A stretch of 33,301 nt of DNA, from the NCBI GenBank assembly GCA_022353185.1, contig JAKRWB010000072.1, forward strand, positions 1-33,301, written 5' to 3'. A program made the translations under genes and the position numbers. This stretch comes from ANME-2 cluster archaeon (GTDB lineage: Archaea; Halobacteriota; Methanosarcinia; Methanosarcinales; Methanocomedenaceae). Under the pieces are notes generated by a model that saw only the letters and a list, made by a program, of their open reading frames with translations, was not told the DNA's origin and did not search any database. Shown piece by piece: positions 1 to 33,301 of this stretch. How positions within the stretch are numbered: the first letter of the stretch is position 1; every line of letters begins with the position of its first letter.

Positions 1-624
1 GATGTCTTTGCATTGATCGGTCCCAAACGATATGATGTCCCTTGGAAGACGCTTGAGAGTCGCGGCTATATTGCGGAAGCCATTTGTACTGAATATCGCA
101 TTCCTCTATCGGCTGATGAAGAGCTTACGTACGCTCATGCTGATAAACGCGCTAAGTTTCGCATCGCAGCAGAGAACCAGCGTAAAAAAGAGCTTGTGTG
201 TGAATTGTTGGACAACCATGCAGGTGAGAGCATCCTGATCATCGGTCAATTCATTTCGCAGGTAGAAAAGCTTGCCAAAGAATTGGAGCTCCCAATTATC
301 ACAGGTAAGACCAAGCATGATGAAAGAGAGAAACTCTATGATGAGTTCAGACGAGGACACATCAAAATACTTGTGGTATCTAAGGTCGCAAACTTTGCCG
401 TGGATCTGCCTGATGCCAGTGTCATGATCCAGATATCAGGTACATTTGGTTCACGTCAGGAGGAAGCACAACGATTGGGGCGCATTCTCCGACCCAAAGA
501 GAAAACCTCTCATTTCTACACACTGGTATCAAAAGGTACCGTTGAACAAACCTTCGGGACCAATCGTCAGTTATTTTTGGTGGAGCAGGGTTATAGGTAT
601 CAGATCAGATACTTTAGAGATTAG
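1..624 (+). CDS. XPB/Rad25-type SF2 DNA repair helicase, C-terminal part (5' end outside window)
   Basis: Frame 1 is open from nt 1 to TAG at 622-624. The translation shows the helicase C-terminal lobe 'ILVVSKVANFAVDLPDASVMIQISGTFGSRQEEAQRLGRILRPK', which closely resembles the XPB motif V/VI region. Confidence 0.85.
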   Translation, partial: DVFALIGPKRYDVPWKTLESRGYIAEAICTEYRIPLSADEELTYAHADKRAKFRIAAENQRKKELVCELLDNHAGESILIIGQFISQVEKLAKELELPIITGKTKHDEREKLYDEFRRGHIKILVVSKVANFAVDLPDASVMIQISGTFGSRQEEAQRLGRILRPKEKTSHFYTLVSKGTVEQTFGTNRQLFLVEQGYRYQIRYFRD

Positions 625-712
625 CGTGATTGTTAGGCGAAATATGCCATCTAAATCCAAAAAATATGTATGAGATGAAGATATTTATTATCAAGATTTG
701 GAGGAATATAGG

Positions 713-1312
713 ATGAAAAATAAATTCAACCATGTGTACCAGTTTAAGATTACCCTACAGAATAGTAAACCACCTATCTGGCGGCGAATACAGGTCCCTG
801 AAACCTATACATTCTGGGATCTCCATGTTGCCATTCAAGATGCTATGGGTTGGCTGGATTATCACCTTCATCTGTTTGAGGTGATCGATCCTTCTACCGG
901 AATCAAAATGGAGATCGGTACTCCAGAAGAGGGATTTGAGGACTATGGGGGGACAATCCCAGAATGGAAAGAAAAGATATCTGATTATTTTACGATCGAT
1001 AATATAAAAGCCGATTATACCTACGATTTTGGTGACAATTGGGAACATAAGATAGAACTGGAAAATATCCTGCCCAGGGAAGATGATGTCAAATACCCCA
1101 TATGCATTAAAGGAAAAAGAGCATGCCCCCCAGATGATTGCGGGGGAATTTGGGGATATGAAGAGTTATTAGAAATCATAGGAGATCCCGAACATGAGGA
1201 ACATGAAGAAATGTTAGAGTGGATAGGTGGAGATTTTGACCCCAAACATTTTGACATGAAAGAAGTTTGTTTTGATGATCCCGCCAAACGCCACAAAAAT
1301 GCATTTGGGTAG
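713..1312 (+). CDS. pRiA4b ORF-3-like (MM3350-like) domain protein
   Basis: 'YQFKITLQNSKPPIWRRIQVP...FWDLHVAIQDAMGW...HLHLF' and 'CPPDDCGGIWGYEELLE' are characteristic of the PRiA4_ORF3 family. ATG at 713 sits 8 nt after GGAGG (700-704). The TTG at 698 in the ORF track is a less likely start. Confidence 0.7.
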   Translation: MKNKFNHVYQFKITLQNSKPPIWRRIQVPETYTFWDLHVAIQDAMGWLDYHLHLFEVIDPSTGIKMEIGTPEEGFEDYGGTIPEWKEKISDYFTIDNIKADYTYDFGDNWEHKIELENILPREDDVKYPICIKGKRACPPDDCGGIWGYEELLEIIGDPEHEEHEEMLEWIGGDFDPKHFDMKEVCFDDPAKRHKNAFG

Positions 1313-1718
1313 AAGATGCACATCCACTAATAGTGGAGACACAGCTCATTTAGTTTACCAAAATACTGGCTGCGCCGATACAGTGTATTTGCTGGAAATG
1401 TTATTTGAAATGAAAGTGAAATCTAATCATAAGACACATGCATAATAAGTGTGATGTAATTTACCAACATGTGTATGATTCATATTTTGGGCAAGGACAG
1501 AGTGTTTATGCTGCTTTGGTATGAAGATTGGGCGTTATGTTGGGAAGTGTTGTGGCTATCTAAAATATATAATTCATGTTATAATAGTACCCCCCCCTTT
1601 GTGGATAACCTGGACCTGTCCCCTCAAAGAGATACAGATTGTCGAAGATTTTAATATGGCGGTGTGATACAGGGCGCGCGAAGTATAGTAAACCCTACAG
1701 GCAGAAGAAAGCACAATG

Positions 1719-2987
1719 TTAAATTTTATTGTCTTCATTATCGAGTACCGAGGAAATGAATGCGAACGGCAGGTATAATACACCATCAATGTCCTTTAGA
1801 ACCTCCCTTGATGCAATAACCGTCCTGTATGGCTCATACTTTTCCTTAAAATGCATCAGGGATTTAGTCTTGCGCCCGTAGCTGCTCTTTGATTCTATTG
1901 CAATAAGCCTTCCTTCTTTTTCCACAATAAAATCCACTTCTGCCTTGGATTTACTTCTCCAAAACTTTACTTCCACACCCCCATACGCCAACTGGGAAAA
2001 AATAAATGCCTCATTCAGCATGCCGATATCCTGCCTCAGATTGCAGGGCCTGAAATCATCAATAATGGTATTCCTGAACCCATTGTCAAAAAAATACACT
2101 TTCGGAACCTTGATTATCTCGGTCCTTTTGTTGGTAAAAAAAGGAACAATCCTTTTGCAGATAAATGTTTTCTCAAGAATGTTGAGATGCCATAAAAGCC
2201 CCTTATAATCAAAACCCGAAACTTCGCCAAGACTGGAATAGGATATAAGCCCGCCAAGTTCTATTGATAGCGCCTTGATCAGCCTGCTCAGGTTGAAATC
2301 TGTTGTTAAGCTCAGCATATCCTTTATTTCCCGTAAAAAATAAGTGCTGTAAATATTCTTCAGAACAAGTCTCTTTTCTTCACCGGACTTTGAAATTGCA
2401 ACCCTGGGATATCCGCCATAGACAATATACTCATCATAGATTGCGTTTAACATTTCCATAAGCGGCTTGCTAAGCACAGGCAATTCGCAATTTTCATATA
2501 GATACGCCCGAATTGCATTTTTCCTGCTCAGGTAGGTATCAAAAAGCTCCTCATTTTGGTATCTTAGAAACTCTTCAAAGGAAAGTGGATACAGATTGAA
2601 GACAAAGATCCTACCTACGAGATATTTTATGCCATGAATTGTAAGCCCGGGGGCAGAAGAGCCTGATACTAATATTTTTGTATCCGGGTAATGGTCATAA
2701 ATGTACTTTAACTTCTGCCCCCCTTCCTTTGCATACTGGAACTCATCTATGAAGAGGTACCGATTATTCTTTACATAAAGTTCTGCAAAGGTTTGCTCAT
2801 CTTCAACGAACATCTCAAGTACCATCCTGTCATCAAAGCTTATGAACACGGCATTTTCAAGAGTCTGGAAAATATGCTTGAGAAGAGTTGTTTTACCTGA
2901 TTGCCTTGGCCCGAGAATTGCAATTATTTCAGGTTTATCAAGATTATCCTTTATTAGGTTCTCCAGGTTTCTGGTTATATACACCAC
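1719..2987 (-). CDS. AAA-type ATPase with DUF4143-like C-terminal region
   Basis: Walker A 'GPRQSGKTTLLKH' and Walker B-like 'YLFIDEFQY', 422 aa, with the architecture typical of AAA_14/DUF4143 archaeal ATPases. AT-rich relative to neighbours (35 G+C in nt 2301-2400 by my count). Confidence 0.75.
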   Translation of the reverse strand: MVYITRNLENLIKDNLDKPEIIAILGPRQSGKTTLLKHIFQTLENAVFISFDDRMVLEMFVEDEQTFAELYVKNNRYLFIDEFQYAKEGGQKLKYIYDHYPDTKILVSGSSAPGLTIHGIKYLVGRIFVFNLYPLSFEEFLRYQNEELFDTYLSRKNAIRAYLYENCELPVLSKPLMEMLNAIYDEYIVYGGYPRVAISKSGEEKRLVLKNIYSTYFLREIKDMLSLTTDFNLSRLIKALSIELGGLISYSSLGEVSGFDYKGLLWHLNILEKTFICKRIVPFFTNKRTEIIKVPKVYFFDNGFRNTIIDDFRPCNLRQDIGMLNEAFIFSQLAYGGVEVKFWRSKSKAEVDFIVEKEGRLIAIESKSSYGRKTKSLMHFKEKYEPYRTVIASREVLKDIDGVLYLPFAFISSVLDNEDNKI

Positions 2988-3161
2988 AATAATAACCCTG
3001 CTGAAATTCTATTTAATTACATATTAGCAGGGATAAAATATAAAGATATGCACAAATGTACAATACAAATCAATATATCCTTCATTTGCTGAGAATCCCC
3101 GCCCCAACTTTCAGTAAACCAACATCAACCTGTATCCCCCCTATACCCCAATATATCCTTC

Positions 3162-3293
3162 ATGCTCTCAATAGGAGTCATCACCTGCGGAAAGTACGGT
3201 AGGCCGCTGCTGGACACCCTGGCCGCACATACAGAAAGTGGTAGTTCAAGACAGTACTGGGGGTTTTGGAAAAGAGAGACATTCAGTTGTTAA
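3162..3293 (+). pseudogene. possible gene remnant: 43-codon ORF with a protein-like N-terminus
   Basis: ATG 3162 to TAA 3291-3293 gives 'MLSIGVITCGKYGRPLLDTLAAHTESGSSRQYWGFWKRETFSC'. The first ~24 residues look like a genuine beta-strand plus glycine-loop N-terminus and the local GC is higher than the AT-rich surroundings. It then runs into a stop. Not in the ORF track (<60 aa). Confidence 0.2.
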
Positions 3294-3493
3294 CAATTTG
3301 TTTACAACTGAAATTACCATCTTCTGATGGCAAATATTACAATACAGACTGCGTTAATACGGAATACGCATTTACTTCAATCCATCAATTTCTCAAGTTT
3401 TAAACATCTAACAATTTCCCGGTGTTTTTCCCACAACCTCCCCTTTTCAATACATTTTTAATATATTGGTGTACATCGATATTGTGGTTGACC

Positions 3494-3763
3494 ATGAAAC
3501 AAGATATCTATGACGTTGATTTTCCGTGCAAACGCCTGAAAGTGATAATAAAACAGATTGTGCCCGATATTGTTTTGCGCTGGAAATCCCAGAAAATTGA
3601 TAAGGAAGAGATTGATAAAAACCTGGGTAATAGGCGCAGGCGGGCATATGAGTTGCTTGAGAAATGCCCCTCAAACGATTTCACTCCAGAAATAATTGAA
3701 GAAAAGTTCAAATGGGCTTACAAGGAATTGAAACTGGATTATCCTTTTTCTGAGCAGCCCTGA
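3494..3763 (+). CDS. hypothetical small protein (89 aa)
   Basis: Open frame only, with no recognisable motif. The first in-frame ATG is at 3494; the track start at 3422 is not ATG. Confidence 0.3.
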   Translation: MKQDIYDVDFPCKRLKVIIKQIVPDIVLRWKSQKIDKEEIDKNLGNRRRRAYELLEKCPSNDFTPEIIEEKFKWAYKELKLDYPFSEQP

Positions 3764-3825
3764 ATCATTAATCAGAAATTAGAAACATTTATTTAACTTC
3801 TCCCCTTATCAAATGCGGTGATTTA

Positions 3826-5445
3826 TTGGTAAGCGTTAAGCGCGCTCTTCTTAGTGTATCAGAAAAGACAGGAATCGTTGATTTTGCAAAAGCACTCACT
3901 GATATGGGTGTTGAGATAATTTCCACAGGCGGTACTGCCCGCACCCTGAGGGATGCAGGCATAACTGTGAAAGATGTTTCTGACATAACTGATTTTCCAG
4001 AAATGATGGACGGCAGGGTCAAGACACTGCATCCAAAAATACATGGCGGCCTGCTATGTCTACGTGATAACAGCGAGCATCTGGCACAGGCCCAACAACA
4101 TGATATACAATTAATCGACCTGGTAGCTGTCAACCTGTATCCTTTCAGGGAAACTGTAGCGAAAAAAGATGTGACACTGGAGGATGCCATTGAGAACATC
4201 GATATCGGCGGGCCCACCATGGTACGTGCATCGGCCAAAAACTACAAGCATGTAGCGATTGTCACTGACCCTGCTGACTACCAGAATATTATAACTGAAC
4301 TTCAATCTGACGGCAGGGTATCAGCTCTTACCAGGGAAAAACTGGCAGTCAAAGCCTTCAGGCATACCGCAGATTATGACTCCGCAATCGATACCTATCT
4401 CAGCAAGCACCTCGCTGATGAAGATGTATTGAGGCTAAAGTTTGTTTCAGGCAGGACACTGCGGTACGGGGAGAACTGGCACCAGTGGGCCAAATTCTAT
4501 TCACAACCAGATGTAGAGGGGGCATCCCTTTCAAAAGCTGTGCAGCATCACGGCAAGGAGATGTCATATAACAATTATGTGGATGCCGATAATGCCATGC
4601 AGACCATAATGGAACTGCAGGGTGTCCCTGCGGCCTGTGTGGTCAAACACAACAACCCCTGCGGCTTAGCTACCGGGAACACGCTTCACAGTGCGCTCTC
4701 GGCGGCATGGGACGGCGACCCCGTATCAGCATTTGGCAGTATCATATGTTTCAACAGGACCGTAGACCTTGACACTGCCACGTTCATGAAGGGAAAATTC
4801 GTCGAGCTTATACTGGCGCCCGGATTTGAACCGGAAGCACTGGAGTTCTTGAAAGAAAAAAGCAAGGATCTCCGTCTCCTGGAGTTGCCTGAGATGGACG
4901 AAGGCATCAAGGTGGATAGCAGGTTCACCCATATCATGGGCGGAATGCTGCAGCAATCCAGGGACATTGGTGTGTTCGAGAAATGGGATGTAGTCAGCGA
5001 ACATGAGTTCCCTGCCTCCAAACGCGGTCTGGCAGAGTTTTCAATGGCAGCCTGCAAGCGGACTAAATCCAATTCAGTGATAATTGCATGGGAATACTCA
5101 AAGGGGCGGTACATGGTGCTGGGTATGGGCGCAGGCCAGCCCAACCGCGTGGATTCCATACGCAAACTGGCAATCACCAAAGCCAGGGAGAATCTTGAAT
5201 TGATATATGAAAAAGAAAAACCTGATATACCATTCGACGATTATGTAAAGGATGTTATGTCTGAATGCGTACTCTCATCAGATGCTTTCTTCCCCTTTGA
5301 TGACAGCATCATCCATTCGGCAGAGCACAACCTACGGTATATTGTATCACCAGGCGGAAGTATAAGGGATGAAGAGGTCATTGCTACTGCAAACAGGCTC
5401 GGTGTATCTCTGGTGTTCACAGGGATGCGCCATTTCAATCATTAA
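3826..5445 (+). CDS. purH: bifunctional AICAR formyltransferase / IMP cyclohydrolase
   Basis: 'ALLSVSEKTGIVDFAKAL...ISTGGTA...GRVKTLHPKIHGG...DLVAVNLYPF...IDIGGPTMVRASAKN', full length at 539 aa. TTG start at 3826. Confidence 0.9.
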   Translation: MVSVKRALLSVSEKTGIVDFAKALTDMGVEIISTGGTARTLRDAGITVKDVSDITDFPEMMDGRVKTLHPKIHGGLLCLRDNSEHLAQAQQHDIQLIDLVAVNLYPFRETVAKKDVTLEDAIENIDIGGPTMVRASAKNYKHVAIVTDPADYQNIITELQSDGRVSALTREKLAVKAFRHTADYDSAIDTYLSKHLADEDVLRLKFVSGRTLRYGENWHQWAKFYSQPDVEGASLSKAVQHHGKEMSYNNYVDADNAMQTIMELQGVPAACVVKHNNPCGLATGNTLHSALSAAWDGDPVSAFGSIICFNRTVDLDTATFMKGKFVELILAPGFEPEALEFLKEKSKDLRLLELPEMDEGIKVDSRFTHIMGGMLQQSRDIGVFEKWDVVSEHEFPASKRGLAEFSMAACKRTKSNSVIIAWEYSKGRYMVLGMGAGQPNRVDSIRKLAITKARENLELIYEKEKPDIPFDDYVKDVMSECVLSSDAFFPFDDSIIHSAEHNLRYIVSPGGSIRDEEVIATANRLGVSLVFTGMRHFNH

Positions 5446-5460
5446 AAGCGAGTGAATAAT

Positions 5461-6360
5461 ATGAAAGAAGATAAAGGATTTAATAACTATTACATTGCAT
5501 TGATACTGCTGGCAGCAGTCCTTGTTGTCATGATGTTCGTATCAAACAATGCGGGTGGAACAGTAGTGGAAGTGGGTGATAACGTGACAATGGATTACAC
5601 CGGTAAATTATTAGACGGTGAGGTTTTTGACACCTCTTATTCTGAAATTGCCATCGATGCCGGCCTCTATGAACCTGGACGCCCCTACGAGCCCCTGGTA
5701 TTCACAGTCGGCAGCGGAAGGATGATAGAAGGTATGGATACCGGTGTATTGGGTATGAAAGAAGGCGAGAGCAAAACCCTAACCATTCCGCCTGAGAAGG
5801 CATACGGCCAGGCTGACCCGACCAGGATAGAGGTAATTCCACTAATTGACGAAACTCCGATAGAACAGACTTTCCCCCGGATAACCGAGATGCCTGCATT
5901 CCAGTTCAACATGAGTTTTGGAACAGAATATGAAGTTGGCGATACTGTCCAGTTGCCAGGTTCAACTATAAACCTGACCATTGTGGATATGGGTGATATC
6001 GTTAATCTGTCCTTTGCCCTGAATGTGGGGGAAAGTTTCTCATCCGAAGACCTGCCCTGGGACGAAACCGTAGTAGCTATCAATTCCACCCATGTAACTA
6101 TCAGGCATCAGGTGGAAGTAGGCGACGTCCATAACTTCCAGGGAACACCATGGAATACTACGGTGATTGATATCACTGACACCAACATGACAATACGGCA
6201 TAATCCCATTCCGGATACCACAGTCCAGACTTCATACGGACCAATCCAGATACATTTTGATGAAACAGGTATCACTCTGGATCAAAATTCCTTCCTGGCA
6301 GGTAAGACACTGGTATTTGATGTAAAGATATTGTCTATAGAAAAGGGAGATGCAGAGTAA
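5461..6360 (+). CDS. membrane-anchored FKBP-type peptidyl-prolyl cis-trans isomerase with a long insert
   Basis: N-terminal TM helix 'YYIALILLAAVLVVMMFV'. FKBP core 'VTMDYTGKLLDGEVFDTS...FTVGSGRMIEGMDTGVLGMKEGESKTLTIPPEKAYG' and closing strand 'LAGKTLVFDVKILSI'. ATG 5461 (GTG 5452 is an alternative start). Confidence 0.8.
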   Translation: MKEDKGFNNYYIALILLAAVLVVMMFVSNNAGGTVVEVGDNVTMDYTGKLLDGEVFDTSYSEIAIDAGLYEPGRPYEPLVFTVGSGRMIEGMDTGVLGMKEGESKTLTIPPEKAYGQADPTRIEVIPLIDETPIEQTFPRITEMPAFQFNMSFGTEYEVGDTVQLPGSTINLTIVDMGDIVNLSFALNVGESFSSEDLPWDETVVAINSTHVTIRHQVEVGDVHNFQGTPWNTTVIDITDTNMTIRHNPIPDTTVQTSYGPIQIHFDETGITLDQNSFLAGKTLVFDVKILSIEKGDAE

Positions 6361-6369
6361 TTAGCATAG

Positions 6370-6411
6370 TTTTTGGAAAAGGCAGGTAGCAACAACAAAC
6401 TGTTGCCTGCC
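6370..6411. terminator. T5 run plus bulged hairpin between convergent FKBP and smc genes
   Basis: T-run at 6370-6374 lies directly after the FKBP stop. Hairpin ggcagg(tag)caac-aacaaact-gttgcctgcc at 6381-6411. Confidence 0.3.
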
Positions 6412-6450
6412 AATTATTATATTAATTAACCTGTTTTCAACACATTGTTT

Positions 6451-9400
6451 TTAATTCAGTTTGACACCGGTAATACTGGTAATATCATTGTCCTGCATGG
6501 TAACCCCGATAGTCCTCTCAGCAGCCTGAACCATCGGCTTTCGCAGGCTCACTACAATAAATTGTGCAGTTTTGGATGACTTCTTAATACGTTGTGCCAT
6601 CTTTTCAGCATTCGCGCCATCAAGGTTCATATCCACCTCATCGAACGCATAAAACGGCGCAGGACGGTACTGCTGGATTGAAAATAGCAGTGTCATTGAA
6701 ATCAAACTCTTCTCCCCGCCTGACCGGGACTCCATGCGCTGCAGGGTCTTGTCCTTTGGCTGGACCTTCATAGTAAGACCGCCTGCAAATGGGTCTTCTT
6801 CATTTTCCAGTATCAGTTCCCCGGGTCCGTCCGAGAGTTCAGGGAAGATAACTTTGAAATGTTCGTTAATGCCGTTAAAGCATTCCATGAACGCCTGCTT
6901 TTTCATCTGCTCGTATTTGTGGATACGCTCCAGTATTTCCTCAAGTTCGTGACTCAGGGTATCCCTGCGCTCCTTCAGGTCAATGCTGCGCCGCTCAACC
7001 TCATCATATTCATCAATGGCACGCATATTCACAGGTTCCAGTTTGGTCATAGCCCGAACAATGGACGCTATACGGGTCTGCACTTCCTCAAGAGTAGGCA
7101 CCTCATCGGTCAATTCCACACCCCGCTCATCAAGTTCAGACCTGAACTCCTTTATCTGTTCTGCAAGTGTGTCACGTGTGGCATTTAACGCCATCATCTG
7201 GCGCCGGGAGTTCTCCAGCCTGACCTTGACCTCCTCCAACTGCTTCTGCCATGCACTGAATTCCATTTGCAGGTCTTCACGCCGTTTGCGCATATCTGCC
7301 AGTTCAACGTCCAGTTCCTGCTCGCGTTTTGTCTTATCTTCAAGAGATAATTCCAGCTCATCTATCTTAGTACGCAGCTGTTTGATCTTCCCACGCAGAT
7401 CCTCTTTCCTGCCGTCCAGTTCAGCAAGCCGTACCTTTATCCCTTCTGCCTTATCGATTGCGAATTTGGATTCGGTTTCCATGTTGTTAATGTTACCCTC
7501 AATATCCCGGGTGCGGTTCTCCAGCCTGCGTATCTCGTCCTCTATCCGCTGCGCCTGTTCGTTCAGTTCAGGTACTTTTGAACCTTTTAGCTGCTCTTCA
7601 AGCTCTCCGGCCTTATCAGTAAGTTTTGCAATCTCCTGCTCAGCTGTCTGCTTGCCATCCTCAATGCTTTCCATCTCCCCGCGCAGTTCAGCACGTCCGG
7701 CCTCAATTTCTGCCCGTTCTGCTTCCTTCTCGGTAATCAGGGCAGTCAGTCTCTCACCGCGGCTGTTGATCTCTTCTATGGCCATCTGCTTTTTGGCAAT
7801 CCCGGTTTCCAGCTCCCGCATCTCTGTCTGGACCGAAGCGATGTGCCCCTCTACACTGTCCAGTTTGTTGATGGCGGCACTGCGCCTTGATTCGTATTCA
7901 GTTATCTGCTCGGCCAGTTTTATGATCTTATCTTCCTCAGTTGCTGCAAAGGACACACTGCTGCGGCCGCGACTGCCCCCGGTCATGGCACCGCTCTTCT
8001 CGACCACCTCCCCATCCAGGGTTACCATACGAAGCCCACCCATCAGCCGCCTTGCAGTGTCCAGGTCTTCCACCACAATGGTGTCCCTGAACACATAATT
8101 GAAAGCGGGTTCGTACTTGGAATCATAATCCACCAGGTTAATGGCATAACCTATTACGCCCGGCATATTAGATACATCTCGGAAACCTGAAGCACTTGAC
8201 ATCTTGTTCAATGGCAGGAAAGTAGCCCTGCCGCCATGCTGGCGTTTGAGAAAAGATATGGCGCGTGATGCATCTTCATCAGTATCCACCACAATGCCCT
8301 GCATACGACCGCCCGCCGCCACTTCCAGTGCAATGGCATATTCCTGGTCCACCTTCCCCAGCTGGGCGATGGTACCGTAGATGCCAGGCAGTTCCCTCAT
8401 ATCCTTGGCCTTTAGCACTTTCTCCACTGCATTGCTGTACCCGGATACTTCCTTAGCAGCCCTTATCCTGGCTTCAGCGGTCATATATTCCTGCTGCAAT
8501 CCCCTCAGGGTATCATCCAGGTCCTTTTGCACGCTTTTGAGCTGTGCGCGGTTGGATTCAAGGTCATCCATATCACCAGAGAGTTCGGCCCTCTGCTTGT
8601 TCAGCCCTTCAATCTCCTGCTCAACATCCTCCCTGTCATCATCAGCAGACTTGATCTTCCGTTTAGAATCCTCAATCTCTTCCTCAATGTCCTTGAGCTC
8701 TGCGCTGCGCCGCCGCATGGCATCCAGCATGCGGTCCTCCTGGCGCATCAATTCGTTCTTACGGTTGCGGGCCTCTTCAAGGTCATTTTTCACCTGTGAC
8801 AGTTCATCCCTGGTCTGGACAAAACGGGAATCCACTTCAGATATCTTGGTGCGAAGAATCAACAGTTGGGTGCGCTGGTCCTTTATCTCGCTGGCAATAC
8901 CAAGCTTGCGATTATTCTCTTCCTCTATCTTCGATGAGAGTTCGGACATCTTCTCCTTAATACCGTCAATCTCGATGAGCCCCTTCCTGCGCTGGGTGTC
9001 CATATCAGATATCTCTGATTCGGTAAGTGTGATGGTATTCTGGCTGAGGGCGATTTCACCTTTTTTCTCCTCTATCTGCCGCTTTATGGCTATCTGCTCG
9101 TCCTCACCCATGCTGGTTATCTGCACATTTAGTTCCTTGAGTGCAGATTCCAGTTCAGTCATTTTTTCCTGTTTTTCCTGGAGCAGTGCTTCCAGTTCGC
9201 TCTCACTCTCAAGCCGTGAACTGATCTCTTCAACTATTTTATCAAATTCTTTTTGCGCATCCTTGAACTTGGAGAGCAGCATGTACCCCTCGAACCGTAA
9301 TTTCTCTTCCTGCAAACTCTGGTACTTCAGTGCCTGGTCCCGCTCACGCTGCAGTTTATCCAGCTGGGTGCCAACTTCTGCCAGTATGATATCCACCCGC

Positions 9401-9972
9401 TCGATACGCTCCCTGACAATATCCAGTTCACTCATAGCGCGGTCTTTCTTGTTATCGAATTCTGACACACCTGCTATCTCATCGATGATCTTGCGCCGCT
9501 CATTTGCTGTCATCTGGGTGATGTTGGAAACATCGCCCTGCATCACCACATTATAACCTTCAGGAGTGATTCTTGCCTTGGCAAGGATGTTATGAATTTC
9601 GGTGAGACTTGCCGCTTTGTCATTGAAATAATAATAACTGTAATATCCCGCAGCAGTTTGGCGTACTTTCCGTGCAATCACCACTTCATCAGTATCTACC
9701 GGCATCTCGCGGTCAGAGTTGTCGAAACGTATGATAACCTGGGCATAATCTGGCTTTTTATTCCCTTCCCCGTTATAGATAAGGTCAGTAAGTTTTTCAG
9801 CACGCATTGTCCTGGAACTGGAAAGACCGAGACAAAAAAGTATGCCGTCCACAATATTGGATTTACCGCTACCATTAGGTCCAGAGATGGTAGTAAAACC
9901 ATCAAAGAAAGGAATCTTTACTTTCCTTCCAAAAGACTTGAAATTCTGGAATTCTATTTCTTTTATATGCAC
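6451..9972 (-). CDS. smc: SMC chromosome segregation ATPase
   Basis: 1173 aa. Walker A 'GPNGSGKSN', long coiled coils, hinge 'GIYGTIAQLGKVDQEYAIALEVAAGGRMQGIVVD', signature 'SGGEKSL', Walker B 'FYAFDEVDMNLD'. Confidence 0.95.
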   Translation of the reverse strand: MHIKEIEFQNFKSFGRKVKIPFFDGFTTISGPNGSGKSNIVDGILFCLGLSSSRTMRAEKLTDLIYNGEGNKKPDYAQVIIRFDNSDREMPVDTDEVVIARKVRQTAAGYYSYYYFNDKAASLTEIHNILAKARITPEGYNVVMQGDVSNITQMTANERRKIIDEIAGVSEFDNKKDRAMSELDIVRERIERVDIILAEVGTQLDKLQRERDQALKYQSLQEEKLRFEGYMLLSKFKDAQKEFDKIVEEISSRLESESELEALLQEKQEKMTELESALKELNVQITSMGEDEQIAIKRQIEEKKGEIALSQNTITLTESEISDMDTQRRKGLIEIDGIKEKMSELSSKIEEENNRKLGIASEIKDQRTQLLILRTKISEVDSRFVQTRDELSQVKNDLEEARNRKNELMRQEDRMLDAMRRRSAELKDIEEEIEDSKRKIKSADDDREDVEQEIEGLNKQRAELSGDMDDLESNRAQLKSVQKDLDDTLRGLQQEYMTAEARIRAAKEVSGYSNAVEKVLKAKDMRELPGIYGTIAQLGKVDQEYAIALEVAAGGRMQGIVVDTDEDASRAISFLKRQHGGRATFLPLNKMSSASGFRDVSNMPGVIGYAINLVDYDSKYEPAFNYVFRDTIVVEDLDTARRLMGGLRMVTLDGEVVEKSGAMTGGSRGRSSVSFAATEEDKIIKLAEQITEYESRRSAAINKLDSVEGHIASVQTEMRELETGIAKKQMAIEEINSRGERLTALITEKEAERAEIEAGRAELRGEMESIEDGKQTAEQEIAKLTDKAGELEEQLKGSKVPELNEQAQRIEDEIRRLENRTRDIEGNINNMETESKFAIDKAEGIKVRLAELDGRKEDLRGKIKQLRTKIDELELSLEDKTKREQELDVELADMRKRREDLQMEFSAWQKQLEEVKVRLENSRRQMMALNATRDTLAEQIKEFRSELDERGVELTDEVPTLEEVQTRIASIVRAMTKLEPVNMRAIDEYDEVERRSIDLKERRDTLSHELEEILERIHKYEQMKKQAFMECFNGINEHFKVIFPELSDGPGELILENEEDPFAGGLTMKVQPKDKTLQRMESRSGGEKSLISMTLLFSIQQYRPAPFYAFDEVDMNLDGANAEKMAQRIKKSSKTAQFIVVSLRKPMVQAAERTIGVTMQDNDITSITGVKLN

Positions 9973-10088
9973 CTAATACCTCATGATGCATTTATGCATT
10001 TTAGGATGTTTTTCACAATATATTAAGTATAACTTTATTTACTCAAGTAACTGCGAGCGTTAGTGAGCAGTTTATTGTTACAACAGTG

Positions 10089-10664
10089 CTATTTCTTGTA
10101 TTCGATTACGACATCTTCATCTTCCCTTGCTTCAACAATGATACCGTTTTTGCGTGATGACCTTGATGTGGTATTTTCTGCTATGATAATAGCCTTATTA
10201 CCTTTTTCTTTTGAAATATCTTTTTCAGGAACACGGGTATCCTCACTTTCGGCAATGATATACTGGGATTTTGGCCCGGCATTTTGCTCCGGCACGTTTT
10301 GTTTTTTGGTTTTTTGCGCGCTTTCATACCAGTTTGACAATGAATTTGTTTTGTCCGGCTGGTCAACCGGCTGGGCTGAGTTTTCAACATCCTTTTTCAG
10401 GTATTTTTTTTTCAGGTCCTGAATAATGGTTTTCTGGTCAAGCAGTTCTTTCATTACACCATCAAAGGATAGTCCTATATCCCTGACCTTTGATTCAATT
10501 GCAGAAATCCTTTTATCAAAGTCAAGGTCCTCTTTCATGCCTTCCCTCAGTTCTGCTATAATGGATTCCTTAAGGGAATCATTAAGCTCACTAATCTCCC
10601 GCTCCTTGGCCACCAACTTATGTTCCAGACGTTCAACCAGAATATCCCTATTTTCACTTATCAC
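10089..10664 (-). CDS. hypothetical coiled-coil / low-complexity protein upstream of smc
   Basis: GTG start at 10664, 5 nt downstream of GGAGGGG (10670-10676). The N-terminal ~90 aa are heptad-like and E/K/L rich; the C-terminal half is charged and low-complexity. No family recognised. Confidence 0.5.
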   Translation of the reverse strand: MISENRDILVERLEHKLVAKEREISELNDSLKESIIAELREGMKEDLDFDKRISAIESKVRDIGLSFDGVMKELLDQKTIIQDLKKKYLKKDVENSAQPVDQPDKTNSLSNWYESAQKTKKQNVPEQNAGPKSQYIIAESEDTRVPEKDISKEKGNKAIIIAENTTSRSSRKNGIIVEAREDEDVVIEYKK

Positions 10665-10770
10665 AGAATCCCCTCCATAAACTTCATATCCAATTTACTA
10701 TGTGAGTCATGTTACTAAAATAATTTGTGGTATATATTTACAGTGATTTGGCCGCTCTTCTAGAACGGCT

Positions 10771-12078
10771 TTAAGGTGATACTCGCTTGCGGTCTCTTGG
10801 GAACAGCACAACGTCCCTGATGTTATCTATATCCAGCATGGTCATGATAAGCCTCTCGGCCCCAAGTCCCCAGCCTGAATGGGGCGGGATGCCGTACTTG
10901 AAAGCTTTCAGGTAGAAATCGAATCCGTCAGGATTCAGGCCCTGGTCCTGTATGCGCTGGCGCAGCAGGTCGTGGTCGTGTATACGCTGGGCACCCGAGG
11001 AGAGTTCCATGCGGGGATGCATCATATCAAATGCTTTGGTCAGTTCAGGATTATCCTCATATGGCTGGGTGTAGTAGGGTTTGATCTCGGTGGGCCAGTC
11101 CTTGATAAAATAATGCTCACCCATGACCTTGCCGATTACTTTCTCTGCACTGGTGCTAAGGTCGTCGCCCCATTCCAGCAGTTCCTTTGAGTGCTCGTTG
11201 TTGATATCAATGGCCTCGCCATAGGTCAGGCGCTTGAAAGGTGCTTTTGGAATCTCCAGTTCTTTACCAATGATCTTGAGACTGTTTGCGCAATTTTTGG
11301 CCACGCTTTCATAAACATGGACGATTAGGTTCTCCAGTATCTGCATTACATCCTCATGGTCAAGGAAACTGGCTTCGATATCGATACTGGTAGCCTCGTT
11401 CAGGTGCCGTGTGGTGTCATGTTCCTCTGCCCTGAATATGGGTCCTATCTCAAATACCCGGTCCAGGCCGCCGCTCATCATTATCTGCTTGAACAACTGG
11501 GGACTCTGGTTCAGGAATGCCTCGGTATCGAAATATGTAATTGGGAACAGGGCTGTGCCGCCTTCTGTGGCAGTAGCCACCACTTTTGGTGTATTGATCT
11601 CAAGGAAGCCTTCCAGTTCAAGGAAGTTCCTGACTGCGGACAATGTATGGTGGCGTATCTGGAATACTGCATTGACCCTGGGGCGGCGCACGTCCATGAA
11701 GCGGTTGTCCAGCCTGGTGTCCAGTTCAGCGTTCACCTTGCCTGTGGTGTCCATTGGCAATGGGGATTGGGCAGGGTTTAGCAGGTTGATGCGCGAAGGT
11801 ACCAGTTCGTAGCCGCCTGGGGCTTTTGCTTCCAGTTTGACAGAACCTTCCACGAGAATGACTGATTCGCGGCTCAAACTCTTGGCGGTTTCAATTACCT
11901 GGGGGTCTATGGTCTTCTTGAACATGGTTAACTGTGCCATGCCTTCGCGGTCCCTCAAGATAAGGAACATGATGCCGCCCAGGTCGCGTATCTCGTGGAC
12001 CCAGCCTGCAAGTTTTACTGTCTGGCCGTCCATTTCCTGGGTTACTTGTGATGTGTAGTGTGTTCGTCTGAATTCCAT
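10771..12078 (-). CDS. aspS: aspartate--tRNA ligase, archaeal type
   Basis: 435 aa. '[22 protein letters not shown]' (OB fold), '[14 protein letters not shown]' (class II motif 2), '[11 protein letters not shown]' (motif 3), C-terminal '[10 protein letters not shown]'. Confidence 0.9.
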
Positions 12079-12237
12079 GGGTATACCTTTTGAAAATTAA
12101 TAGGGATTTTGGTTATTGGTTTTGTTTTCCATTGATGTATTTATTATATAATTAAACTGCGGTATATGGGCGGGAAAACTAAGCTTGAGCATTAATTGTA
12201 ATATCTCATAATTAAACGGCCTAATCAATTATTGATT

Positions 12238-13389
12238 TCAAATATTCTGTGTGCCCCGGCTGATAATATCAACATAGTTGGCAAAAAAATACTTTTTATA
12301 TCTTTTCTTACCTGTTATTTCCCGTAAAATACCAATTTTTTCAAACTTTTTCACCAGTTCATTTACCGATACTGTGGAGATGTTCAATGTATCAACGATC
12401 TCGCTGCTGCTGACCAGTGGTCTGTCAAACAGGAAGTCCAGCATTTTCACAGCATAAATACTTGATATAGAATTTTCATACAATTTCAATATCAGGTCTT
12501 CCTTTAATTTGATTATCTCCCTGGCAGTATTTGCGGCCTCCTGTGAAGTTTCACTGACACCTGTTAAAAAGAACTTTATCCAGTCTTCCCATGCCCCCTC
12601 TGTGCGCACTTTCATCAGCAGGTCGTAATATTCATTCCTGTTGTTTTTCAGGTAAAAACTCAGATATAACAGGGGTTTTGACAGTATCTCTTTGTAGACC
12701 AGATAGAACGAAATCAGAAGTCTTCCCATCCTTCCGTTCCCATCCAGAAACGGGTGGATCGTCTCAAACTGGGCATGGATCAATGCAATCTTGACCAGGG
12801 GCGGGATGTTATCTTTTATGTGGAAAAACCGTTCAATTTCTTCCATTGCAGGTTGGACCATATCCGGTGGCGGCGGGACAAATGTTGCGTCATGTACAGA
12901 AGCCCCTGGTGTGCCGATATAATTCTGGAAAGCCCTGAATTCACCGGGGTCCAGGTTGGCACCTCTTGCGCCTTTCAGCAGTATTTCATGGATTTCTTTT
13001 ATGAGTTCCAGAGATACGGGATTATTCTCCAGTTTCTCTATGCCATAATTTAGCGCATTAACGTAATTCACTACTTCCTTGATATCCTTTACATCGTCTT
13101 TTGGTGTCAGGTCAGCTTCAAATTCCAGCACTCCTTCCAGGGATGCCTGGGTTCCTTCTATCTGTGAACTCAAAAGTGCCTCTTTTTTCACATACATGGC
13201 AATGAACAGGTCAGGATTTGGCAGGACAGTGGTAATGCCATCCAGTCGTGCAAGATTTCGGTCCGCCTTTGACAATAGCGAATGAAGCTCGTCATCATAT
13301 TCTATAGGGGGGTCAGGGGGCAGATTTTTCGGGATAAATGCACGATAACCGGCGGGCAGCAATTCATATGTTCCAGCTCTGTTGTCCAT
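12238..13389 (-). CDS. Fic/DOC family protein (Fic_N + Fic core + C-terminal wHTH-like)
   Basis: Fic active-site motif 'HPFLDGNGRMGRLL'. N-terminal inhibitory-helix motif 'SSQIEG' ([ST]xxxE[GN]). C-terminal 'SSSEIVDTLNISTVSVNELVKKFEKIGILREI' looks like a wHTH. Confidence 0.85.
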   Translation of the reverse strand: MDNRAGTYELLPAGYRAFIPKNLPPDPPIEYDDELHSLLSKADRNLARLDGITTVLPNPDLFIAMYVKKEALLSSQIEGTQASLEGVLEFEADLTPKDDVKDIKEVVNYVNALNYGIEKLENNPVSLELIKEIHEILLKGARGANLDPGEFRAFQNYIGTPGASVHDATFVPPPPDMVQPAMEEIERFFHIKDNIPPLVKIALIHAQFETIHPFLDGNGRMGRLLISFYLVYKEILSKPLLYLSFYLKNNRNEYYDLLMKVRTEGAWEDWIKFFLTGVSETSQEAANTAREIIKLKEDLILKLYENSISSIYAVKMLDFLFDRPLVSSSEIVDTLNISTVSVNELVKKFEKIGILREITGKKRYKKYFFANYVDIISRGTQNI

Positions 13390-13428
13390 AAGATAACATT
13401 CCTTTACTTATCTTTACGATTCGAGTTC

Positions 13429-13572
13429 TAAGTTAAGTAGAGTTAACTTAAAATGAGATATACCTTTCTAAGTTAGGGTGGGTTATGTAAGATTATGTTG
13501 AAAATCTGGTATAATTCAACAAACGACAATATACTCTGAAGTATATTACTTGAAAGTATATAATTTTCAAAG
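13429..13572. repeat. copy 1 of a ~144-nt diverged direct repeat (proximal to the Fic start)
   Basis: Aligns without gaps to 13674-13817 at an offset of 245 nt, with 109/144 identical positions by my hand count. Contains hairpin TAAGTTAA-gtagag-TTAACTTA (13429-13450) and a 22-nt perfectly shared core AGTATATTACTTGAAAGTATAT (13540-13561). Confidence 0.7.
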
Positions 13573-13673
13573 GGGATAAAAGGTTAATCGATGCTGTCTA
13601 CTTTGTTTTTGATTTGAGGGATTTTGAGGAATTGGTGGCTGGATAATTTGTGATGAGTAAAACGTCAGGTGTT

Positions 13674-13817
13674 TAAGTTAAGGATTGTTAACTTAAATTG
13701 GGGTGCGGCTTTTTAAGTAAAGTTGGGTTATGGTAGATGATGTTAAAAGTCCGCTCTGATACAACAACGGATTAGACACTCTTGAGTATATTACTTGAAA
13801 GTATATGAATTTCATAG
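13674..13817. repeat. copy 2 of the ~144-nt diverged direct repeat (distal, no gene directly downstream)
   Basis: Same alignment as copy 1. Hairpin (T)TTAAGTTAA-ggattg-TTAACTTAA(A) at 13672-13697 has the same stem and a different loop. The 22-nt core is at 13785-13806. Confidence 0.7.
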
Positions 13818-13997
13818 TCACTACCCTTGATTCCGCTTCGCTCAAATCCAGGGCATCATTGGGCTGGAAGTCGGGTTGTGATGTGAATGGGGACAGAAGT
13901 GGGGTGTGTAAATGTGCATTCACCCGAGACAATTTATAATTGTGGTATAAGAAATATATCCCTTTGAAAAATGCATTGGTACATTCCAGATTCTGAC

Positions 13998-14483
13998 TTA
14001 ATCAAAATTCCAACACAAAATTTTTTCTTTTATGTCATTCTCATTCCCTATTCGTTTACATAAAGGTATTCTATCATATCCGCCATCGAAGGATAAAATA
14101 TAGTCAATTTTTAAAATTTCCATAATTTGAAGGTTTGTTGCATCGACCAATCCTATTGCTGGATTCCCATCCTTATGGTTGCAAAATGGTTTCAGTTTCG
14201 TATGAATTGCACCATCAACATCTTTCGGTTTAAGATGGTAAATTTTGCAGTGTTTCAACTCTTCATAATATTTGAGAGTTTCATGGAATTTTATTCCTTT
14301 TTGTAATTTATGGAATACCTCCACGATTATATAATCAGAAATGTACAAGTCTTCGAATCCTGAAATCAAATCTTTATCTATCAGTTCATCCCAAATAATA
14401 CACGCCTTGTTATGATGAGAATCTCTCGCATCTTTAAAACCAATGAAAAAACCGCTATCTACAAATAATCTCAATTTTGTCAT
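13998..14483 (-). CDS. PIN-domain (VapC-like) nuclease
   Basis: 161 aa with the four conserved acidic positions in typical contexts: D9 'LFVDSGFF', E55 'IIVEVF', D114 'GLVDATNL', D133 'LSFDGGYD'. Its ATG overlaps the upstream stop (ATGA at 14480-14483). Confidence 0.75.
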   Translation of the reverse strand: MTKLRLFVDSGFFIGFKDARDSHHNKACIIWDELIDKDLISGFEDLYISDYIIVEVFHKLQKGIKFHETLKYYEELKHCKIYHLKPKDVDGAIHTKLKPFCNHKDGNPAIGLVDATNLQIMEILKIDYILSFDGGYDRIPLCKRIGNENDIKEKILCWNFD

Positions 14484-14980
14484 AATACTGACTCTTTCGG
14501 TCGGTATTTTTTAGCAACTTTTGATATTGAGTTCACTGTCATTTCGGGATAAGCAGAATATATTCTTTCAAGCAGCTTTTCAGACGATAGATGATTATAA
14601 TTGATTTTTACGTACTTGAATTGGGATTTGATATCATCTTTTAATCTATTCCAAAACATATCAGATAATTCTTTTCCTTTTTCAGTCAAACTGATTTTTA
14701 TATAACTTGTGGATGAAGAATTTAAATTGACATATTTTGCATCTTTTAGACCATCAAGAGCTGCAAATATCGTTTCATCGAAGGGACCATAATTATCAGG
14801 TTCAAATTTGAGATCGCTTAATAAATTAGCACCTAAATCTGTTTTCTGAATAACAAACAATTCTTTCACTAGATGTGTCATACCAGGAATTGGAGTATAT
14901 TTTTTCCCTTTAATATCTTCAGACCTGAGTAAGGTCAAAATTGCTAATTGTGTCGCAGATAAATCAAAATCAAGATTCAT
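14480..14980 (-). CDS. Panacea (DUF4065/SocA/GepA)-like putative antitoxin with wHTH-like segment
   Basis: 'LAILTLLRS...GMTHLVKELFVIQKT...FEPDNYGPFDETIFAALDGL' matches the 'KLQKLLY...F.AW.YGP...vy' pattern of Panacea domains by eye. 'YIKISLTEKGKEL' is wHTH-like. ATGA overlaps at both ends (14977-14980, 14480-14483). Confidence 0.45.
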   Translation of the reverse strand: MNLDFDLSATQLAILTLLRSEDIKGKKYTPIPGMTHLVKELFVIQKTDLGANLLSDLKFEPDNYGPFDETIFAALDGLKDAKYVNLNSSSTSYIKISLTEKGKELSDMFWNRLKDDIKSQFKYVKINYNHLSSEKLLERIYSAYPEMTVNSISKVAKKYRPKESVL

Positions 14981-16206
14981 TTAAACCACTTATCAAGACT
15001 TAATGTACAATTCCCAAACCGAAAAGATTTCATTTCCGATGTTTCAACACTGATTTTATCTTTTTCTAATAAATAATCTAATAAATTATTATTTTCAATA
15101 GATTTTGGATATTCTCGAATTTCATTTATTGTCTTTTCAATATTATGTTTTTTACAAATTTTTCTGATACTATAATCAGACATTTCAGAAAGATCAGATA
15201 AATCAATATCTCTTAGTACTTGGGTGTTAATAAGTTCTTCAACTTTTTTAACATTTACCAAATCATTGATGTTTGTAAAACCATAATTTTGGTCGTTAAA
15301 AATATACTTATTAGGAGTATTTTGTGCTATAATTCTCGGTATCACATGGTTTGGACTATATGTGTCAAAGCCAAAACCAGTTCCTAACAAGTTATTTATT
15401 CGACTTGTGTTTGTTTTTCCAATTTTAAACCTCGAATTTAATCCATTGATTATGTATAACTCTTCACTTTGTTTGCTTAATTTTGATAATTCATAATGTA
15501 ACCTTTCTATTGCATATCCGAAGGCACCATATTTTTTATTTTCACAATTATATCCGAAAATGCGACAACCATTGTTCCAGTATTTTTCCAATAATTTTGG
15601 GTCTATTAAATTATATGATGACGGGACGATTGCCATTATTGGAAGATTTTTTCTATCAATTGCAGCTATTTGCCTATCATGAAAAGTTTCAATCAACTTT
15701 CCATAATCATCGGAATTAGATAATGTCCCTAATAAAGGAGTAGTAATAATAGAATTGCCAGGAGTACCCCATAAAACATCAAAAACAAACTCTTGAACAT
15801 GTTCTGGCATGAGCTGATTTAATGGACGTCCCTTATCATCAGTAATTGAGAATAATATATATGGAAGAGCACCAGCCTTTTTTAATTCTAATAATCTGTT
15901 CGAAATTCTTGAACAAAATTTTTCCCCTTTTTCATCATTATTGATGTATTCATTTAATTGGCTTAAAGAGACTTTTGCATATACTTCGCCAAATGGTTTG
16001 AACTTGTTATCAATTAGCGATTCAGCTGTCTTAAGCTCTAAATTATCCGATTGATTAACTCCAATGGTTCGTGTTGGGGTAATTACGGTGTTACCATTGA
16101 TTTTTACTTTACAAGAACGGATGAAATACTTCTCTTCTCTGCCGATCTCCTCGATATCCAAATTTATCATATCATTCATAAGACACTTATGTAACATCGT
16201 TTTCAT
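14977..16206 (-). CDS. uncharacterised protein, first gene of the three-gene cassette (family unknown)
   Basis: Long uninterrupted ORF in a ~22-35% GC region, coupled to the next gene by an ATGA overlap. Start is uncertain: TTG 16221; ATG 16206, 16197, 16179, 16170. A TATA-like 'atatatgtataa' (minus strand, ~16205-16216) would favour a near-leaderless start at 16179 or 16170. Confidence 0.6.
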   Translation of the reverse strand: MKTMLHKCLMNDMINLDIEEIGREEKYFIRSCKVKINGNTVITPTRTIGVNQSDNLELKTAESLIDNKFKPFGEVYAKVSLSQLNEYINNDEKGEKFCSRISNRLLELKKAGALPYILFSITDDKGRPLNQLMPEHVQEFVFDVLWGTPGNSIITTPLLGTLSNSDDYGKLIETFHDRQIAAIDRKNLPIMAIVPSSYNLIDPKLLEKYWNNGCRIFGYNCENKKYGAFGYAIERLHYELSKLSKQSEELYIINGLNSRFKIGKTNTSRINNLLGTGFGFDTYSPNHVIPRIIAQNTPNKYIFNDQNYGFTNINDLVNVKKVEELINTQVLRDIDLSDLSEMSDYSIRKICKKHNIEKTINEIREYPKSIENNNLLDYLLEKDKISVETSEMKSFRFGNCTLSLDKWFK

Positions 16207-16408
16207 TATACATATATCCAATCCACATCAGAAAAGCACATCAATCACACACCCAACCGGACATAGTCATAAATCCCCCATCCTGCAGTCACCACTATAC
16301 CAACCACAACGTACCAATCCTGCATACAACCAATTTTTTAAGATTATCTCCCTGCAACAACCCCACCAAAAAAATAATCCCAGGCCCCTCAAAAGCCCAA
16401 AACCTGAC

Positions 16409-17440
16409 TCAGAAATACCCTTTCTTATACATCAACTCAGCATTCAGCACACTGGCCCCTGCCGCGCCCCTGATAGTATTGTGCCCCATCACCATATACC
16501 GGATACCCTCACGTATCCTGCCTACAGACACACTCATACCATTGCCCGCATTCCTGTCCAGCCTGGGCTGGGGCCGGTCAGGCTCATTCCGCACAATAAT
16601 GGGATGCTCAGGCTCAGTAGGCAGGTCTGAAAGACCAGGGTCAAAGTCCAGGAATGCCTGGCGCACCTGCTCGGGTGTGGGGTCGTCCCGCATCCCTACC
16701 CATAGTGCCTCCAGGTGCCCGTCCATCACCGGTACACGATGACAACTTGCACTTACATTGAAATCGGCAGGGATTACTTCGCTGCCATCGAACTCGCCCA
16801 GGAGTTTCAAGGGTTCGCTCTCCACCTTCTCCTCCTCGCCGCCGATATATGGCACCACATTCTCCAGAATGCTCATGCCAGCTATGCCACTATATCCGGC
16901 ACCTGATATGGCCTGCATTGACGCTATGGTCACATTCTCAAGTCCGAACTGCATCAGGGGTTTCAGGGTCAAAGTGAACATGATAGTAGTGCAGTTAGGG
17001 TTGGTCACGATACAGCCGTCCCAGCCGCGGTTGTCGCGCTGCACATCAATCAGGCCCAGGTGTTCCGGATTGACCTCAGGTATCATCAATGGTACATCAG
17101 GTTCCTGGCGAAATGCACCCGCATTGCTGGCAACCACACAGCCCGCCCTGACAAAATCCTCTTCCACTGTTTTTGCATAGTCTGAAGGTAAAGCAGAAAA
17201 CACAAGGTCTACATCAACCGCACCCACATCAACAGGCACCACTTCAACATCAGCCACTGCCTCAGGCATCTGTGACTCAAGCCGCCAGTTGGCAGCATCC
17301 CGATATTTCTTACCGGCTGAACGCCCGGACGCCGCCAGTGCAGTAATCTCGAACCAGGGGTGGTCTGCTAATGCTTCAACAAACCTCTGCCCTACCGCGC
17401 CTGTAGCGCCAAGGATACCTACTTTAATAGTTTCAGCCAT
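16409..17440 (-). CDS. asd: aspartate-semialdehyde dehydrogenase
   Basis: 343 aa. '[14 protein letters not shown]' NADP-binding loop, active-site 'NPNCTTI', 'ISGAGY', archaeal-type length. Confidence 0.9.
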
Positions 17441-17485
17441 GACAAAACCAAAAAATACAAAAAAATAATATTTTATCTTTACCTA

Positions 17486-17656
17486 TTACAAGGAGATTGC
17501 ACTCGTAGGACAGGCATCGACGCATAACCCACAATCTGTGCATTCATCACTTATTACAGCGATATCGTCATCATTCATCGTGATGGCTTCCTGGGGACAT
17601 TCATCCACGCAGGTACCGCATCCAACACACTCGTCTGCATCTACTTTTGCCACCAT
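17486..17656 (-). CDS. 2x[4Fe-4S] ferredoxin (56 aa), absent from the ORF track
   Basis: My translation of the minus strand is '[56 protein letters not shown]'. It has two CxxCxxCxxxCP motifs. GGGAGA lies ~8 nt upstream of the ATG. Confidence 0.8.
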
Positions 17657-17709
17657 GTTTTAATCTCCCTGTAATATGTAAGCCGATTTAAACAGTCAGA
17701 TTAACGTAC

Positions 17710-17886
17710 TTATTCCACCGAAATTGCTTCGGTTGGACAGGCATCCACACACATTCCGCAGTCCGTACATTCATCGGCATTAACCACTGCGATGTCGTCA
17801 CTATTCATTGAAATGGCTTCAGCTGGGCATTCATCTACGCAGGTTCCGCATCCAGTGCATTCACTTACATTTACTTTTGCTACCAT
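17710..17886 (-). CDS. 2x[4Fe-4S] ferredoxin (58 aa), tandem paralogue, absent from the ORF track
   Basis: My translation is '[58 protein letters not shown]'. It has two CxxCxxCxxxCP motifs. AGGAGAG lies upstream of the ATG. Confidence 0.8.
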
Positions 17887-18027
17887 ATGATATCTCTCCT
17901 TTCACATCCGGTCTATATATCCCGGTTTGAAATTACCAAATGAAGAGGTAAAATAAATACCTTACGATTGATGACCATCACCCCACTCAGAAAGGCTATT
18001 TAACTGTACTGCACATAAGTGAAGTGA

Positions 18028-19101
18028 ATGAACCAAAACCGCACACTAAAGGGCACACTCGACGGCCAGACTGTGAAACTTGATGCCAGTACCAGGGAAA
18101 CCCTCTATGACACCAGTTTCTACGGGCGGCCAATGGACAATTATCTGGAATTGACACTCATCGAGGCCGCATACCTTACCTATAAAAACCGGGTTACTGT
18201 CACCCATGAAAACGAAGACCTTGACTTCGAGGGCCTTATGTGCGAATCAAGTCGCAGGGAAGGCAACTTCGAAGTGAAATACATCGTCTACAAAGACCTG
18301 CGCGAGAGAGGTTACTTCATAAAACCCGGCGTCACTGATTTCAGGGTATATCCCCGAGGCGGCAAACCAGGCAAGACCCCATCCAAATATTTCATCCATG
18401 TACTCTCCGAGCGCCAGCCTGTGCCGTTAATAAATCTGGTGCACCACGTTAAAACCGCCGCCAACGTGCGCAAGGAACTGGTGATGGCAGTGGTGGACGA
18501 AGAAAGCGATATCACCTACTACGGAGTCAATCTGCGCAGCATGAAAGGAGATATGGGAACAGCCCACTCCGGTGCCGCCATCAGGGCCACCCTGCTGGAA
18601 GACAGGGTAATGGTCTGGGACAGTCATTCCTCGGATTTGCTGCACAAACAACATCTCTTTGGTAAACCCCTGGACGAAACAAGACTCCAGCTTTCACTGA
18701 TCGAAGCAGCATACCTCCAGGAAAAGAACATTATAGATCTCAAGGATAGCCTGGGCGAACACGTCCTGACCCAGGCTGAATTTTCAGATATGTCCACAAC
18801 CGTGGAAGCCGATTTCCCGATAAAATTGGCAGTGTACCAAAACCTGCGGGATGCGGGAATGGTAGTCAAGACCGGGTACAAGTTCGGCAACCACTTCCGG
18901 GTTTACAAGAAAGTGGAAGCCAGTGTGGGAATGAAACATTCGGAATTCCTGGTCCATGCCGTGGACAGCAACCACGTGTTCAACCTACCCCAATTGTCCC
19001 GGGCCGTTAGATTGGCAAACAGTGTGAGAAAACAGATGGTTTTTGCCTGGCAGTCGGGCGATGACATAGTATATCTGGAACTTGGCAGGATGAAGATGTA
19101 A
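18028..19101 (+). CDS. endA: tRNA-splicing endonuclease, duplicated-domain (alpha2-type) form
   Basis: 357 aa with two tandem EndA-like halves: 'YIVYKDLRERGYFIKPGVTDFRVYPRG' and 'LAVYQNLRDAGMVVKTGYKFGNHFRVYKK...HSEFLVHAV...LSRAVRLANSVRK'. The catalytic Y/H/K context is present in the second half. Confidence 0.85.
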   Translation: MNQNRTLKGTLDGQTVKLDASTRETLYDTSFYGRPMDNYLELTLIEAAYLTYKNRVTVTHENEDLDFEGLMCESSRREGNFEVKYIVYKDLRERGYFIKPGVTDFRVYPRGGKPGKTPSKYFIHVLSERQPVPLINLVHHVKTAANVRKELVMAVVDEESDITYYGVNLRSMKGDMGTAHSGAAIRATLLEDRVMVWDSHSSDLLHKQHLFGKPLDETRLQLSLIEAAYLQEKNIIDLKDSLGEHVLTQAEFSDMSTTVEADFPIKLAVYQNLRDAGMVVKTGYKFGNHFRVYKKVEASVGMKHSEFLVHAVDSNHVFNLPQLSRAVRLANSVRKQMVFAWQSGDDIVYLELGRMKM

Positions 19102-19162
19102 GAACTTCCCCTGCTACTTTTCTACCAATACAACCCTGCTAAACATTGCCACCCTGCTATCA

Positions 19163-20209
19163 TTATTGCCCTTGTCCCACTTTCTTTTTGAACATCTCGA
19201 CCAGCCCGAAACAGCCTGTCAACATCATATCCCCATGCGGAGCTGCAAATTCCACATCCAGACATGAACCTGACATGATATTCCGGTTCGGCCCGGTAAC
19301 TATCACAGACATGATATTCCCAAAACCCACCGCTTCCTGGATATGACAACCGTGCCCACCGTCATTGAATACCTCATCAAAATCCAGTTCACCATCACAT
19401 AACCGTCTGATAAGGTCATCCAGTTTTGGTGCATCCACTGACCTGGTATGATGCTCGAACAAAGCCAGCATCCTGTTCCCGTCCACCACAGCAGCCAGGG
19501 TATGCCCGTTGCCGATGTTCACCACAGCCACAGGGCCGTCAGGGCTGCCATCCAGCGCCCCGCAAATGGCGGCAGGTCCCGTATCCATGAGCAGTACATT
19601 GTTCCCGTGCTGTTTCAAAGTCCCCATCACAGCCTGCATCCTGGAAAGGTGTAGTGGCACCCGGTTCAAATGTGCGAACCGCTCCAGTTCACCGCCCTGT
19701 TCCAGCAATTCCCTGAAATACCGGAACCTGAACACCCGGTTGCTCATATCAGGAGCTTCGCCGTGGTCCTGTACTGCCACTGCAAAGTCCCGGGGCAGTT
19801 GACTCTCGAATAGTTCCAGCGCTTTGCCAAGGGCACTGGTATCCACATCACACATATCAATATGCTCTACCCCCTCCGGTACTGTGTCCTCCTCACCCAC
19901 CAGCATAACACCCATTTGTGCCACATTCTCGAGGTTATCGTGCAGGGTCAGCGCCGCCGGCTCTTCGGCATAGACTTTCAACCCTGCCCTGATATGTTCA
20001 CGCACAGCTTTACCTGAGGGACCGCCCCCCATGGTAGTACCTGTCAAGAACACATCGTGCCCTGCATTTGTTGCACGGCTGATACGCCGGGCAATGATCT
20101 GTGTCTGGGATGGCAGCACCATTTTGATATTATTCTCTATGTGCTGTGCATCGTCGTACAGTAGTATGTCCTGTGTGCCCATTCCCACGTCAATAGCCAT
20201 TATCTGCAT
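19163..20209 (-). CDS. DUF1786-like (ASKHA-fold, 'pyruvate formate-lyase activating enzyme-like') protein
   Basis: 'MAIDVGMGTQDILLYD' phosphate-1-like motif and 'VVNIGNGHTLAA'. I trimmed the 389-aa track ORF to ATG 20209 (or 20200), because the extension overlaps the moaB promoter and start region. Confidence 0.6.
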   Translation of the reverse strand: MQIMAIDVGMGTQDILLYDDAQHIENNIKMVLPSQTQIIARRISRATNAGHDVFLTGTTMGGGPSGKAVREHIRAGLKVYAEEPAALTLHDNLENVAQMGVMLVGEEDTVPEGVEHIDMCDVDTSALGKALELFESQLPRDFAVAVQDHGEAPDMSNRVFRFRYFRELLEQGGELERFAHLNRVPLHLSRMQAVMGTLKQHGNNVLLMDTGPAAICGALDGSPDGPVAVVNIGNGHTLAAVVDGNRMLALFEHHTRSVDAPKLDDLIRRLCDGELDFDEVFNDGGHGCHIQEAVGFGNIMSVIVTGPNRNIMSGSCLDVEFAAPHGDMMLTGCFGLVEMFKKKVGQGQ

Positions 20210-20273
20210 AGAATAGATTAATTCATATAATCCATAGCACATAAATCTCTTCATGCCCAGGGACGATACGCCT

Positions 20274-20789
20274 ATGCTGCACAAACAAAATGCTCCTAAA
20301 ATAGTAAAATTCGCAATCATCACAGTGAGCACATCCAGGTATGAAACCTACGGCAGTGTACCTACCCCCAAGCAAGCTGATGACATATCAGGGACGGTCA
20401 TGATGGACCTTATTTCGGGTTCAGGCTTTGAGGTTGTGTCATATTCACTGCTGCCTGATAATGAAGCCTTGATTACCGGTAAGGTTCGGGAACTTATGGG
20501 CTTAGACATAAATGCTATCGTCATCAGTGGCGGCACAGGCCTTGCACCTGAAGACGTGACACTGGAAGCAGTGGAACCACTTTTTGACAAAACGATTCCC
20601 GGGTTTGGTGAACTGTTCAGGATGAAAAGCCTGGAAGATGTAGGCACTGCTGCCATACTTTCCAGGGCTTCTGCGGGAATTGTGGGTAGATGTGCGGTAT
20701 TTTGTCTGCCCGGCTCACCTGCAGCGGTCGAACTTGCTTTAAACGAACTGATTATTCCAGAAGCAGCCCACATTGTAAAGCACATATAA
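20274..20789 (+). CDS. moaB: molybdenum cofactor biosynthesis protein B (MogA/MoaB family)
   Basis: 'FAIITVSTSR', 'VISGGTGLAPEDVT', 'IPGFGELFR', 'FCLPGSPAAV'. ATG 20274 is preferred over 20253, which overlaps the divergent gene's extended ORF. Confidence 0.8.
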   Translation: MLHKQNAPKIVKFAIITVSTSRYETYGSVPTPKQADDISGTVMMDLISGSGFEVVSYSLLPDNEALITGKVRELMGLDINAIVISGGTGLAPEDVTLEAVEPLFDKTIPGFGELFRMKSLEDVGTAAILSRASAGIVGRCAVFCLPGSPAAVELALNELIIPEAAHIVKHI

Positions 20790-20871
20790 CAAATGCCAAC
20801 ACAGTATGGTTTGTCGATACTTAATCGAAAACTTTATCGTATAATGTAATCTACATTTATGCAGATTGTAA

Positions 20872-21726
20872 TTGATTTTAGGATTAGTGATGTGGAACTA
20901 TATCCTGAAAAAGGGAATGATACGTATGCAAGGAAATCCAAACACTGAAAATAACATAGTAGGAAAACGATATACAATAAGGGACAGGGTGGCACACCAG
21001 AGCCACATGATAACTTGTGTACTGTTGGTAATTACAGGACTATATATGGCAATACAGTTCAATGCCTGTTCCCTGGGAGCATGGACCTTGATGTCGTATC
21101 AAAACCTGCGTCTGATTCATGTGGTTGCAGGTATCCTGTTCCTGCTGATTAACTGGACACTGATACCGTTCAACTTGGTTACCAGCGGTCACATGTTGCA
21201 ATATATCTTCAGCCCGAAAGATGTTGTCAGGCTCAAGCAGGCTATTGTGAGCTTAATAACAGGGTCGGAATATCCTAAATATACCATATTCAATAAAACA
21301 ACTGGACATTATGAAAATAAACTCCATCCAGCCTATAAACTTATGGTGATATTTGAAGGGATGGCCATTGTTTTTATTGGCCTGTCAGGTATCATCATGA
21401 TAGACCTGAAATTTGGATTTGTGAATTTTGATATCGCTATATGGAATAATCTCATGGCCTGGTTGGTAGGGGATATTGCAGGTAGTGTGGCGGTATTTAT
21501 CGGTATGACTGGCGTAGAATTAATCCGGACGATACACCTGTGGGCCACATACTGGTTTGTGCTAGAGTTCATAATTCATCTTGGATTTTTAGGAGTCGAC
21601 CCAAGGATGACTCAATACATAAAAGCCTTATTCCTAACAGGAAATGAGACTATGAATGAGTACACAGAAATTGTTGAGGGTGCCCATGAACATAAGAAGA
21701 AAAAGCCGCTGTTTGTGTTCAAATAA
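20872..21726 (+). CDS. b-type cytochrome membrane subunit (FdnI/HyaC-like)
   Basis: 'KRYTIRDRVAHQSHMITCVLLVITGLYM' resembles the R..R..HW...TG start of the Ni_hydr_CYTB family. There are further TM helices with conserved His ('RLIHVVAGILFLL', 'IRTIHLWATYWFVLEFIIHLGF'). Start is uncertain (TTG 20872; ATG 20890, 20917, 20926). Confidence 0.6.
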   Translation: MILGLVMWNYILKKGMIRMQGNPNTENNIVGKRYTIRDRVAHQSHMITCVLLVITGLYMAIQFNACSLGAWTLMSYQNLRLIHVVAGILFLLINWTLIPFNLVTSGHMLQYIFSPKDVVRLKQAIVSLITGSEYPKYTIFNKTTGHYENKLHPAYKLMVIFEGMAIVFIGLSGIIMIDLKFGFVNFDIAIWNNLMAWLVGDIAGSVAVFIGMTGVELIRTIHLWATYWFVLEFIIHLGFLGVDPRMTQYIKALFLTGNETMNEYTEIVEGAHEHKKKKPLFVFK

Positions 21727-21860
21727 ACGCATGACAATTAAAACAAGCACTAATGTACCATTATGATGTGATTAAATAGAAAACTAATAATATCAGAAGG
21801 TAGAAGAGATTTAAAAAATTGAAAACGTACCTAACATATTTATATCGAGGAGGATTTCAT

Positions 21861-22799
21861 TTGAAGCTAATCAATTGTTTGCTATTATTAATAGTAATAT
21901 CCACAATGGTGGGAGTGGTTCAAGCAGAGGAACTACAGTATGATACAGTAACTAAAATGGCTGAAGACTCTGACTGTGCGGCCTGCCACGATCCGGACCC
22001 ACACAAGATACATGCAACTACATCAGCCACATGCCAGCAGTGTCACGGTGCAACATTGACCGACCGTCGACCTGAGTGTAACAAATGCCACTCAGGCACT
22101 ATACACAATGTACATATTAAGAAGGTGCAAACCGAGGATTGCTCTTACTGCCATACAGGACTTGAGAGTTTACATTCGGACATGATTTCAAATACACTTT
22201 GTTCCCATTGCCATGATGACCTGCTAGATGTTCACGGCGGAGGTTCAGAATCTTGTGACGCGTGTCATTTTAAAGCATCAGAAATTGTTTCACCAGTTAC
22301 AGCTGTTTCCGATGTAATTGTCTGCCAGAACTGCCACGTCTCAGCAGATGTTGCAGTGCTTCATGGCGAGGCATCGAATGTGAGCTCATGTTACCTATGC
22401 CACAGACCTGGTGCCAGTGAGGTAGAGTCACTCAGTGAGATACCCCATTTCCTGCATGTTCCTAAAGTGGAATGTAGCAGTTGTCATCTAAGCCAGGATA
22501 CAGGTAAGATTTACTTACCGGCATGTACCCAGTGCCACATTGTGGAGAATCTGCATGGGTATAACACCATAGCTCTCAAAACATCAGCTACAGGATTGGA
22601 TTGTTCGGTTTGTCATCCTATGTTAAGTTCTGATGACGGTGATGCAACTTCAACCCCATCAACTCCTGGCGCTGTGAAACCTACTGAAGATATTGCCAAT
22701 GGTGATGGAGATGGAAGTTCTGGAATTCCAGGTTTCGGAATCCTGACAGCATTGACAGCACTGACCGTATTATACGTGATAAATAGAAACAGGAATTAA
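21861..22799 (+). CDS. 11-heme c-type cytochrome with signal peptide and PGF-CTERM archaeal sorting signal
   Basis: Eleven CxxCH motifs: CAACH, CQQCH, CNKCH, CSYCH, CSHCH, CDACH, CQNCH, CYLCH, CSSCH, CTQCH, CSVCH. The C-terminal 'SSGIPGFGILTALTALTVLYVINRNRN' is a PGF motif plus TM plus basic tail. TTG 21861 lies 7 nt after GGAGG (21849-21853) and gives signal peptide 'KLINCLLLLIVISTMVGVVQA/EE'. The track start is TTG 21819. Confidence 0.85.
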   Translation: MKLINCLLLLIVISTMVGVVQAEELQYDTVTKMAEDSDCAACHDPDPHKIHATTSATCQQCHGATLTDRRPECNKCHSGTIHNVHIKKVQTEDCSYCHTGLESLHSDMISNTLCSHCHDDLLDVHGGGSESCDACHFKASEIVSPVTAVSDVIVCQNCHVSADVAVLHGEASNVSSCYLCHRPGASEVESLSEIPHFLHVPKVECSSCHLSQDTGKIYLPACTQCHIVENLHGYNTIALKTSATGLDCSVCHPMLSSDDGDATSTPSTPGAVKPTEDIANGDGDGSSGIPGFGILTALTALTVLYVINRNRN

Positions 22800-22812
22800 A
22801 TATTTCAAAACC

Positions 22813-22871
22813 GGGAGATAGTCCTGCTATCTTCCTTTCTTCCTTTCTTCCTTTCTTTCTTTCTTTTTTTT
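22813..22871 (+). terminator. hairpin followed by a long polypyrimidine/oligo-T tract
   Basis: 9-bp stem gggagatag-tcctg-ctatcttcc (22813-22835, one G-U pair), then (ttcctttc)x3, a run of tttc units and T9 up to 22871. It sits between the convergent cytochrome and PHP genes. Confidence 0.4.
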
Positions 22872-22879
22872 ATATTTAC

Positions 22880-23539
22880 TTATAACAGGTTCAGTGCCCT
22901 TCTTTTGGCTCCGATACATGCCTGCTGGAATTGTACAATAAGTGGTGTCCGGGTACCGTGAACAGTGGTATTTCCTGAAATTATTGCCTTGAATATAGCA
23001 TCAACTGACGGTTCTGAGTCGATCTCAGAATATGCCCTGCCCACCATTTTAACGAAATGAGCATCGCTGTTGCCCAGCATTGGCAGCTCAAGTTCTTCTG
23101 CCATCCGTACAGCAAGGGTATTGAACCTGCCCAGTATATATCGGGAGTTCAGTGTTTCGATGGCATCCACATCCAGGTCAGAAACATCACCCAGACTTTT
23201 CGGGTAACCTTTGAAAGGATGAGGGGCCACTATCAGGCAGTCCTGTGCCCGGGCTAGCTTGATTATATCCAGTGGGTCTTTGTTTTTAGGGAACCCATCA
23301 TTGTTGCCCAGCACCAGCAAGTGACCCCGGGTGGTGGTTACTTCAACTCCAGGAACCACCACCAAATCAATGTCATGTTCTTTGACTATACGCTGTGCTT
23401 CCAGAGAGCCCTCGATAGTATCATGGTCGCATATTGCAATACCGTCCAGGCCGATACTGCATGCCTGCTTCAAAATAGATTCAACAGGTGAGGCGCAGTC
23501 TTTGGAATAACAGGAATGGATATGTAGATCAATCCGCAT
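22880..23539 (-). CDS. PHP-domain metal-dependent phosphoesterase
   Basis: 'MRIDLHIHSCYSKDC', 'AICDHDT', 'APHPF', 'GNSDAH' are PHP motifs. Confidence 0.75.
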   Translation of the reverse strand: MRIDLHIHSCYSKDCASPVESILKQACSIGLDGIAICDHDTIEGSLEAQRIVKEHDIDLVVVPGVEVTTTRGHLLVLGNNDGFPKNKDPLDIIKLARAQDCLIVAPHPFKGYPKSLGDVSDLDVDAIETLNSRYILGRFNTLAVRMAEELELPMLGNSDAHFVKMVGRAYSEIDSEPSVDAIFKAIISGNTTVHGTRTPLIVQFQQACIGAKRRALNLL

Positions 23540-23716
23540 TGGACCTTTGTTATGTTAGAAGTGTTAAAAAAGATTTCGAACATTACCTTTTTGTTCATTC
23601 AACCCCTCAAGTCCTATAACCCATCATAAGTCATAAATAATAATTAAACAATTACGAATCAAATCCCATCAACGGGTAATAATAATACATTTTATGCTAT
23701 TTGGAGGAAGCTTTAC

Positions 23717-24262
23717 TTGAAAGAAATACGTATCCACGGCCGCGGTGGACAAGGTTCTGTCACGGCAGCAGAACTGCTGGCAGTGGCCGCATTTGAAGAT
23801 GGAAAATATTCCCAGGCATTCCCTGCTTTTGGGGTTGAGCGAAGAGGTGCTCCCGTAATGGCTTTTACAAGAATCAATGACAAGCCCGTCAGGCTTCGCA
23901 GCCAAATATACGAACCTGATTATGTAATCGTACAGGACCCAACGCTCATCGAAGTGGTAGACGTGGCCTCGGGTGCCAAACCTGAAGGTAAGATATTGAT
24001 AAACACTGAATTTTCACCTGATACCTTCGACCTTGACACAGAGGCAGAAGTCATAACAATAGATGCAACCAGAATCGCCCTTGACATTATCGGGCGCCCT
24101 ATTGTCAATACCATACTGCTGGGTGCTTTTGCCGGTGCAACAGGTGAGATCAAAGTTGAAAGCATCCAGAAGGCTGTGGTTAAACGCTTCCCCGGAAAAG
24201 TGGGCGAAAAGAACTCCCAGGCCGTGCTTGAAGCTTATAAACGCATGGAGGCGGAACAATGA
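23717..24262 (+). CDS. porG: pyruvate:ferredoxin oxidoreductase, gamma subunit
   Basis: '[19 protein letters not shown]...[13 protein letters not shown]'. TTG start preceded by GGAGG (23704-23708). First gene of a four-gene overlapping operon. Confidence 0.85.
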
Positions 24263-24519
24263 AAATCACTATTGGTGGTGCGGTCGAGCCAGGTTCTACC
24301 AGGGTCAACAAAACTGGGGGATGGAGGAATTTCAGGCCCCTGTACCATAAGGACAAGTGTATCAAATGCGGGGTATGTTCCATGTTGTGCCCGGACAGCA
24401 GTGTCATTGAGCAGGAAGACAGGTATGTTGTTTTTGATTATGATTTCTGCAAAGGCTGCGGCATCTGTGCCAATGAATGTCCCAAGAATGCAATAGAAAT
24501 GGTGCTGGAGGAGAAATAA
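24259..24519 (+). CDS. porD: pyruvate:ferredoxin oxidoreductase, delta subunit
   Basis: 86 aa. '[12 protein letters not shown]' and '[12 protein letters not shown]'. ATGA overlap with porG. Confidence 0.85.
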
Positions 24520-24520
24520 T

Positions 24521-25714
24521 ATGTCTGGAAAAATGACAGTGGTAGAAGGTTCCTATGCGGTGGCACATTCTGTAAAGGTTTGCAGGCCCAATGTTATATC
24601 TGCATATCCCATCACACCACAAACACATATCGTGGAGGACCTGTCCCAGTTCATGGCTGACGGTGAGATTCCTAATTGTGAATATATTAATGTAGAGAGT
24701 GAGTTCTCTGCTATTTCTACCCTGGTGGGTGCCAGTGCCGTGGGCGCCAGAACGTATTCTTCCACCACATCCCAGGGACTGGAACTGATGCACGAGGTAC
24801 TGTTCAATGCTTCAGGTATGCGGCTGCCGATTGTCATGACGACTGTAAACCGTGCAGTAAGCGCGCCCATCAATATCTGGAATGACCATCAGGACAGCAT
24901 CTCCCAGCGCGATACTGGCTGGATACAGTTATATGCAGAAGACATCCAGGAAATCGGCGATATGACTGCACAGGCATTCAAGGTGGCAGAGGATAAGGAT
25001 GTTATGTTGCCAGCTATGGTCTGCATGGACGGTTTCATTTTATCCCACGTATATGAACCTGTGATATTGCTGGAGCAGGATCTGACAGACGAGTTCCTGC
25101 CTACTTATAAGCCAGAGCAGGTGCTTGATCCCCGCAACCCCAAGACCTTTGGCGCTTTTGCTGACCCATCCACTTATACTGAATTCAGATACCTGCAGCA
25201 AAAAGGAATGGATGCGGCCCTGGAGAAGATCGAGAAAGCTGCAGATGATTTCAACAAGATATTCGGTCGCTACTATGGCGGGCTTATTGACACTTATGAG
25301 GCAGAAGATGCCGAAATCCTGCTCATGGCCATGGGTTCCGTTGTCGGTACCATCAAGGACGTGATAGACCGTGCCCGTAGCGAAGGTGTCAAGGTCGGAC
25401 TGGTCAAGGTCAGGACATTCAGGCCCTTCCCTGTAGATGCCATCCGTAAGGCTGTGAGTGATACCGCTGTTATCGTGACGCTGGACAAGAACATCTCAAT
25501 CGGGCTTAACGAAGGCGCATTGTTCACTGAAGTGAAATCATGCCTGTACAATACAGATATTAATACACCTGTCATCGGCTTCATGCTGGGACACGGCGGC
25601 CGTGACATTCCAAAGAAAAATATCAGGATGATAATTGACAAGGCAAAACAGGTGATACGTTCAGGCGTTACGGTTGAGAGTGAATATGCCGATTTACGAG
25701 GTGAACTTTTATGA
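24521..25714 (+). CDS. porA: pyruvate:ferredoxin oxidoreductase, alpha subunit
   Basis: 397 aa. '[26 protein letters not shown]', typical 2-oxoacid:ferredoxin oxidoreductase alpha. Pyruvate versus another 2-oxoacid cannot be distinguished from sequence alone. Confidence 0.85.
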
Positions 25715-26583
25715 GCAGACTTGCACCCGGACACAGGGGATGTGCGGGATGTTGTGATGCCATGGCAGCTAATTTTGTGCTGGAAGCAGTAGGCGACGAT
25801 GTCATAGTGATAAATCCCACCGGCTGTCTGGAAGTAATGACCACACCATATCCCGAATCAGCATGGGAAGTGCCCTGGATACATTCTTTGTTCGAGAATA
25901 CCGCAGCAGTGGCTTCTGGTATTGAGGCAGCCCTGCGGGCACTCGGACGTAAAGGTGATACAAAAGTCATAGCAATGGGTGGCGACGGTGCTACAGTGGA
26001 TATCGGTATGGGGGCAATATCAGGCGCTTTCGAGCGCGGTGACGATATCACCTATGTATGTATCGATAATGAGGCCTACATGAACACGGGTGTGCAGCGC
26101 AGTGGAGCCACTCCATTTAATGCTTCAACCTCCACCACCCCGCCTGGCAGTCAGAGTTTCGGCAATCCCAGGCCTAAAAAGAACATGCCCGCCATTATGG
26201 CAGCACACGGTTCGCCCTATGTAGCTACTACATCCATTTCCTATCCAAAGGACATGATGCGCAAGGTCAAAAAGGCCGTTGACATTGAAGGCCCTACTTA
26301 CATTCATGCCCATGCGCCCTGCACCACAGGTTGGAGGTTTGATACTTCTAAGACAGTGGAGATTGGCAGACTGGCAGTTGAAACTGCTCTATGGCCCATG
26401 TACGAGCAGGAAGACGGTGAGATAACCAAGGTCAGGAAAGTGAAACAGCCAAAGCCTGTAGAAGAATACCTGAAAGCACAGGGTAGGTTCAAGCACCTGT
26501 TCACCATGGAAGGCGGGGATGAAGCGATAGCAAAGATACAGGCTATTGCTGAATGGAATATCAAGCATTATGGTCTGGAATAG
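25711..26583 (+). CDS. porB: pyruvate:ferredoxin oxidoreductase, beta (TPP-binding) subunit
   Basis: 'GHRGCAGC', '[17 protein letters not shown]', '[13 protein letters not shown]'. ATGA overlap with porA. Confidence 0.85.
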
Positions 26584-26627
26584 CGGAGTAGAGCCTGATT
26601 AATCCGAATAAAATACTAAAATAATGA

Positions 26628-26686
26628 AGGCAAAAGTCGGGTTATGAACGGGATATGAGGGGATAAACTCTACTCGACTTTTGCCT
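26628..26686. other. 12-bp perfect inverted repeat with a 35-nt loop between convergent porB and the marker-8-like gene
   Basis: aggcaaaagtcg (26628-26639) pairs with cgacttttgcct (26675-26686). An overlapping alternative pairing is gagtagag (26586-26593) with ctctactc (26668-26675). Confidence 0.3.
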
Positions 26687-26743
26687 AATTTGCATTATTC
26701 TACATTATAGTTTATTAACTTTTCTTTTTGACCATATTTTTAC

Positions 26744-27613
26744 TTAAATAAGGGGTCTTGGTTGTTTGTCCTCTGGCAGTACTGGTAGTTTCATAGTATT
26801 GATGAGCACCGGGTCTGTGACCTCTTTTGCCCGCTCCAGCAGCATCTCCTTGCCTCGCTGGGTGATGGCGAAAATGGGTATAGCAGTGCCGAACTGTGCC
26901 AGAACATTCCCTTTTATGTGTTCCCTTATGGAACCTGAACTGCAACCTGTGGTTATATCCACCAGGCTGATCAACTCCTGCGCTTCCTCGTGGCCCATAC
27001 CGGTAACATGAACGCCAAAGGTGACAATCTCCACACCATGCTCTTTCTCAAGCTGGCGCATTTTCCTGACATCTGATGCACATACGACTGAAACGCCTAT
27101 TCGCTTATGCCCCATATCGATGGCCTTCTCCACGCCTGCAACCTGGTCCAGTGCAGCTGTCTCAGGGTCAAGCAAGGTCCCACCTGCCTTTTTTATACGG
27201 CTAATTAGTTCTGGAATAGGCGTGGTCTCAACCAGTCCGGATATCCTGCTGCCTATGCCCTGGGCCAGGGTGGGACTGCTTGTGATAACAGTACCCGCAC
27301 CTTCGCAGGCAGTTACACAGGCATCCAGTAATCCCCTGTGCAGGGCGGTCATGAAGGTCTCACTGGCCCCGAAACCCACGAAAATCTCCATCTCTATCTC
27401 CCGCAGGGCAGTGAACATACCAAAATCATCTATACGGAACTCGATGTTGCCTTTCACGGATTCGGAAGTAAATTGTGTGATGTTCCTGACCTTGGCAAAG
27501 ATGGGGCAATAGTTGGTCTGGGGTAGGCCAACTTCCACGACTTTGCCGTCCTCGATTACAACCCTGGTCTTGCCCAGGGCTTCCATAACATGTCTGTCTT
27601 TTCTGGGGGGCAT
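26744..27613 (-). CDS. methanogenesis marker protein 8-like (DUF2099)
   Basis: 'HVMEALGKTRVVIEDGKVVEVG...YCPIFAK...NIEFRIDDFGMFT...ACEGAGTVIT' matches my recollection of this family. Not verified by search. Confidence 0.55.
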   Translation of the reverse strand: MPPRKDRHVMEALGKTRVVIEDGKVVEVGLPQTNYCPIFAKVRNITQFTSESVKGNIEFRIDDFGMFTALREIEMEIFVGFGASETFMTALHRGLLDACVTACEGAGTVITSSPTLAQGIGSRISGLVETTPIPELISRIKKAGGTLLDPETAALDQVAGVEKAIDMGHKRIGVSVVCASDVRKMRQLEKEHGVEIVTFGVHVTGMGHEEAQELISLVDITTGCSSGSIREHIKGNVLAQFGTAIPIFAITQRGKEMLLERAKEVTDPVLINTMKLPVLPEDKQPRPLI

Positions 27614-27634
27614 AATTCAACTTCCTGAATAGTA

Positions 27635-28537
27635 TTAATGTTCAACTCCATGAATAAGGGGTCTACCGCATTCAATGCTTTCGAACTGGAATGTGGTCTG
27701 GGTTATGCTAAACTTCTCTTCCAGCACCTTGTTGATGGCATCAATTAAATCGGCAGTTTCACTTACCTGCATATCGCCCACCAGGACATGGGCGCTTAAG
27801 GCATGTACATTGGAACATACGCTCCACAGGTGGATATCGTGAATATCCTCTATGTCCTCAATGGCATTCACTGCCTCGACCAGTTCATTGATGTCAATGT
27901 GCTTTGGTGCGGATTCCATTAGGATGTGGACCGAATCGGTTATGAGCCTGACAGAACCGAACAGTATGACGGCCACAATTACAAAACTCAGCACCGGGTC
28001 GGCAATTGAATTGCCAGTGAATAGGATGATAAGGGCACCTGCAATGACAGCTACGCTGCTCAGGGTGTCGCCCAGGGCATGCAGGTAGGCCCCCCTGACA
28101 TTCAGGTCATGGTGCCCGTGAAGCCGTGTGATCACCCACAGGTTGACCAGCAGACCAATGGCAGCTACTATTAGCATCTCCATCCCCCGGACCTCAGGCG
28201 GTTCCAGCAAGCGGAAGTACGCCTCCCTGGCGATGAATACCGAGATGATAATTAATGTGACCCCATTGATAAGCGCGGAAAATATCTCGAGCCTGTGGTA
28301 ACCGAAGGTCACATTGTGGTTGGACGGCCTCTTTGCAATCTGGATGGCGGCATAGGTAAGGACCAGTGCGAACACGTCCATGAACATGTGGGCTGCGTCA
28401 CTGAGCAAAGCAAGGCTGTTGGTGTATAACCCGCCCGCAACCTCCAGGATGAAGATAGAGAAGGTGGCATAGATAGCATACTTTAGATTTCTCTCTGTCA
28501 TGTTTGAGCTGTAGTTATGGTCGACATGCCCGCTCAT
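27635..28537 (-). CDS. cation diffusion facilitator (CzcD/ZitB-like) metal efflux transporter
   Basis: 'LEVAGGLYTNSLALLSDAAHMFMDV', 'FGYHRLEIFSALINGV', 'HALGDTLSSVAVI', and cytoplasmic domain 'IHDIHLWS'. Start is ATG 28537 (MSGHVDHNYSSN...) or ATG 28501 (MTERN...). The 534-aa track ORF is an artefactual upstream extension. Confidence 0.85.
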   Translation of the reverse strand: MSGHVDHNYSSNMTERNLKYAIYATFSIFILEVAGGLYTNSLALLSDAAHMFMDVFALVLTYAAIQIAKRPSNHNVTFGYHRLEIFSALINGVTLIIISVFIAREAYFRLLEPPEVRGMEMLIVAAIGLLVNLWVITRLHGHHDLNVRGAYLHALGDTLSSVAVIAGALIILFTGNSIADPVLSFVIVAVILFGSVRLITDSVHILMESAPKHIDINELVEAVNAIEDIEDIHDIHLWSVCSNVHALSAHVLVGDMQVSETADLIDAINKVLEEKFSITQTTFQFESIECGRPLIHGVEH

Positions 28538-28609
28538 AATCCAATATATAATAATATTCGGTAATACCCATTTCCTAAGTTTTATATCGAAAAAGCGCGG
28601 TCTTTCATA
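28538..28609. promoter_or_regulatory. 72-bp divergent promoter region (CDF transporter / beta-RFAP synthase-like gene)
   Basis: AT-rich with TATA-like boxes. 'ttttatat' (28579-28586) lies ~27-30 nt upstream of GTG 28610 / ATG 28613 and suggests a leaderless plus-strand mRNA. 'tatattattatat'-type elements serve the minus-strand gene. Confidence 0.35.
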
Positions 28610-29563
28610 GTGATGATACAGATAAACACCCCATCCCGGCTGCATTTCACTCTTATCGACCTGAATGCGGAATTGGGAAGAGTGGACGGTGGTGTGGGGT
28701 TGACGCTGGACGACCCGTCTATGAGGTTGTCGGCCAGGGAGACAAACGAAGGTGTGTTCGTAACCGGCAGCGGTGACCTTGAGCGTATTAAATCCGCAGT
28801 CAAACTCCTGATTCCTGAAGGTGAGGGTATCCTTATAAAAGTGGAACAACCATACCCAGCCCATGTGGGGTTGGGCAGCGGGACACAGAGTGCACTGGCT
28901 GCGGGCTGGGCTGTCAACCTTACGTTCGGGTTGGGCCTGAGCGTGCGTGATGTGGCCGCTAAGGTCGGCAGGGGTGGGACATCTGGTATCGGAGTAGAGG
29001 CTTTCGAGCACGGCGGTTTCATTGTGGATGGCGGACACCGTTTTGCGGATAAGGGTACATTCTCTCCCTCGGCTGCCAGTAAGGTGCCGCCCGGGCCCGT
29101 GCTGTTCCGGCACGATTTCCCTGACTGGCCACTGGTTGTGGCTATACCTGACCTGAAAGGGGCTTCGTCCCAGCGCGAGATTGATATTTTCAAGCAATAC
29201 TGCCCTATACCCCTTGGTGAAGTGCAGGCAGTGTCCCATATAATATTGATGAAGATGCTGCCCGCCATTATCGAATCTGACATGCAGGGTTTTGGGGATG
29301 CAATAAACCGTATCCAGGAGGTGGGGTTCAAGGAGCGGGAGGTGGGCCTGCAGACTGATGAGGTCAGGCGCTGTATGGATATTATGAAAGAGCAGGGTGC
29401 ATATGGAGCAGGCATGAGTTCGTTCGGGCCGGCGGTTTATGCTGTGGCTGAGGACCCGGGGGAAGTGAAGAAAGCCGTGGCCGAATTCCTTGATTCAACT
29501 ATTGGGGGGCAGGTTTTTGTTACCGGGGCAAGGAATACAGGGGCAGAAATAACGGTTAAGTAA
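28610..29563 (+). CDS. beta-ribofuranosylaminobenzene 5'-phosphate synthase-like (GHMP-kinase fold, methanopterin biosynthesis)
   Basis: 'INTPSRLHFTLIDLNAELGRVDGGVGLTLDDP' and 'HVGLGSGTQSALAAG...GRGGTSGIG...GGFIVDGG' match my recollection of the beta-RFAP synthase family. Confidence 0.65.
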   Translation: MMIQINTPSRLHFTLIDLNAELGRVDGGVGLTLDDPSMRLSARETNEGVFVTGSGDLERIKSAVKLLIPEGEGILIKVEQPYPAHVGLGSGTQSALAAGWAVNLTFGLGLSVRDVAAKVGRGGTSGIGVEAFEHGGFIVDGGHRFADKGTFSPSAASKVPPGPVLFRHDFPDWPLVVAIPDLKGASSQREIDIFKQYCPIPLGEVQAVSHIILMKMLPAIIESDMQGFGDAINRIQEVGFKEREVGLQTDEVRRCMDIMKEQGAYGAGMSSFGPAVYAVAEDPGEVKKAVAEFLDSTIGGQVFVTGARNTGAEITVK

Positions 29564-29734
29564 GGGGGGGCTTCTGCCAACAATTAGAATAAATACACAA
29601 TGACAGTATAAATTATATACTTTACACACGATTATTATAATTGTGAGTAAAATTATACCGTTCGTAAACAGAAAAAGAGAACTATCCTCCCTAAATAATA
29701 TTTTTAATTCTGACCAGGCTGAATTAATATTAGG

Positions 29735-30349
29735 TTATTCCATTACAGGTTCTGCAAAGACCACAGTACCTGATATGCGCTTTACCTTGGCCTTGACAAT
29801 TTCCTGTTTGGTTGCGCCGGTAATATACACAATATACTTGTCCACTTTAGCAATACCGTCGCCCTTAGAACCCACGCTCTCGATTTTGAATTCGTAGACC
29901 TCGCCCTCTTCCAGCGCATCTCTCTTCTTCTCCATCGTAGCTTTTCTCTTCCTGACCGGTCGGTGAGCGCCACACGCATCGCACTTTAGCATCATTACAC
30001 GGTCAGACTTTACCAGTTTAGTATCAGGGCGGCCACATTCAGAGCATTTCACATATTCATCAACATAGGATTCGACCTGCTCAGCAATAGCCTCAACACT
30101 GAACTTGCCCTGGAAAACAGCATGTTGGCCGTTAATCTTGCCAGCAGTTCCTAATTCCCTGGTCAGGGACTTCATCAGGTGGTCAGGGTCTCTATTCAGC
30201 ACATCCGCTATCTGACTGAAGTTCTCAAGAACAGTAGCTTTCCCTTCCGAGAACGTCTTTGGCTCCGGTATTACGAACCTCTCATCAGTAGTCTTTATAT
30301 CGGGCATCAATTTATACGCCCGATCCAGATATGCTTCGTATTCACCCAT
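29735..30349 (-). CDS. eif2b: translation initiation factor aIF2 beta subunit with C-terminal TRAM domain
   Basis: '[13 protein letters not shown]...FVIPEP...GKATVLENF...LTRELGTAG' and zinc ribbon '[11 protein letters not shown]...CDACG'. An extra ~60 aa, '[53 protein letters not shown]', is TRAM-like. Confidence 0.85.
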
Positions 30350-30383
30350 TATTTCACATCAATATGTATTACACAAACTTTTA

Positions 30384-30908
30384 TTAATGGATCAGTTTCT
30401 GCCCCTCATCCACCACAATCTTTACCGGGGTTGAGAGTTTCATTCCGCACCGCCTGAGTGCATCTTTAGCGGTCAGGAACCCTTCCTGATTGGTTGAGAT
30501 AGTAAAAATCTTCTGGCCTTTTCTGACCTTTGCCGAAACGCCTACAGGTTTACCAAAAGCCTGGCGCATACCCTGGCTGACCCTGTCAGCACCCGCACCA
30601 GTAGCCTGTTTATTCTCCCTTATGACTTGGAATGGATGTACTCTGAGCTTTATGTGGAAGTTCTGAACCCCCACCATCTTGACCAGAAGCCGGTTAGCAG
30701 TAATCCTGCCCGCTTCCAGTGCACCGTCACGAATCTGGCAAGATTCGTCAGCTACCAATGATAACTTTATAGGGAACTCTGCCTTAAGATTCCCCATATC
30801 ATAATGGACTATTTTATTCCCTGGCACACCACCCATATATTTCCTTTTGGTGTATGATCTTCTGCTGTTATAATTACGAAATGTCTTTGCTGGTCTTTTT
30901 CCTGCCAT
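30384..30908 (-). CDS. rpl10e: 50S ribosomal protein uL16 (L10e)
   Basis: '[25 protein letters not shown]...[10 protein letters not shown]...[13 protein letters not shown]'. ATG 30908; the track ORF start at 30953 is an upstream extension. Confidence 0.9.
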
Positions 30909-31164
30909 AATGAATGTCCTCCGAATTAAATCTAAGAGTATGAAATTTAACAATAATATGCGGTTTCCCTTAATAACCTGACGGCTTATAAGCTTTTGGA
31001 GACGTGCAATATTATTATGTTTATGTCGTCAATAGGGCATCTGTAACCCATCTTTGAGAACTCATTTTTTGAGAGAAATTTACTCAAATATGGGTTAGGA
31101 AAAAAAGCCCGCCTTAACGATCCAGGATGAGTCTTTCCCATGCACAACCAGACATTAAAAAGCA

Positions 31165-31419
31165 CTATCGATCATAATGATGGTAAAAACCAATCGCCAC
31201 AGCCAATGTGATTAAAGTAATGGAATTAGCTGCTATAATGATATTATCCTTAAGATGGAGTCCATAAAGAGCCCACAGAATTACCCCTGCGCTAAACTGG
31301 TATAAAGTGACAATACTAACGTCCTTTGCAGACCGTGTATTTTTCATTTTAAGTATCTGAGGAACAAATCCGAATGTGGTTAGCAAAGCGGCCAGAATCC
31401 CTATTATATACCATTCCAT
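31165..31419 (-). CDS. SemiSWEET / PQ-loop family small transporter
   Basis: Three predicted TM helices and the 'FGFVPQILKMKNTRSAKDVS' PQ motif. ATG 31419 has a TATA-like 'aaatatataa' ~25 nt upstream on the minus strand, so it may be leaderless. The track start 31437 is TTG. Confidence 0.7.
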   Translation of the reverse strand: MEWYIIGILAALLTTFGFVPQILKMKNTRSAKDVSIVTLYQFSAGVILWALYGLHLKDNIIIAANSITLITLAVAIGFYHHYDR

Positions 31420-31537
31420 ATAGAGATTAATGTTCAATTATATATTTGAGACTATCTTCCTTTTTACCAATCCTGGCCATGTTCCCGGACAAAAGAGAAG
31501 AAGGGAAAAGTACATTCCTGAAAATCTGCACCCGACA

Positions 31538-32449
31538 TCACAAGTTTGGGAAGCCCCTGTGCAATCCCAACCCCCGGGCCATATCCAGCACAACATTATA
31601 CTCTTCCACAAAGGGAGGACGGCTTATCTCCTTAAACTCAAAAGCTTCATAACTGGGCCTGTACTGGAACATGATGTTCACATAACTATCCTTTGATATC
31701 TCACTGGCAATGAACTCCAACACTTTCAGACTACCTGCCTGTTCGTTAGGCAGCAAAAGATGGCGTATCAACAGCCCATGCCAGGCAATGTCCTTCTCTA
31801 TCACAAGGTCCCCCACCTGGGCGTGCATCTCACGCACAGCATCCCTGGATACCTCAACATAATCAGGAGCATCACTGTACAGTTTTGCACTCTCTTCATC
31901 GCCGTATTTCATATCAGGCATATATATGTCAATAATACCATCCAGCAGCTTTAGAGTCTCCAAACTCTCGTAACCGCTGCAGTTATACACCACAGGTAGT
32001 CTCAAACCCTTACGGGCAGCAATAGCAATACTCCTGACAAGCTGAGGAGTATAATGAGTAGGTGTGACCAGATTGATGTTGTGGCACCCTATACGCTGGA
32101 GATATAACATACTATCTGCAAGTTGCTCCGGTGTCATGGACACGCCTTCACCCCCGTGACTTATCTCACTGTTCTGGCAGTACACGCACCTCAGGTTGCA
32201 GTTACTCAAAAAAACAGTGCCTGAACCCCCAAGACCTACCAGAGGTGCCTCCTCCCAGAAATGAGGCTGGGCTGAGGACACAACAAGATTGGCATCTGCC
32301 TTACAGTATCCCATCTCACCCTGCAACCGGTTCACGCCGCACTTCCTGGGGCAGATTTCACATTGCTCAAGTGAGGCATATAATTTTTCAATACGGTCGT
32401 CAATTTCCCCGCTATCAACCAGGGCCATATAGGAAGGTTCAAAGTCCAT
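31538..32449 (-). CDS. radical SAM protein, PflX-like (pyruvate formate-lyase activase homologue)
   Basis: 'CEICPRKCGVNRLQGEMGYC' N-terminal Cys cluster and radical SAM motif 'CNLRCVYC' (Cx3Cx2C). Confidence 0.8.
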   Translation of the reverse strand: MDFEPSYMALVDSGEIDDRIEKLYASLEQCEICPRKCGVNRLQGEMGYCKADANLVVSSAQPHFWEEAPLVGLGGSGTVFLSNCNLRCVYCQNSEISHGGEGVSMTPEQLADSMLYLQRIGCHNINLVTPTHYTPQLVRSIAIAARKGLRLPVVYNCSGYESLETLKLLDGIIDIYMPDMKYGDEESAKLYSDAPDYVEVSRDAVREMHAQVGDLVIEKDIAWHGLLIRHLLLPNEQAGSLKVLEFIASEISKDSYVNIMFQYRPSYEAFEFKEISRPPFVEEYNVVLDMARGLGLHRGFPNL

Positions 32450-32483
32450 GCTTACCCATTACTCCATACTCTTTGTTTCCGGA

Positions 32484-33173
32484 TCACCTTCGCAGGATCA
32501 TGGTCCTGAGACGGTCTGCTGCCGTACCTGCACTATCTGCAATATTACCCATATCCCGTACCAGGTTTATCATGTAGAACACGCCCGTCCCACCCAGTTC
32601 AGTTTCATACTTAAAGATAGTGTGCTGGAGTTGTCTCTTGGTGATGTCTGCCTCATGCTCCAGTTCTTCCACCAACGGGACTTTTTTCAATATCTGTTTT
32701 ATCTCCTTCTTGCTGAAGGATGTTTCCAGCAGTTTGGCAATATCATCAACCATATTCTCATAAGCATCAACAGTTTTAACTATCCTTTCCATCAATTCCA
32801 GCAGTCCTTGGTTTAACTCCAACGGGAGTTCAGTCTCCCTCATGGTCAGCCAGTGTGCCGTATGATGAGCATTATCGGCTATTGAATCCTGGGGTTTTAA
32901 GAAAGAGAGCAGGTCATTGGGGTCCACTGGCAGCATCATCGAACTGGGTATCAATTTGCGTATTGTCTGTTTGATAATATCAGCTTCATACTCTATAGCT
33001 GAAATCTCTGTGTTCAATGTTTGCACTGCTAAAAAATCCCCTGTACAATACGCATCAACAGACTCTTTGAGTTTATGAACTGCCTGTACACCTTTTTCCG
33101 CATGGCTATGGACGGGTTTGAACGGGGATTCCCCGAAAATCCCGAGCACTGACCTGATATATTCGATAGGCAT
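32484..33173 (-). CDS. DUF47 (PhoU-like, TIGR00153-type) protein
   Basis: 'LGIFGESPFKPVHSHAEK...EISAIEYEADIIK...ELEHEADITKRQL' matches the DUF47 pattern. ATG 33173 lies 10 nt after GGAGGT. The track start 33248 lies inside the upstream gene. Confidence 0.75.
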   Translation of the reverse strand: MPIEYIRSVLGIFGESPFKPVHSHAEKGVQAVHKLKESVDAYCTGDFLAVQTLNTEISAIEYEADIIKQTIRKLIPSSMMLPVDPNDLLSFLKPQDSIADNAHHTAHWLTMRETELPLELNQGLLELMERIVKTVDAYENMVDDIAKLLETSFSKKEIKQILKKVPLVEELEHEADITKRQLQHTIFKYETELGGTGVFYMINLVRDMGNIADSAGTAADRLRTMILRR

Positions 33174-33301
33174 TAAAATAGTACCTCCATCAAAACGGCA
33201 AATATTATTCCTGACGTCAGGGCAGCCACCGGAACCGTGATTACCCATGATATGAATATTTTCCTGATAACACTTAAATCAACCGCCGCAAGACCTCCTG
33301 C
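33173..33301 (-). CDS. inorganic phosphate transporter (PiT family), C-terminal 42 codons (5' end outside window)
   Basis: The minus-strand frame is open from 33301: 'AGGLAAVDLSVIRKIFISWVITVPVAALTSGIIFAVLMEVLF*'. 'SWV(I/L)T(V/L)P' is the usual PiT C-terminal motif. TAA (33175-33173) overlaps the DUF47 ATG by 1 nt. Confidence 0.45.
   Translation of the reverse strand, partial: AGGLAAVDLSVIRKIFISWVITVPVAALTSGIIFAVLMEVLF

What the first reader, a model, noticed from the sequence alone, without database searches (positions are those of the whole stretch)
13998..16221. Translationally coupled three-gene cassette: unknown 414-aa protein, Panacea/wHTH-like protein and PIN nuclease (candidate novel TA/defence system)
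Three minus-strand ORFs are chained by ATGA stop/start overlaps (14977-14980 and 14480-14483), so they look like one co-translated unit. It is the most AT-rich part of the window. The last gene is a clear PIN/VapC-type nuclease with D9, E55, D114 and D133 in canonical contexts. The middle gene resembles the Panacea (DUF4065, SocA/GepA) antitoxin domain ('THLVKELFVIQK...FEPDNYGPFDETIFAALDGL') with a wHTH-like segment. A Panacea-PIN pair alone would be an ordinary type II TA module. Here it is coupled to a large, enzyme-sized protein that I cannot place in any family. I do not recognise this three-part architecture as a described TA or antiviral system.
Basis: partly seen in the sequence, partly recalled or inferred. 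Interest (0 to 1): 0.8.

Follow-up and report, generated by a model that had tools for sequence, protein, structure and literature searches.

The report
Archaeal TGT-like enzyme, adaptor, PIN cassette
A mobile three-gene cassette of methane-cycling archaea joins a previously undescribed relative of the tRNA base-swapping enzyme TGT to a small adaptor protein and a PIN RNA-cutting toxin, and it looks like an undescribed toxin-antitoxin or antiviral system.

Summary
Three overlapping minus-strand genes sit in the window's most AT-rich stretch. All three are under purifying selection (dN/dS 0.16-0.29).

- **Gene C** is a canonical PIN nuclease. Its four acidic residues are invariant in eight orthologues.
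- **Gene B** is a winged-helix plus helical protein. Its best structural match is the toxin-binding C-terminal domain of antitoxin DarG. Its Panacea similarity is consistent but below threshold.
Its fold matches tRNA-guanine transglycosylase (TGT): Foldseek E 1e-9, and a profile hit to archaeosine TGT at E 1e-5. It keeps the nucleophile aspartate but lacks the zinc site. It matches no Pfam, NCBIfam, PADLOC or PHROG model.

The trio is syntenic in 10 of 11 genome loci. It moves as a 2.25-kb unit with its own upstream region.

A larger sister subfamily, mostly from Asgard and ANME archaea, keeps A and B. There, B is fused to a UPF0175 antitoxin domain and paired with a different, DUF3368-type PIN (41 of 41 informative loci). 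Two other variants carry membrane proteins in place of the PIN.

So A plus B is the constant core and the effector is swappable. I read this as a new three-component toxin-antitoxin or abortive-infection module. No paper describing it was found.

The parts
14977..16179 (-). Gene A: 400-aa TGT-fold TIM-barrel protein with a helical C-terminal region. The maximal ORF extends to a TTG at 16221.
   Evidence: ORF; start inferred from homologues. AF2 model has pLDDT 82.8 and pTM 0.86. The top 50 Foldseek PDB hits are all tRNA-guanine or archaeosine transglycosylases, E 1.6e-9, TM 0.51-0.55. A family HMM puts archaeosine TGT 1iq8 as best PDB sequence hit, E 1.3e-5. hhalign against a TGT alignment is colinear over 327 columns, E 0.0018. 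No Pfam, NCBIfam, PADLOC or PHROG family matches.
14480..14980 (-). Gene B: 166-aa winged-helix plus helical adaptor, the putative antitoxin, resembling DarG-CTD and Panacea.
   Evidence: AF2 pLDDT 91. Best Foldseek hit is 7yk3 chains D/B, the DarG C-terminal domain in the DarTG complex, E 3.5e-5, TM 0.60. PADLOC hits: DarG 8.8e-6, PDC-M19A 1.2e-7, LmuC 7e-4. Pfam hits to DUF6293_C, DUF4364 and SocA_Panacea are all below threshold. In the sister subfamily the same domain is fused to a UPF0175 antitoxin domain.
13998..14483 (-). Gene C: 161-aa PIN (VapC-like) nuclease, the putative toxin or effector.
   Evidence: Pfam PIN E 2.2e-5, above the gathering score. D9, E55, D114 and D133 are invariant in eight orthologues.
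14977..14980 (-). ATGA overlap of the A stop codon and the B start codon.
   Evidence: Read directly; conserved in L001-L003.
14480..14483 (-). ATGA overlap of the B stop codon and the C start codon.
   Evidence: Read directly; conserved in L001-L003.
16180..16241 (-). Upstream region that travels with the cassette. It holds an A/T-rich TATA-like stretch (GGATATATGTATAAT), a possible archaeal promoter for a leaderless or short-leader mRNA.
   Evidence: Nucleotide identity to L001, L002 and L003 stops at 16235-16267. The promoter role is inferred from sequence only.
13989..16241 (-). The whole mobile cassette, about 2.25 kb.
   Evidence: 94% nucleotide identity to two Methanosarcinales MAG contigs and 87% to an ANME-1 contig is confined to these limits, and the flanking genes differ in each genome.

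Best explanation
This is a self-contained, horizontally mobile three-component conflict module of the toxin-antitoxin or abortive-infection type.

Gene C is a PIN ribonuclease that acts as the toxic effector. Gene B is its partner. B holds the effector in check through its C-terminal part, in the position where the sister subfamily carries a genuine UPF0175 PIN-antitoxin domain. Through its winged-helix, DarG-CTD-like domain, B couples to gene A.

Gene A is a divergent, zinc-less relative of tRNA-guanine transglycosylase. It most likely binds a nucleic acid and acts on a base, by flipping it out or by cleaving or exchanging it at the glycosidic bond. A works upstream as the sensing or triggering component. 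It does not protect the PIN's substrate. When A meets its cue, for example foreign or modified nucleic acid during infection or loss of the element, the A-B complex changes and the effector is released, which stops the cell.

Shown here: gene identities and folds, strict A-B-effector linkage, mobility, purifying selection, and effector swapping. Inferred: who binds whom, A's activity and substrate, and the antiviral role.
For: - **Linkage.** The trio is present in 10 of 11 genome loci, down to 36% identity of A; the eleventh contig ends inside B.
- **Sister subfamily.** It has 83 of 119 full-length representatives. All 41 loci with enough upstream sequence carry a B-domain protein plus a PIN. 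There, B is fused to UPF0175 (E 4e-14; precomputed Pfam hit). UPF0175 is the predicted antitoxin found only with COG2405/DUF3368 PINs (PMC2701414, PMC5499597). The PIN in that subfamily is of the DUF3368 type.
- **Variable order and effector.** Gene order differs: A-B-C, B-PIN-A, or divergent. The PIN families are non-orthologous. A and B stay together throughout.
- **Non-PIN variants.** Two further variants carry membrane proteins in place of the PIN. A and B are therefore unlikely to work by modifying the PIN's RNA target.
- **B structure.** It matches the toxin-binding domain of antitoxin DarG.
- **A.** TGT fold and weak sequence homology. The superfamily conserves E62, N245, D269 and H275, and D269 aligns with the TGT nucleophile aspartate.
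- **Mobility and context.** Sharp cassette boundaries, lowest GC in the window, and a SoFic defence gene alongside. Neighbours elsewhere include TIR, MNT-HEPN, UPF0175, STAND, OLD/Gabija-like ATPases, restriction-modification genes, transposases and integrases.
- **Decay.** The PIN carries a premature stop in the ANME-1 copy while A and B are intact. The whole trio is decayed in L009.
- **Viruses.** Not found on IMG/VR viral contigs.
Against: - No experiment supports toxicity, neutralisation or defence.
- The window's subfamily has S, N and N where the larger subfamily has three conserved aspartates (D140, D208, D260). A may therefore be catalytically altered or inactive here.
- Sequence similarity to TGT is marginal: hhalign probability is 14.6%, and the HMMER segments against ArcTGT may be shifted by one beta/alpha unit. 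Residue equivalences are not secure.
- Defence-gene enrichment among neighbours was not tested against a background, and many neighbours are housekeeping genes.
- The membrane-effector variants rest on two loci only.
- One distant A homologue (L101) has no B nearby.
Confidence: 0.55

Rival explanations
1. Two toxins, one antitoxin. A is itself a toxic nucleic-acid base-excising or base-exchanging enzyme. B's DarG-CTD-like domain blocks A's substrate groove, as DarG's C-terminal domain blocks DarT. B's C-terminal tail, or the UPF0175 domain in the sister subfamily, neutralises the PIN.
For: B's best structural match is the DarT-binding domain of DarG (PADLOC DarG). In the sister subfamily the B domain and a complete PIN-antitoxin domain are fused, which suggests the B domain has its own, separate partner. 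A keeps a conserved acidic pocket that includes the aspartate aligned with the TGT nucleophile. A and B are translationally coupled.
Against: A precedes B in the window but is divergently transcribed from B in many loci, which is unusual for a toxin-antitoxin pair needing tight stoichiometry. Three conserved aspartates are substituted in the window's subfamily. The PIN, not A, is the gene hit by a nonsense mutation in L003.
Confidence: 0.2
2. An ordinary VapBC-type addiction module that stabilises genomic islets. A is a passenger or accessory enzyme with no role in toxin control, like the accessory third genes seen with some PanAT pairs.
For: The B-then-C order with an ATGA overlap is the classic type II antitoxin-toxin layout. 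The PIN is canonical. The cassette is mobile and decays in some genomes. [quoted passage not shown]
Against: A is not occasional. It accompanies the B domain in essentially every informative locus across subfamilies that share under 25% identity. It stays while the effector and the gene order change. The profile search with the B-domain alignment returned mostly the B and B2 families that accompany A. The only hits from another context were three DUF488 fusions.
Confidence: 0.12
3. A restriction-modification-like pair. A installs a modified base in the host's own tRNA, rRNA or DNA, and the PIN cuts unmodified (foreign) nucleic acid, by analogy with DpdA in the Dpd system.
For: A has the fold of base-exchange enzymes that act on tRNA and DNA. 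Dpd systems use a TGT paralogue to mark self DNA (PMC10164549; PMC12839542). VapC-type PINs commonly cut tRNA (PMC5175351).
Against: Variants carry membrane proteins in place of the PIN. A substrate-marking enzyme would serve no purpose for those. No DpdB or DpdC partners or 7-deazaguanine synthesis genes appear among the 25 most frequent neighbour families, which are the only ones the tool listed. The guanine-binding aspartate of TGT (E. coli D143) has no counterpart, and the zinc site is missing. B looks like a toxin binder, not a restriction specificity factor.
Confidence: 0.08
4. A housekeeping tRNA-modification or RNA-processing operon of methanogens.
For: TGT-fold enzymes and PIN nucleases both take part in normal RNA maturation. 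The window's flanking genes are translation-related: AspRS and tRNA intron endonuclease.
Against: The distribution is patchy: 11 loci among 185,579 species genomes. The neighbours differ in every genome. GC is 28% inside a 45-50% genome region. Near-identical DNA occurs in unrelated contexts. Some copies are pseudogenised.
Confidence: 0.03

Closest known systems
VapBC-type type II toxin-antitoxin modules, including the predicted UPF0175 (COG2886) - COG2405/DUF3368 PIN pairs
   Same: A small PIN toxin gene lies directly after, and overlaps, a gene for a DNA-binding-fold partner. The module is mobile, patchy and prone to decay. The sister subfamily literally contains a UPF0175 domain and a DUF3368-type PIN.
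   Different: A 400-aa TGT-fold protein is an obligatory third member. The partner protein carries a roughly 150-aa DarG-CTD/Panacea-like domain not seen in VapB antitoxins. In some variants the effector is a membrane protein instead of a PIN.
PanAT systems (Panacea/DUF4065 antitoxins; Kurata et al. 2022, PMC8832971)
   Same: One antitoxin-type domain is combined with interchangeable toxins. There is weak, consistent sequence resemblance (a KELF...FEP..GP motif; sub-threshold PF13274 hits in 15 of 25 homologues).
   Different: B does not reach the Pfam threshold. In PanAT, third genes are occasional accessories. Here gene A is constant and the toxin is the variable part.
DarTG (DarG antitoxin C-terminal domain, PDB 7yk3)
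   Same: B's predicted fold matches the DarT-binding domain of DarG (E 3.5e-5, TM 0.60). In both systems an enzyme that acts on nucleic-acid bases is associated with this domain.
   Different: There is no macrodomain and no DarT ADP-ribosyltransferase. The enzyme (A) is a separate protein of an unrelated fold, and a PIN is added.
tRNA-guanine transglycosylase family (bacterial TGT, archaeosine TGT, and DpdA of the Dpd DNA-modification/restriction system)
   Same: Same (beta/alpha)8 barrel with an N-terminal hairpin and a C-terminal helical part. Shared features are the TP motif, the aspartate aligned with the nucleophile, and the helix that follows the TGT zinc site and keeps the Asn of TGT's HN motif.
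   Different: About 12% identity and no PF01702 match. The CxCxxC...H zinc site and the guanine-binding aspartate are missing. A has its own conserved residues (E62, N245, H275). It has none of the extra RNA-binding domains of archaeosine TGT (PUA and others) and no Dpd partners. Its genomic context is a toxin module.
Three-component PIN systems (HTH + DUF955 protease + PIN; Matelska et al. 2017) and tripartite toxin-antitoxin-chaperone modules
   Same: A PIN or toxin-antitoxin pair is extended by a third protein that controls the antitoxin.
   Different: There the third protein is a protease or a chaperone. Here it is a TGT-fold protein of a previously undescribed family.

Membership tests
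PIN domain / VapC toxin (PF01850) | Profile match above the curated threshold | tested here: met
   25.5 bits against a cut-off of 23.6, E 2.2e-5, covering residues 7-139.
PIN domain / VapC toxin (PF01850) | Four conserved acidic active-site residues | tested here: met
   D9, E55, D114 and D133 are invariant in eight orthologues.
PIN domain / VapC toxin (PF01850) | Ribonuclease activity and growth inhibition, neutralised by the upstream gene product | not testable with these tools
   Needs expression and cleavage assays. The only indirect hint is the nonsense mutation in the L003 PIN.
Panacea / SocA antitoxin domain (PF13274, DUF4065) | Profile match above the curated threshold | tested here: not met
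   15.0 bits against 25.7, E 0.048. 15 of 25 homologues give sub-threshold hits, best 0.002. None of 105 relatives has a precomputed PF13274 hit.
Panacea / SocA antitoxin domain (PF13274, DUF4065) | Encoded next to, and paired with, varied toxin genes | tested here: met
   The B domain is found with PF01850-type PINs, with DUF3368-type PINs, and with membrane proteins.
DarG antitoxin | C-terminal toxin-binding domain fold | tested here: met
   Foldseek 7yk3_D E 3.5e-5, TM 0.60. PADLOC DarG E 8.8e-6 over profile positions 167-283.
DarG antitoxin | N-terminal macrodomain and a DarT partner | tested here: not met
   B is 166 aa with no macrodomain hit. A and C have no PADLOC hits at all.
tRNA-guanine transglycosylase family (PF01702; TGT, ArcTGT, DpdA) | TGT (beta/alpha)8 fold | tested here: met
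   The top 50 PDB hits are all TGT or ArcTGT, E 1.6e-9 to 1.9e-8, probability 1.0, TM 0.50-0.55.
tRNA-guanine transglycosylase family (PF01702; TGT, ArcTGT, DpdA) | Profile match above the curated threshold | tested here: not met
   No PF01702 hit for the window protein. One of 60 superfamily members reaches E 0.042. TIGR00432 scores E 0.0024, 16 bits against a cut-off of 350. The family HMM against ArcTGT gives E 1.3e-5.
tRNA-guanine transglycosylase family (PF01702; TGT, ArcTGT, DpdA) | Catalytic nucleophile aspartate (E. coli D264, Z. mobilis D280 from my own knowledge of the family) | tested here: inconclusive
   hhalign places A's GFG-FD(269) on TGT's GiDmFD(264). D269 is D in 54 of 60 members and N in 6. 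The alignment probability is low (14.6%), and a HMMER local alignment to ArcTGT suggests another register.
tRNA-guanine transglycosylase family (PF01702; TGT, ArcTGT, DpdA) | Zinc site CxCxxC...H | tested here: not met
   No cysteine triad exists in A or in the family consensus. In the HN motif only the Asn is conserved.
tRNA-guanine transglycosylase family (PF01702; TGT, ArcTGT, DpdA) | Guanine/preQ-binding aspartate (E. coli D143) | tested here: not met
   It falls in an alignment gap. A has hydrophobic residues after the conserved P145.
Dpd-type DNA modification/restriction system | DpdA together with DpdB (ParB-like), DpdC and 7-deazaguanine synthesis genes | tested here: not met
   None appears in the window or among the 25 most frequent Pfam families of 109 neighbours. 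Only the top 25 families were visible.
Any system in PADLOC-DB v2 | All components match models of one listed system | tested here: not met
   A and C give 0 hits. B gives only partial hits to single components of unrelated systems.

The most novel reading that the evidence does not exclude
This is a previously unrecognised family of archaeal immune or conflict systems. It occurs in Methanosarcinales, ANME, Methanoregulaceae, Methanoperedens and several Asgard lineages. Its invariant core is a zinc-less TGT-fold enzyme plus a Panacea/DarG-CTD-like adaptor. The enzyme reads or edits a nucleic-acid base, for example by excising or exchanging modified guanines in viral DNA or in a host tRNA. That event is the switch that releases interchangeable effectors (two PIN families, or membrane proteins). 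It would be the first case of base-exchange chemistry used as the sensor of a toxin or abortive-infection system.
Probability: 0.3. Interest if true: 0.85.

Novelty: new variant of a known kind. Interest (0 to 1): 0.72.

Why it matters
Archaeal defence and toxin-antitoxin biology is far less charted than its bacterial counterpart. This work defines three things:

- a new protein family, with about 150 clusters at 50% identity, all annotated as hypothetical, that extends the tRNA-guanine transglycosylase fold into conflict systems;
- a new adaptor domain that links this family to classic PIN toxins;
- a core-plus-swappable-effector architecture of the kind seen in genuine immune systems.

If the TGT-like protein acts on nucleic-acid bases, the system would connect base-exchange or glycosylase chemistry with toxin activation. 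It might also target the 7-deazaguanine DNA modifications that viruses use to evade restriction.

The system occurs in Asgard archaea, including a B homologue in the cultured Lokiarchaeum ossiferum, and in methane-cycling archaea. That gives both evolutionary interest and a possible experimental entry point.

Tried and rejected
- **Sequence-only placement of A.** Pfam, NCBIfam, PADLOC and PHROGs gave nothing. An HMM of close homologues against PDB sequences gave nothing. Only the broader 60-sequence profile reached ArcTGT.
- **hhalign of the A family against a single E. coli TGT.** It aligned only 39 columns. I then built an 8-sequence TGT alignment from TGT genes found in 'phage' records.
- **TGT genes in sequence already fetched.** None were found.
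- **BFVD viral structure search for A.** Only weak matches to uncharacterised phage proteins and GH5-type barrels. I rejected a glycoside-hydrolase reading because every strong PDB match is a TGT.
- **ArcTGT local alignment.** It would put the nucleophile on A's 'IFN' motif. I judged it shifted by one beta/alpha unit, because ArcTGT's 'PIGGVVP' is strand 6 and not strand 5.
- **Viral contigs (IMG/VR) for both A subfamilies.** No relatives were found.
- **Exact-sequence look-up of the window's Asd**, to find an island-free allele. It is not on record.
- **Rfam, tRNA and bacterial promoter/terminator scans around the cassette.** They gave nothing useful. Sigma-70 patterns do not apply to archaea.
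- **Literature searches** for TGT-like plus PIN, UPF0175 plus TIM barrel, and TGT plus VapC. No description of this trio was found. The three-component PIN systems in PMC5499597 are HTH plus DUF955 protease systems.
Full report
**Observation**

The three minus-strand ORFs exist as described. C runs 13998-14483 (161 aa), B runs 14480-14980 (166 aa), and A runs 14977-16221 as the longest ORF from a TTG (414 aa). Close homologues begin MNDMINLD or MSDMINLD, so ATG 16179 (400 aa) is the likely start of A.

Both junctions are ATGA stop/start overlaps. The same overlaps occur in the three closest copies. GC falls to 0.28-0.31 across 14001-16000. That is the lowest in the window, against 0.39-0.53 elsewhere.

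The genes are real. Pairwise dN/dS against three related copies is 0.16-0.29 for all three genes.

**Gene C**

C matches Pfam PIN above the gathering threshold (25.5 vs 23.6 bits). It is a canonical VapC-like PIN.

**Gene B**

- Pfam gives only sub-threshold hits: DUF4364, the DUF6293_C winged helix, and SocA_Panacea at E 0.048. Among 25 homologues these recur in 21, 22 and 15 members respectively.
- PADLOC gives partial hits to PDC-M19A (1e-7), the C-terminal part of DarG (9e-6) and LmuC.
- The AlphaFold model is confident (pLDDT 91).
- Its only strong PDB matches are chains D and B of 7yk3, the C-terminal DarT-binding domain of antitoxin DarG (E 3.5e-5, TM 0.60). Ordinary MarR and PadR winged-helix regulators follow at E > 0.01.

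B is therefore a winged-helix plus helical protein of the kind used to bind and neutralise toxins. Panacea membership is not met at the family threshold. None of 105 relatives carries a precomputed PF13274 hit.

**Gene A**

No Pfam, NCBIfam, PADLOC or PHROG family matches it. It belongs to a family of 58 database clusters, all annotated 'hypothetical', about 400 aa long and mostly archaeal.

The AlphaFold model built from 30 homologues (pLDDT 82.8, pTM 0.86) is a (beta/alpha)8 barrel with an N-terminal hairpin and a helical C-terminal region. All of the top 50 Foldseek hits in the PDB are bacterial tRNA-guanine transglycosylases or archaeosine TGT (E 1.6e-9 to 1.9e-8, probability 1.0, TM 0.50-0.55, about 12% identity).

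An exhaustive profile search found a wider superfamily. It has 148 representatives at 50% identity, nearly all 370-410 aa and matched over their full length. No member has a Pfam family.

A 60-sequence profile of this superfamily puts P. horikoshii archaeosine TGT as the best of 177,635 PDB sequences (E 1.3e-5). hhalign against an 8-sequence bacterial TGT alignment is colinear over 327 columns (E 0.0018, but probability only 14.6%). That alignment shows the following:

- The N-terminal '...TP' motif matches, strand 5 matches ('PIMAIVPSS' on 'LFGIIQGS'), and the helix carrying TGT's 'HN' motif matches.
- A's 'GFGFD(269)' lies on TGT's 'GxDMFD' nucleophile aspartate.
- TGT's guanine-binding aspartate falls in a gap.
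- The CxCxxC...H zinc site is absent.

Residues conserved across the superfamily are E62, N245, D269, H275, Y296, N343, E350 and K370. D140, D208 and D260 are also conserved, but the window's subfamily has S, N and N at those three positions.

One HMMER segment against ArcTGT appears shifted by one beta/alpha unit. I therefore treat residue-level equivalences as provisional.

Conclusion: A is a new, divergent, zinc-less branch of the TGT fold. Homology is probable. Membership of the TGT family as curated is not met.

**Synteny and mobility**

A scan of one genome per species (185,579 species) found 11 loci. They come from Methanosarcinales, ANME-1, Methanoregulaceae, Methanoperedens, a 'Methanobacteriota' MAG and two MAGs labelled bacterial.

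B follows A in all 11 loci. C follows B in 10, and the eleventh contig ends inside B. This holds down to 36% identity of A. The neighbours differ in every locus.

Nucleotide identity of 94% (two Methanosarcinales MAGs) and 87% (ANME-1) is confined to window positions 13989-16241, or 13815-16267 for one of them. That span is the three genes plus about 45-60 nt upstream containing an A/T-rich TATA-like stretch. The cassette therefore moves as a unit with its own upstream region.

Two copies have decayed:

- In the ANME-1 copy the PIN has an in-frame stop at codon 65, while A and B are intact.
- In L009 the A gene is frameshifted and B is damaged.

No relatives were found on IMG/VR viral contigs.

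**The wider superfamily gives the key functional clue**

Clustering splits the full-length representatives into the window's subfamily (11), a large sister subfamily (83) and several small groups. Named members of the sister subfamily come from Freyarchaeota, Heimdallarchaeota, Baldrarchaeota, Wolframiiraptor, ANME-2 and Methanosarcinales.

I fetched 80 metagenomic loci of the sister subfamily:

- 63 contain a protein of about 195 aa that matches the B profile (E 1e-12 to 1e-24).
- All 41 loci with at least 1.4 kb upstream of A have both this protein and a roughly 162-aa gene right after it.
- The 195-aa protein is the complete B domain followed by a UPF0175 domain (E down to 4e-14, above threshold).
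- The 162-aa protein is a PIN of the DUF3368/COG2405 type (precomputed Pfam hits).

UPF0175 (COG2886) is the predicted antitoxin found only with COG2405 PINs (PMC2701414; PMC5499597).

Gene order in the sister subfamily is B-PIN-A, or PIN and B transcribed divergently from A. In another small group the order is A followed by convergent PIN and B genes, nested between two MmeI/Eco57I-type restriction-modification genes.

Two further variants keep A and B but carry other proteins in place of the PIN. One is a 127-aa protein with an N-terminal hydrophobic helix, in the window's own A-B-X order, on a contig with a Rep_1 gene. The other is a 202-aa protein with three hydrophobic segments. One distant A homologue has no B nearby.

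A plus the B domain is therefore the constant core. The third gene is a swappable effector.

**Context**

In the window the cassette lies in a low-GC islet together with a SoFic-type Fic gene (PADLOC SoFic E 2e-121). The islet sits between aspartyl-tRNA synthetase and aspartate-semialdehyde dehydrogenase.

In other loci the immediate neighbours include a UPF0175 protein, an ATPase_2/DUF234 protein, a TIR protein, an MNT-HEPN pair, a DprA/SLOG protein with a PRTase, and an ORC/Cdc6-like STAND protein.

Among 109 neighbours of the sister subfamily, the most frequent families are OLD/Gabija/Septu-type ATPases, DDE transposases, integrases, PD-(D/E)XK nucleases, type I restriction-modification subunits and Schlafen/AlbA_2. 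Many ordinary metabolic genes also occur. I did not test enrichment against a background.

**Mechanism**

The best-supported reading is a three-component toxin-antitoxin or abortive-infection module.

- **Shown:** a canonical PIN effector; an adaptor whose fold matches a toxin-binding antitoxin domain and which, in the sister subfamily, is physically fused to a PIN-specific antitoxin domain; and a TGT-fold protein that is always present.
- **Inferred:** B restrains the effector and couples it to A, and A acts upstream as the sensor or trigger.

The effector can be a membrane protein. A and B therefore cannot work by chemically protecting the PIN's RNA substrate. This argues against a restriction-modification-like model.

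A's conserved acidic pocket suggests that it binds a nucleic acid and acts on a base. The pocket includes the aspartate aligned with the TGT nucleophile. The substitutions at three conserved aspartates in the window's subfamily leave open whether A is an active enzyme here.

The main rival is that A is itself a toxin held by B's DarG-CTD-like domain. That would make B one antitoxin for two toxins.

**Comparison with known systems and novelty**

The module works like a VapBC or PanAT type II system extended by a third component. It resembles DarTG in pairing a nucleic-acid-base enzyme with a DarG-CTD-like domain. It is not a member of PanAT, DarTG, Dpd or any PADLOC system (see the membership table).

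The three-component PIN systems in the literature I read involve an HTH protein and a DUF955 protease (PMC5499597). TGT homologues in defence are described for Dpd and for BREX-related capture systems (PMC12839542). Neither involves PIN toxins or this adaptor.

I found no paper that describes this trio. The library does not cover all journals.

I rate it a new variant of a known kind: a toxin-antitoxin or abortive-infection module built on a new enzyme family and a new adaptor domain. A substantial chance remains that the A-B core is a new sensing principle.

**Verdict**

The finding is real and conserved, and I found no published description. Interest is 0.72. Confidence is about 0.8 that this is a mobile conflict module made of these three parts. 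Confidence is about 0.55 for the specific sensor-adaptor-effector reading.

Noticed in passing
window 12238-13389 (-): A Fic-domain gene matches the PADLOC single-gene defence system SoFic almost end to end (E 2e-121; Fic_N, Fic and HTH_13 domains). It lies next to the cassette in the same low-GC islet between aspS and asd.
   Followed up: partly
window 13429-13572 and 13674-13817: A 144-nt direct repeat (76% identity, with an exact shared 22-mer ATATACTTTCAAGTAATATACT) lies in the non-coding stretch between the PIN and the Fic gene. Only two copies exist in the window and there is no Rfam match. The sequence around the second copy is partly shared with the region downstream of the cassette in L002.
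   Followed up: partly
L003 6151-6640 (ANME-1 cluster archaeon GoMg2): The PIN gene of this otherwise intact cassette has an in-frame stop at codon 65. A and B remain under purifying selection (dN/dS 0.21-0.25). This could be toxin inactivation or a sequencing error.
   Followed up: partly
L009 6001-8180 (Methanoregulaceae MAG): A decayed copy of the trio. A is split over three frames, B has a scrambled segment, and the PIN is N-terminally truncated.
   Followed up: no
P0349-P0351: The B-like domain also occurs as the N-terminal half of roughly 270-300-aa proteins whose C-terminal half is DUF488. This probably corresponds to PADLOC candidate PDC-M19A (294-position model), which B hits at E 1e-7. 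The adaptor domain may therefore be reused in another candidate defence system.
   Followed up: partly
L100 219-2406 and 3495-4601: A variant (A, B, then a 127-aa protein with an N-terminal hydrophobic helix) lies on a 10.8-kb contig that also encodes a Rep_1 rolling-circle replication protein. It may be a plasmid or a small virus.
   Followed up: no
L102 1300-9197 and L103 1-7836: A variant of the system (A, with convergent DUF3368 PIN and B genes) is nested between two large MmeI/Eco57I-type restriction-modification genes. This is a clear defence-island setting.
   Followed up: no
P0340: A B-domain homologue comes from the 6.27-Mb genome of the cultured Asgard archaeon Candidatus Lokiarchaeum ossiferum, a possible experimental entry point. 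I did not check whether A and an effector lie next to it.
   Followed up: no
L004 and L010: Two loci carrying the complete trio come from MAGs labelled Bacteroidota and 'bacterium'. L004 is a 2.7-kb contig. L010 is a 21.7-kb contig with 58% GC. Either the system has reached bacteria or these contigs are mis-binned.
   Followed up: no
window 17486-17656 and 17710-17886 (-); 18028-19101 (+): Two tandem small 2x[4Fe-4S] ferredoxin genes (56 and 58 aa, clearly paralogous) lie next to a 357-aa tRNA intron endonuclease in which both Pfam domains are matched twice. These are ordinary housekeeping genes and mark the edge of the islet.
   Followed up: partly
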